Shown: piece by piece, positions 1-43,691 of the stretch
Layout of the letters: each line of letters begins with the position of its first letter
Position numbering within the stretch: position 1 is the stretch's first letter
Source: Patescibacteria group bacterium
Lineage (GTDB): Bacteria > Patescibacteriota > Minisyncoccia > UBA6257 > HR35
NCBI GenBank assembly: GCA_025060085.1
Contig: JANXCM010000002.1
Location: forward strand, 1 to 43,691
Direction: 5' to 3'
DNA: 43,691 nt
The notes under the pieces: model-generated
Seen by the model: only the letters and a program-made list of their open reading frames with translations
What the model was told of the DNA's origin: nothing
Database searches by the model: none
Position numbers and translations under genes: made by a program

Positions 1-1
1 A

Positions 2-280
2 ATTATTATCGCCCTAATTTTTTTTATTATTTTTTGGCAAAATAAAAAAAATTTTAATCTTTTATCGTTATTTTATTTAGCTTCCTCAATAATGATTTTT
101 TTAGGTTTATTTTCATCCTTTCTTTCTTTAATATGGATTAGCTTATTATTTTCACAAATTTTAATAAGAAAAAAAATTGATTTAATTTCTTTATCTTTAA
201 TAAGCTATTTTATTCTTCTTTTATCTGTTGGCCCGGGTAAATTAAGTTTAGATAGAATATTAAATTTAAGGTATTTTTAA
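2..280 (+). CDS. DoxX-like membrane protein, C-terminal fragment (5' end lies outside the window)
   Basis: The frame is open from nt 2 with no stop before 278-280. The product is strongly hydrophobic. The C-terminal ...SVGPGKLSLDRIL resembles the conserved GxGxxSLD end of DoxX-family proteins. Confidence 0.45.
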   Translation: MIIALIFFIIFWQNKKNFNLLSLFYLASSIMIFLGLFSSFLSLIWISLLFSQILIRKKIDLISLSLISYFILLLSVGPGKLSLDRILNLRYF

Positions 281-304
281 TTAGGTTTTATTTTTAATTC
301 GATA

Positions 305-2206
305 ATGAGTTACAAGGCAGAGGATATTCAAGTTTTAGAAGGAATTGAAGCTGTTAGAAAGAGGCCAGGAATGTATATAGGAAGCACAGGTAAAGATGGC
401 CTTCATCACTTAGTCTATGAAATTGTAGCTAATGCTGTTGATGAAAGTTTGGCTGGTTATGCTAAAAATATTGAGGTAAAAATATTAAAAAATAATAGAA
501 TTTCTATTTCTGATGATGGTCGAGGTATTCCTATTGATTTGCATTCTAAAACAAAAAAATCAGCACTGGAAACTGTTTTAACTTATCTTCATGCTGGTGG
601 TAAATTTTCTCAGAAAATTTATAAAGTTTCAGGTGGTTTACACGGAGTAGGTTTATCAGTGGTTAATGCCTTAAGTAAATATCTAAAAGCAGTTGTTTAT
701 CGAGAAGGTTATGAGTGGTCACAAGAATATGAAAGAGGAAAGCCTATTACTAGTCTTAAAAAAATTAGACCAACAAAAAAAACAGGGACAACGATTATTT
801 TTGAACCTGATCCTAAAATTTTTACTGAGATTAATTTTGATAAAAATATCATTTTGGACTATCTTCGTCATCAAAGTTATCTGACTCCAGGACTGAGAAT
901 TAATTTTTATGATGAGCGAGAAAATTTTTCCTATGGTTTTTATTTTGAGGGAGGTTTGATAAGTTTTTTAAATCATTTAACTAAATTTAAAAGACTTGTT
1001 AATAACCATCATCTTTATGGAAAAATATCAGAAGATGATAAGGAATTTGAATTTTGTTTTAATTATTCTGAAAGCTCAGATAGTAGAGAGCTATCTTTTA
1101 CTAATAATATTCTTAATCCTGAGGGGGGAACTCATCTTGTAGGTTTTAGGAATGCTTTATTAAAAATATTCAACGAAATAGGTAGAGTCCTAAATATTTT
1201 AAAAAATGGTAAAAATTTAATTACCGAAGATATTCGAGGAGGTCTTTGGTTAATAATTTCTTTGAAAATTCCCGAACCTCAATTTGAAGGACAAACAAAA
1301 TCAAAATTAGGCAATCCCGAAGTAAAAAGCTTTGTCGAAAGTCATGTTTTTAATTTTTTAAAAGAGTATTTTGGAAAATACCCTGACGAAGCAAAAGCCA
1401 TTTTAAACAGATTAATTATTAATCTCGAAGCTCGGGAAGCAGAGAAAACAGCTAAAGAAATAGTTTTTAAAAAAAGATTTTCAGTTTCTCTAATGCTTTC
1501 AGGAAAATTAGCTGATTGCTCTTCAAAGGATTTTTCAAAAAGAGAACTTTTTATTGTTGAGGGCGATAGTGCTGGAGGAAGTGCCAAACAAGCTCGAGAT
1601 AGAACTTTCCAGGCAGTTTTACCACTAAGAGGAAAAATTTTAAATGTCGAGAAATCAAATCTGGTTAAAATATTAAAATCAAAGGAAATTAAAGATCTTA
1701 TTGCTGCTTTAGGAACGGGGATAGGAAAAGATTTCAATCTCGAAAATTTGCGCTATTCAAAAATAATAATTGCTACTGATGCTGATTCTGATGGTAATCA
1801 TATTCGCACACTTTTACTTACTCTTTTTTATAGATTTTTTAGATCATTGCTTGAAAAAGGATATATTTATATAGCCCAACCACCTTTATATAAAATTCAA
1901 TTCGGAAAACAATTTTTTTATGCTTATAGTGATTCGGAAAGAGATAAATTAATTAAAGAAATTCAAAAAAAACAGACTAAAAATTATAATTTTGATATTC
2001 AAAGATATAAAGGGCTAGGAGAAATGAACCCAGAAGAATTATGGGAAACAACTATTAACCCTGAAAAAAGAGTATTAAAAAGGGTTACTATTGAAGATGC
2101 GGAAAGGGCTGATGAATTATTTTCTATTTTGATGGGTAGTGAAGTCGAACCAAGAAAAAAATTTATTGAAACCTATGCTCAAGAAGTTCAAGATCTTGAT
2201 ATCTGA
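305..2206 (+). CDS. gyrB: DNA gyrase subunit B
   Basis: 633 aa. N-terminal YKAEDIQVLEGIEAVRKRPGMYIGST, a GHKL ATPase region, Toprim motifs (ELFIVEGDSAGGSAKQARDR, IIATDADSDGNHI) and a C-terminal QRYKGLGEM motif. Confidence 0.97.
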   Translation: MSYKAEDIQVLEGIEAVRKRPGMYIGSTGKDGLHHLVYEIVANAVDESLAGYAKNIEVKILKNNRISISDDGRGIPIDLHSKTKKSALETVLTYLHAGGKFSQKIYKVSGGLHGVGLSVVNALSKYLKAVVYREGYEWSQEYERGKPITSLKKIRPTKKTGTTIIFEPDPKIFTEINFDKNIILDYLRHQSYLTPGLRINFYDERENFSYGFYFEGGLISFLNHLTKFKRLVNNHHLYGKISEDDKEFEFCFNYSESSDSRELSFTNNILNPEGGTHLVGFRNALLKIFNEIGRVLNILKNGKNLITEDIRGGLWLIISLKIPEPQFEGQTKSKLGNPEVKSFVESHVFNFLKEYFGKYPDEAKAILNRLIINLEAREAEKTAKEIVFKKRFSVSLMLSGKLADCSSKDFSKRELFIVEGDSAGGSAKQARDRTFQAVLPLRGKILNVEKSNLVKILKSKEIKDLIAALGTGIGKDFNLENLRYSKIIIATDADSDGNHIRTLLLTLFYRFFRSLLEKGYIYIAQPPLYKIQFGKQFFYAYSDSERDKLIKEIQKKQTKNYNFDIQRYKGLGEMNPEELWETTINPEKRVLKRVTIEDAERADELFSILMGSEVEPRKKFIETYAQEVQDLDI

Positions 2207-2747
2207 AAATTTTTTAATAATCTCAGCTCTTGGAATTTCCAGTATTTTCTTATACTTAACTTTTTTTAATTACTTTTTTATTATTTTCCTTTTAACTTCA
2301 CTTATTTTTTTTAATTTTTATTTTTTAAGAGGATTAAATTTTATTTTATTTTCTTTAGTTAGTCCTCTTCCTTTTTATTTTTTATTTCTTTTAATAGAAA
2401 TCAATCCGTTATTAATAATAATTATTTGGCTTATTTACTATTTTCTTTTATTAACTAATAATCAACTTTCTTTTTTCATTTTAGTTTTCTTAATTATTTT
2501 TAATATACTTATTTTTCTTGATCATTTTAACTTTTTTCTTATTTTCATCATTCTTATTTTTTTAATGCTATTGATCTTTTTTTTAATTTTTAAAAATAAT
2601 TTTTTTCAAAGTTTAATTAAAACTTTTATTTTTGCTCAGTTTTTTTGGATAAGTTATTTTTTACCAGTTCATTTCTATTTAAATATTTTCTTTCTCTTTT
2701 CCCTTTTTTTCTTTCTAATAAAAGTTAATTTTATTAATCAAGTTTAA
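2139..2747 (+). CDS. polytopic membrane protein of unknown function (start uncertain)
   Basis: Long Phe/Leu/Ile-rich ORF with several predicted TM segments, filling the gap between gyrB and the DksA-like gene. The listed start overlaps the gyrB 3' end by 68 nt, so the true start is probably further downstream. Confidence 0.4.
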   Translation: MKSNQEKNLLKPMLKKFKILISENFLIISALGISSIFLYLTFFNYFFIIFLLTSLIFFNFYFLRGLNFILFSLVSPLPFYFLFLLIEINPLLIIIIWLIYYFLLLTNNQLSFFILVFLIIFNILIFLDHFNFFLIFIILIFLMLLIFFLIFKNNFFQSLIKTFIFAQFFWISYFLPVHFYLNIFFLFSLFFFLIKVNFINQV

Positions 2748-2752
2748 TTTTG

Positions 2753-2761
2753 TGTTATAAT
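2753..2761 (+). promoter_or_regulatory. extended -10 promoter element TGTTATAAT
   Basis: Exact TGnTATAAT match ending 9 nt before ATG 2771. This implies a near-leaderless transcript for the DksA-like gene. Confidence 0.35.
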
Positions 2762-2770
2762 AGAAAAGTT

Positions 2771-3103
2771 ATGATTAATATTGAAGAAATTAAAAATAAA
2801 CTTTTAAAAGAAAAAGAAGAAATAATTTTTGTCCTAGAAGAATTAAAACGAGAGATGAATAATTTGAAGGAAAATCCTGAATATGAATTTTCGGCTGCTT
2901 CGGAAGCCTTTGAAGAAAAACAAGATATTCATATTAAAAAAGAATTTCTAGAGGAGAGATTAGAAGAAATTAATCGAGCTTTAGGAAAAATTGAAAATAA
3001 TACTTATGGAAGATGTTTAAAATGCGGTAAAGAAATTGAATCTGCGAGATTACAGATTGATCCTACTTTTGAATATTGTCGTGAACATTCTCATGATCAT
3101 TAA
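2771..3103 (+). CDS. DksA/TraR-family C4 zinc-finger protein
   Basis: Coiled-coil N-terminus followed by CLKCGKEIESARLQIDPTFEYCREH (CxxC...C), typical of DksA/TraR. The track start (TTG 2750) lies inside the promoter-like TGTTATAAT, so ATG 2771 is preferred. Confidence 0.75.
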   Translation: MINIEEIKNKLLKEKEEIIFVLEELKREMNNLKENPEYEFSAASEAFEEKQDIHIKKEFLEERLEEINRALGKIENNTYGRCLKCGKEIESARLQIDPTFEYCREHSHDH

Positions 3104-3112
3104 ATTTAAAAA

Positions 3113-3553
3113 TTATTTCCTATAATAAAGAATAATTTTTTCAACCTCAGGAGAACTAAATTCTTCACAAGTGGCTAAATAAACACGATATTTAAAATAA
3201 CGAATATTTTTGTGAGGATTATCACTCTGGAATGAATATATTTTAAAAGGGGGATGATCAATATAATCATTGAAAAAACTTTTACCATAAAATAGCCATG
3301 GACCGTTATAATCTAAAGAACTAGCTAGTTGAAACCCTACAAAATGTTTATCCGTTTTTTCTCCTTGCCATTTTAATTTAGTAATTTGATATTCATCACC
3401 TAAATCAAAAACAACTGATTCTAAATATCCATAGTTAAGAGCATTATCCAACTGGCAAACATTTTGAGAAGAACTAAGATTATTTGGTAAAAAAAATAAA
3501 CTACTAATTGCTAAACCTAAAAAAATTTTTAATTTTTTGTAACCAATTTTCAT
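3113..3553 (-). CDS. secreted hypothetical protein
   Basis: N-terminal signal-like MKIGYKKLKIFLGLAISSLFFL. I recognise no family motif. It overlaps the 3' end of the FtsA-like gene by 50 nt. Confidence 0.5.
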   Translation of the reverse strand: MKIGYKKLKIFLGLAISSLFFLPNNLSSSQNVCQLDNALNYGYLESVVFDLGDEYQITKLKWQGEKTDKHFVGFQLASSLDYNGPWLFYGKSFFNDYIDHPPFKIYSFQSDNPHKNIRYFKYRVYLATCEEFSSPEVEKIILYYRK

Positions 3554-4643
3554 TTTTATAATCTAACTCTTTAGCTATTAAAGCACAACCAACTGAAGCT
3601 GAATATTTCAAAAGATCATCTTGTTTTTCAAATAAACCTAAATCATCTTTTGAAAGTTTCAGTTGGAAATCAAAAAAATTTTTTATTAAGTTATCTAAAT
3701 GGATAATTTTTGCAAAACTACCTATAACAATTATTCCTGCTGGTAAGCGATAATTGTTTTTAATTTCTTTCAGATAAGATCTTAAATTATTTTTTTCAAA
3801 ATATTCTTTTATTTTTTTTTCAATAAATTTTTTAATTTTTAATTTCTTTTTCCCTTCTTTAGCTAATTGATTATTGAAAAAAGCAATTTTTAATTTTTCA
3901 GCTTCTTCGATGTCAATTTTTAAATTAATAGCTAAATCTTCTGTTAATTTTTCCCCTCCAAATTTATAAGACTTATAGTTAATTAATTTTCCATATTGAA
4001 AAAAAGAGATAGTTGTATTTTCTGAGCCGAAATCAATTAAACCTACTCCTATCTCTTTATCTTTTTTTGATAAACAAACCTTACTGGCAGCATAAAAAGA
4101 AGGAATAAAATTTATTTTATTAATTTCTAATCTTTTAAAAACATTTCTGAATTTATCTAAAATAGATTTATGACAGGTGATAAAGAAAACTTCAACATCT
4201 AATCTGCGTCCAGTAAATCCCAACGGATCTCTTATTTCTTGGTTACCATCCAAAATAAATTTTATTGGTTCTTCAACTAAAATTTCTTGATTATTAATTA
4301 AAAGAGAAGTTCGAGCGGTTTTAATCGCTCTTTCAAGATCTTCTTCTTGAACATTACCCTCGAAAATAGAATGGCCTTTCTGAAAATAATTTTGAAAATG
4401 AGGAAAATTGAATGAAATAATAAGATTATCAATTTTAGCAATATTAAAACTATTTAAAATATTAGAAAAAAGATTTTCAAGAGAATGAAAGAGAGCATCT
4501 TGATCTAAAATTTCACCCTCTCTTAGATTCTCATTTCTAATAGAGTGGTTATAGCTAATTAATTTACCGAGAGGATCCTCTTCCAAAACGCTTAATTTAA
4601 TTTCATAATGGCCGAAATCTAAACCAAAATAAATATTTTTCAT
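3504..4643 (-). CDS. ftsA: actin-like ATPase, probably cell-division protein FtsA
   Basis: ASKHA-fold phosphate motifs (YFGLDFGHYEIK, GLIDFGSENTTISFF). The C-terminal amphipathic NWLQKIKNFFRF resembles the FtsA membrane-targeting helix. PilM cannot be fully excluded. Confidence 0.65.
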   Translation of the reverse strand: MKNIYFGLDFGHYEIKLSVLEEDPLGKLISYNHSIRNENLREGEILDQDALFHSLENLFSNILNSFNIAKIDNLIISFNFPHFQNYFQKGHSIFEGNVQEEDLERAIKTARTSLLINNQEILVEEPIKFILDGNQEIRDPLGFTGRRLDVEVFFITCHKSILDKFRNVFKRLEINKINFIPSFYAASKVCLSKKDKEIGVGLIDFGSENTTISFFQYGKLINYKSYKFGGEKLTEDLAINLKIDIEEAEKLKIAFFNNQLAKEGKKKLKIKKFIEKKIKEYFEKNNLRSYLKEIKNNYRLPAGIIVIGSFAKIIHLDNLIKNFFDFQLKLSKDDLGLFEKQDDLLKYSASVGCALIAKELDYKNENWLQKIKNFFRFSN

Positions 4644-4912
4644 CCTTCATATTTAATTTCGTTAATATAACGTTTGGCCATTTCTAAAGCTTTTTCTAAA
4701 CTCCAACCTTCTTTTAATTTTTTTTCTACAAATGATTTAATTTTTAAGCGATAAATTCGATATTCAAATTTTCTTCGCTCATTCCATTTTCTAGTTTTAA
4801 ACATTCTTTTTTTAACTTCATTGACTAAACCACTTCTTTGATAGCGAGAACTAAATCTTTTCAATAACTGAAGATTATTTTCATTTTTCACTTTTTTAGC
4901 TTTAATTCTCAT
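4640..4912 (-). CDS. rpsU: 30S ribosomal protein S21 with a C-terminal extension
   Basis: LLKRFSSRYQRSGLVNEVKKRMFKTRKWNERRK aligns by eye with E. coli S21 [33 protein letters not shown]. Confidence 0.65.
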   Translation of the reverse strand: MRIKAKKVKNENNLQLLKRFSSRYQRSGLVNEVKKRMFKTRKWNERRKFEYRIYRLKIKSFVEKKLKEGWSLEKALEMAKRYINEIKYEG

Positions 4913-5315
4913 CTTTGAGTAAATTATAAATCTCCTCTACAGATTGTGAGGGAGGATTATAAACAACTGAATGTATCGAACCGCCATTATCATTAGGAAA
5001 TCGAGGAATGACGTGAAAGTGAAGATGATCAATTAAACGACCGGCTAATTTTCCCTCATTAATTCCAATAGTAAAATCAGATGTTTTTAATTTTTTTGAA
5101 ATTTTAAAGATAGCCTCCTTTATAATTCTTATTAAATCTTGATATAACTCTTCTGATAAATCTGTAAAACTAACTAAATGTTTTTTAGGGATAATCAAAG
5201 AATGACCAGGAGAATGAGGTTTAATGTCTAAAAAACTTAAGAAATTTTCATTTTCTAATAGGATAAAAGCTTTTAACTCTTTATTAGCTATTTGGCAAAA
5301 TAGGCATTTACTCAT
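4902..5315 (-). CDS. HIT-family (histidine triad) nucleotide hydrolase/transferase
   Basis: N-terminal CLFCQI motif and histidine triad DHLHFHVIP. Confidence 0.9.
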   Translation of the reverse strand: MSKCLFCQIANKELKAFILLENENFLSFLDIKPHSPGHSLIIPKKHLVSFTDLSEELYQDLIRIIKEAIFKISKKLKTSDFTIGINEGKLAGRLIDHLHFHVIPRFPNDNGGSIHSVVYNPPSQSVEEIYNLLKDEN

Positions 5316-5325
5316 TGTTTTTTTA

Positions 5326-6600
5326 TTATAATTTTAATTTTTTCTTAATTTCTTGAGTTAAGTGATTAATAGCAATTATCTCTTGAGATCTTTTAACCAT
5401 ATCCTTCAAAATAGCAGTTTTATTACCAATTTCTTGATGACCAATAATTAGACAATATTTAACTCCTAATTTGTTAGCTAATTCTAATTGAGAAGAAAGA
5501 CTGGATTTGCTAAAATTTTCTAAAACAGGAATGTTATTTTTGATCAATTCATCGTAAATTTTTAAGGCGTATTCTTTTGTTTTTTCTGTAGTTTGGGCAA
5601 TAAAAATTTCTGCACTTTTAGCCATCTTTAATTTTACATTATGGATTTTTAAGATTTCAATTAATCTTTCTAAACCTATAGCTCCTCCTACAGCTGGAAT
5701 TACTTTACCTCCTAAATATTGAGCTAAGTTATCATATCTTCCACCGCCACCAATAGCAATATTTGTCTCTGGAAAGAATATTTCAAATACTGTTCTTTGA
5801 TAATAATCAAATCCCCTTACTAATGTTTGGTCTAAATCATATTTTATTTCTAAAATATCTAAATACTCTAAAGTTTTGCTAATTTGAATTTCGCAATCTT
5901 TACAAAGATAGTTTATTAAACTCGGAGCATTTTTTTTATATTCTTTACATTTTTCTTCTTTGCAGTCTAACATTCTTAATGGATTAAGATTATATCTTCT
6001 TTGACAATCCTTACAAACATTTTTTAAATTTTTTTTATAATAATTCTTTAAATCTTTAAGATATTTGTTTCTATCTTTTTTACATCCTAAACTATTAATT
6101 TTGAAAATATAATCAAATAATTTAAATTTTTTAAAAAATCTGTCAAAAACTTGAATTATTTGAGCATCATAAATAGGATCTGAGCTACCGATAATTTCTA
6201 ATCCCCATTGATGATGCTCTCGAAATCTGCCAGCTTGAGGTTTTTCTCGCCGATACATTCGATCAAGATAAAATAATTTTACCGGTTGAGGTAAAGAATG
6301 CATACCATTTTGAAGATAAGCTCTAATTACTGAAGCTGTTCCTTCTGGTTTTAAAACATATTTAATACCACCTTCTCGTTCTTTTAGATAAAACATTTCT
6401 TTTTGGATAACATCAGTTGATTGACCCAAAGATGAAGTAAAAACCCCCTCTTCTTCTAAAACTGGGGTTTGGATATAATGATAAGAGTATAATTGACTAT
6501 ATTTAATTATTTCTTCTTTCAGAGAAAGTAAAAAGTTAGCTTCGTCAAATAAAAAATCATTCATACCCCTCGGTCTTTGAAAAACAAATTTAAAACTCAT
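5326..6600 (-). CDS. hisS: histidine--tRNA ligase
   Basis: Class II aaRS motifs: PRGMNDF, YRREKPQAGRFREHHQ, GGGGRYDNL. A Cys-rich insertion and a C-terminal anticodon-binding domain are present. Confidence 0.95.
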   Translation of the reverse strand: MSFKFVFQRPRGMNDFLFDEANFLLSLKEEIIKYSQLYSYHYIQTPVLEEEGVFTSSLGQSTDVIQKEMFYLKEREGGIKYVLKPEGTASVIRAYLQNGMHSLPQPVKLFYLDRMYRREKPQAGRFREHHQWGLEIIGSSDPIYDAQIIQVFDRFFKKFKLFDYIFKINSLGCKKDRNKYLKDLKNYYKKNLKNVCKDCQRRYNLNPLRMLDCKEEKCKEYKKNAPSLINYLCKDCEIQISKTLEYLDILEIKYDLDQTLVRGFDYYQRTVFEIFFPETNIAIGGGGRYDNLAQYLGGKVIPAVGGAIGLERLIEILKIHNVKLKMAKSAEIFIAQTTEKTKEYALKIYDELIKNNIPVLENFSKSSLSSQLELANKLGVKYCLIIGHQEIGNKTAILKDMVKRSQEIIAINHLTQEIKKKLKL

Positions 6601-6627
6601 TTTTATTGATTAGCTTGCTATTTATAT

Positions 6628-7170
6628 TTAAATACTATTATGATGAAGAATATTAATAAATTTTCCTAAAAAATTGAGTTTAAAAATAACTTTCCCCACA
6701 ATATTTTCTCTTTTCAAAGGCCTACCCCATTTTCGGGAATCAAAACTTTCTTTCCGATTATCACCTAAAACAAAATATTCATCATTATTTAAAATTATTT
6801 CTAAATCCTCCATATAAACTTCTTCATTAGGTAAATAATTTTCTTTAAGTTGAAATACTTGGTTTTCTTTAGAAATAAAAATTTTATTATCTTTAATACT
6901 TATTTTTTCATTTGGTAAACCTATAACTCTTTTAATATAATATTTCTTTTCATCAACAGGAGGGATGAAAACTATTACTTCTCCTCTTTGAGGAGGGTTT
7001 ATTTTAGTACAAATTTTACAAACAATTAAATAGTCCGAATTATGGAAGTTGGGTTCCATGCTTTCTCCTACAACAATAAATGGTTCGAAAATAAATAATC
7101 TTACAGGTAAAAAAACAAAAATAAAAATTAAAAATAAGTCTTTGATTTCAGAGAAAAAAGACCTAACCAT
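6628..7170 (-). CDS. lepB: signal peptidase I
   Basis: N-terminal TM segment, catalytic GESMEPNF (Ser box), KRVIGLP (Lys box) and GDNRKESFDSR. Confidence 0.9.
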   Translation of the reverse strand: MVRSFFSEIKDLFLIFIFVFLPVRLFIFEPFIVVGESMEPNFHNSDYLIVCKICTKINPPQRGEVIVFIPPVDEKKYYIKRVIGLPNEKISIKDNKIFISKENQVFQLKENYLPNEEVYMEDLEIILNNDEYFVLGDNRKESFDSRKWGRPLKRENIVGKVIFKLNFLGKFINILHHNSI

Positions 7171-7205
7171 TTTAGAGAAAACATATTTAATAACATAATA
7201 ATTAT

Positions 7206-7781
7206 ATGAAAAAATATAATAAAATCAAATATAATAAAATTAAATTAATTTTTGGTTTAGGTAATCCAGGCGAAAGATTTATTAACACTCCTCATAATTT
7301 TGGTCAAGATTTATTAAAGAAAATCATTCAAGAAAATTTAATTTTTCAAAACGATTATTTTCAAATTGCTTTTTATAAAAATTTATACTTAAGTATTTCT
7401 AAGAAATATATGAATGAATCGGGAATGGTTTTAAAGATGATTACTCAACAATTAAAAATTAAAAGTTCTAATGAAGTGTTAATCATTCACGATGAAGCTG
7501 ATTTACCATTCTTGTGGCTCAAATTAACATTTAATAAAAGACCATCTATGCATAAAGGAGTAGAATCAATTTACCGAAATTATAGTCAAAAAATTTGGAG
7601 ATTAAGAATAGGTATTCAAGAAGAAAAAAGAAAAAAAGCTAAAGATATCATTTTAAAAAAAATTACTGGTGAAAGACTAAAAAGTTGGCAGAAAGCCAAA
7701 AATAAAATTGAACCTCTTATTGATTTTTTTTCTCAAAAAGAAATTCAAAAAGTAAGTATTCCTAAATTATTTTTTCTTTAA
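7206..7781 (+). CDS. pth: peptidyl-tRNA hydrolase
   Basis: LIFGLGNPGERFINTPHNFG matches the Pth N-terminal signature. Confidence 0.85.
   Translation: MKKYNKIKYNKIKLIFGLGNPGERFINTPHNFGQDLLKKIIQENLIFQNDYFQIAFYKNLYLSISKKYMNESGMVLKMITQQLKIKSSNEVLIIHDEADLPFLWLKLTFNKRPSMHKGVESIYRNYSQKIWRLRIGIQEEKRKKAKDIILKKITGERLKSWQKAKNKIEPLIDFFSQKEIQKVSIPKLFFL
7212..7241 (+). repeat. 15-nt tandem duplication (2 copies, 14/15 identical) inside the pth 5' end
   Basis: aaatataataaaatc / aaatataataaaatt encodes KYNKI twice, upstream of the conserved Pth core. Confidence 0.8.
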
Positions 7782-8569
7782 AGATAGCCTATCTCCTTTA
7801 ATTTTTCTCGATGTTCCCATTCCCAGAGTTCTTTACAAGCTAAAAAACCCTTAAAATCTTCTTCAGGATTGTCAAATTCTTTAAACTCCCATTCTTCAAT
7901 AATTTCTCCAAATTGATGTTGACAAAAATCTTCACCACCTTTTATTTTATCTCCCATTCTTCTGATAATTTTTTTAGCTCCACATAGTTCACAAACTTGA
8001 ATTTGATTTAATCTTAAAATAAATCTTTTTTCTATTAATTTAGGTAAAACAATTTTTTTTGAATTGTCTATTAAAACCGGTTCTTCATTTAGAGCATAAT
8101 AATAAGCAGCTGTTTGAAGGCGATAATCATCATAAATTTCAGCAGCTGTTTTAATGTCAATTAGTGAAAAAACTCCATTAACTTCGGCTAAAATATCAAA
8201 AGTGCCACTATAACGATAATTAGAATGTTTTATTCTTTTTTCAATCCATTCAGCACGAGTGATAAGACTATAATTTTTTAAAAAACTTTCAAATCCTTTT
8301 TTAAATCCTATAAATTCAGGTGGAACAATTATTTCTTTTCCTCTAACAATTGCTTCTAAAATTTCATGGACGATTGTTCCTTCATAAGCAGCCTTTCTTT
8401 TTTTATTTTGAGCATCGGTAAAATTTTCCGCTGCTGCATAAAAATAATATAGAGCAGGTTTACTTTTAATATCAACAATTGATGTCACCCTAGGATACCA
8501 AATACCATCAACTAAATAACCGTGTCTTTTTTTAAATTCGTCTGAAGTTAAAGTTTTACTATTAAGCAT
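7778..8569 (-). CDS. PD-(D/E)XK (RecB/Cas4-like) nuclease-fold protein with a C-terminal Cys/His cluster
   Basis: GTFDILAEV...LIDIKT...YRLQTAAYYYAL fits the D...(D/E)xK...QxxxY nuclease core. C-terminal CELCGAKK...CQHQ. Confidence 0.5.
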   Translation of the reverse strand: MLNSKTLTSDEFKKRHGYLVDGIWYPRVTSIVDIKSKPALYYFYAAAENFTDAQNKKRKAAYEGTIVHEILEAIVRGKEIIVPPEFIGFKKGFESFLKNYSLITRAEWIEKRIKHSNYRYSGTFDILAEVNGVFSLIDIKTAAEIYDDYRLQTAAYYYALNEEPVLIDNSKKIVLPKLIEKRFILRLNQIQVCELCGAKKIIRRMGDKIKGGEDFCQHQFGEIIEEWEFKEFDNPEEDFKGFLACKELWEWEHREKLKEIGYL

Positions 8570-8755
8570 AATTTAAACTAAAATTGAAATAAAATTTTTA
8601 ATTTTTAAAGTAACATTATAATTATATAAAATAGATTAATTTTATTAATTTTATTTTTAAATTAATATTTTTAAAAATTCCTATAATTTTTAAACATTAT
8701 TATTAAATATATTCACCTATTTTCTTCATATTTTAAAAATTTATTTTAAACTTAG

Positions 8756-9205
8756 ATGATTCTAACTTACCCAAATAATTTTTTAAAAAAAAAGACAAAG
8801 TCAGTTAATTATTTTGATAAGAATTTAAACGAGATTGTAAAGAAAATGAAAAAAATTATAGTTGAAAACAATGGAGTAGGCTTAGCGGCTAATCAAATAG
8901 GTTTAGATATGGCCTTATTTGTTGCTCGTCCCAAAGATAAATTTTATATTTTTATTAATCCTAAAATTTTAAAAGGGTGGGAAGAAGAGGTGAAAGAAGA
9001 AGGTTGTTTAAGTTTACCTAATAAATGGGGGTTGGTAAAAAGATTTAATAAGATCTATTTAGAATATCAAGATATGAGAGGAAAGAAAAAAAAATTAAAA
9101 ACTTCGGGTTTATTAGCTCATATTATTCAGCATGAAGTTGATCACTTGAATGGTATTTTATTTATTAATAAAGCTATCGAAATTTACGATCTAAAAAATG
9201 GTTAA
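8756..9205 (+). CDS. def: peptide deformylase
   Basis: The three Def motifs are present: GLAANQIG, EGCLS, HEVDHLNG. Confidence 0.93.
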   Translation: MILTYPNNFLKKKTKSVNYFDKNLNEIVKKMKKIIVENNGVGLAANQIGLDMALFVARPKDKFYIFINPKILKGWEEEVKEEGCLSLPNKWGLVKRFNKIYLEYQDMRGKKKKLKTSGLLAHIIQHEVDHLNGILFINKAIEIYDLKNG

Positions 9206-10139
9206 AAAATTAGATTTTTGTTTTTTTGGTTCAAGTAATTTTTCAATTTATTGTTTAAAAGAGATTATTAAAAAAAATTTACCTTCTTTAGTAGTTACCC
9301 TACCTTCTAAGCCTAAAGGAAGAGGTTTAAAATTAGAACCAAATGTTGTTTATAGTTTTTCTTTGAGAAATAAATTACCTGTAGTAGAAATTAAAGATTG
9401 GTCAAATTTTAATTTAAATTTTTACTTCGGTTTAATCGCTGGTTTCGGGAAGATCATTCCTGAGGATATCAATAGATGTTTTAAAAAAGGAATTTTAAAT
9501 ATCCATCCTTCTTTATTACCTAAGTATAGAGGTGCTAATCCCATCAGAGAAACAATTCTTAATGGAGATCAAAAGTCAGGCGTTACTATTATTCTTATTG
9601 ATAGTTTAATTGATCATGGGCCTATAGTTTATCAGAAAGAAATAAATTTAACCCAAAAAGAAACCTATCTAGAATTAGAAAAAAAATTAGGAAAATTGGG
9701 TGGAAAAATTTTTAACGAGATTATTGATGATTACTTAGAGGGAAAAATTAAAATTCAAGAGCAAGATCATTTTTTGGCTACCTATACGAGAAAAATTTCA
9801 AAAGAAGATGGCCTTTTGAATATCAATGAAAATTTTATTGTGTGGGATAGAAAAATAAGAGCTTTAAATCCTTGGCCAGGAACATTTTTGAAAATTTTAT
9901 TAAAAAATGAAGAAAAAATTATGAAAATATTTAAAATTGAAAAAATAGAAAAAATTGACTCAAATTTGAAAAAAATAAATAAAGGAGAATTTTTCCGTTA
10001 CCAAAATGATTTAGGAATAAGAATAGTTGATGATTGGCTTTTAATTAAAGAATTACAGTTGGCCGATCGAAAGAGGATGTCATCTAAAGAATTTCTTAAT
10101 GGTTATAAAATTGAATGGTTATATATAAAAAATGATTAA
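9198..10139 (+). CDS. fmt: methionyl-tRNA formyltransferase
   Basis: Formyltransferase core (NIHPSLLPKYRGANPI), C-terminal Fmt domain, and an 8-nt overlap with def in the usual def-fmt order. Confidence 0.9.
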   Translation: MVKKLDFCFFGSSNFSIYCLKEIIKKNLPSLVVTLPSKPKGRGLKLEPNVVYSFSLRNKLPVVEIKDWSNFNLNFYFGLIAGFGKIIPEDINRCFKKGILNIHPSLLPKYRGANPIRETILNGDQKSGVTIILIDSLIDHGPIVYQKEINLTQKETYLELEKKLGKLGGKIFNEIIDDYLEGKIKIQEQDHFLATYTRKISKEDGLLNINENFIVWDRKIRALNPWPGTFLKILLKNEEKIMKIFKIEKIEKIDSNLKKINKGEFFRYQNDLGIRIVDDWLLIKELQLADRKRMSSKEFLNGYKIEWLYIKND

Positions 10140-10156
10140 TAATAAAAATTATAAAA

Positions 10157-10840
10157 TTAAAGATTAGGATAAAAATGAGCACTGGTTGCTGAAGGTAAAA
10201 TAGTTTTATCTGGACCTATTTCATAAAGAAAAGGATTATTACCATTATCATTCGCTTCATCAGTATTATTAGGATTTTCTAAATTAGCATTTAATTCATA
10301 AGATAAATCTGAAAAGCGACAAGCAAAAGTATAGTAAAATGAAGGAGCACTATTAGAATTTAGACTATTTCTAGGATCTACTGGCAAATTAGATAAATTA
10401 AGAGAAGTTGATGTACCTAGAGGAACTGGTAGCCAACCAGGAGGATTAGCGGTAGATGAAGTAGCAATACTTCTTGAATTAGTAGCTCTAGCACCAGTAA
10501 AACCTGTTGTTGTCCCTCCTACATTAGCTGAAGAATAAAAAATAGTTGGTGTAGCTCCTGATCCTAAGCATCCATGATTGAAATTGGTTAAAGTCCCTCC
10601 AAGAGTATTAACTGTTCCACTGGGAGTTAAAACTATTTCATCTCCTCTGGTTGTGATATCGGTAACATAAAGATCGATTGCTCTACTTAGAGTATTAAGA
10701 TCAGACTTTCTTTGAGTATCTCGCATATTCATAAATATTTGCTGAGGCTTGATAACAGTAATTAAGATAGCTACTAACGTAGAAATTATAGCCAAAACAA
10801 TAATTAATTCAACTAAAGTAAAGCCTATTTGTTTTTTCAT
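10157..10840 (-). CDS. type IV pilin-like protein (prepilin N-terminal cleavage/methylation domain)
   Basis: MKKQIG|FTLVELIIVLAIISTL has G-1, F+1 and E+5 followed by a hydrophobic helix. It has a Cys pair (HGCLG...FACRF) and is a paralog of 13418..14194. Confidence 0.85.
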   Translation of the reverse strand: MKKQIGFTLVELIIVLAIISTLVAILITVIKPQQIFMNMRDTQRKSDLNTLSRAIDLYVTDITTRGDEIVLTPSGTVNTLGGTLTNFNHGCLGSGATPTIFYSSANVGGTTTGFTGARATNSRSIATSSTANPPGWLPVPLGTSTSLNLSNLPVDPRNSLNSNSAPSFYYTFACRFSDLSYELNANLENPNNTDEANDNGNNPFLYEIGPDKTILPSATSAHFYPNL

Positions 10841-11083
10841 TCTAGATTGATTTCTTAAATTTATTTAAAATTTATTTACCCGACCACTTTTAAATTAAAT
10901 AATTTTATAAATGTAAATATTTATAATTACCCAACTTAGATTATTTTATTATAAACTTGAATTTTATAAAACATATTACAAAATGTGGATAAGATTTTAT
11001 TGAAAAATAATTTTTAATTCTAATTTAAAAATTTATTTATATAGGAAATTTTCTTTCAAATTAACGATTTTATTCTGTAAATT

Positions 11084-11458
11084 CTAAACATCTTTAACAT
11101 AAGTAAATTCCTTTACTTTATTAACTAATTCTTCTAAAGATAAACCAGCTTTGATAAAATAAGCCTTAGCGCCCAAATTTTTTCCTCTTTGAATATCCTC
11201 AGGTTGTCCTAAATTGGAAATAATAAAAATAGGAATATTTTTTAAATTAAAATCCTTGTTAATTTCTTCTAATACATAGAAACCACTTTTTTTAGGCAAG
11301 ATAATATCTAAAAGAATTAAATCTGGCTTTTCAATTATTATTTTATTTAATGCTTCATCTCCGTCTATAGCGGTAATAACTTCGAAATTCTCAATTTTGA
11401 ATTTTTTTTCTAGTAAAGTTCTTAAAAACTTATCGTCTTCGACAATTAAAATTTTCAT
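11084..11458 (-). CDS. stand-alone response-regulator receiver domain (CheY-like)
   Basis: MKILIVEDD..., phospho-acceptor DLILLDIILP, and a conserved K near the C-terminus. At 124 aa it has no output domain. Confidence 0.9.
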   Translation of the reverse strand: MKILIVEDDKFLRTLLEKKFKIENFEVITAIDGDEALNKIIIEKPDLILLDIILPKKSGFYVLEEINKDFNLKNIPIFIISNLGQPEDIQRGKNLGAKAYFIKAGLSLEELVNKVKEFTYVKDV

Positions 11459-11583
11459 TAAATTATTTGTTTAAATTTTTAAATTTTATTTAAAATAGTC
11501 TTATTGATATTAAAATAAAAATATAATATTTAAAAAAATAAAAAATTAATAAATAAGAAAAATTTTATATTTTTAATTTTCAA

Positions 11584-11608
11584 GATTCTTAATTATCCGG
11601 GTTAAGTT
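11584..11608. repeat. 3'-flank arm of the 16S precursor processing stem
   Basis: gattcttaattatccgggttaagtt is the exact reverse complement of 13169..13193 (25/25). Confidence 0.85.
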
Positions 11609-11644
11609 CAACTAAGCTTTAATTTTATTTTTTTTAGTATTTTA

Positions 11645-13168
<1,524 letters not shown>

Positions 13169-13193
13169 AACTTAACCCGGATAATTAAGAATC
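13169..13193. repeat. 5'-leader arm of the 16S precursor processing stem
   Basis: Perfect 25-nt complement of 11584..11608, directly abutting the mature 5' end. This is the typical geometry of an RNase III processing helix. Confidence 0.85.
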
Positions 13194-13316
13194 CTTATTT
13201 TACTATCCCTTAGTAATTTTTTAGGGATCAATAAAACAACTTAAATCGAATATTTACTTTAAATATTAAAAATTTTTTTTGAAAAAAAAATATTTTTTGA
13301 TTAACTCTTCAGTACA

Positions 13317-13345
13317 ATTTTAAATTAAAATTAAATTAAATTCAA
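13317..13345 (-). promoter_or_regulatory. candidate 16S promoter TTGAAT-N17-TAAAAT
   Basis: The minus strand reads cTTGAATttaatttaattttaattTAAAATtg, about 140 nt upstream of the mature 16S 5' end. Chance matches are common in AT-rich DNA. Confidence 0.3.
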
Positions 13346-13360
13346 GATTAATTTTAAAAG

Positions 13361-13378
13361 GCTAATTTTTAAATTAGC
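13361..13378 (-). terminator. hairpin downstream of pilin gene 2
   Basis: GCTAATTT/AAATTAGC inverted repeat 40 nt after the pilin stop, followed on the minus strand by CTTTT. The U-tract is weak. Confidence 0.3.
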
Positions 13379-13417
13379 AAAAATAGTAAATCAATTCAAT
13401 AATTGCTAAAATACTGA

Positions 13418-14194
13418 CTAAGGAGAATATTTAAAATAACCATTAATCTTATAAGGTAATAATCTTAAATCGCTACCTACCTCATATAAGTCTGGTGCTG
13501 TTCCTCCGTCATTTTTTTCTTCTTCATTTTTAATTTCTAAATTAGTGTTTATCTCATAAAAAATATTACTGCCAATAAAAGCACAAGCAAAAGTATAATA
13601 ATAATGATCTTCTGAAATAACATTATTACTTTTCGTATTTATAGGATCAATAGGTAAATAATTTATATTAACTGATTTTGATAAACTTAAGGGTACCGGC
13701 AACCACCCATAATCATTAGTATTGATTGAGTTAGCAACTTTTTTTGAATTAGTAGCTCTAAAGGTGTTGTAATTTATAGAATATATGTGTAAATTTTTAT
13801 CAGCAATATAATAAAATAAACTTGAAGAATCTATTGAATTAGGTGTTACTGTTGGTGTTGAAAAAAATATAGTTCCATCTGGTCCAGATCCATAAAAACC
13901 TGCACAATTAAAATTAGGTTTAGGAGATAATATATCCCCTCCAACAAAAAAATAAGCAAGTGTTCCACTGGATGTTAAAACTAATTCTTGACCCTTACTT
14001 AATGTATCATTTATATAAATTTCTATTGCTCGATTAAGATTATTAAGATCTGCTATTCTTTGTGAGTCTCTTAAGTGCATAAATATCCTATTAGGTTTAA
14101 TAATAGTAATTAATATTGTTATTAAAGTTGAGATAATAATCAAAACAAAAATTAATTCTATAAGAGTAAACCCTTTTTGTTCTTTTATATTCAT
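13418..14194 (-). CDS. type IV pilin-like protein, paralog 2
   Basis: MNIKEQKG|FTLIELIFVLIIISTL. It shares N-terminal and C-terminal blocks with 10157..10840 (GWLPVPL, YYTFAC, LYE(I/V)G). The start is trimmed to ATG 14194 because the track ORF runs through tRNA-Phe. Confidence 0.85.
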   Translation of the reverse strand: MNIKEQKGFTLIELIFVLIIISTLITILITIIKPNRIFMHLRDSQRIADLNNLNRAIEIYINDTLSKGQELVLTSSGTLAYFFVGGDILSPKPNFNCAGFYGSGPDGTIFFSTPTVTPNSIDSSSLFYYIADKNLHIYSINYNTFRATNSKKVANSINTNDYGWLPVPLSLSKSVNINYLPIDPINTKSNNVISEDHYYYTFACAFIGSNIFYEINTNLEIKNEEEKNDGGTAPDLYEVGSDLRLLPYKINGYFKYSP

Positions 14195-14218
14195 ATAATT
14201 TTTTAATTTATTTTTTTG

Positions 14219-14290
14219 TGCCTGAGGAGGGAATCGAACCCCCGACGCCATGCTCTTCAGGCATGCGCTCTACCACTGAGCTACTCAGGC
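14219..14290 (-). tRNA. tRNA-Phe (GAA)
   Basis: Hand-folded cloverleaf: GCCTGAG/CTCAGGC acceptor, GCTC-AGTGGTA-GAGC D arm, CATGC-CTGAAGA-GCATG anticodon arm, GGGGG-TTCGATT-CCCTC T arm, A73. No CCA is encoded. Confidence 0.9.
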
Positions 14291-14386
14291 AGATTTTTAT
14301 ATTAAGAATTAATTTTTATATTTCTAAAAATTTAAAATTTAAATTATAATTATTATTATAATAAAATTATAATACAATTCATATAT

Positions 14387-14415
14387 TTGACATTATATAA
14401 AAAATTTTATATAAT
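14387..14415 (+). promoter_or_regulatory. consensus sigma70-type promoter TTGACA-N17-TATAAT upstream of clpP
   Basis: TTGACA at 14387-14392, a 17-nt spacer, TATAAT at 14410-14415, and ATG at 14453. Confidence 0.6.
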
Positions 14416-14452
14416 TAAAATAATTATTATAAATAACTATTTAATTTAACAA

Positions 14453-15064
14453 ATGGACCATGCTCAATTAATTCCTTATGTTATTGAAAAAACTCAACAA
14501 GGAGAAAGAGCTTATGATATTTATTCTCGTCTATTAAAAGATAGAATAATAATTTTAGGAACGCCAATTAATGATCAAGTAGCCAATATTATTATTGCTC
14601 AATTATTATTTTTAGAACATGAAAATCCAGAGAAAACGATTTATCTTTATATTAATTCTCCAGGTGGTGTAGTTACTTCAGCTTTAGCAATTTATGACAC
14701 TATTCAATTTATTAAATCAGATGTCTCAACGATTGGTTTAGGAATGGTGGCGTCAGCTGCCTCTTTACTTTTAGCTGCTGGTACAAAAGGTAAAAGAATG
14801 GCTTTACCTAATACAGAAATTTTACTTCATCAAGTTATGGGTCAAGCTGAAGGGCAAGCAGCTGATATTGAAATTACTGCTAAACAGATTTTGAAAATCA
14901 AATCAAAAGTTAATCAAATATTAGCTAAGCATACTGGTCAACCATTAGAAAAGATAGAAAAGGATACTGATCGTGATTTTTATTTAACGGCAGAAGAAGC
15001 AAGAGATTATGGTTTAATAGATAAAATAATAGAATATAAAGATAATAGAATAAAGAATAATTAA
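14453..15064 (+). CDS. clpP: ATP-dependent Clp protease proteolytic subunit
   Basis: [19 protein letters not shown], catalytic-Ser region [14 protein letters not shown], and [12 protein letters not shown]. Confidence 0.96.
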
Positions 15065-15141
15065 AATAAGTTTTGATATAAGAATTAATTTAATAAAATA
15101 TTCAAAATAAAATAAATAAAATTAACAATCAAAAAATTAAA

Positions 15142-16743
15142 ATGATTTTCCAAAAAGCTAATATTTTGACAATCATTTTAGCATTTGTTTTAAGTGGTTC
15201 TATAAGTACCTTGATAGGTTTTTCATATTTTAAGTATTTTCAAAAAGGAGAAATAGATAATTTAGAAAATAATTTTATTTCAAAAAAAACAACGATAGTT
15301 GAGGATAAAAAATATAACTCTAATTTAGGACTAAAAAACAATGAATTATCTTCGGAAGAAGAAATTACTTATCAAGAAATTGATTATCAAGTATTAAATG
15401 AAAATTTAAATTTAAATTTAAATAACGAAAAGCAGAAAAATAAAATTAAACTTCAAAAAGAAAATAGAAATAAACCTCATCAAGAGATAAAAAACCGAAA
15501 TATAAAAAATGAAAATAAAAATAATAAAGTAAATAATTCTGATAATCAAAATTTATTAGCCAATTTTCTCACTTTGTTAAATAATCTTAGGGAAAATGAT
15601 AAAAGAAATGAAAATACTGGAAATAATTCTCTTATAAATTCTACTTCTAATTTGGCTAATAATACTAATACTTTGAATTTGAATAATAGAAATAATAGTG
15701 GAACAAATCAAAATTTTAATAACAATCGTCAAAATAATAATCAACAAAATAATAATAATAATAATAATAATCAAAACCAAAACAATAATAACAATAATAA
15801 TCAAAACAATAATCAACAACAAAACAATAACGAAGATAATAATATCGGTAATCAAGCTATCTCTGGAAAGGTTTTGATTTCTGAAATTTTAATTGATGGA
15901 GGTAATTCAACTGATGAATATATTGAGCTTTATAATCCTAATAATTTTGAGATCAATTTATCAGGGTGGAAACTGATTAAATTCAACAAAAATGGTAATC
16001 AACAAACTTTTATTGGTTTAAGAACGAGAAATACTTTTGAAAATAAAATAATTAGACCTTATTCCTATTTTTTAATTGCTAATGAAAATGGGAGTTATTC
16101 TAATAGAGCTGATATTATTTATGCTGAAAGTTATAATTTAGCTAGAGATAATTCAATTATGTTAATTAATAATAATGATGAAATTGTCGATTTAGTTGGC
16201 TGGGGATCAGCCGTTAGATATGAAACTACTGCTTTTAATCAAAATCCTCCTCAAGGTTTAGCCTTGGTTCGAAAAGCAGGAATGGATTCTAATTCTCAAT
16301 CAATGACTACCAATGAAATTAACTTTGGTAATTCGTTAGATACCAATAATAATAATTTTGATTTTTTACTTATTTCACCTGAACCTCAAAATAGTCAAAG
16401 TCAGCCTGAAATTCCACCTATAGAAATTAGTTTAATTAATTTTGAAGATTTAGAAAATCGTCTTCTTTTTGAAATAATTTCTCCCTATCAAGAACTATCT
16501 AATAGTTATTATGCCCTTTTGTCTGTAGATACTTCAGAAATTGATGAAAATCAAAATATTAATGATTATATAAGAGGAAATTGGCCATCTTTAAGAGTGA
16601 ATGTTTATTTACCAGCCATAGAATTTTGGGGTAGAAGACAAAGAATAGAGATAAATTTTAATCCAGAAGAAGAAAGAGCTTATTTATTAAGTTTAGTTTC
16701 TAATCAACAGATAATTAATTGGGTACCAGATTTAAATGATTAA
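15142..16743 (+). CDS. membrane-anchored protein with an Asn/Gln-rich low-complexity linker and a lamin-tail-like (LTD) domain
   Basis: N-terminal TM segment, then about 200 aa of N/Q/K-rich sequence. VLISEILIDGGNSTDEYIELYNPNNFEINLSGWKL...VDLVGWG is typical of the LTD fold. Confidence 0.7.
   Translation: MIFQKANILTIILAFVLSGSISTLIGFSYFKYFQKGEIDNLENNFISKKTTIVEDKKYNSNLGLKNNELSSEEEITYQEIDYQVLNENLNLNLNNEKQKNKIKLQKENRNKPHQEIKNRNIKNENKNNKVNNSDNQNLLANFLTLLNNLRENDKRNENTGNNSLINSTSNLANNTNTLNLNNRNNSGTNQNFNNNRQNNNQQNNNNNNNNQNQNNNNNNNQNNNQQQNNNEDNNIGNQAISGKVLISEILIDGGNSTDEYIELYNPNNFEINLSGWKLIKFNKNGNQQTFIGLRTRNTFENKIIRPYSYFLIANENGSYSNRADIIYAESYNLARDNSIMLINNNDEIVDLVGWGSAVRYETTAFNQNPPQGLALVRKAGMDSNSQSMTTNEINFGNSLDTNNNNFDFLLISPEPQNSQSQPEIPPIEISLINFEDLENRLLFEIISPYQELSNSYYALLSVDTSEIDENQNINDYIRGNWPSLRVNVYLPAIEFWGRRQRIEINFNPEEERAYLLSLVSNQQIINWVPDLND
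15748..15771 (+). repeat. (AAT)8 trinucleotide microsatellite inside the CDS (Asn8)
   Basis: Eight perfect in-frame AAT units, embedded in a longer imperfect AAT/CAA tract (about 15700-15845). Confidence 0.9.
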
Positions 16744-16767
16744 GGTCGAATTAAATAATTACTAATT

Positions 16768-17274
16768 ATGAAGATAACTAATAATATCTTAATAATCTTA
16801 TTTTTACTCATTTTTGTTTTCTTATTTTTAGCACCTCTAAAAATTTTTGCCCAACCATACTTTCCTTTTTATCAACCTCCATTAGAAACAAATCAAAGAA
16901 ATCAATCTGAAACTATTAATCAAGTTCCATTTTTCGTTTTTGCTTCTACTGGTACTAATTTCGCTTTTATTTATCCTGATTTATTAGGAATAATGGTGAG
17001 TATTAATGGGGCTATTAATTATGGTCCTTTTTCTCAATTATTATGGTATGGTTTTGATTCGTCAGGAATAAGATATGGAATAGTAGGAGTTACTCCTGAT
17101 CAGAAATATACAGTTATTGTTGATGGAAGAAGATTTGAATATAATTTGTTAAATACTAATCAAAATAATAGATCTTCGCCGGGAGGTAATAACCAAGGTA
17201 ATCAAGGTAATTTGCCAGATAATATAAACAATTATATTGAGATGTTAAGACAATTGCTTCAGCAAAGAAGATAA
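16768..17274 (+). CDS. secreted hypothetical protein
   Basis: Signal peptide with an IFA|QP-like cleavage site. The ORF starts 24 nt after the LTD gene. I recognise no family. Confidence 0.5.
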   Translation: MKITNNILIILFLLIFVFLFLAPLKIFAQPYFPFYQPPLETNQRNQSETINQVPFFVFASTGTNFAFIYPDLLGIMVSINGAINYGPFSQLLWYGFDSSGIRYGIVGVTPDQKYTVIVDGRRFEYNLLNTNQNNRSSPGGNNQGNQGNLPDNINNYIEMLRQLLQQRR

Positions 17275-17387
17275 AATTATTAATTGAAAAATAATTGATT
17301 TTTTAATTAATAAAAATACTATCTAAAATTAAAGTTATAATATTTACTATATAATTTTTATTAAAAGAGATAATTTAATATTTATAA

Positions 17388-17459
17388 GGGCCGGTAGTTC
17401 AATGGCAGAATATCGGTTTTGCACACCGAAGGTTGTGGGTTCGATTCCCACCCGGTCCA
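17388..17459 (+). tRNA. tRNA-Ala (UGC)
   Basis: Hand-folded: GGGCCGG/CCGGTCC acceptor containing the G3:U70 alanine identity pair, anticodon loop TTTGCAC, T arm GTGGG-TTCGATT-CCCAC, A73. Confidence 0.8.
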
Positions 17460-17461
17460 AT

Positions 17462-17534
17462 CCCCCGGTAGCTCAATCGGAAGAGCAGGAGCGTTCTAAG
17501 CTCAAGGTTGGGGGTTCGACTCCCTCCCGGGGGA
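17462..17534 (+). tRNA. tRNA-Arg (UCU)
   Basis: Hand-folded: CCCCCGG/CCGGGGG acceptor, GCTC...GAGC D arm, anticodon loop GTTCTAA, T arm GGGGG-TTCGACT-CCCTC, A73. It starts 2 nt after tRNA-Ala. Confidence 0.8.
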
Positions 17535-17691
17535 ATATTAAAAGTATATATAAAGAAATTTGAAAGAATTTTATATTAACTAAATTTAAAAAATAGTATA
17601 TCATAATTAAATTTTTATTTTAGTAAGTATTTATTTTTTTTACTCATAAGATTAAAAATAAAAATAAAATATAATTTTTATACTAAATTAA

Positions 17692-17721
17692 GAAAAGAGC
17701 TTCGTTTTAAAAGCTCTTTTC
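17692..17721 (+). terminator. 11-bp perfect hairpin, possible terminator in the intergenic region
   Basis: GAAAAGAGCTT-cgttttaa-AAGCTCTTTTC. A-rich before and T-rich after, so it could act in either direction. Confidence 0.4.
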
Positions 17722-17872
17722 TTAGAAGATAATTAAATAAAGAAAAGGAGGAGCCGTAAATAATTTACTTTTGCCCCAATCTCTTGCTTAATTTCTATTA
17801 TAAAAAATTTTTTCCAAAAACAAAATAACCAAAAATAAATTTTTTTTAAATTGCTTATAATTTTACTTACTG

Positions 17873-18103
17873 ATGCCTAAATTTTTAGCTAAATTTAATT
17901 TAAAATATTTATTACTTTTTATTATAATATTTTTATCACTATTTTTGGTATTTCAATTAGGAATAATTTTTGGAGCAAAATTTTATCAACCCTGTGAAAT
18001 AAAAATTTTCCAAAATGGAAGTTATTCAAACAATAATTGATTTTTTAGGTAAAACTTTATTTCTTTTTGTCTTTCTTTGGATAATTATCAACAAAATTTT
18101 TAA
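17873..18103 (+). CDS. small membrane protein ORF absent from the supplied track (76 codons as written)
   Basis: ATG 17873 to TAA 18101-18103 read by hand: MPKFLAKFNLKYLLLFIIIFLSLFLVFQLG... with one clear TM segment. See the finding on a possible frame break. Confidence 0.35.
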
Positions 18104-18142
18104 TAAAATTTTTGAAAAGTTAACCTCTTATGGTTTTGGTAA

Positions 18143-19405
18143 ATGAAATCTTACTATAAATATTTTAAAATCTCACTCGTGCTTTTAGATATTTTTTTAT
18201 TTTATCTTTCTTTAATCATTCTTCTCTTTTTTAAATACTCGTTGGAATTTAAAATTACGAAAGAACATTTGATAGGTTTTACAATTATTCTTCCTTTTTG
18301 GCTTTTATCCTTTTACTCTCAAAATTTTTACTCCTTGAATATTTTTAAAAATAAATTTTCTTTAAGGCTGATTAAAGCTTTTTCTACTGGTTTTATTATT
18401 TCTATTTTATTTTTCTATTTTCTGCCTTATCTAAAAATTTCTCCTAAAACCAATCTATTTATTTTTACTTTTCTCTATTTAGCTAACTTTTTAATTTTTA
18501 GAAAAATTATTGAAGATAAATTTAGACAAAAAAGAAAAATAAATATTTTAGTTTTAATTCCTAAAAATTTTATTGATAAATTTAAAAATGATTTTGAATC
18601 TCTCCATATCTATAACATTACTTTTTGGCAAGAAAACTATCTCTATGATTATTCTTCCTTTGACGCTATTGTGATCAGTCGGAAGATTAATAGGGAAGAA
18701 TTAATTAATAAAATAATTAGCAAAATAAATTATAAAGTACCGATTATTGAATTGGTGGATTTTTATGAAAAAAATTTGGGTAGAATACCTCTGGAAGAAA
18801 TAGACGAATATTGGATTCTTAAAGAAATTATTAATCCAGAAACAAAAATTCAAAGCTTAATTAAAAGAATTTTTGATATTTCCTTCAGCCTAATTATTTT
18901 GTGCTTTTCTTTACCATTTTTGCCAATAATTATTTTAGGAATTTATTTAAATTCTCCTGGTCCAATAATTTTTAAACAGAAAAGAATCGGCAAAGACAAC
19001 AAAGAATTTACCATTTATAAATTGAGAACAATGAAACCTGAAAGTGATCTAGGTATTTGGGAAAAAGAAAATGATAATAGAATATTCTTTTGGGGAAAAA
19101 TATTGAGAAAATTTCATTTAGATGAGTTACCTCAAATAATTAATGTTCTTAAGGGAGAATTATCATTTGTTGGCCCTCGACCAGAACAAGTTAATATCGT
19201 TAAAGATCTTGAAAAAAAAATACCTTTTTACAATATTAGACATATAGTTTTACCTGGTATTACGGGTTGGACTCAAGTTAATTATAAAAAACCATTTAAT
19301 CTAGATGAAACAAAAATTAAAGTTGAGTATGATTTTTATTATCTTAAAAATAAAAATTTTTTCTTGGATCTAATTATTTTTCTAAAAACAATTTTTAATA
19401 TTTAA
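18143..19405 (+). CDS. polyprenyl-phosphate glycosyl-1-phosphate transferase (bacterial sugar transferase, WbaP/EpsB-like)
   Basis: N-terminal TM bundle. C-terminal domain motifs: KRIFDISFSLIIL, PGPIIFKQKRIG, YKLRTM, DELPQIINVLKGELSFVGPRP. Confidence 0.9.
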   Translation: MKSYYKYFKISLVLLDIFLFYLSLIILLFFKYSLEFKITKEHLIGFTIILPFWLLSFYSQNFYSLNIFKNKFSLRLIKAFSTGFIISILFFYFLPYLKISPKTNLFIFTFLYLANFLIFRKIIEDKFRQKRKINILVLIPKNFIDKFKNDFESLHIYNITFWQENYLYDYSSFDAIVISRKINREELINKIISKINYKVPIIELVDFYEKNLGRIPLEEIDEYWILKEIINPETKIQSLIKRIFDISFSLIILCFSLPFLPIIILGIYLNSPGPIIFKQKRIGKDNKEFTIYKLRTMKPESDLGIWEKENDNRIFFWGKILRKFHLDELPQIINVLKGELSFVGPRPEQVNIVKDLEKKIPFYNIRHIVLPGITGWTQVNYKKPFNLDETKIKVEYDFYYLKNKNFFLDLIIFLKTIFNI

Positions 19406-21120
19406 AGATCATCATCAAAATTTATTTCCTCTAAACATGATACCCCCTCTAAGAGATTTTTTAAATCTATAAAATTTTTTGATTTTAATTGAAGATACAT
19501 TTGGTATCTTTTTTTAATCCGTGATATTCTTTCTAAAAAAGGACCTGTAATTTCAACTTCTTTTTTGCTTAATAAAATTCTTTTTTTTAAAAGATCTTTT
19601 AAGCTTAATAATCTTCTGTTTAATTCTTGAAGATTGCTTAATCTTGAAATTAATTTGACTTTAGAATAAAAAGGTGGAAGTTTATTTAATCTTCTTTCCT
19701 CAATAAGTTCTTTAATAATTATTCCATTTTTAATCTTATTCAAAATTTCTTGATTAAGTTTTGTTTGAAGAAATAATTGAGCTGAACTATTTTTTAATAA
19801 ATAGAGAAGATGAAGATATTTTTCTTTTAAAACTAAATTATCTGAAAAAAATGCTTTGTCGAAATTCATAAAAATAGTTTTAGGTGAAAAAATGTTTAAA
19901 ATTAACCAGCTGCCGATGATTACTCCTTTTTTATTTTTGAATTGTTTAAATTTTTTAAATTGAGATTCAGATTGGATTTCAAAAAAATTTATTTTTTGAT
20001 TATTTAGAAATTTTTTAAGCCATTCCTTTCCTATTTCTTTTATTATTAAATTAGAATTTTGGCACTTTGGACATAGAGCTGGAAAGGGATAATTTTTATG
20101 ACATTGAGGACAAAAAAGATTATTTTCATAAACTGTAAGATAATTTTGACAATTTTGGCAATCAAATTTATAGAAACAATTAGAGCAAATTAATCTTTGA
20201 GCTAGGTTTTTTTGAAGAATAAAAATTTTAGTTAGACGATTATCTTCTTGAATAATTTTTTTTAGCTGATTAATACTTTGAAAAGGAGTAAATTCAACTT
20301 TAGGATATTTTAATTGAGGAAATTTTAAATAGACAGAAAGAGTGTAAAAATCATCTGAATAGATAAGATAGCATTTTAACAATTTAGCTAAATCTTCAAT
20401 GATTTCAAGATAATTAATCTTTGGGTTTTTAAAAAATTCTCTATAAAGAGGACTGCCTTCTTTTAGAACAATTATTTTGTCTATATTTTGCCAAGGAAGA
20501 AATATTATTTTTTTTGAACCTAAAAAAATATTTTTTTCCGGAGAAACAATTAGATCAATATAACTTTTAAGATTTTTTAAATTTTTTAAATAAATTAAAT
20601 TAACTTTCTTATCTTTGTTTTGAAAATAAAAATTATCAGCTTCTCTTTGGGTAGGTAAGATAATAATCACCTTTTTATTATTTAATTTTTCCCAATTTAT
20701 TCTTTTCCAAATTTCTAATTTAAACTTTCTATTTACAACATTAATTTTTTGAGGCAGATTAAAATTGATATAAGTTTTAGAAAAATTAAAGAAAAGAGAT
20801 AAAGCAGATGATAAAGAGAGATAATATCGACGGCTAATTTTATAAGCTATTTTTTTTTGAATTTCACTAAAAATATCTTTTTCGGTAATAACATCTTTAA
20901 TACCTTTGATTTGATAATCAAGATTTTTGATAAGATATTTAACTTCTGAAATATGATTGGTTTTCCAAACATAACCTATTTTTTCTTTTTTACGAATTTC
21001 AATTTTTACTAAACTACCATGGGAAATTTTTTTTCCCGAAAAATAGAGAAAAAAATCAGGCGTTTGAGGGGGTAGCGGTTGCAGGGGTACTACTTTTAGG
21101 ATATAATTTTTTTGCTCCAT
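19402..21120 (-). CDS. priA: PriA-like primosomal protein N' homolog with degenerate helicase motifs
   Basis: Colinear with E. coli PriA by eye: an N-terminal 3'-DNA-binding-like region, the Cys-rich CSNCFYKFDCQNCQNYLTV...CPQCH...CPKCQ zinc region, ERRLNKLPPF, and a C-terminal ITGPF...KKRYQMYLQLK. Walker A and DEEH are missing. Confidence 0.65.
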   Translation of the reverse strand: MEQKNYILKVVPLQPLPPQTPDFFLYFSGKKISHGSLVKIEIRKKEKIGYVWKTNHISEVKYLIKNLDYQIKGIKDVITEKDIFSEIQKKIAYKISRRYYLSLSSALSLFFNFSKTYINFNLPQKINVVNRKFKLEIWKRINWEKLNNKKVIIILPTQREADNFYFQNKDKKVNLIYLKNLKNLKSYIDLIVSPEKNIFLGSKKIIFLPWQNIDKIIVLKEGSPLYREFFKNPKINYLEIIEDLAKLLKCYLIYSDDFYTLSVYLKFPQLKYPKVEFTPFQSINQLKKIIQEDNRLTKIFILQKNLAQRLICSNCFYKFDCQNCQNYLTVYENNLFCPQCHKNYPFPALCPKCQNSNLIIKEIGKEWLKKFLNNQKINFFEIQSESQFKKFKQFKNKKGVIIGSWLILNIFSPKTIFMNFDKAFFSDNLVLKEKYLHLLYLLKNSSAQLFLQTKLNQEILNKIKNGIIIKELIEERRLNKLPPFYSKVKLISRLSNLQELNRRLLSLKDLLKKRILLSKKEVEITGPFLERISRIKKRYQMYLQLKSKNFIDLKNLLEGVSCLEEINFDDDL

Positions 21121-21147
21121 CTATCTTAAAATAAATATTTTAAAAAA

Positions 21148-22152
21148 ATGCTAATAAAAATTGGAATTGATCTAGGAACAGCTAATACTACTGTTTATTT
21201 ACCTAATAAAGGTATTGTTTTAACTGAACCAACTGTAGTGGCAGTTGATGATTTAACTAAAAAAATTTTAGCTGTAGGTCAAGAAGCAAAAGAGATGATT
21301 GGTAAAACTCCAGGCGATATTAAAATTTATCGTCCCTTAAAAGAGGGTGTAATTGCTGATTATAAATCAACCCTCGCTATTTTAAAGTATTTTTTAGATA
21401 AAACTAAAGCAATAAAAATTTTTAAACCTCTTTTGGTAGTTTCAGTGCCAGCAGGTATTTCTTCTACGGAAAGAAAAGCTGTTATTGATGCTGCTTTGGA
21501 AGCAGGAGCAAAAGAAGTTTATCCTATTAGAGAACCATTACTTGCTTCTCTAGGAGCTGATTTGCCTATTAATTCTCCTACAGGTCAAATGATCGTTAAT
21601 ATTGGTGGCGGAACTACAGAAATTGCTGTAATTTCTTTAGGAGGAATTGTTAGTTGGGAATCAATCAGAATAGCTGGTGATAAATTTGATGAGTCAATTA
21701 GAGAATATTTAAGGAGAAAATTTAATTTAGCTGTTGGCGATCGAACGGCCGAAATGATTAAAATTCAAGTAGGGGCAGCTTTGATAAATAAAAATCATAA
21801 CTTAGAGATGAATGTTAATGGAATTAATATCTTAACTGGTTTACCAGTAACAGTCAAAATTACTTCTGCTCATATTGTTGAAGCTCTCCAAAGAGATTTA
21901 AGAGAAATTATTTTAGGTATTAAAAAAGTTTTAGCCAATACACCCCCTGAATTAGTAGCTGACATTATGGAAAAAGGTATTGTTCTTTCCGGAGGTGGTG
22001 CTCTTTTGAGAAATTTAGATCAATTGATTTATGAACAAACAGGTGTAGCCACTTTTGTAGCTGATGACCCTTTATATTGCGTTGCTCGCGGAACAGGTAA
22101 AATTATTGAAAAACTTGATATTTATCGCAGAATATTAATTTCTCATAAATGA
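21148..22152 (+). CDS. mreB: rod-shape protein MreB (paralog 1)
   Basis: IGIDLGTANTTVY, NIGGGTTEIAVISLGG, and GIVLSGGGALLRNLD. Confidence 0.95.
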   Translation: MLIKIGIDLGTANTTVYLPNKGIVLTEPTVVAVDDLTKKILAVGQEAKEMIGKTPGDIKIYRPLKEGVIADYKSTLAILKYFLDKTKAIKIFKPLLVVSVPAGISSTERKAVIDAALEAGAKEVYPIREPLLASLGADLPINSPTGQMIVNIGGGTTEIAVISLGGIVSWESIRIAGDKFDESIREYLRRKFNLAVGDRTAEMIKIQVGAALINKNHNLEMNVNGINILTGLPVTVKITSAHIVEALQRDLREIILGIKKVLANTPPELVADIMEKGIVLSGGGALLRNLDQLIYEQTGVATFVADDPLYCVARGTGKIIEKLDIYRRILISHK

Positions 22153-22940
22153 TTATCGGACATTCAGAACAAATAAAAATTATTTTAGATATTTTAAATA
22201 ATTACTCTAGGGGATTTTTTTTATTGTTCGGGCCAGAAAGCATCGGCAAATTTTATCTTTTGAAACATTTAACCATCGAAAGAAAACCATTAATTATTAA
22301 TTCTGAAGAGGTTATTTTGAAAATTAAAACATCTGAATTTATTCAAAAAATGATGTTTTTAAAAAATTTAGATAAGCAAATTATTATTATTAACGATGCT
22401 CATAAATTTAATAAAGAATCTCAAAATAAACTTTTAAAAATTTTAGAAGAAATTCCTAATCAGACTTTGATTTTTTTTATCACCCATAAACTTTATAAAA
22501 TTTTACCTACCATCCGTTCTCGTGCTCAAAAAATAAAATTTTCTTTACTTCCTGAAGATGAGTTAAAAAAATTCCTTTTCAGTCAAAATTACCCAGTTAA
22601 TCAAGTTAATTTTTTATTAAAAATTTTCCCAGGACAAATAGGTAAAATTATTTACTTTTTAAATAATAGAGAAAAATTAATTAATCTTCAAAAAATTATC
22701 AGTTCTTTAAATATTTTTGAAAAATTTCAAGCCTTTTCGAAAATAGAAAAAGAAATAACCTTAGAAGAATTAATCAATTATTTTATTATTTTTGAAAGAG
22801 AAAATTTGTTGAAGAAAAACTCTAAATCAATTAAAAAAATAAAGTATCTTTTATCTTTATACGAAGATAGTAATTATTTTTTGAGTAAGGAACTTCAATT
22901 TTCAAATATTGTTTTAAATTTATATGGAGCGAGCATTTAA
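22149..22940 (+). CDS. holB: DNA polymerase III delta'-like clamp-loader subunit
   Basis: LLFGPESIGK P-loop remnant, IIIINDAHKFNKESQNKLLKILEE, and SRAQKIKF (SRC-like motif). ATGA overlap with mreB. Confidence 0.75.
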   Translation: MIIGHSEQIKIILDILNNYSRGFFLLFGPESIGKFYLLKHLTIERKPLIINSEEVILKIKTSEFIQKMMFLKNLDKQIIIINDAHKFNKESQNKLLKILEEIPNQTLIFFITHKLYKILPTIRSRAQKIKFSLLPEDELKKFLFSQNYPVNQVNFLLKIFPGQIGKIIYFLNNREKLINLQKIISSLNIFEKFQAFSKIEKEITLEELINYFIIFERENLLKKNSKSIKKIKYLLSLYEDSNYFLSKELQFSNIVLNLYGASI

Positions 22941-23082
22941 TTTTTTAAGAATAATAATTTTTTTAACCATCTTAATTTATCTTGTTGGTTTCGTGATTTC
23001 AGATGAATTTTTGAATAATTTTATTAAAGAAGTTGGCCCTAAATTAGCTCCTTATGGTATAGAAATTCTTCACTTAAGATGA
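22924..23082 (+). CDS. possible 52-aa single-TM small protein (not in the track)
   Basis: ATG 22924; MERAFNFLRIIIFLTILIYLVGFVISDEF.... It fills the holB-frr gap, and its TGA overlaps the frr ATG (ATGATG). Confidence 0.3.
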   Translation: MERAFNFLRIIIFLTILIYLVGFVISDEFLNNFIKEVGPKLAPYGIEILHLR

Positions 23083-23621
23083 TGGATGAGTTTTTAAAAA
23101 AAATAAATTTAATTATTAAAGAATTTGAAGTAAAATTAAGAAGTATTAGAAGTTATAAATTTGCCCTTCATTGGTTAGAAAGCGTAGAAATAATTGCTTA
23201 CGGAAAAAAATACGAACTTAAATCATTAGCCAGTATTAGCCAATTAGATATTTCTAAATATAAGGTTACTCCTTGGGATGTTAGTATTTTAAGTGATATT
23301 GAAAGAGATTTAAGAAAGACTAATTTTGGGGGAAGCATTCAAAAAGAAAAAGAAAGTTTAATCATTTCTTTTCCGCCTATCACCGAAGAAACTAAAAAGA
23401 ATTTATTAAAAAATCTTAGTATTATTAAAGAAGAATTTCGGATAAAGATTAGAAGATTGCGTGATGATTTTTTAAAAGATCTAAAAAGCGAAAAAGATAG
23501 TAAAAAAATTAGCGAAGATTTTTTTTATAAAACTAAAGAAAAAATCGAAATTGAGGTCGAAAAAGCGAATAAAAAAATTGAAGAGTTATTTCAAAATAAA
23601 GAAAAGGAAATTTTATCTTAA
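23079..23621 (+). CDS. frr: ribosome recycling factor
   Basis: The length and the pattern (LRSIRS..., VTPWD, RRLRDD...) are typical of RRF. Confidence 0.88.
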   Translation: MMDEFLKKINLIIKEFEVKLRSIRSYKFALHWLESVEIIAYGKKYELKSLASISQLDISKYKVTPWDVSILSDIERDLRKTNFGGSIQKEKESLIISFPPITEETKKNLLKNLSIIKEEFRIKIRRLRDDFLKDLKSEKDSKKISEDFFYKTKEKIEIEVEKANKKIEELFQNKEKEILS

Positions 23622-23637
23622 CATTTTTTAAGTTTCG

Positions 23638-24693
23638 ATGTTAAGTATTATTTTATTTTTAATTGCTTTAGGTATTTTAATTTTTGTTCATGAATTAGGT
23701 CATTTTTGGGCAGCAAAAAAATTGAAAGTTCCCGTAGAAGAATTCGCTATTGGTTTTCCACCAAGATTAATAAGAAGGAAAATTGGTGAAACCTTATATT
23801 CTCTAAATTTAATTTTTTTTGGTGGATATGTTAAATTAAGGGGTGAAAATGATCCTTCTGATCCTAATGGTTTTTTAAATAAACCTGCTTGGATTAAAAT
23901 AATTGTTGTTTTAGCTGGTGTTTTTTTTAATTTAATTTTAGCTTATTTTTTATTTTCCTTTGGTTATTTAATTGGTTTACCAGAGTATTCTCCTCAATCT
24001 CAAAATGTTGTTATTCTTCAGACTCTACCTGAAAGTGTAGCCGAAAAGGCTGGTTTGAAAATGTTAGATAGATTAGTTTATTTAAAATATCAAAATGAAA
24101 TAATCTATTTTACTGAGGTTAAAAAAGTAAGAGAAATAATTGAAAATTATCGGGGTAAAGAAATTATTTTAGGTATTGAAAGAGCAAAAAAAATAATAGA
24201 AATTTCTTTGGTGCCTGAAATTAATAAAAATTTAAGCCCATTAGGAGTTCGCTTAGGGAGTTTAGATTTAATAAAACATCCCTTTCCCCTTAATTTCTAT
24301 TTTGCTTTAATAAAAACGAAAGATTCTTTTATTAATATTTTTATCGGATTAAAAGAATTTTTCTCAAAAATTTTTCAAGGAGAAAAAGAAGTCTTCAATG
24401 AAATTGTTGGTCCTTTGGGAATGTTTGATATTTATAATCAATTTCGATTATTAGGTTTTAATTACTTGCTTTATTTTTTAGCTATTGTTTCTATTAATTT
24501 GGTGATTTTAAATATTTTACCCTTTCCAGCTCTTGATGGAGGAAGATTTATTTTTTATTTTTACGAATTTTTAACCCAGAGAAAAATTTCTCCCTATTGG
24601 GAAAATATTGTTAATGGACTTGGGTTTATTTTCTTAGTAATTTTAATGATTCTTATTACTCTTAAAGACATCTCAGTTAAGTTTTTTAAATAA
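23638..24693 (+). CDS. rseP: RIP metalloprotease RseP (site-2 protease, M50) with PDZ domain
   Basis: HELGHFWAAK zinc motif, a central PDZ-like segment, and a C-terminal LNILPFPALDGG motif. Confidence 0.9.
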   Translation: MLSIILFLIALGILIFVHELGHFWAAKKLKVPVEEFAIGFPPRLIRRKIGETLYSLNLIFFGGYVKLRGENDPSDPNGFLNKPAWIKIIVVLAGVFFNLILAYFLFSFGYLIGLPEYSPQSQNVVILQTLPESVAEKAGLKMLDRLVYLKYQNEIIYFTEVKKVREIIENYRGKEIILGIERAKKIIEISLVPEINKNLSPLGVRLGSLDLIKHPFPLNFYFALIKTKDSFINIFIGLKEFFSKIFQGEKEVFNEIVGPLGMFDIYNQFRLLGFNYLLYFLAIVSINLVILNILPFPALDGGRFIFYFYEFLTQRKISPYWENIVNGLGFIFLVILMILITLKDISVKFFK

Positions 24694-24751
24694 AAATACT
24701 TAAAATTAGATAAAAGATAATTTTATTTAATAAATAATAAAAATTTTAAAA

Positions 24752-26011
24752 ATGAAGCAATCTGATCTTTTTTTTAAAACTTATAAAAAAATTTCAGAAG
24801 AAGAGGAAGCAAAAAATTCTCAATTTCTAATCAGGGCAGGGTTTATTGAAAAAGTGGGTGCAGGAATTTACAATTTTCTTCCTCTTGGTTTAATAGTTAT
24901 AGAGAAAATTAAAAAAATAATTAGGGAAGAATTAAATAGAATAAGTTGTCAAGAAGTTTTATTAGCTAATTTACATCCCCAAGAATTTTGGCAAAAGTCA
25001 GGAAGATTGAAAAAATTTGATGTTTTATTTACTGTCAGAGGACAAAGGGATAATCAGTATGTTTTAGCACCAACTCATGAAGAAATAATCTTTCCATTGG
25101 TAAAAAAAAATATTAATTCATATAAGGATCTCCCTGTGGCTTTATATCAAATTAACACCAAATATCGTGATGAATTAAGGGCTAAATCGGGTCTTTTGAG
25201 GAATAGAGAATTTATTATGAAAGATTTATACAGTTTTCATACTGATGAAAAAGATTTAGAGAGATTTAAAAAATTAATGGATAAAACTTACTTAAAAATT
25301 TTTAAAAGATGTGGATTAAAGGCTATTCCTACTTTAGCCAGCGGTGGAACTTTTTCTGAATTTTCCACTGAATTTCAAGTAATTACTGAGGCAGGTGAAG
25401 ATATTATTTATCATTGTCCTAATTGTAAATATGCTTTCAATAAGGAGATAATAGATGAAAAAAATAATAAATGCCAAAAATGTTTCAATAATTTGATAGA
25501 AAATAAAAGCATTGAGGTAGGCAATACTTTTAATTTAGGAACAAAATTTTCTGAAATTTTCGATGTTTTTTATTTAGACAAGAATAATCAAAAAAAATAT
25601 ATTTGGGCAGGCTGTTATGGTATTGGAATTACTCGACTTCTGGGAGCTATTGTTGAGGTTAATAGTGATGAAAAAGGAATTATTTGGCCTAAAGAAGTTT
25701 CTCCCTTTTTAGTTCATTTAATTAAATTGAATTATAGTGATAGTAAAATAAATAAAAAATTAAGACTAATAGCTGATAGAGTTTACTTAACTTTAAAAAA
25801 TAACAATATAGAAGTTCTTTTTGATGATCGAGAAAATGTTTCTAATGGTCAAAAATTTATAGAGAGTGATTTAATTGGTTTACCCTATCAAATAATTGTT
25901 GGTGAACATAGCCATTCTGAAAATTTAGAAATTAGATCTAGATTGATAAAAAAAATTCATAAATTAAAATTAAATAATCTAATAAAATGGTTCAATTCGT
26001 TAAACAATTAG
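24752..26011 (+). CDS. proS: proline--tRNA ligase, short form without the INS editing domain
   Basis: LIRAGFIEKVGAGIYNFLPLG, APTHEE, YQINTKYRDELRAKSGLLRNREFIMKD, and a C-terminal anticodon-binding domain. CPNC...CQKC replaces the usual insertion. Confidence 0.88.
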   Translation: MKQSDLFFKTYKKISEEEEAKNSQFLIRAGFIEKVGAGIYNFLPLGLIVIEKIKKIIREELNRISCQEVLLANLHPQEFWQKSGRLKKFDVLFTVRGQRDNQYVLAPTHEEIIFPLVKKNINSYKDLPVALYQINTKYRDELRAKSGLLRNREFIMKDLYSFHTDEKDLERFKKLMDKTYLKIFKRCGLKAIPTLASGGTFSEFSTEFQVITEAGEDIIYHCPNCKYAFNKEIIDEKNNKCQKCFNNLIENKSIEVGNTFNLGTKFSEIFDVFYLDKNNQKKYIWAGCYGIGITRLLGAIVEVNSDEKGIIWPKEVSPFLVHLIKLNYSDSKINKKLRLIADRVYLTLKNNNIEVLFDDRENVSNGQKFIESDLIGLPYQIIVGEHSHSENLEIRSRLIKKIHKLKLNNLIKWFNSLNN

Positions 26012-27003
26012 AATTAGGTATTGATCTTGGAACATCTAATACCCTTGTTTATCTTAAAAATCGAGGAATAATTTTTAATGAACCCTCTTATATTGTTTTT
26101 GATAAAAGAAATTCAAATATTATTGCTATTGGGCAAGAAGCTAAAAAAATGGTAGGTCGATCACCGCATTATTTAAGTGTAGTTAAACCGATTAATTTTG
26201 GTATTGTCACTGATTTCGAATCAACTACCAGTTACCTTAGTAAAATTATTCAAATTCTCAATAAAAAATATTTATTTCTTATCAAACCCAGAGCTATTAT
26301 TGGTACTCCCCTTAATTTAACTGAAGTTCAAATGAGAGGTGTTGTAGATGCTGGGATAGCGGCTGGTTTTAAGGAAGTTTATACTATTGAGCAACCATTA
26401 GCAGCTGCCTTAGGAGGGAATTTAGATGTCGCTGAGGCAAAAGGTTTATTAATTATTGATATTGGTGGTGGAACAACTGAAATTGCTGTTATCTCTTTAG
26501 GAGGAATTGTTGTCGGAAAAAGCGTCAAAATTGCCGGTGATCGTTTTAATTCCAATTTTTTAAATTACATTAGATTAAAATACAATCTTATTGTTGGTGA
26601 AAGCCAGGTAGAAGAAGCCAAAATAAATATTAGTTCTATTATAGGTAAAAATAATCTAGTTTCTTTAAGGGGCAGAGATGCTTTAACTACCTTGCCGAAA
26701 GAAATTCATGTTTCCAGTAGTGACTTAAGAGAAGCTTTAAATTCTCCCCTTAATGACTTACTTGAGGAGATCAAAGATATTTTAAATCTTACGCCCGCTG
26801 AGTTGATAGGTGACATTGTTAGTCGGGGAATTTATTTAACTGGAGGAGGAAGTTTAATTGATGGGTTAGCTGAATTTTTAGAAAAAGAATTGAATGTTAA
26901 GATTAACAAGATTGATAATCCTCTTCATTCAGTAGCGTTGGGTTTAGGAAAAATAATTGAAAACTTTAATTATTACAAAAAGTTTTGTTATACTCATTCT
27001 TAA
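25987..27003 (+). CDS. mreB: rod-shape protein MreB (paralog 2), first gene of the mreBCD-PBP2 cluster
   Basis: LGIDLGTSNTLVY, DIGGGTTEIAVISLGG, and GIYLTGGGSLIDGL. Its start overlaps the proS 3' end by 25 nt. Confidence 0.9.
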   Translation: MVQFVKQLELGIDLGTSNTLVYLKNRGIIFNEPSYIVFDKRNSNIIAIGQEAKKMVGRSPHYLSVVKPINFGIVTDFESTTSYLSKIIQILNKKYLFLIKPRAIIGTPLNLTEVQMRGVVDAGIAAGFKEVYTIEQPLAAALGGNLDVAEAKGLLIIDIGGGTTEIAVISLGGIVVGKSVKIAGDRFNSNFLNYIRLKYNLIVGESQVEEAKINISSIIGKNNLVSLRGRDALTTLPKEIHVSSSDLREALNSPLNDLLEEIKDILNLTPAELIGDIVSRGIYLTGGGSLIDGLAEFLEKELNVKINKIDNPLHSVALGLGKIIENFNYYKKFCYTHS

Positions 27004-27045
27004 TTTTTGATTTAACTTGAATTTTTTTTATAATAAATTTAGAAA

Positions 27046-27777
27046 ATGAAGAGGGATAAAAATTTTTTCATTTTATTTTTTTTATTTTCTTTCCTTTATT
27101 TTTCTCATTTTAATTCTACTTTTGCCGAAAAATATGAAAATATCAATCTTCTATCTTTAAATCTTCAATCCTATGTTAATCAGTTTAAAAATAAATTTAA
27201 AAAATTTTTTTTCTCATCGGAAGAAACTGAATATAAAGAAAAATACTACAATCTTTTAAGAAATATTGCTCAATTAAAATTAGCTGAACAAGAAAAAACT
27301 TTTTCGGAATCATTAGATCTTCTAAAAAAAAGATATCCTTCAGCAAGAGAAACTAAAGTATTTACAAATCATTTAGGTATAATTTATACTCAACCCTTAG
27401 AAAATATTGAAGAAAAAGCTTTTGCTGTTGATTCTAATTGGTTGCTTATAGGCAAATTTATTGAACGTAATGAAAAATATTTAAAAATAGTTTCCTTAAA
27501 TTATGTAGGTTTTCAGTTAAATGTTAGTAATTTAGATGGCGAATATTTAGGATTGGCTAAATCATCAGGTTTAGGTTATTTAATTCTTGATAGAGTTGAT
27601 CCTAAAGTTAAATTAGAGGAAGGAGATTTAGTTTTAACTACCGGCAATGATGGTATTTTTCCAGCAGGTTTTTTGGTGGGTGAAATAATTGAAATAGAAA
27701 CAAAGGGTTATATCAAAAAAGCCAAAATAAGACCATTGGCTAATTTTGAAAGTGAGAAATTAATAATTCTTCAATGA
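27046..27777 (+). CDS. mreC: rod-shape protein MreC
   Basis: Signal/TM segment, a coiled coil, then GDLVLTTGNDGIFPAGFLVGEI, typical of the MreC beta domain. Position after mreB. Confidence 0.8.
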   Translation: MKRDKNFFILFFLFSFLYFSHFNSTFAEKYENINLLSLNLQSYVNQFKNKFKKFFFSSEETEYKEKYYNLLRNIAQLKLAEQEKTFSESLDLLKKRYPSARETKVFTNHLGIIYTQPLENIEEKAFAVDSNWLLIGKFIERNEKYLKIVSLNYVGFQLNVSNLDGEYLGLAKSSGLGYLILDRVDPKVKLEEGDLVLTTGNDGIFPAGFLVGEIIEIETKGYIKKAKIRPLANFESEKLIILQ

Positions 27778-28184
27778 TCATTTTAGTCACTTTAATTTTA
27801 GATGTTATCATTAAACTTTTGTTTAATAAATTAATTTTTCTTGGGCTTATTATTTCTTTAATATATTTTCTTTATTCTAATAAATATTTTTTAATTTCAT
27901 ATTTTACTTCATCTCTAGTAAATGATGTCATTTTGATTCTTCCTTTAGGGTTTACTGGTTTCTATTTTGGTTTAATTTTACTTTTTTTTAAGTTTTTAAA
28001 TTTTTTCTTTTCTTTGGAAAAAGATTTGATTATTTTACTCTTAATGGCAATTAGTATTTTTTTATTTTCATCTTTTATTTGGTATTCTTATTTCAAGTTT
28101 AATTTAAATTTACATTTTTTTATTTCTATTTTTTTCAATCTTTTATTTATCGGTATTATCTATTTTATTTTCAAGAATACCTAA
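27774..28184 (+). CDS. mreD: MreD-like polytopic membrane protein
   Basis: Small, very hydrophobic protein in the mreD position, with an ATGA overlap with mreC. No diagnostic motif. Confidence 0.5.
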   Translation: MIILVTLILDVIIKLLFNKLIFLGLIISLIYFLYSNKYFLISYFTSSLVNDVILILPLGFTGFYFGLILLFFKFLNFFFSLEKDLIILLLMAISIFLFSSFIWYSYFKFNLNLHFFISIFFNLLFIGIIYFIFKNT

Positions 28185-28229
28185 AATTTAATAAAGAAAT
28201 TTCATTTATTAAATCATAAATAGCTTTGA

Positions 28230-30032
28230 ATGAATTGGCCAGAAGAACAACTATTTTTTGATCATTCCAGTCAAACATTTAAAAAATTTAATTTTCCTCA
28301 AAATATTAAATTATTATTTTTTTCTCTATATTTTTTATTTTTGATTCTTTCTCTAAAAATTTTTTTTCTCGACGGTGAAAGATGGAAAACACTCGCTCAA
28401 GCAAATAATAGTCTCAAAATTATCACCACTCCACCTCGTGGTCTAATTTTAGATAGAGATAATAAAGTTTTAACTGATAATCAAACTTCTTTGGATTTAA
28501 TTGTTGATTTGAATTCAATTACCGCTGAAGAAAAAAAATTTTTTGAAAGAATTATTGAAGAGAACAATCTAAACTTTAATATCAAAGCTAATCAATTAAT
28601 TATTAAAAATATTCCTCAAGAACTATCTTCTCGATTAATAATTATCTATAACGATCTTTTAAAAGTTAGATTAGTAGATTCTTACAAGCGAATTTATCCT
28701 TATGAAAAAGGATTTGGAAATTTATTGGGTTATTTGGGTTTTCCCTCACAAGAGGAGATTGAGCAGAAAAAAATAGATCCTAATATTTATCTTGGTAAAT
28801 TAGGGCTGGAAAGTTACTATGAAAACTATTTAAGAGGTAAAAATGGAGAAATTGTTTTTGAAAAAGATACTAAATTAAACATTATCAGAAAAATCAAAAA
28901 TGAAGAGCCGAGAATGGGTTACTCTTTGAAACTAACTATTGATGCTGAATACCAAAAAAAAGCTTATCAAATTTTCGACAATTATATGAAAGAAAATGGT
29001 TATCGTAAGGGTGGATTAATAGTTTTAAAACCTCAAACAGGTGAAATAATTTCTTTAATTTCCTATCCTGATTTTGATAATAATATTTTTATCCACTCCC
29101 CTTATTTAACTAAAGAAATATTAACTGATAAGAATCAACCTCTTTTTAATCGAGTTGTTTCCGGTTTATATGCTCCTGGTTCAGTAATTAAACCTATTAT
29201 TGCTCTTGGAGCTTTAGAAGAAAAAATAATTGATCCTAATAAAAAAATTTATTCAAGCGGTGAATTAAGAATTCCTAATCCTTATTTTCCTGGTCAATAT
29301 TCAATTTTTAAAGATTGGAAACTTCATGGTTGGGTTGATATGAAAGAAGCTATTGCTCATTCTGTTAATGTCTATTTTTATCTTATCGGTGGAGGTTATG
29401 AAAATCAAAAAGGTTTAGGTGTTTATAAAATTAAGGAATACTTTAAACTTTTTGGATTAGGTCAAAAAACTGGGATTGATTTTCCTGGCGAAAAAACTGG
29501 TTTTCTTCCTGATCCAGAAACCAAAAAAAAGAATAATTTTGATAAGATCTGGCGCCTAGGAGATACCTATAATTTGAGCATTGGTCAGGGTGATTTAACC
29601 GTTACTCCTCTTCAAATAGCAGTTTTTACCTCTGCCTTAGCCACTAATAAGGTAGTTAAACCATATTTAGTAAGTGAAATTTTAGATGAAAATAAAAAAA
29701 CCATCTTCCATCAAAAACCTGAAATTATTAAAGAAAATTTAGTTAAAGAGGAAAATTTAAAAATTATTCAGGAAGGAATGAGAATGACAGTTACCGAGGG
29801 AACAGCAAAGGTATTAAATTATGCTTCAATAGCTATTGCTGGCAAAAGTGGCACTCCCGAAATATACGGTAAAAAGAAACTAAATGCCTTTTTCACTGGA
29901 TATGCTCCCTATGAAAATCCTGAAATTGTAATGACTTTATTTATTGAAGAAGTTCCAATAGGAGCAGTGGCTACTTTACCTTTATACAAGAATTTGATAG
30001 ATTTATATTTTTTAGAAAATAAGAATAATTAA
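28230..30032 (+). CDS. mrdA: penicillin-binding protein 2 (elongasome transpeptidase)
   Basis: N-terminal TM segment and PBP dimerisation domain. Transpeptidase motifs SVIKP (SxxK), SVN (SxN) and KSGT (KTG-like). Confidence 0.9.
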   Translation: MNWPEEQLFFDHSSQTFKKFNFPQNIKLLFFSLYFLFLILSLKIFFLDGERWKTLAQANNSLKIITTPPRGLILDRDNKVLTDNQTSLDLIVDLNSITAEEKKFFERIIEENNLNFNIKANQLIIKNIPQELSSRLIIIYNDLLKVRLVDSYKRIYPYEKGFGNLLGYLGFPSQEEIEQKKIDPNIYLGKLGLESYYENYLRGKNGEIVFEKDTKLNIIRKIKNEEPRMGYSLKLTIDAEYQKKAYQIFDNYMKENGYRKGGLIVLKPQTGEIISLISYPDFDNNIFIHSPYLTKEILTDKNQPLFNRVVSGLYAPGSVIKPIIALGALEEKIIDPNKKIYSSGELRIPNPYFPGQYSIFKDWKLHGWVDMKEAIAHSVNVYFYLIGGGYENQKGLGVYKIKEYFKLFGLGQKTGIDFPGEKTGFLPDPETKKKNNFDKIWRLGDTYNLSIGQGDLTVTPLQIAVFTSALATNKVVKPYLVSEILDENKKTIFHQKPEIIKENLVKEENLKIIQEGMRMTVTEGTAKVLNYASIAIAGKSGTPEIYGKKKLNAFFTGYAPYENPEIVMTLFIEEVPIGAVATLPLYKNLIDLYFLENKNN

Positions 30033-30210
30033 AAAAATATAATTTAAAGAATAGAAATTAAATTATTTAAAAAATTTAAGTTAGCTTTTATAGATTGATT
30101 TTATAAATTGCTTAATTATAATTTATTTATTATTTTATTTATATTATTAATATAATAATTAACACAAATATTAAATAGGTCGATTATTAAAATAAAAAAA
30201 ATTATAGGTA

Positions 30211-31637
30211 ATGAATACAACAGCAAATTTAGCCGCTATTTTAATTCTTTTATCTTTAATATTAAATCAAAATAATTTACAGAATATAAACCAGAATAAA
30301 TTCGTATCTCCTGAAAAAACATTAATATAGAAAAATTAATACCTCAATCAAGTAGTAACTTAAGAAATCAAAATTTTCCTAATATTGCTACGGGAAATTT
30401 TATATTTCCTACTAGCACTTTTAGTCCTACCACTTCTCCTGATCAATGCTTACCTTTAGTTTTTGAAAGAGAATTAAGAGAATTTGCCTATGTTAGATCA
30501 GGTAATTTAGAATTGGATAATAATAATCTTTATGTCTTTGGGGTTAAGAATAATAATTATAGAGCCCAATTGAGAGTAGAAAAAAGATTAAAATCTAATG
30601 GAAACTTATTATTAAGCAATAATCTACCTAATATAGGAAGAGAATTAGAGATTTTACCTGCTTTAACAAATATAAGATCAGACAATAATTATCTTTATTT
30701 AGGTGGTTTATATGAAACAATTCGTAATGAATACTCAGAAAATGTTGTTATAGAAGCTATTCAAAAATTAAATAAGTTAGATTTGTCTTTTGTAAATGTT
30801 TTAGCTCGTGGAGGAGAAAGAGATAGTTTTATAAAAATAGGTGTAGATAGAGATAGTATATATTCAATATTTCAAGATGCTACTACAAGTATAAGGTGTA
30901 GTGAAGGTGGTTATTGCTACCTTCATACAGTTCAGAGGAGAAATAAATCTACAGGTAGAATATTTTGGTCATACGATCGAAGAGATTTGTCCTATAACTC
31001 AATATACAATTATTATGATGTGGAAAATGACGGAAGTTATGTTTATTTAGGCGGTAATTACTATAAGGGCTTTGATGATAGTTATCTTTTAATAGAGAAA
31101 ATAGATAAAGAAAGGGGCAAAAAGATATGGGATAAATTTATTAGTTATGTTAATGAAGGTGAATCCATAAGAAGGGGATATTTAGAGTATATCAATGAAA
31201 TAGTGTTAGATGAAAGGTTTATTTATGCAATAGCAGTAGAACCAATACACTATACGGGATCATATTATCAAGATTACTCATCTTATATGTTAAAAATTGA
31301 TAAATTAAATAGTAATGTAATTTGGAAAGTAAGTTTGTTAACTAAAGCAATTAATGAAGCTAGCGCTGATGAAAACTATATTTATATAGTGGGAGAAAAA
31401 CCGATTAGTAATGAACAAAATGAAGTAGATAGGATGTGGTCAATAGAGGTAAGAGAAAAAAGTAATGGCAATTTAGTCTGTTATCTTAATTATAATCCTA
31501 CTCCTTATTGGGATAGCGCCAATAGCATCAAATTAGATGAAAATTTTGTTTATATATCAGGTATAAAAGGAAACTATCCTAATAGTGACTTTTTGCCTCT
31601 TCTTCAAAAAAGAGAAAAGAGATTTTTAATTAGATAA
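30211..31637 (+). CDS. secreted beta-propeller-repeat protein, reading frame interrupted at an A6 tract (possible pseudogene or slippage site)
   Basis: ATG 30211 encodes the signal-like MNTTANLAAILILLSLIL and stops at 30328-30330. The long frame is open from 30315 but has no ATG/GTG/TTG before TTG 30513. The body carries a motif repeated about every 45-60 aa: NNLYVFG, NNYLYLGG, GSYVYLGG, ERFIYAIA, ENYIYIVG, ENFVYISG. Confidence 0.5.
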
Positions 31638-31685
31638 ATTTATTCTTAATTGATTTTTGGGTAAAATAGAGTAGATAGAATTTAT

Positions 31686-31714
31686 TTGAAAATATTATAT
31701 TTAAGATATATAAT
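31686..31714 (+). promoter_or_regulatory. candidate promoter TTGAAA-N17-TATAAT upstream of htrA
   Basis: TTGAAA at 31686-31691, a 17-nt spacer, TATAAT at 31709-31714, and ATG at 31749. Confidence 0.45.
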
Positions 31715-31748
31715 TTTTTATAATAAGAGAATTTTTTAAATTACGAAA

Positions 31749-33029
31749 ATGAGAATATTTCTAATAGTAATTATATCTACTTATCTTGTTTTGCTTGTTT
31801 TTAGTTTTAATGTTAGTTTAGCTCAAGAAAGTTTTAGATTAGTGAATATTTTAGATTACTTAAAAAATTTTGTTACTCGTCCTAATCAAAATAATATTAT
31901 TTCTCCGGAAACAACTGAGAGTATTTTTCAGCCAATTACTGATTACAAACCTGTGGTGGAATATGAAAGTTTAGTTACTCAAGTTATTGAAAAAGTTTCG
32001 CCAGCAGTGGTAAGTATAATTATCACTAAAGATGTGCCTGTTTTTGAAAGATATTACATTAATCCATTCGATGATAGTTTAATTCCTCCAGAATTTAGAG
32101 AATTTTTTAGATTTGAAATTCCAGAATATCGTCAAAAGGGTACAGAAAAAAAACAAGTAGGAGCAGGAACAGGATTTATTATTTCCCCCGACGGTTTGAT
32201 TGCCACTAATAAACATGTAGTTGGTGATCAAAAGGCAGACTATACGATATTTTTGAATGATGGAAGGAAATTTAATGGTAGAGTAATTGCTGTTCATCCG
32301 CGAGATGATTTAGCCTTAGTTAAAATAAATGCTCAAAATTTACCGACAATTAGATTAGGAGATTCAGATAAGATAAAATTAGGTCAGACAGTTATTGCTA
32401 TTGGTAATGCTTTAGGTGAATTTCAAAATACTGTGAGTGTGGGTGTTATTTCTGGTTTAAGAAGAGCAATTACTGCTTCAGATGAAAGAGGTAACGTTGA
32501 AAGATTAGAAAACTTAATTCAAACTGATGCTGCTATTAATCCGGGAAATTCTGGTGGGCCATTAATTAACTTAAGAGGGGAAGTTATTGGTATTAATACA
32601 GCCATTGTAAGTGGTGCTCAAAATATAGGTTTTGCTATTCCGGTTAATAGGCTCAAAAAAATGATTAGAGATGTGAGCGTTAAGGGTAAAGTAGAAATTC
32701 CTTACTTAGGTATCAGATATATTTTAATCACTGACAAGGTTAAAGAAAAATTTAATTTACCATTTGATTATGGCGCTTATGTTTATTCTGATGATCCTAA
32801 ACAGCCAGCAGTAATACCTAATTCGCCTGCAGGTAAAACAGGTATCAAAGAAAAAGATATAATTTTAGAATTTAATAATAAAAAAATAACACCTCAAAAT
32901 AGTTTAGCCCAAATGGTAATAAATAGTCAAGTGGGTGAAATTGTTAGTTTAAAAATTTGGCGAGAGGGTAAAATTATTACTCTTGAGGTAAGGTTAGAGA
33001 AATTGCCCACTGAGCTTGAGAATCAATAA
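31749..33029 (+). CDS. htrA: HtrA/DegP-family serine protease with PDZ domain
   Basis: Catalytic triad context: ATNKHVV (His), DDLALVKI (Asp), GNSGGPLIN (Ser). C-terminal PDZ domain and N-terminal signal anchor. Confidence 0.93.
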   Translation: MRIFLIVIISTYLVLLVFSFNVSLAQESFRLVNILDYLKNFVTRPNQNNIISPETTESIFQPITDYKPVVEYESLVTQVIEKVSPAVVSIIITKDVPVFERYYINPFDDSLIPPEFREFFRFEIPEYRQKGTEKKQVGAGTGFIISPDGLIATNKHVVGDQKADYTIFLNDGRKFNGRVIAVHPRDDLALVKINAQNLPTIRLGDSDKIKLGQTVIAIGNALGEFQNTVSVGVISGLRRAITASDERGNVERLENLIQTDAAINPGNSGGPLINLRGEVIGINTAIVSGAQNIGFAIPVNRLKKMIRDVSVKGKVEIPYLGIRYILITDKVKEKFNLPFDYGAYVYSDDPKQPAVIPNSPAGKTGIKEKDIILEFNNKKITPQNSLAQMVINSQVGEIVSLKIWREGKIITLEVRLEKLPTELENQ

Positions 33030-33555
33030 TTAACAGCTCTAATAAACCTTTTTCAATAACTCTTATTAAAGCTAAAGCTTCTCTAGATGATATTTTTTCT
33101 TCACTTTCTTTCTTGTTAATTATTTCTAAAACATGCAAGGCTCTTAAAAAATCTTGTTTTTTTTCAAAAACGGAATTAGGAATTTTAGAAAATTTTTCTG
33201 ACAACGTTTCCTCTTCATAACCGTATAGGTTTATCACTTCTTCAAGATATTTATAAACTTTTTTTAGAGCTAAGTTAGGATTGAGTAAAAAAATATCTTT
33301 TATTTTCTTCCATTCCCGATTTAAATGCTCAGGTTTAATAAATCCCTCTAAAAAATTTTTTATACTAGTTAACCAGATTGAAGTACCAATTTTATATTTT
33401 TTTTCCAAATAAAAAAAATAAAAGAGACCAAGAAAAGAAAAAATTAAAACCAAGAGAGAAATGATTATTCTCAATTTTTTAAATTCTTCACTACCGTAAA
33501 TTAAACCAGCAAAACTACCGACAATTTCTAAAATTCTTTGAAAAATGTCAATCAT
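32977..33555 (-). CDS. membrane protein of unknown function, translationally coupled to gatA
   Basis: Two hydrophobic segments near the N-terminus. ATGA overlap with the gatA stop. The 3' end overlaps the htrA 3' end by 53 nt (convergent). Confidence 0.5.
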   Translation of the reverse strand: MIDIFQRILEIVGSFAGLIYGSEEFKKLRIIISLLVLIFSFLGLFYFFYLEKKYKIGTSIWLTSIKNFLEGFIKPEHLNREWKKIKDIFLLNPNLALKKVYKYLEEVINLYGYEEETLSEKFSKIPNSVFEKKQDFLRALHVLEIINKKESEEKISSREALALIRVIEKGLLELLIIDSQAQWAISLTLPQE

Positions 33556-34937
33556 TGAGAGGATATAGTTAACTTAGCTAATTCAAATATTTTGTATTCA
33601 TCAAAAACGTTTCCGATAATTTGCATTCCTATCGGTAGATGGTCAATAAAACCAATAGGAATGTTTAAAGCTGGTAACCCAGCTAAATTAACAGGAATAG
33701 TAAAAATATCAGAAAGATACATTTGAAGGGGATCAGAAGTTTTTTCCCCTATTTTAAAGGGCAAAGTGGGACTAGTAGGAGCAATGATTAAATCTACTTC
33801 TTTAAAGGCTCGTTGAAAATCTTCATAAATAGCCTTTCTTAATTTTTGAGCCTTAAGATAATAAGCTTCATAATAACCATGGGAAAGAATAAAAGTGCCA
33901 ATAATAATTCTTCTTTTTGTTTCCTCGCCTAAAAATTTTTGTCGGGTTAATTTATATATTTGCCAAAAATTATCATTTTTTATCCTTTTACCATATCTTA
34001 TTCCATCATATCGAGCTAAATTTGAACTCACCTCGGCTGGCATTAAAAGATAATAACAATGGAGAGAATATTTTATGTGTTTTAATGAAATCTCTTTAAT
34101 TTCTAATTTTAATTTTTTTATTTTTTCCCTAATTAAATTTTTTATCTGAGAATCAAGCTCATCAAAAAATTCTTTTGGTAAACCTATTTTTTGAGTAGTT
34201 AGGGGTTTGAGTTTTTCCTTAGGAAAATTAACACTTGTTGAATCTTTATTATCCTTTCCTTTAATAATTTCAAAAAGAAGAATAAGGTCGTTTAAATTAT
34301 TTGCCATCGGACCAATTTGATCCAAAGAAGACGCCATAGCGATTAGCCCGTATCGAGAAACTACTCCATAAGTTGGCTTTAATCCATATATTCCACAAAA
34401 ACTTGCAGGTTGCCTAATGGAACCACCAGTATCAGAACCTAAGGAAAGAGGAACTAAACCTCCACCTACCGCTGCTGCTGATCCTCCTGAAGATCCTCCT
34501 GGTACTCTTCCTTTATCATAAGGATTAGTTGTTAATTGATAAGCAGAATTTTCTGTTGATGAACCCATAGCAAATTCATCTAAGTTAGTTTTTCCCACTA
34601 TTATCGCACCCGCCTTTATTAATTTATCAACTACTGTAGCATTATAGGGAGCAATATAGTTTTCTAAAATTTTTGAACCAGCAGTACATCGCTCTCCTTT
34701 AACTAAAATATTATCTTTAATAGCAATAGGAATACCGTAAAGAGGTAAATTTATATCCTCTTTTTTTAAATTCTGAATTAGTTTTTGAACTAAACTTTCG
34801 GTAAAGAATAAAAAACTTTTTAAATTTTTATCAGCTTCTCTTAGCCATTGAAAATATTCATTATAAAATTTTTCTAAACCATAATTAAGAATACTCTCTT
34901 TAATTTGGGGAATATTTAATTCTTTGAAATTAAGCAT
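33552..34937 (-). CDS. gatA: Asp/Glu-tRNA amidotransferase subunit A
   Basis: Amidase signature GGSSGGSAAAVGGG...GSDTGGSIRQPASFCG. The start is trimmed to ATG 34937 because the track ORF reads through tRNA-Gly. Confidence 0.94.
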   Translation of the reverse strand: MLNFKELNIPQIKESILNYGLEKFYNEYFQWLREADKNLKSFLFFTESLVQKLIQNLKKEDINLPLYGIPIAIKDNILVKGERCTAGSKILENYIAPYNATVVDKLIKAGAIIVGKTNLDEFAMGSSTENSAYQLTTNPYDKGRVPGGSSGGSAAAVGGGLVPLSLGSDTGGSIRQPASFCGIYGLKPTYGVVSRYGLIAMASSLDQIGPMANNLNDLILLFEIIKGKDNKDSTSVNFPKEKLKPLTTQKIGLPKEFFDELDSQIKNLIREKIKKLKLEIKEISLKHIKYSLHCYYLLMPAEVSSNLARYDGIRYGKRIKNDNFWQIYKLTRQKFLGEETKRRIIIGTFILSHGYYEAYYLKAQKLRKAIYEDFQRAFKEVDLIIAPTSPTLPFKIGEKTSDPLQMYLSDIFTIPVNLAGLPALNIPIGFIDHLPIGMQIIGNVFDEYKIFELAKLTISSQ

Positions 34938-34970
34938 TTTATTCAGGCAATATTCTACTAAAGTATGATG

Positions 34971-35042
34971 AGCGGCGGACGGGATTTGAACCCGCGGCCT
35001 CCTGCATGGCAAGCAGGCGTTCTACCACTGAACTACCGCCGC
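34971..35042 (-). tRNA. tRNA-Gly (GCC)
   Basis: Hand-folded: GCGGCGG/CCGCCGC acceptor, GTTC-AGTGGTA-GAAC, CCTGC-TTGCCAT-GCAGG, GCGGG-TTCAAAT-CCCGT, U73. Confidence 0.9.
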
Positions 35043-35130
35043 TAAATTTCATTATTAGTTTTTTTTATTTTTAGGTTTATAATTAAATTTTATCATAAGA
35101 TTATTTTTTAATTATTTATGATTTAATTTT

Positions 35131-35502
35131 ATGAAAGAAAATCGAACCTTAAAAGAAAGTCGTCAGAATAAAGATTATTATTTAAAACATTATATCCAAC
35201 GAAATAAATCGATACTAATATTAGGTTATAGATTAACCGATCAAAATAGAAATTTTTTCTTAAGAATTGAAGTCGAACATCCACCTGGAAGAGAGATTAA
35301 GGAAAAAGATTTTAAACCAACCTTAATCGCCTTTTTAGAAGAACAACTTCAATCAGAAATTGATGAGAATCGTAAGAAAGGGATAGAAAACTTTATAGAA
35401 TTGGTTAAAAAAGGAGATTTAACCCTAAAGGAGCTAGTAGAAAGATTAGTAAAATTAGGTTTTATTAATTACGAAGAATACAATACTGAAAATAATGATT
35501 GA
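35131..35502 (+). CDS. hypothetical protein (123 aa, charged, no recognised motif)
   Basis: ORF with host-like composition that overlaps the transketolase N-half start by 8 nt. Confidence 0.5.
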   Translation: MKENRTLKESRQNKDYYLKHYIQRNKSILILGYRLTDQNRNFFLRIEVEHPPGREIKEKDFKPTLIAFLEEQLQSEIDENRKKGIENFIELVKKGDLTLKELVERLVKLGFINYEEYNTENND

Positions 35503-36358
35503 GGAACTTCATGAAAATAAATTAAGATTTTTAGAAGAACAAGCGATTAAAATTAGGGAGTTGATAATTGAAATGTTATTAGAAGCTGGCTCTGGTCATT
35601 CGGCTGGTCCCTTAGGAATGGCAGATATTTTTTCTGCTTTTTATTTTCATATTTTAAAACATAATCCTCAAAATCCCAATTGGGAAGAAAGAGACAGGTT
35701 GATCTTGTCTAATGGTCATATTTGTCCTGTTAGATATGTAGCAATGGCTTTAGCAGGTTATTTTCCGATAGAAGAACTTAAAACATTAAGGAAAATAAAT
35801 TCTCGACTTCAAGGGCATCCCCATCGAACCTCTTTACCTGGTGTAGAAAATACCTCTGGTCCCTTAGGTGAAGGAATTTCTCAAGCTATTGGAATGGCAA
35901 TTTCTGCCAAGCTTGATAAAAAGAATTATCATATTTATTGCATTACTTCTGATGGTGAACATCAAGAAGGAAATATTTGGGAAGCCTATATGTTTTTGGG
36001 GAAGAATCAATTAAGTAATTTGACTATAATTATTGATCGGAATTATATTCAAATTGATGGGATAACTGAAGAAGTAATACCCCTCGAGCCACTAAAACAA
36101 AAATTGGAAAGTTTTGGTTTACATGTTTTAGAAGTTGATGGCCATAATATTCGTGCTTTTGTTGATGCTGTTAGAGAAGCTCAATCTGAATGGAAAAGAA
36201 CTTCTGTTATTATTGCTTATACCATTCCAGGCAGAGGAATAGATTTTATGGAAAAAAAATTTGAGTGGCACGGTAAACCGCCTAATAAAGAAGAAGCAAA
36301 AAAAGCTTTAGAAGAATTAAGAACATTACAAGGTAAAATTATTAGCGAGCATCAGTAA
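35495..36358 (+). CDS. tkt: transketolase, N-terminal (thiamine-diphosphate-binding) subunit
   Basis: GSGHSAGPLGMADI, RDRLILSNGH, and GPLGEGISQAIGMA...SDGEHQEGNIWE (ThDP motif). Confidence 0.93.
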   Translation: MIEELHENKLRFLEEQAIKIRELIIEMLLEAGSGHSAGPLGMADIFSAFYFHILKHNPQNPNWEERDRLILSNGHICPVRYVAMALAGYFPIEELKTLRKINSRLQGHPHRTSLPGVENTSGPLGEGISQAIGMAISAKLDKKNYHIYCITSDGEHQEGNIWEAYMFLGKNQLSNLTIIIDRNYIQIDGITEEVIPLEPLKQKLESFGLHVLEVDGHNIRAFVDAVREAQSEWKRTSVIIAYTIPGRGIDFMEKKFEWHGKPPNKEEAKKALEELRTLQGKIISEHQ

Positions 36359-36416
36359 AATAAAATTTAAAAATTTCAAATAAATAAAAAAAATTAATTT
36401 TATACCAGATATAAAA

Positions 36417-36887
36417 ATGTTAATTAGTCCAGAAAATTATTCACATGGAAATAAACCAAATCAGCCAATAGAAATTTATCTCAGAAGCGGATTATCATTC
36501 CCAGGTTTTATAGCAGGATTACACACTTTAGAGTTTAAGAAATTTGATGATGTAACTAGATGGGCGGATATTTCTAAACTAAATGCTAGAGGTCCGGAAG
36601 GACTTAATATTATTATAAGCGTTCCTACAGTAACAGACGTTCTTTTTTTGGGAAACTTAGGATTAGACGGATATCCATATATTTATATGAATAATATTAA
36701 ATACACTACAAGAGATGGAAAAGAAATAGATGCATTTTATTATTATTATCTTACCAAAGAGGGGAAGGTAATTCAAGCTATTCATTCTAAAGATAATCCC
36801 ATGGAAGTTTTATCTACTCAAGAAGTTTCAGGAGAAAGACTGTCAAATCTTGCTAAAATTTTGGATGAAAATAATTTTTTTGGTTAG
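36417..36887 (+). CDS. hypothetical protein inserted between the two transketolase subunit genes
   Basis: 156-aa ORF with no signal peptide and no motif I recognise. Confidence 0.5.
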   Translation: MLISPENYSHGNKPNQPIEIYLRSGLSFPGFIAGLHTLEFKKFDDVTRWADISKLNARGPEGLNIIISVPTVTDVLFLGNLGLDGYPYIYMNNIKYTTRDGKEIDAFYYYYLTKEGKVIQAIHSKDNPMEVLSTQEVSGERLSNLAKILDENNFFG

Positions 36888-36952
36888 TCAAATATGAAAT
36901 AAAAATTTAAAAATTTAAATAATCCAAAAATAACTAAAAGCAAAATATAAAA

Positions 36953-37945
36953 ATGCTCAATCCAGATATATATTTAAATCAAAATATTTTTAATGAAAAT
37001 ATTGACCAAAAGCCTATTCGTGATGGTTATGGAGATGCTTTAGTTGAATTAGGTGAAAAGAATAAAAATGTTGTTGTTTTAACGGCTGATTTAGCTGAAT
37101 CAACTAGAGCTCATAAATTTGCTGAAAAATTTCCAGAAAGGTTTATTGAATGCGGTGTGGCAGAGCAAAATATGGCAGGTATTGCTGCTGGTTTGGGAGT
37201 GTCGGGTAAAATTGCTTTTATTTCTTCTTATGCTACTTTTTCTCCAGGTAAAAATTGGGAAACAATAAGAACAACTATTATTTATAATGATTCAAATGTA
37301 AAAATTGCTGGTCATCATTCAGGAATTATTACTGGTCCAGATGGTGCTACTCATCAAGCAACAGAAGACATTGCTATTACTCGTTGTTGGCCAAATATTA
37401 AAATTATTTCTCCTTGTGATTATTGGGAAGCTAAAAAAGCTACATTATATTCTGCAGAAGTTTATGGTCCTTTCTATTTAAGATTTGTGAGGGATAAAAC
37501 ACCGATTATTACTACAGAAAAGACACCTTTCAATTTTGGGAAAATAGAAATATTTTGGATTTCAGAAAATCCACAATTAGCTATATTTGCTACCGGTCAT
37601 TTAGTTTATCAAGCGTTATTAGCAGCCAAGGAATTGAAAGAAGAAAATATTGATGTTCTGGTTTTGAATGTTCATACTATTAAGCCATTAGAGGAAAATA
37701 AGATTTTAGAAATTTCTTCTCAAGTTAAAGGGATAATTTCTTTAGAAGATCACCAAGTGATTGGTGGCTTGGGAAGTGCTATTGCAGAAGTTTTAGCAAA
37801 AAAAGGGGGAAATATCCCTAAATTAGTAATGCTTGGTCTTCAAAATACTTTTGGTGAATCAGGCACACCAGATGAATTGATTAAAAAATACCAAATGGAC
37901 AAAGAAGCAGTTAAGTTATCTGTTAAAAAATTAATCTCGTCGTAA
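36953..37945 (+). CDS. tkt: transketolase, C-terminal (pyrimidine-binding plus C-terminal domain) subunit
   Basis: RDGYGDALVELG, FIECGVAEQNMAGIAAGL, and GPDGATHQATEDIA. Confidence 0.93.
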   Translation: MLNPDIYLNQNIFNENIDQKPIRDGYGDALVELGEKNKNVVVLTADLAESTRAHKFAEKFPERFIECGVAEQNMAGIAAGLGVSGKIAFISSYATFSPGKNWETIRTTIIYNDSNVKIAGHHSGIITGPDGATHQATEDIAITRCWPNIKIISPCDYWEAKKATLYSAEVYGPFYLRFVRDKTPIITTEKTPFNFGKIEIFWISENPQLAIFATGHLVYQALLAAKELKEENIDVLVLNVHTIKPLEENKILEISSQVKGIISLEDHQVIGGLGSAIAEVLAKKGGNIPKLVMLGLQNTFGESGTPDELIKKYQMDKEAVKLSVKKLISS

Positions 37946-37964
37946 TTTAAATAAATCTTTCAAA

Positions 37965-38252
37965 ATGGTAGTCTCAATAATAAAAAGAGATGGTCGATTA
38001 GAAGATTTTGACATTCAAAAATTAAAAAAATCTATAGAAAATGCTGCCCTTGATGCTGGCTATGAGGAAGATAAAATTTTTCAAATAATTGAAGATATTA
38101 GTAGTTATGTGTTAGAATCTGTAAATGATTTAGATAGAGTTGATAGTCAATCACTAAGAGAATTAATTCTTTCTAAATTAGATAAAGATTATCCCCAAAT
38201 CGCTAAAGCTTGGCGTGATTATGATGTCTATATAAAAGGAGGAAAAGATTAA
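37965..38252 (+). CDS. stand-alone ATP-cone domain protein
   Basis: IIKRDGRLEDFDIQKLKKSIENA... matches the ATP-cone start (V.KRDG..E.F...KI). At 95 aa there is no zinc ribbon and no catalytic domain. Confidence 0.75.
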   Translation: MVVSIIKRDGRLEDFDIQKLKKSIENAALDAGYEEDKIFQIIEDISSYVLESVNDLDRVDSQSLRELILSKLDKDYPQIAKAWRDYDVYIKGGKD

Positions 38253-39886
38253 TGATAAATTCAGATATTAAGAATAAAATTTTAAAATCAATTAAAGGAG
38301 ATGTTTTAGAGAGCGGTTTAGAAAATTATTCTACTGACAAGAGTATTTTTAAAATTTTGCCTCAATTAGTAATTTATCCTCAAGACGAAGAAGATATTAA
38401 AAATTTGGTCAAAATAGCAAAGGAAAATAACTTCTATCTTACTCCTCGAGCAGCTGGTACAGATATGTCAGGAGGTTCTATTGGTGATTCTCTTCTTTTA
38501 GTTTTTACAAAATACTTTAATAAAATAATTGAAATTGATTCAGAAAGAAAATATGTTATTGCTCAGCCAGGAGTTTATTTTCGTGATTTAGAAAAAGAAC
38601 TTGATAAAGTTAATATCTTTTTACCTTCCTATCCGGCTTCAAAAGAAATTTGTGCTTTAGGTGGAATGATAGCTAATGATTCAGGTGGTGAAAAAACAAT
38701 CAAATATGGGAAAACACATGATTATGTTGAAGGTTTAAATGTTGTTTTAAGTGATGGTAATGAATATTATCTTGAAAAAATTGAAGGTAATGAGCTAAAT
38801 AATAAACTTAATCTTTCAGATTTTGAAGGTGAAATTTATAGAAAAACTTATAGCTTATTAAAAAATAATTTCGATTTAATTCAAAGATCTAGGCCTAAAG
38901 TTAGTAAAAATTCAGCGGGCTATAATATTTGGGATGCTTATGGTTATGAAAAAGGAAAAGAATTCTTAGATTTAACTAAATTATTTGTTGGTTCTCAAGG
39001 AACCTTGGGGATAATCACTAAAATAAAATTGAGATTAGTGGAAAAACCTCAATATAAAAAATTGGCTGTTATTTTTTTAAAAGATCTAAATCAAATTAAT
39101 ATTATTTTGGATGACTTATTAAAGCTTAAACCTGATAGTTTAGAAATTACTGATGATCATACTTTTAAAATATTTTTAAAATATGCTCGAGAAATGGCTG
39201 AAATTTTAGGTTTTAAAGGACTATTCTCTACTTTTAAACTTTTTTTGCCAGAAATCAAATTAATTCTTAAAAATGGAATTCCTAAGTTAATAATTTTGGT
39301 TGAATTTGAGGGAAAATCAGAAGAAGACATAAATAATAGTATTTTTCTCTTAAAAGAAATCATCTTAAATAAAAAAATTCCTTTAATAATTTGCCAAACC
39401 GAAACAGAAGAACAGAAATACTGGAAAATCAGAAGGGATACTTATAAACTTTTAAGAGAAAAAATCAAAGACAAGATTGCTGCACCTTTTGTTGATGATA
39501 TTATTGTTGATCCTCATTATTTATCTGAATTTTTACCTCAACTGATAAAAATTTTAGATAAATATCAACTTCTTTATACTATTTCAGGTCATTTGGGGGA
39601 TGGAAATTTACATATTATTCCTCTCTTAGATTTAAAAAAAGAGAGAGAAAAAATTTTTCCAGCAATGGAAGAAGTTTATGGTTTAACTTTAAAATATAAT
39701 GGTTCAATTACTGCTGAACACAACGACGGTCTAATTAGAGGGTGGTATTTAGAAAAAATGTATGGTAAAGAAATTTTCAATATTTTTTTGGAAATAAAAA
39801 AAATTTTTGATCCAGAAAATATTTTTAACAGATATAAAAAAGTTCAAGCGACCAGAGAGTATAGTTTTAAGCATTTACTTAGCTAA
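38252..39886 (+). CDS. FAD-linked oxidase/dehydrogenase (GlcD / D-lactate dehydrogenase family)
   Basis: PCMH-type FAD-binding domain (PRAAGTDMSGGSIG, GGMIANDSGG) and a C-terminal FAD-oxidase domain (GHLGDGNLH, SITAEHNDG). The start overlaps the ATP-cone stop (TAATG). Confidence 0.87.
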   Translation: MINSDIKNKILKSIKGDVLESGLENYSTDKSIFKILPQLVIYPQDEEDIKNLVKIAKENNFYLTPRAAGTDMSGGSIGDSLLLVFTKYFNKIIEIDSERKYVIAQPGVYFRDLEKELDKVNIFLPSYPASKEICALGGMIANDSGGEKTIKYGKTHDYVEGLNVVLSDGNEYYLEKIEGNELNNKLNLSDFEGEIYRKTYSLLKNNFDLIQRSRPKVSKNSAGYNIWDAYGYEKGKEFLDLTKLFVGSQGTLGIITKIKLRLVEKPQYKKLAVIFLKDLNQINIILDDLLKLKPDSLEITDDHTFKIFLKYAREMAEILGFKGLFSTFKLFLPEIKLILKNGIPKLIILVEFEGKSEEDINNSIFLLKEIILNKKIPLIICQTETEEQKYWKIRRDTYKLLREKIKDKIAAPFVDDIIVDPHYLSEFLPQLIKILDKYQLLYTISGHLGDGNLHIIPLLDLKKEREKIFPAMEEVYGLTLKYNGSITAEHNDGLIRGWYLEKMYGKEIFNIFLEIKKIFDPENIFNRYKKVQATREYSFKHLLS

Positions 39887-39923
39887 AAAATTTAATAGGA
39901 TAAATTCTGAAAAGATAAAAATT

Positions 39924-39932
39924 TGTTATAAT
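39924..39932 (+). promoter_or_regulatory. extended -10 element TGTTATAAT upstream of the tRNA-Gln pair
   Basis: The same 9-mer as at 2753-2761, about 100 nt before tRNA-Gln(CUG). Confidence 0.3.
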
Positions 39933-40032
39933 TAAGTTAAGAAAATAAAACTTTATTTAATTTAGAAAATAATTTAGAAAAAATTTTTTGATTGGTTAAA
40001 AAATTTGCGATTTGTTTTTTTCATTTTATTTC

Positions 40033-40103
40033 TTGCCGGGTCGTCTAATGGTAGGACACAAGGCTCTGGACCTTGGAATCTTGGTTCGAATCCAAGCCCG
40101 GCA
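40033..40103 (+). tRNA. tRNA-Gln (CUG)
   Basis: Hand-folded: TGCCGGG/CCCGGCA acceptor (U1-A72, G73 as in bacterial tRNA-Gln), anticodon arm CAAGG-CTCTGGA-CCTTG, T arm CTTGG-TTCGAAT-CCAAG. Confidence 0.85.
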
Positions 40104-40109
40104 GAAAAA

Positions 40110-40180
40110 ATGCGGGGTGGTGTAACGGTAGCACAGCGGCCTTTGGAGCCGTTAGTCTTGGTTCGAATCCAAGCCCCGCA
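40110..40180 (+). tRNA. tRNA-Gln (UUG)
   Basis: Hand-folded: TGCGGGG/CCCCGCA acceptor (U1-A72, G73), anticodon arm GCGGC-CTTTGGA-GCCGT, and the same T arm as its neighbour. It is followed by CCA (40181-40183), the only tRNA here with a templated CCA. Confidence 0.85.
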
Positions 40181-40358
40181 GCCAATTAATAATGAGTATA
40201 TTTATTTTTTTCAAAAGATATAAATAATCTCTATATAAAAAATTATTTAACTATCTTTCTTTTAATCCTTTTATTTTTTATTTATTTAAATCAAATTTAT
40301 ATTTTTTAATATTTTTTTTCAATTATTTTTTTAAAACTCTATTTTATTAGCTAAATTA

Positions 40359-40386
40359 TTGACAAAAAATTAAGTTGTGCTAAAAT
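40359..40386 (+). promoter_or_regulatory. near-consensus promoter TTGACA-N16-TGcTAAAAT
   Basis: TTGACA at 40359-40364, a 16-nt spacer ending in TG (40378-40379), TAAAAT at 40381-40386, and ATG at 40417. Confidence 0.6.
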
Positions 40387-40398
40387 TTTATTATTGGC

Positions 40399-40416
40399 AC
40401 TTTACTATAGTAAAGT
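40399..40416. promoter_or_regulatory. 18-bp perfect palindrome, candidate operator (or leader hairpin) abutting the start codon
   Basis: ACTTTACTA|TAGTAAAGT is exactly self-complementary. It lies between the -10 element and the ATG of the TrpR/YerC-like gene. Confidence 0.5.
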
Positions 40417-40737
40417 ATGAAAAATAAAAAGAATTTTTATCATTGGGTAAATAAAGAAATTGATGACCTTTTTAGTGTTATTTTGATGTTAGAAAATTTA
40501 GATGAAGCCCGAAGATTTTTTAGAGATTTATTAACTAAAAAAGAGATTATTGAATTTGCCAAAAGATGGAAAGCGGTTCAAATGTTAGCTCAAGGAATAA
40601 CCTATAAAGAAATAGAGAAAAAAACAAAAATGAGTTCAACAACCATCGCTCGGATTAATAGATGGTTAAGATCAGAGTATGGTGGTTATCGGCTTATTTT
40701 GAATAAGCTTAACAAATTCAAAGATAAGATTAATTAA
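40417..40737 (+). CDS. TrpR-like / YerC-YecD family helix-turn-helix protein
   Basis: About 100 aa. LLTKKEIIEFAKRWKAVQMLAQGITYKEIEKKTKMSSTTIARINRWL matches the Trp-repressor-fold YerC/YecD pattern. Confidence 0.75.
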   Translation: MKNKKNFYHWVNKEIDDLFSVILMLENLDEARRFFRDLLTKKEIIEFAKRWKAVQMLAQGITYKEIEKKTKMSSTTIARINRWLRSEYGGYRLILNKLNKFKDKIN

Positions 40738-40758
40738 ATTATTTTACTAAAAATAAAA

Positions 40759-41310
40759 ATGGCAGGAAGAAAAATTCAAATTGGAGTGGTAGGAGCAACT
40801 GCCGATCTTAAGTATTCTAAAAAATTGGTTAAATTAGCTGAAGAAATTGGATATTGGATTGCTAAGAAAAATGCTGTTCTAATTTTTGGAGCAGAAAAAG
40901 ATTATGATTCTTTATCTACCGCTGCTTGTCGTGGAGCTAAAAAAAATAATGGATTAACCGTTGGTATAACTTATGGTAAGGGATTAAATGTTTACGATAA
41001 TAAGAATGTTGATATAGTGATTGCTACAGGAATAGAAAGAGGAGGAGGAAGAGAATTTATTTTTATCCTTAGTTGTGATGCGGTTATTGGTATTAATGGG
41101 GGTTCGGGGACCTTAACAGAATTTGGTATTACTTATCAAGCTAATATTCCAATTGTTGTTTTAAAAAATAGTGGTGGATGGAGCGATAAATTAATAAATA
41201 CTTATCTGGATGAAAGAAAGAGAATAAAAATCGAATCTGCTAATTTACCTAAAGAAGCCGTTGAAAAAGCAATAAAATTAGCTCAAAGAAAAATTAAAAA
41301 AGAAAAATAA
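40759..41310 (+). CDS. LOG/TIGR00725-like (SLOG superfamily) Rossmann-fold nucleotide-binding protein
   Basis: IGVVGA..., AACRGAKKNNGLTVGI, GIERGGGRE, and GINGGSGTLTEF (the PGGxGTxxE-type motif). It starts 21 nt after the upstream gene. Confidence 0.7.
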   Translation: MAGRKIQIGVVGATADLKYSKKLVKLAEEIGYWIAKKNAVLIFGAEKDYDSLSTAACRGAKKNNGLTVGITYGKGLNVYDNKNVDIVIATGIERGGGREFIFILSCDAVIGINGGSGTLTEFGITYQANIPIVVLKNSGGWSDKLINTYLDERKRIKIESANLPKEAVEKAIKLAQRKIKKEK

Positions 41311-41414
41311 ACTTCATATTTAAATCAAAATTATTTCTCTAATAATGGGAAGAGATTGATTGTGATTAATTAAATTTTTAATTTTGATATTTTTCTAAAT
41401 TTTCACACTCAATC

Positions 41415-41435
41415 CCTTCTCATTTATTGAGAAGG
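41415..41435 (+). other. 8-bp hairpin at the left edge of the GC-richer island
   Basis: CCTTCTCA-tttat-TGAGAAGG. No U-tract follows, so it is not a classical terminator. Confidence 0.5.
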
Positions 41436-41446
41436 AAGCACACTAT

Positions 41447-41455
41447 AAGGAGGTG
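41447..41455 (+). promoter_or_regulatory. strong Shine-Dalgarno sequence AAGGAGGTG
   Basis: Perfect complement to a canonical anti-SD, placed 6 nt before GTG 41462. No comparable element precedes any resident intergenic start codon in the window. Confidence 0.6.
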
Positions 41456-41461
41456 AGAATT

Positions 41462-41557
41462 GTGTATATCGTTTCAGAAGACATTGTTATTTTGTTTAAA
41501 GAATGGGCAAAAAGAAACGGATTTCTTTTGCCCCTCGTTTATTTTTTGAAGCATTGA
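41462..41557 (+). other. 31-codon GTG-initiated frame overlapping the PRTase ATG out of frame (upstream ORF, or the displaced original N-terminus)
   Basis: VYIVSEDIVILFKEWAKRNGFLLPLVYFLKH, stop at 41555-41557. It overlaps the 41503 ORF by 55 nt. Confidence 0.4.
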
Positions 41558-42354
41558 GGAAAAAATTTGCGAGCTTCGTCTCGCAAATTTTTCCCAATTT
41601 TGTTTTCCTAAAAGAGGGAGACCTCTTGAGGGATCTCTCTTCTATACTAACTACTATCCAAAGAGAAGTTATAGTTTCTTTGGATAGAGTGTATACTCCT
41701 CTTCTTAAGGATGAGATAGGGGAAGTGTTTTATCTTGATGTTACCCGCCTCGTTAATGAAGTGGGTGAAAGTAGAGGTTATGGAGCTCGTTGGGGAACTC
41801 CGTCTATCGAGGAGCAAATAGAAAAATTACCTTCTCTTCTCAAGAAGGAGAGAAAAGATGTCGTTCTTGTTGACGATGTGATTTTTTCTGGTTCCCTAGT
41901 TGAAAGACTCGTAGGAGTTTTTTTAAATGAGGGAGTCAGAGTTGATTGCGTTGTTGCCGCCATCGGAATAGGTGGCGGCATTGAAAGAGTTAAAAGATTA
42001 GGGGTAAAAGTTCTTTGCGCACACACCTTTGACAGTGTTGTCGATCAAGTGTGCGAGAGGGATTTTTATCCCGGTACACCATTTTGTGGTCGCACTCTCG
42101 AAAGTGCAACTGAAAATATAGGTGTTCCTTATCTACTTCCTTGGGGGAAACCCCATAAGTGGGCTTCCATCCCGAGGGATAAGGAAAAGGAATTTTCCAT
42201 TTTTTGTATCGAGCAAACACTTAACTTGTTTGAGGCTATTGAAAAGGCCTCAGGTAGGGAAGTGTTATGCTCAGATTTAGAAAGGAGAACGATTGGTATG
42301 CTTCCCGAAGAAAGAGTAGTTGACTTTCTTCGGGCTAACCTGACGAGGTTGTGA
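41503..42354 (+). CDS. phosphoribosyltransferase-like protein (PRPP-binding motif), compositionally foreign
   Basis: KDVVLVDDVIFSGSLVERL is a type I PRTase PRPP loop. G+C is about 41% by hand count, against about 28% for the neighbours. The N-terminus is uncertain (see the upstream GTG frame). Confidence 0.7.
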   Translation: MGKKKRISFAPRLFFEALRKKFASFVSQIFPNFVFLKEGDLLRDLSSILTTIQREVIVSLDRVYTPLLKDEIGEVFYLDVTRLVNEVGESRGYGARWGTPSIEEQIEKLPSLLKKERKDVVLVDDVIFSGSLVERLVGVFLNEGVRVDCVVAAIGIGGGIERVKRLGVKVLCAHTFDSVVDQVCERDFYPGTPFCGRTLESATENIGVPYLLPWGKPHKWASIPRDKEKEFSIFCIEQTLNLFEAIEKASGREVLCSDLERRTIGMLPEERVVDFLRANLTRL

Positions 42355-42378
42355 ACCCGTCAAATTTTTAAATTTTTT

Positions 42379-42416
42379 GAGCCGATAAGTTTTCAACTGT
42401 CGGCTCTTTTTTATTT
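42379..42416 (+). terminator. rho-independent terminator
   Basis: GAGCCGA...TCGGCTC stem followed by TTTTTTATTT, 25 nt after the PRTase stop. Confidence 0.7.
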
Positions 42417-42514
42417 GAAAAAAATAAGATTAAAATTTTTCAGATTAAAATAATGTATAAATAGAATTTTTTATTTTTTTAAATTTAAAAATATGATATT
42501 ATGTTATTATTTTT

Positions 42515-43519
42515 ATGAAAACTATAGGTTTTTGTGGTTTGCCTAATAGTGGTAAATCGACACTTTTAAAACTATTAACTAAAACAGAAACATTAATTGC
42601 TAATTATCCTTTTACAACTATTTCTCCTAAATTAGCTAGAGGATTTTTTATTTCTAATAATTTACTTCAACTTCATTCTTTAACCAAAACTCCTGAAATT
42701 AGACCTGCTTATTTAAATTTTTTAGATGTTCCGGGTTTAATTAGAGGTTCACACAAAGGATTAGGATTAGGCAATGAATTTTTAAGCTATTTAAGACAAA
42801 GTGATATTATTTTAGAAATTATTCGCAATTTTAAAAGAGAAGATGTAATTCATAGCGAAGGCGAAGTAGATCCAGAAAGAGATATTTTGTTGATTGAAGA
42901 AGAAATATTACAGTCAGAAAAAAAAATTATTGAGGAAAATTTACAAAAAATTAAACGTCAACCAGCTAAAAAAGATTTAGCTGAAAAATTTATATTTATT
43001 CTAGATAATCTTCAGCCATTTAAAAGATTCCCCGAATTAAAAAAAGATTTAAAAGAATACAATCTTCTCCTTACTAAGGACTGGTTTTTAATCTTTAATG
43101 GTGATTTAAAAATAGATAAAAAAAATTTTGAAAATCTATGTTTTAAATCTATCTATCAATTAGACTTTCAATTTGAATTAGAACTTCAAGAAAATAGAGA
43201 GCTTCAAAAAGAATATCCATCTCAAGTTAATGATTTATTAAATCAGATTAAAAAAGATATTGATTTAATAGAATTTTTTACCTTTACAGATGAAATTACC
43301 CAATCTTGGTTAATAGAAAGGGATAACTATTTAATTAAATCAGCAGAACTAATTCACTCCGATTTTGCTAAAAAATTTAAATCTGCTGAGGTTATTAATA
43401 TTAAACAATTTTTGATTCATAAAAAAAATTGGTCTGAACTTAAAAACTTAGGTCTATTAAAGCAAGTAGGTAGAGATTATTGTATTGAAGAAGGTGATAT
43501 TATTAGAATTATTATTTAG
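42515..43519 (+). CDS. ychF: Obg-like ribosome-binding ATPase YchF
   Basis: GFCGLPNSGKSTL (G1), NYPFTTISP, DVPGLIRGSHKGLGLGNEFL (G3 and YchF signature), and a C-terminal TGS-like domain. Confidence 0.9.
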   Translation: MKTIGFCGLPNSGKSTLLKLLTKTETLIANYPFTTISPKLARGFFISNNLLQLHSLTKTPEIRPAYLNFLDVPGLIRGSHKGLGLGNEFLSYLRQSDIILEIIRNFKREDVIHSEGEVDPERDILLIEEEILQSEKKIIEENLQKIKRQPAKKDLAEKFIFILDNLQPFKRFPELKKDLKEYNLLLTKDWFLIFNGDLKIDKKNFENLCFKSIYQLDFQFELELQENRELQKEYPSQVNDLLNQIKKDIDLIEFFTFTDEITQSWLIERDNYLIKSAELIHSDFAKKFKSAEVINIKQFLIHKKNWSELKNLGLLKQVGRDYCIEEGDIIRIII

Positions 43520-43593
43520 TTAGTAAATTAATAATTTTTGATGAATAAACTTTGAAAATATTCAACTCAGTCTTACTAGCAATAATTTTTACT

Positions 43594-43691
43594 CTAAGGT
43601 TGATAATAAACATTTAGATTAATTTTTCTTACTATACCTAAATAATTTTTAGCTCTAAATTCAAATTTATTTATTCCTGGTTTTAAAATTG
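43594..43691 (-). CDS. 3' end of an unidentified minus-strand gene running out of the window
   Basis: The minus-strand frame is open from the window edge: ...ILKPGINKFEFRAKNYLGIVRKINLNVYYQP, stop at 43594-43596. It is too short to classify. Confidence 0.3.
   Translation of the reverse strand, partial: ILKPGINKFEFRAKNYLGIVRKINLNVYYQP

Follow-up and report, generated by a model that had tools for sequence, protein, structure and literature searches.

A SLOG-phosphoribosyltransferase gene module of CPR/Patescibacteria and reduced-genome Bacilli with predicted signals of histidine shortage

The enterobacterial his leader is a leader-peptide transcription attenuator of an amino-acid operon, and prfB, which encodes RF2, is a case of programmed +1 frameshifting. 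CPR/Patescibacteria are not known to synthesise histidine. The described regulons of the repressor HisR, found in Firmicutes and a few other phyla, take in genes of his biosynthesis as well as those for histidine transporters (Ashniev et al. 2022, PMC9413887); the published operator consensus is cacTTTAnnnnnnTAAAgtg (cacTTTA-N6-TAAAgtg), autoregulation is frequent, and His attenuators were noted in the same work (PMC9413887). Here we analyse a 43,691-nt stretch (positions 1-43,691 of contig JANXCM010000002.1, hereafter the window, 43.7 kb) of a Patescibacteria group bacterium, in which an initial annotation had read three genes downstream of a tRNA-Gln pair as a candidate module. Both tRNA genes, tRNA-Gln(CTG) and tRNA-Gln(TTG), are present, and the features discussed below are collected in Table 1.

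Table 1. Features of the YerC-SLOG-PRTase locus and its flanks (window positions)
Feature	Position	Strand	Basis or remark
tRNA-Gln(CTG)	40033-40105		
tRNA-Gln(TTG)	40111-40184		
Sigma-70-type promoter TTGACA-N16-TGcTAAAAT	40359-40386	+	11/12 hexamer positions and TG extension
HisR/YerC-type operator (predicted) CACTTTACTATAGTAAAGTA, includes the 18-bp palindrome	40398-40417	.	HisR consensus match
yerC-family (TrpR-fold) regulator, 106 aa	40417-40737	+	profile matches
Possible remnant of another box where SLOG starts, TATTTTA-N7-TAAAAAT	40740-40760	.	wrong spacing, four flank mismatches
SLOG cluster-4 protein, 183 aa, zero histidine	40759-41310	+	starts 21 nt after yerC
Degenerate His attenuator remnant	41346-41437	+	segment 2 41346-41364, segment 3 41402-41420, downstream arm 41428-41437
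Shine-Dalgarno AAGGAGGTGA and corrected GTG start (41462), PRTase-like gene	41447-41464	+	homologue comparison
N-terminal fragment ORF, 31 codons and stop (41555-41557), VYIVSEDIVILFKEWAKRNGFLLP..	41462-41557	+	homologous to family N-terminus
PRTase-like main ORF, 283 codons	41503-42354	+	family homology from ~41533; type I core, intact DD..SG PRPP loop
Frame-break zone, -1 shift needed	41531-41548	+	CCCC run and candidate slippery T_TTT_TTG at 41542-41548
16-bp hairpin, -17.8 kcal/mol	41558-41595	+	begins 9 nt past T_TTT_TTG
Terminator-like hairpin GAGCCGA..TCGGCTC, then T6	42380-42413	+	read from sequence

Neighbourhood mining across 52 related, non-redundant loci of CPR/Patescibacteria and reduced Bacilli revealed that the three-gene YerC-SLOG-PRTase arrangement recurs widely and is a genuine module that bacteria with tiny genomes have conserved. 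Its core is shown to be a pair of genes, one for a SLOG cluster-4 protein and one for a distinctive type I phosphoribosyltransferase (PRTase), that lie within ~3.5 kb of each other in 46 of the 52 loci; a YerC-family repressor is added to the pair in many CPR genomes, and yerC accompanies it in 14 of these loci. The YerC-LOG-PRTase triad that was to be sought in other genomes does exist there, and the remark that the arrangement is not a described one also appears to hold, as literature searches (SLOG/PRTase/TIGR00725, hisS with PRTase, His leaders in Patescibacteria, ribosylhistidine) returned nothing relevant to the module and no account of a SLOG-PRTase pair. The module is single-copy in minimal genomes and is surrounded by housekeeping genes. 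The PRTase family comprises ~360 clusters at 50% identity (E up to 1e-30) and the SLOG subfamily more than 2,800 matches (E up to 1e-20), with SLOG being unusually conserved (67-77% identity, versus 42-48% for PRTase). HAD-PRTase and GNAT-PRTase fusion proteins exist, and two recurrent neighbour families (~305 and ~313 aa) showed no Pfam, NCBIfam, PDB or PRTase-profile similarity.

The first gene encodes, as proposed, a YerC/YecD protein of the Trp-repressor fold, scoring above the cut-offs of TIGR02531 (76.4 bits versus 42.2) and of Pfam Trp_repressor PF01371 (72.6 bits versus 27; E 2.8e-20). The near-consensus promoter described upstream of it was recovered as the best and sole 11/12 match in 39900-42600, and the perfect 18-bp palindrome ACTTTACTATAGTAAAGT (40399-40416) indeed ends at the ATG (40417). 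This palindrome lies within a 20-bp site that, when read as CACTTTA-N6-TAAAGTG, agrees with the HisR consensus at 13 of its 14 specified positions (one mismatch) and is the sole match in the window, where 0.02 would be expected from shuffles. A test for a wider HisR-type regulon thus returned only this box in front of yerC-SLOG. Boxes with at most two mismatches abut yerC in 11 of 14 loci and SLOG in four, overlapping the -10 element in most loci, and good boxes at the SLOG start occur in L007, L012, L016 and L019. The palindrome, initially an operator candidate, is conserved as an operator-type site where the regulator gene itself begins, and the comparison shows that a predicted 20-bp operator with the HisR consensus covers either the promoter or the start of yerC and, in some loci, that of SLOG as well.

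The regulator resembles HisR (B. subtilis YerC) in its family (TIGR02531), in the 20-bp palindrome and in the position of the site at its own gene; it differs in that the predicted target in CPR is the SLOG gene instead of his genes or transporters, and in putative effector-side residues (FFRD, LLTExE..RW). The whole CPR YerC clade swaps the acidic residues conserved in the three HisR-type PDB relatives that were compared (FFED to FFRD; CT.NE..SQRFE to LLTExE..RWK), and the window protein belongs to a CPR subclade in which F(F/L)RD and LLTExE..RW are invariant. Because these acidic residues are replaced, the effector of the CPR clade may be a compound other than histidine.

The second gene had been called a LOG/TIGR00725-type SLOG protein, an assignment that stands for SLOG cluster 4 (Pfam PF18306, 109.6 bits versus a cut-off of 26.3) and for the GGSGTLTE motif, but not for the LOG-type families, whose cut-offs were missed (TIGR00725, 87.4 versus 106.9; TIGR00730, 22.3 versus 96.35; LOG equivalog, 24.9 versus 300). 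With LOG/PpnN phosphoribohydrolases and the TIGR00725/Moco-carrier-protein clade it shares the SLOG Rossmann-like fold, GGxGTxxE and the upstream Arg, and its nearest solved relatives are PDB 1RCU, 6Y01 and 2IZ5 (E 1e-10 to 1e-12). The LOG-type GGSGTLTE and GGGRE, the latter with the upstream catalytic Arg, are nearly invariant in 47 SLOG sequences, and the window protein retains the LOG-type Arg and Glu while carrying GAEKDYDSLST where LOG has its glycine motif. The family as a whole is set apart from LOG, PpnN and TIGR00725 by GAEKDYxSLST in place of the glycine-rich motif, by its strong conservation and sub-cut-off scores, and by being almost histidine-free: histidine makes up 0.12% of its residues compared to 1.75% in proteins of the neighbourhood, it is absent altogether from 37 of 45 members, and no other residue is comparably depleted.

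The type I PRTase PRPP loop noticed in the third gene is present as VVLVDDVIFSGS, and its acidic pair and glycine (D124, D125 and G130) are invariant in 75 sequences. An AlphaFold model (pLDDT 93.9) predicts a type I PRTase core that Foldseek matches to APRT/XPRT/OPRT (E 2e-6; target-normalised TM 0.52-0.55). The profile and structure searches suggested for the three proteins placed YerC and SLOG by profile and the PRTase by predicted fold, since no curated PRTase model of Pfam or NCBIfam reached its cut-off for gene 3 (PF00156, 17.5 versus 26.3; PF24390, 15.7 versus 27; every NCBIfam match far short of its threshold). Membership of Pfam PRTase-CE (PF24390) was rejected, its matches spanning only the PRPP-loop region at or under the cut-off. 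The core fold and the acidic PRPP loop (VLVDDVIFSG) are common to the family and to APRT, XPRT, OPRT, UPRT and PyrR, the last being a weak entry among the best PDB profile matches, whereas a ~55-aa N-terminal helical region (with the N-terminus M..PYVVSxDIxLLxxWAxxxGFxLP in homologues) and a ~100-aa C-terminal domain with the invariant motifs CERDFYPG and PY.P.G.P..WASIP are additions of its own.

Comparison with homologues corrects the start of this gene, previously set at ATG 41503 behind a 192-nt spacer: the family N-terminus is encoded in the other frame from GTG 41462 and stops at 41555-41557, and the copy therefore contains a frame break at 41531-41548 and a spacer of 151 nt. In the window yerC, the operator and SLOG are intact. 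The PRTase arm, gene and attenuator alike, appears damaged, the gene by a -1 break of its reading frame around codon 24. An independent Logan contig is identical across the zone, and a co-occurring allele carries a premature stop codon. The initial annotation had allowed for a pseudogene unrelated to its neighbours; the frameshift and the degenerate leader fit the first half of that clause, but conservation of the pair in other genomes makes the gene's relation to its neighbours clear.

The break might instead be no defect, if T_TTT_TTG served as a site of programmed -1 frameshifting and the hairpin at 41558-41595 as its stimulator. Slippery heptamer, 9-nt spacer and 16-bp stem are all present, and a shift there gives precisely the spacing GFxLPxxxFFxxLR of the family. 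The 283-codon ORF has stayed open, retains every invariant residue and shows a divergence normal for the family, and Bacilli homologues apparently use recoding (see below). We nevertheless consider this rather unlikely, as no other CPR homologue is broken at that position, the spacing would be recovered just as well by loss of 1 nt from the C-run or the T-run, the gene has a degenerate leader and the premature-stop allele co-exists, the hairpin is one of many in the gene, and a close relative for a conservation test is lacking. The PRTase gene is extraordinarily self-complementary (RNA fold z-score ~ -14) and has a GC content of 42% versus 27% for the window, whose second GC peak, at 12-13 kb, is the 16S rRNA gene. 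Substitutions in the 90-95% identical strain X3, used as a covariation test of the hairpins of the coding sequence, gave a mixed picture (8 keep pairs, 5 break them, 9 are unpaired). No relative of the window PRTase gene above 47% identity was found in any collection. Horizontal transfer may still be the source of the GC island, but the search for a donor-like relative yielded none, and the gene's divergence is normal for the family. The terminator-like hairpin downstream of the gene was missed by the hairpin scan because its loop exceeds 8 nt.

In relatives, the spacer between SLOG and PRTase is a predicted His-codon leader-peptide attenuator (…HHH..LFLEEIGCG followed by a stop), with MNLKNKVSINVHHHNRLFLEEIGCG among the leader peptides. 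In the alignment of relatives, the antiterminator helix is 90% paired with compensatory changes at 8 pairs, and the terminator helix, followed by a U-run, is 98% paired with compensatory changes at 3 pairs, compared to 39-67% pairing in slid controls. The His leader-peptide ORF was detected in 16 related CPR loci, where the attenuator immediately precedes the PRTase gene or GNAT/AstE-PRTase, and in 12 Bacilli loci. Like the attenuators of amino-acid operons, these leaders combine a short ORF containing His codons in tandem with 1:2, 2:3 and 3:4 helices that exclude one another and with a terminator that ends in a U-run; they differ in that they would control an uncharacterised PRTase, and hisS in L013, in organisms not known to make histidine, and in that the window copy is degenerate. 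The latter is recognisable by nhmmer (41346-41422, E 1e-6) and keeps the 2:3 helix in its fold, but a stop interrupts its leader ORF, and it has neither His codons nor the 3' arm and U-run of the terminator. As the window copy lacks the His codons and the terminator, histidine control of the PRTase gene by attenuation is predicted from the leaders of the relatives and not from this genome. At Rfam gathering thresholds, the window and 30 related loci yielded only tRNAs, 16S rRNA and one fluoride riboswitch; the leaders gave no match to a T-box, a PyrR site or a riboswitch.

The conserved His leader of the Bacilli is a different one, ending in HHHNNLHLLIRH and a stop, with its own terminator, and their homologues also contain a conserved TAT-CCC-CAT site that looks like a histidine-hungry +1 frameshift site. 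As in prfB, the site combines a Shine-Dalgarno-like element (GGGAGG, in some loci) 3 nt before the shift-prone codon with a slow A-site codon; in contrast to prfB, the putative slow codon is a His codon (CCC_CAU) and not a stop, and shifting at this candidate site would therefore report histidine shortage.

Four independent kinds of data give the two families a histidine-shortage context, in that the predicted regulatory and the contextual signals all point the same way: the HisR-type box, the His leaders, the hisS and hutH neighbours and the histidine-free SLOG. hisS is a neighbour in 16 of the 52 loci and hutH in 8, both above equivalog cut-offs, alongside HAD phosphatases (5'-nucleotidase-like), a PfkB nucleoside-kinase-like protein and a uridine-phosphorylase-like protein; his biosynthesis or transporter genes were not seen in the 52 loci. 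On balance we therefore regard the window as a copy of a conserved histidine-starvation-responsive module of CPR/Patescibacteria and reduced-genome Bacilli. In such a module the repressor would turn off yerC-SLOG when its effector is present, and scarcity of charged tRNA-His would stall the ribosome on the His codons, let the antiterminator form and permit transcription of the PRTase gene.

The chemistry is a more tentative proposal, drawn from folds, neighbours and regulation: it is possible that PRTase and SLOG constitute an unrecognised PRPP-dependent route by which presumed auxotrophs obtain, store or release histidine via a ribotide of an imidazole or of histidine, with as many as three histidine sensors as gates (the HisR-like repressor, the His attenuator and the Bacilli +1 frameshift). 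With low certainty, the PRTase might join PRPP to histidine or a histidine-derived imidazole compound, the LOG-like SLOG might split such a ribotide into base and ribose 5-phosphate, and the neighbouring HAD phosphatases, PfkB kinase and nucleoside phosphorylase might interconvert ribotide, riboside and base, the net purpose perhaps being to obtain or buffer histidine where the organisms do not make it. A histidine-related imidazole ribotide is our best guess for the substrate. Two enzymes that make and break a bond of one compound amount to a futile cycle if no further steps lie between them, and hutH, which degrades histidine, is an awkward fit to a histidine-supply role.

CPR depend on salvage, and the pair could serve ordinary purine/pyrimidine salvage, as a divergent base-salvage PRTase with a PpnN/LOG-like nucleosidase placed under histidine control through the known coupling, by PRPP, ATP and AICAR, between histidine and purine metabolism. 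The closest folds (APRT, XPRT, OPRT, UPRT) and the phosphorylase-, kinase- and 5'-nucleotidase-like neighbours would suit this, but we judge it unlikely given that no salvage PRTase model reaches its cut-off, that the PRTase family has invariant C-terminal motifs of its own, that leaders specific to His are found in two phyla, that hisS and hutH lie adjacent, and that the depletion in SLOG is specific to histidine. PRPP also supplies the carbon skeleton of histidine, and control by a His attenuator along with a HisR-type repressor, in a protein poor in the cognate amino acid, is classically the mark of a biosynthetic enzyme, as expected if the PRTase replaced HisG in a non-orthologous first step of histidine synthesis (ATP or AMP plus PRPP), with SLOG processing the product and the genomes wrongly scored as auxotrophs. 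This is improbable, since hisA, hisF, hisH, hisB, hisC, hisD and hisI are all absent from the recurrent neighbours in the 52 loci and two to six genes are too few for the pathway. It is also very doubtful that the pair acts on tRNA-His or HisRS (for example at a 5'-monophosphate G-1 end), or that the PRTase is a PyrR/PurR-like PRPP-sensing regulator: the attenuators sense charged tRNA-His, hisS shares one operon with the pair in Bacilli, SLOG is the more conserved partner and PyrR appears among the profile matches, but the HAD and GNAT fusions and the kinase and phosphorylase neighbours point to small-molecule metabolism, and peptide and helices account for the leader, with no Rfam PyrR-site match. 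SLOG and PRTase domains occur in conflict systems, yet a nucleotide-derived signal, toxin or defence module, close to the signal, toxin or base-exchange role first imagined for the locus, is scarcely credible, the sub-threshold matches to PRTase-CE and PADLOC PRTase_III-A being weak, the PADLOC defence models returning noise only, and the housekeeping neighbours, single copy in minimal genomes and histidine control all speaking against it.

CPR/Patescibacteria and reduced gut Bacilli are thought to be host-dependent for amino acids, and most of their conserved genes of unknown function carry no clue. A histidine-starvation-responsive module would give two uncharacterised families, SLOG and PRTase, a specific and testable context, that of histidine shortage. 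If confirmed, the leaders would place classical leader-peptide attenuation at work in CPR, the Bacilli site may prove to be a naturally occurring frameshift that amino-acid starvation sets off, and the proposed chemistry, if it too is confirmed, would constitute a new PRPP-dependent branch of histidine metabolism.

The window (GC ~27%) comes from a hot-spring metagenome and carries, as the initial annotation had described, a near-consensus promoter, a palindrome and three co-directional genes behind a tRNA-Gln pair. Gene 2 had been assigned to the LOG/TIGR00725 type; its SLOG character stands, but it scores under both the TIGR00725 and LOG cut-offs, and its closest solved structures are TM1055 (1RCU) and the Moco carrier proteins 6Y01 and 2IZ5. 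Family-model searches with gene 3 reached no curated phosphoribosyltransferase (PRTase) threshold; its confident structural model (pLDDT 93.9) contains a type I PRTase core with an acidic PRPP loop, in agreement with the loop noticed earlier, and a family-specific C-terminal domain of ~100 residues.

Features of the module and its upstream region
Feature	Position	Remark
Two tRNA-Gln genes	upstream of promoter 40359-40386	then promoter, palindrome and three co-directional genes
Near-consensus promoter	40359-40386	5' of palindrome
Perfect 18-bp palindrome	40399-40416	between promoter and gene 1
Gene 1, YerC/YecD TrpR-fold protein	40417-40737	family score above curated cut-off
Gene 2, SLOG cluster-4 protein	40759-41310	PF18306, 109.6 bits

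Homologue look-ups recovered the order YerC-SLOG-PRTase in unrelated CPR contigs, and PRTase-SLOG without YerC in others. In a set of 52 non-redundant loci that includes 48 species representatives, the PRTase gene has SLOG with it in 46, and YerC occurs in 14, all CPR; the proposed triad thus recurs, but its core is the SLOG-PRTase pair and the YerC regulator is accessory. MAGs of Bacilli, Clostridia and Mollicutes have the order PRTase-SLOG, often with hisS next. Bona fide hisS is found in 16 of the 52 loci, in both phyla and several arrangements, and bona fide hutH in eight; other recurrent neighbours are HAD phosphatases, a PfkB kinase, a uridine-phosphorylase-like protein, GNAT and an AstE/AspA-like deacylase. 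Natural fusions of an N-terminal HAD phosphatase (P0125, 516 aa) or GNAT acetyltransferase (P0082, 475 aa) to PRTase tie these two families functionally to the PRTase. Two further neighbour families, of ~305 and 313 aa (L045:2387-3304 and L017:3164-4105), lie within SLOG..PRTase operons of four and three loci, and showed no Pfam, NCBIfam, PDB or PRTase-profile similarity. Just 3' of the PRTase gene of a Woesebacteria locus there is a fluoride riboswitch (L009:5991-6059; 41.1 bits, above the gathering score) that probably belongs to the following gene.

The YerC protein of B. subtilis has been recognised as the repressor HisR, which depends on histidine, has the consensus site cacTTTAnnnnnnTAAAgtg and commonly regulates its own gene (PMC9413887). 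In the window, CACTTTACTATAGTAAAGTA agrees with the consensus at 13 of its 14 specified positions, and no other HisR-type site occurs there. Such a box adjoins the yerC start in 11 of the 14 YerC loci, and a second one adjoins SLOG in four. The palindrome had been put forward as either operator or leader hairpin; because the box overlaps the -10 hexamer in most loci, a DNA operator is favoured over an RNA hairpin, and we predict from the sequence that it is of HisR type. CPR YerC proteins keep a HisR-like recognition helix, but acidic positions shared by all three HisR-type PDB relatives compared (3FRW, 3G1C, 3KOR) are replaced in every one of them, so that their effector may be other than histidine. 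The yerC-SLOG spacer of the window (40740-40760) resembles the remains of a second box (TTTA-N7-TAAA, its flanks mismatched) at the place where four relatives have a good one.

Relatives share a conserved SLOG-PRTase spacer, in which a short reading frame contains tandem His codons and codes for a peptide whose tail is conserved (e.g. MNLKNKVSINVHHHNRLFLEEIGCG); the spacer also holds four mutually complementary segments. In a 12-sequence alignment, pairing in the antiterminator helix reaches 90%, and 8 of its pairs show compensatory changes; for the terminator helix, which precedes a U-run, the corresponding figures are 98% and 3 pairs. Slid controls reach only 39-67% pairing. The predicted layout, in which the His codons come just before segment 1 and segment 2 is closely followed by the stop codon, is classical attenuator geometry. 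The attenuator profile matches in 16 CPR loci, directly 5' of the PRTase gene or of GNAT/AstE-PRTase, and Bacilli loci have a distinct conserved leader, ..HHHNNLHLLIRH*, with a terminator. The window retains only a remnant (segments 2 and 3 and the downstream arm); His codons, terminator arm and U-run are absent from its SLOG-PRTase spacer. In another locus (L013:2766-2915) hisS has a His-codon leader peptide of its own, MKLIFQTTANHTHTLSLVRNGLSW*, behind which come a perfectly paired terminator hairpin and a tract rich in T; leader-peptide attenuation thus seems to serve hisS in CPR too. The histidyl-tRNA synthetase homologue of the window itself (5326-6600, minus strand) is 35 kb away from the module and showed no leader with His codons nearby.

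A conserved TAT-CCC-CAT site (e.g. L048:4990-5020) splits the PRTase gene of 22 Bacilli-type loci (L033, L034, L036, L038-L041, L046-L048, L050-L053, L067-L069, L071, L072, L074, L076, L078), and the catalytic core follows in the +1 frame. At the CCCC run tRNA-Pro can re-pair, the following zero-frame codon is invariably His, and three of these loci offer no start codon in the +1 frame ahead of the site. Some loci have GGGAGG 3 nt upstream of the shift site, as in prfB. The site is a candidate for a +1 frameshift set off by histidine starvation. The SLOG family has a His content of 0.12% versus 1.75% for neighbouring proteins, with zero His in 37 of 45 members and in the 183 residues of the window protein, and no comparable depletion was found among its other residues; this is the pattern that would be expected for proteins produced under histidine starvation.

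PRTase homologues begin with M..PYVVSxDIxLLxxWAxxxGFxLPxxxFFxxLR. In the window the first part of this N-terminus is read from GTG 41462, preceded by AAGGAGGTGA, in a frame that stops at 41555-41557, and the remaining sequence lies in the -1 frame; the gene 3 ORF originally drawn from ATG 41503 carries this remainder but lacks the N-terminal part. An independent Logan assembly contig from a run of the same study (L058, depth ~6) has the same sequence across the break. It differs at window 42260 (A>G) and 42266 (T>G; L058:787-793), the latter turning Leu codon 255 of the PRTase ORF into TGA, and hence a nonsense allele co-exists in the population. The break could reflect a 1-nt loss in the C-run or T-run, or could be bypassed at T_TTT_TTG (41542-41548), which has a 16-bp hairpin 9 nt downstream of the heptamer; a search for a close relative of the gene that would choose between the two found none. 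The window PRTase has diverged from its homologues to an extent that is usual in this family; if it is a pseudogene, it is therefore a young one.

The same gene has a GC content of 42% and a GC3 of 0.35, versus 25-31% and 0.12-0.24 for its neighbours, and 27% and about 0.13 for the window. Its RNA folds far more stably than dinucleotide shuffles (z -15.7 for 41440-42400, -13.8 for the CDS; antisense -9.2), other window genes ranging from +0.8 to -3.0, and it contains many perfect hairpins, including 41558-41595, 41652-41689 and 42304-42334. Homologous PRTase genes exhibit the trend in weaker form: several GC-rich ones are unusually structured (z from -4 to -7), with -6.8 in L007 and -7.2 in L008, where control genes give -1.7 ± 1.3. 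The PRTase gene has a higher GC content than the locus overall in about ten CPR loci (L007, L008, L012, L016, L018-L021, L031, L045), mostly by about 7-12 points, and in several of these its GC3 is up to 0.27 above the value for the SLOG gene next to it. The window's other GC-rich peak is accounted for by a full-length bacterial 16S rRNA gene (11645-13168, minus strand; 1427.8 bits).

The histidine-linked regulatory logic of the module is well supported; the chemistry, which is not, would in our preferred reading consist of the PRTase joining PRPP to histidine or a histidine-derived imidazole, the SLOG protein hydrolysing the resulting ribotide, and accessory enzymes interconverting ribotide, riboside and base to acquire or buffer histidine. 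Ordinary base salvage, replacement of HisG by the PRTase and a role directed at tRNA-His are less well supported, as is the signal or toxin role suggested initially, for which nothing speaks except the domain types. All database matches are annotated as hypothetical, LOG family or TIGR00725 family, and literature searches found no paper tying these genes to histidine. The parts belong to known kinds (HisR-type operator, leader attenuator, PRTase, SLOG domain); their combination and the function that it implies appear to be new.

Follow-up and report, generated by a model that had tools for sequence, protein, structure and literature searches.

The GC-rich kilobase near the right end of the window (the whole stretch of 43,691 nt of Patescibacteria DNA analysed here, from a very AT-rich genome of the candidate phyla radiation) is a single cistron of a PRTase-like family, with its own Shine-Dalgarno (SD) sequence and its own terminator, and a deletion within it cuts the first 24 codons off the remainder of the gene. 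We infer that this copy is a recent pseudogene. We further hold, with moderate confidence, that it reached its present position by xenologous replacement of the PRTase cistron from another lineage, and that the replacement is now a fresh pseudogene. The locus contains the following features.

40033-40184 (+): tRNA-Gln(CTG) and tRNA-Gln(TTG), the left edge of a variable slot (ARAGORN, Rfam)
40359-40386 (+): promoter-like TTGACA-16-TAAAAT ahead of the gene cluster (consensus scan alone; 11 of 12 matches, with TG)
40417-40737 (+): YerC/YecD (HisR-type) TrpR-family regulator gene of native composition (PF01371, E = 2.8e-20; TIGR02531, 76.4 bits against a cut-off of 42.2)
40759-41310 (+): SLOG cluster-4 / TIGR00725-like gene of native composition (PF18306, E = 1.4e-31; GC3 0.136)
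41335-41445 (+): decayed remnant of the family's His leader-peptide attenuator (leader alignment, covariance model, fold)
41415-41435 (+): 8-bp hairpin, attenuator segment 2 paired with downstream segment 4 (fold -12.3 kcal/mol, z = -5.0; leader alignment)
41447-41455 (+): SD sequence AAGGAGGTG, 6 nt ahead of GTG 41462
42379-42416 (+): intrinsic terminator GAGCCGA..TCGGCTC followed by T6 (hairpin 42379-42406 plus U-run; fold -15.1 kcal/mol, z = -4.6)
42515-43519 (+): ychF, native, the right edge of the slot (Pfam; 69-73% identical to ychF of relatives, with the same flanking synteny)

Composition and position of the cistron

The original prediction of a GC-rich island of about 1 kb was confirmed by sliding-window GC and codon-usage analysis, and the composition is not uniform. 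Windows of 300 nt spanning 41500-42399 have a GC content of 0.39-0.45, against 0.20-0.33 in the flanks on both sides; the only other stretch above 0.38 in the 43.7-kb window is the 16S gene. The ORF of 283 aa called within the island (41503-42354) has 41.8% GC and GC1/2/3 values of 0.53/0.38/0.35, compared with a mean of 26.8% and values of 0.37/0.27/0.16 for the 43 other ORFs of the window (GC3 standard deviation 0.027, maximum 0.243). Scored with the window's own codon table, its codon-usage log-likelihood lies at z = -7.2 relative to 42 other ORFs, and the departure is even along its entire length, while the two upstream genes are unremarkable (YerC-like -0.8, SLOG 0.0). The PRTase segment is atypical in bases and in codons and its borders are sharp, as would be the case for a horizontally acquired segment.

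By gene order, the PRTase-like gene nevertheless is in its family's canonical place, behind a YerC/HisR-like gene, a SLOG gene and a leader, and does not look like a random insertion. A SLOG gene adjoins the PRTase-like gene in 67 of 80 homologous loci and a YerC-like gene does so in 33; at one further locus (L094) the YerC-like and SLOG genes are present and the PRTase is missing. The regulator resembles the HisR / YerC-YecD histidine repressors, scoring above the TIGR02531 cut-off and finding its best PDB matches in 3frw, 3g1c and 3kor, of which 3g1c is the structure of E. eligens HisR (PMC9413887). Histidine binding by this regulator is putative, and no operator was identified here.

The slot itself is variable. 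The closest relatives found (L087, L089 and L091; proteins 69-86% identical, GC 26-29%) carry the same tRNA-Gln pair ahead of ychF, and between tRNA-Gln(TTG) and ychF have a NUDIX gene, nothing, or an ORF of 536 aa; the whole three-gene cluster is absent from the site in all three, which stand at about 70-78% protein identity. For closer relatives, a metagenome scan returned SLOG genes of at most 75% identity and a SLOG protein search at most 77%, and exact-match look-ups of the SLOG gene and of the PRTase-like ORF gave no matches. L093 and L094 are not close relatives. The suggestion that homologs at the same locus would speak against acquisition has a divided answer: the synteny exists in distant genomes, but the close relatives have other content there.

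The family is uncharacterised and Patescibacteria-wide (285-305 aa; 124 protein-cluster matches, at least 174 GTDB species), and every homologue recovered came from a Patescibacteria-type genome. The window's sequence matches the best intact homologue at E = 2e-62 and, once its frame is repaired, aligns over the full length with 20 invariant columns in common; the likeness runs from end to end and includes the N-terminal YVVSxDI..W..P..FF..LR and C-terminal CERDFYPG / WASIP blocks. As judged from structure prediction, the family is like the type I PRTases (APRT, OPRT, XPRT; PF00156) in its PRPP loop and core fold, and phosphoribosyl transfer is the predicted activity: the loop VVLVDDVIFSG aligns with the PRPP loops of 4twb and 1wd5, and the predicted fold matches OPRT, APRT and XPRT over about 150 residues (Foldseek probability 1.0, E ~2e-5). 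Unlike type I PRTases, the family has about 100 extra C-terminal residues with an invariant D..CERDFYPG..GR..PY..P.G.P..WASIP block, for which no named match was found, and it scores under the Pfam and NCBIfam cut-offs (PF00156, 17.5 bits against 26.3; PF24390, 15.7 against 27; NCBIfam likewise below). The sole PADLOC match to a defence system was PRTase_III-A at E = 0.0034, and a literature search on 'PRTase-CE' found no papers.

Leader, start signals and the broken frame

In relatives, the leader ahead of the PRTase-like gene is, on the pattern of its sequence, a His-codon leader-peptide attenuator that would control this gene. A short ORF bearing a run of 2-4 His codons (in a crude scan, 27 of 74 relatives gave HH or HHH peptides) stands ahead of three helices that exclude one another, an anti-antiterminator, an antiterminator and a terminator, and of a U-run; the terminator is 96.4% and the antiterminator 89.7% paired, with compensatory changes in both. 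The resemblance to the hisL attenuator of Enterobacteria lies in the His-codon ORF and the alternative helices, and similar His attenuators are found in some Firmicutes (PMC9413887). Unlike hisL, the family leader precedes a PRTase-like gene and not a his biosynthesis operon, its target often stands with GNAT, PfkB or HAD genes and with HisRS nearby, and it is of different sequence and without an Rfam model. Rfam searches of the window and 12 loci at the gathering threshold, and of two leaders at an E-value threshold, returned only tRNA/rRNA and chance matches; the His leader had no match in Rfam 15, and the searched literature neither described it nor yielded any paper on anti-SD loss or His attenuation in CPR.

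The copy of this leader in the window is decayed. Segment 1 (GGGAAGAGATTGATTGTGA) at 41347-65 and segment 2 (TCACACTCAATCCCTTCTCA) at 41403-22 can be recognised, as can the tail of the leader ORF (gaa gag att gat tgt gat taa, 41349-69), but the His codons are gone, two in-frame TAA codons (41340-45) preceding the conserved tail. An 11-nt terminator 3' arm and the U-run are deleted, only the antiterminator-type helix is left, and the covariance model scores this copy at 14.7 bits, where other loci reach 55-134. The 8-bp hairpin, first read as the opening of the island, is instead a remnant of this conserved attenuator.

The start signals described in the original prediction, namely the SD-GTG pair and the overlapping, out-of-frame ATG 41503, are real on sequence and folds, as are the hairpin and the terminator, and the reported lack of an anti-SD was borne out: the 16S 3' end reads ...GGUGGCGAUGGACCAAUUCUAUUU, and CCUCC is absent. 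The SD at the head of the gene is therefore probably of no use in the present host, and no SD was found upstream of the other genes of the window. Across the family, SD-like sites occur in 39 of 50 copies in hosts with a GC content of at least 0.345 and in 4 of 11 in AT-rich hosts. The frame opened by GTG 41462 ends at a TGA (41555-57), so that ribosomes from the old GTG would stop after 31 codons; ATG 41503 is out of frame with it and has a TAA at 41497-99. The elements of the gene itself are these.

41462-41533 (+): real beginning of the PRTase-like gene, its codons 1-24 (MYIVSEDIVILFKEWAKRNGFLLP) lying in the upstream frame (family residues and HMM gain)
41531-41554 (+): interval of the -1 frame change, one base missing (HMM junction scan and residue fit)
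41533-42354 (+): remainder of the gene, read in the same frame as the 283-aa ORF whose call starts at ATG 41503 (PRPP loop VVLVDDVIFSG and invariant C-terminal block)
41542-41595 (+): look-alike of a frameshift cassette, T_TTT_TTG (41542-48), a 9-nt spacer ending in TGA and a 16-bp stem-loop at 41558-95 (sequence, folds)
42260-42266 (+): two positions at which a second assembly differs, by A>G (Glu to Gly) and by T>G, which turns TTA into TGA and puts a stop at codon 255 (assembly alignment)

Homology of the ORF and of frame-repaired versions, proposed at the outset as the way to the true N-terminus, located it in the GTG 41462 frame. Homologues begin ..PYVVSADIxLLLxxWAxxNGFxLPxxxFFxxLR; the GTG frame yields (M)YIVSEDIVILFKEWAKRNGFLLP, and the 283-aa ORF carries on with PRLFFEALRKKF. 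The upstream frame matches the near-invariant family residues Y2, V4, S5, D7, L11, W15 and P24, and with it the family-HMM score goes up by 32-37 bits, from 297 to 329-334. The repaired protein was modelled with pLDDT 96 and pTM 0.91, residues 1-20 at pLDDT 97-98. Since the upstream frame is the conserved N-terminus of a single-frame family (the copy in the window is interrupted, and the 80 other loci inspected all have one frame), the gene carries a 1-nt deletion. The predicted split of the N-terminus from the body by a 1-nt indel is accordingly upheld by homologues, HMM and model; the tracts proposed for it fared unequally. The A5 tract (41509-41513) is excluded because the change of frame comes only after the Pro codon at 41531-33, the upstream frame matching the family for six codons further. 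The junction scan gives 333.9 bits at 41533, 331.8 at 41542/45, 329-330 at 41548-54 and at most 325 before 41524, and at the junction 'PRL' suits the polar/Pro columns of the family and 'LVY' does not. The C4 tract at 41531-34 is therefore the best-fitting site of the lost base, with the T6 tract at 41542-47 a possible alternative.

The frameshift is real, being common to an independent Logan assembly, SRR15826900 (L001), which differs by 3 SNPs across 2218 nt, has the same C4 and T6 tracts, and also contains the junction of the GC-rich segment with ychF. Two of its changes fall in the PRTase-like gene (E>G, TTA>TGA), against one synonymous change in ychF; the protein (P0001) terminates ..SGRGV, the nonsense variant being known from a single short-read contig. 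Elsewhere in the family, L012, one of the 80 loci, contains a stop codon in frame. The repaired protein from the window retains every one of the 20 invariant family residues, which fits a very recent break and, equally, continued function via some rescue.

Origin and fate of the copy

That the coding sequence is foreign is favoured by its composition, its codon usage and the SD that it has kept, while its partner genes and the leader look native. In the xenologous replacement that we favour, an older cluster would have been resident in the variable tRNA-Gln/ychF slot, and its PRTase cistron would have been displaced by a copy from a lineage of Patescibacteria that uses SD sequences and is moderately richer in GC. 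The incoming copy would then have lost a single base, most probably through shortening of C5 to C4 at 41531-34. The His attenuator upstream has decayed as well, and the sister strain has gained a nonsense mutation. Such an orthologue of foreign composition in a resident operon position resembles xenologous displacement, and a single-base frameshift with all catalytic motifs still intact resembles the fresh pseudogenes of reduced genomes. What sets the locus in the window apart is that it yielded no recombination scars: searches for flanking direct or inverted repeats found only A/T-rich low-complexity matches. Nor were signs of mobility found, whether an integrase or a viral carrier, no family member being present in IMG/VR.

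The original claim of recent horizontal acquisition from an SD-using donor is thus supported by the foreign composition, codons and SD, but the segment is not a free-standing island and no donor can be named. A donor search in 5.8 billion proteins gave a best homologue of 46-49% identity, the sister strain excepted, and a nearest-neighbour analysis of host GC returned no donor GC signal (rho = 0.13, p = 0.22). The similarity ranks of the SLOG and PRTase genes agree broadly (rho = 0.58), so that no incongruence between the two is demonstrable.

It is also conceivable, if unlikely, that the PRTase gene was not imported separately: the whole YerC-SLOG-PRTase cluster may have moved together, or a vertically inherited gene may have been kept GC-rich by a force intrinsic to the family, for example biased gene conversion, or selection on codons in a gene that starvation induces. 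The whole cluster does occupy a slot that varies among relatives, and the top SLOG matches, 76-77% identical, include none on the relatives' large contigs. PRTase GC3 also exceeds SLOG GC3 by a median of 0.07 over 65 loci (p = 3e-8), and by at least 0.15 in 14; GC plateaus confined to the coding sequence recur in L064, L029, L020, L033 and L014, some of whose hosts are too GC-rich for a richer donor. The GC3 excess of such one-gene plateaus reaches at least +0.15 in 9 of 79 loci, and is -0.15 or lower in 1 of 79. Since plateaus occur even in GC-rich hosts, a gene-intrinsic cause of high GC3 may exist. Against both versions, however, the codon usage of the SLOG and YerC-like genes is exactly native beside a PRTase gene at -7.2, and the variable loop of the leader is pure A/T. 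Moreover, the gene is fully AT-adapted and mostly SD-less in all other AT-rich hosts, its GC3 lying between -0.10 and +0.07 relative to host in 13 of them, so that an intrinsic force is not acting in comparable genomes.

The sequence downstream of the break invites the further suggestion that the copy in the window is still expressed, via programmed or leaky -1 ribosomal frameshifting on U_UUU_UUG by ribosomes from GTG 41462, giving a full-length product with ..LLPLVYFLEALR.. at the junction. We regard this as improbable. The heptamer is a canonical X_XXY_YYZ in the correct frame, just before the 0-frame stop, with its 16-bp stem beginning 9 nt on, within the 5-9 nt looked for, and all invariant residues are kept. 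The hairpin at 41558-95, a strong structure within the coding sequence that the original prediction did not list, has 13 perfect pairs (41561-92; -21.6 kcal/mol, z = -4.25); the window contains two perfect hairpins of at least 13 bp where 0.17 are expected, and among 75 family members this one is the strongest at its position (z = -5.2 against a mean of -1.0). In heptamer, spacer and stem-loop before a 0-frame stop, the arrangement recalls the -1 cassettes of dnaX and the IS3 family. It departs from them in that the frameshift is conserved in no relative, the elements are largely by-products of conserved codons, and the break is placed ahead of the heptamer. A conserved programmed site would call for frameshifted relatives, of which there are none in the family, and frameshifting is not a family trait because all 80 other loci are single-frame. 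The T6 corresponds to conserved Phe-Phe codons of the true frame, and the outer A/T stem follows from conserved K-x-F and I-F-P codons, the hairpin of L043 being similar. Measured to the perfect stem, the spacer is 12 nt; family profile and residue types favour a break in the C-run; and the sister strain, the sole near-identical copy, has a stop codon downstream. As a family-conserved structure the hairpin was rejected, homologue hairpins averaging z = -1.0.

Still less probable, in our view, is that the 283-aa ORF from ATG 41503 is a functional remodelled enzyme, with the short GTG frame as an upstream ORF that delivers ribosomes to it. The ATG stands in an A/T-rich context typical of an SD-less host and the ORF is intact to the normal C-terminus of the family, but its product would be without residues 1-24, and with them six positions conserved at 90% or more and the first beta-strand and helix (modelled at pLDDT 97-98), and no family member starts at that position. 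The coupling upstream ORF originally offered as an alternative does not survive: what the short frame encodes is the conserved N-terminus of the PRTase-like gene itself and no separate uORF. An artefact, whether a chimeric assembly of two organisms or a homopolymer indel error, is very improbable: the window is probably a metagenome-assembled contig, and its left junction (41311-41474) is supported by one assembly alone because the second begins at 41474, but an independent assembly, with SNPs at other places, has exactly the same right junction and frameshift region, the candidate tracts are just 4 and 6 nt, the leader segments flanking the composition change are complementary to one another, and a chimera would require two junctions 1 kb apart.

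Histidine and the SLOG/PRTase pair

For the window itself, the value of these results is mainly one of annotation: the 283-aa 'gene' is a frameshifted copy with its real start at SD-GTG 41462, and should be called a pseudogene and not an intact PRTase. The frameshifted, probably foreign copy is ordinary gene turnover, and would provide a clean natural example of a donor-type Shine-Dalgarno brought into a host with no anti-SD left in its 16S.

Of wider but indirect value are the relatives, in which, across many Patescibacteria, the SLOG/PRTase pair is accompanied by a HisR-type regulator and a conserved leader-peptide attenuator with His codons. We tentatively suggest that regulator, SLOG protein, His attenuator and PRTase-like enzyme, often with HisRS adjoining, may form an undescribed, Patescibacteria-specific pathway induced by histidine starvation, whose PRTase would use an imidazole or histidine-related substrate or serve His-tRNA supply. 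The gene would be unusually prone to replacement, and the host of the window would be in the course of losing the pathway soon after one such event, with no more than a leaky -1 rescue. The attenuator in relatives implies that classical ribosome-coupled attenuation may operate in Patescibacteria, and the association as a whole gives two of the group's more widespread 'hypothetical' genes their first functional lead, namely a response to histidine or His-tRNA.

Composition and layout of the PRTase-like cistron

The window is a fragment of Patescibacteria type with about 27% GC overall, in which 300-nt windows reach 39–45% GC across 41500–42400, versus 20–33% in the flanks; only the 16S gene is equally GC-rich elsewhere. 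The GC3 of the 283-aa ORF is 0.349, against a mean of 0.159 for the other 43 ORFs (sd 0.027, maximum 0.243), and its per-codon log-likelihood, computed with the window's own codon table, lies 7.2 sd under the mean of 42 other ORFs, uniformly along its length. The codon usage of the two upstream genes is unremarkable (z = −0.8 and 0.0). Measurement thus bears out the GC-rich island of the original prediction in both composition and codon usage, and the structural details described for it were all found:

11645–13168, minus strand: 16S gene
40417–40737: TrpR-family gene, a YerC/YecD (HisR-type) member
41415–41435: 8-bp hairpin
41462: GTG start, with the SD AAGGAGGTG 6 nt upstream; stop of this frame at 41555–41557
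41503–42354: 283-aa ORF, its ATG out of frame with GTG 41462 and preceded by TAA
3' of the PRTase-like gene: terminator GAGCCGA/TCGGCTC with U-run

The 16S 3' end (window 11645–11700, minus strand) reads ...GGUGGCGAUGGACCAAUUCUAUUU and, as had been claimed, is free of the CCUCC anti-Shine-Dalgarno; no SD was found upstream of native genes in the window, where upstream regions are A/T-rich. An 11-bp perfect hairpin, CCCGAAGAAAG..CTTTCTTCGGG, lies within the 3' end of the PRTase CDS (42304–42334; −15.9 kcal/mol, z = −3.65).

Against PRTase profiles, the 283-aa ORF gives only sub-threshold matches. Its relatives comprise 124 protein clusters and at least 174 GTDB species, and all 80 family loci inspected belong to Patescibacteria-type genomes (some in mislabelled bins), each encoding 285–305 aa in a single frame with the N-terminus ..PYVVSADIxLLLxxWAxxNGFxLPxxxFFxxLRxxF. 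The frame-repaired window protein is modelled at pLDDT 96 and pTM 0.91, with a core resembling APRT, OPRT and XPRT structures across ~150 residues; the C-terminal third, with its invariant CERDFYPG and WASIP blocks, has no named match. The window protein also carries a 7-residue insertion (TPLLKDEIGEV; window 41710–41740, repaired residues ~79–89) absent from 39 aligned homologues.

A histidine-linked operon and its leader

When the neighbour genes of the 80 family loci were clustered, a TrpR-family gene was present in 33 and an SLOG cluster-4/TIGR00725-like gene in 67, with the PRTase-like gene next; other common neighbours are HisRS (30 loci), HutH-like lyase (11 loci), PfkB, GNAT, HAD and nucleoside-hydrolase genes. 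The window order—TrpR-family, SLOG, PRTase-like—is identical to this arrangement, and the GC-rich gene therefore occupies the family's canonical position rather than a random insertion point. The YerC/YecD family has been identified as the histidine repressor HisR (Ashniev et al., PMC9413887).

The SLOG–PRTase intergenic space is conserved at the DNA level in distant lineages, where it contains the coding sequence of a short His-run peptide, as in these relatives:

L002: LTFVIHHHSQLFLKEIGCG
L010: MKNRNRQYQYSHHHNLLFQEEIGCG
L068: ..NHHHHASSGVI

A crude scan found such peptides in 27 of 74 loci, and the His runs of the leader ORF extend from HH to HHHH. Segments 3' of the peptide can pair in alternative ways, as 0:1, 1:2 or 2:3, and the 2:3 hairpin carries a U-run. 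Pairing reaches 89.7% in the 1:2 (antiterminator) helix and 96.4% in the 2:3 (terminator) helix, where compensatory changes occur at three and two pairs, respectively; both outscore all slid and shuffled controls in cells paired and covariation score. A covariance model seeded with 21 leaders has coding-strand hits (E < 1e-3) in 42 of the 86 other Patescibacteria loci, half of them (21) outside the seed. Examples, from loci ranging from L002 to L084, are:

L003:5840–5972: attenuator
L029:5838–5970: attenuator
L030:2693–2829: attenuator

The element precedes the PRTase-like gene directly, or GNAT/PfkB/HAD genes followed by it. Rfam holds no match to the leader, and a literature search found no description of it. 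The leader in relatives has the make-up of a classical His leader-peptide attenuator, so that expression of the family is predicted to respond to His-tRNA shortage. Together, the YerC/YecD gene, the attenuator and the HisRS and HutH-like neighbours elsewhere tie the SLOG/PRTase cluster to histidine.

The window copy of the leader (41337–41440) is a remnant: a peptide tail, EEIDCD*, after two stop codons, with no His codons, a variable loop purely of A/T, a terminator arm shortened by 11 nt and no U-run. It scores 14.7 bits with the covariance model, versus 55–134 bits at other loci. The 8-bp hairpin is leader segment 2 paired with a downstream segment 4.

Origin of the GC-rich cistron

We somewhat favor xenologous replacement of the PRTase cistron followed by a recent frameshift: the cistron would have been imported separately into a resident operon, displacing an earlier copy, and would have lost a base later. 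Several observations count for separate import. Only the PRTase cistron is a codon-usage outlier; the adjoining leader, A/T-rich and decayed, looks long-resident; in 13 other AT-rich hosts, GC3 of the family gene deviates from the host value by only −0.10 to +0.07; and an SD-like site occurs in 4 of 11 AT-rich hosts, compared with 39 of the 50 copies from GC-richer hosts. Against import, no donor was identified among the homologues, and no insertion scars or vectors were found. Of the horizontal acquisition originally proposed, the foreign composition stands, but free insertion does not, given the canonical operon place.

It is clearly less probable that the cluster arrived as a single unit or that the gene has an intrinsic GC bias. 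A GC3 excess of at least +0.15 occurs in 9 of 79 loci (~11%), versus a deficit of −0.15 or beyond in one, and one-gene plateaus confined to the PRTase CDS (L064, L063, L039, L033, L029, L020, L014) include copies in already GC-rich hosts; transfer alone is therefore insufficient as an explanation. The lone outlying cistron and the host-like copies in AT-rich genomes nevertheless argue against this reading.

The wider locus varies. The nearest genomes found with ychF are 69–73% identical, and further searches found no closer relative. Three relatives (26–29% GC) match the window order of transketolase, ATP-cone, FAD oxidase, tRNA-Gln(CTG), tRNA-Gln(TTG), slot, ychF, HTH and FtsK, and their slots between tRNA-Gln(TTG) and ychF hold a NUDIX gene, nothing and a 536-aa reverse-strand ORF, one each. 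The slots compared are:

L087:7509–8000
L089:7970–8000
L091:5879–8000

The window slot (~40185–42514) holds the entire YerC–SLOG–PRTase cluster. In L087, PIN and HicAB toxin-antitoxin genes lie between the transketolase gene pair (2128–4918), and the C-terminal transketolase gene has a ~150-aa insertion with a PDDEXK_3 domain.

Loss of the reading frame

Compared with relatives' N-termini, the upstream GTG frame encodes (M)YIVSEDIVILFKEWAKRNGFLLP and the large ORF carries on ..PRLFFEALRKKF; because the family N-terminus is split between them, one base must be missing from the gene, which changes the frame by −1. The first strand and helix, derived from the upstream frame, are modelled at pLDDT 97–98. 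Every possible junction was scored against a profile made from homologues alone:

Junction scores against the family profile
ORF alone: 297 bits
Junction before 41524: ≤325 bits
Junction 41533: 333.9 bits
Junction 41542/45: 331.8 bits
Junction 41548–54: 329–330 bits

The Pro at 41531–33 is conserved in at least 90% of the family, and 'PRL' suits the polar/Pro columns after it, where 'LVY' is unsuited; the missing base therefore most probably sits in the C-run 41531–34. The predicted 1-nt indel is thus upheld and its site refined: of the other tracts, T6 is a weaker candidate, and the junction scores and the conserved Pro exclude A5.

Rescue by −1 frameshifting is doubtful. A heptamer in the upstream frame (T_TTT_TTG, 41542–48), a 9-nt spacer ending in TGA and a 16-bp stem-loop (13 perfect pairs, −21.6 kcal/mol, z = −4.25) are all present, and perfect hairpins this long number two in the window against 0.17 expected. 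However, the T6 tract simply spells conserved Phe-Phe codons in the true frame, the stem's A/T base arises from conserved K-x-F and I-F-P codons, a similar hairpin forms in L043, a relative's locus (the 5-bp GC core alone being unique to the window copy), and no other family member has the frameshift. The second long hairpin (17689–17724, 14 bp, TAAGAAAAGAGCTT..AAGCTCTTTTCTTA), ~150 nt past a tRNA-Ala/tRNA-Arg pair, is probably a terminator.

A functional 283-aa product, without the strand and helix encoded upstream, is more doubtful still. An artefact is very improbable: an independent Logan contig of a sister strain (L001; SRR15826900), spanning 41474–43691 with three SNPs, carries identical C4 and T6 tracts, and in it the GC-rich segment joins ychF at the same point. 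The PRTase-like gene has two of these SNPs (Glu to Gly; TTA to TGA at codon 255) and ychF the third, which is synonymous; on tiny counts, this pattern points towards relaxed selection. The window protein keeps all 20 invariant family residues, which argues against long-standing decay; the break must therefore be recent, or the gene partly rescued. Other signs of gene loss occur in the family: in L012:6001–6840 a stop codon interrupts the conserved SLDRVY motif in frame (TLD*VY), and L094:6553–8100 has YerC-like and SLOG genes with the PRTase absent.

The segment is better viewed as a broken and probably replaced cistron, lying within a conserved histidine-linked operon, than as an island. For the window itself this amounts to ordinary gene turnover; of more interest are two by-products, the attenuator and the link between the SLOG/PRTase pair and histidine.
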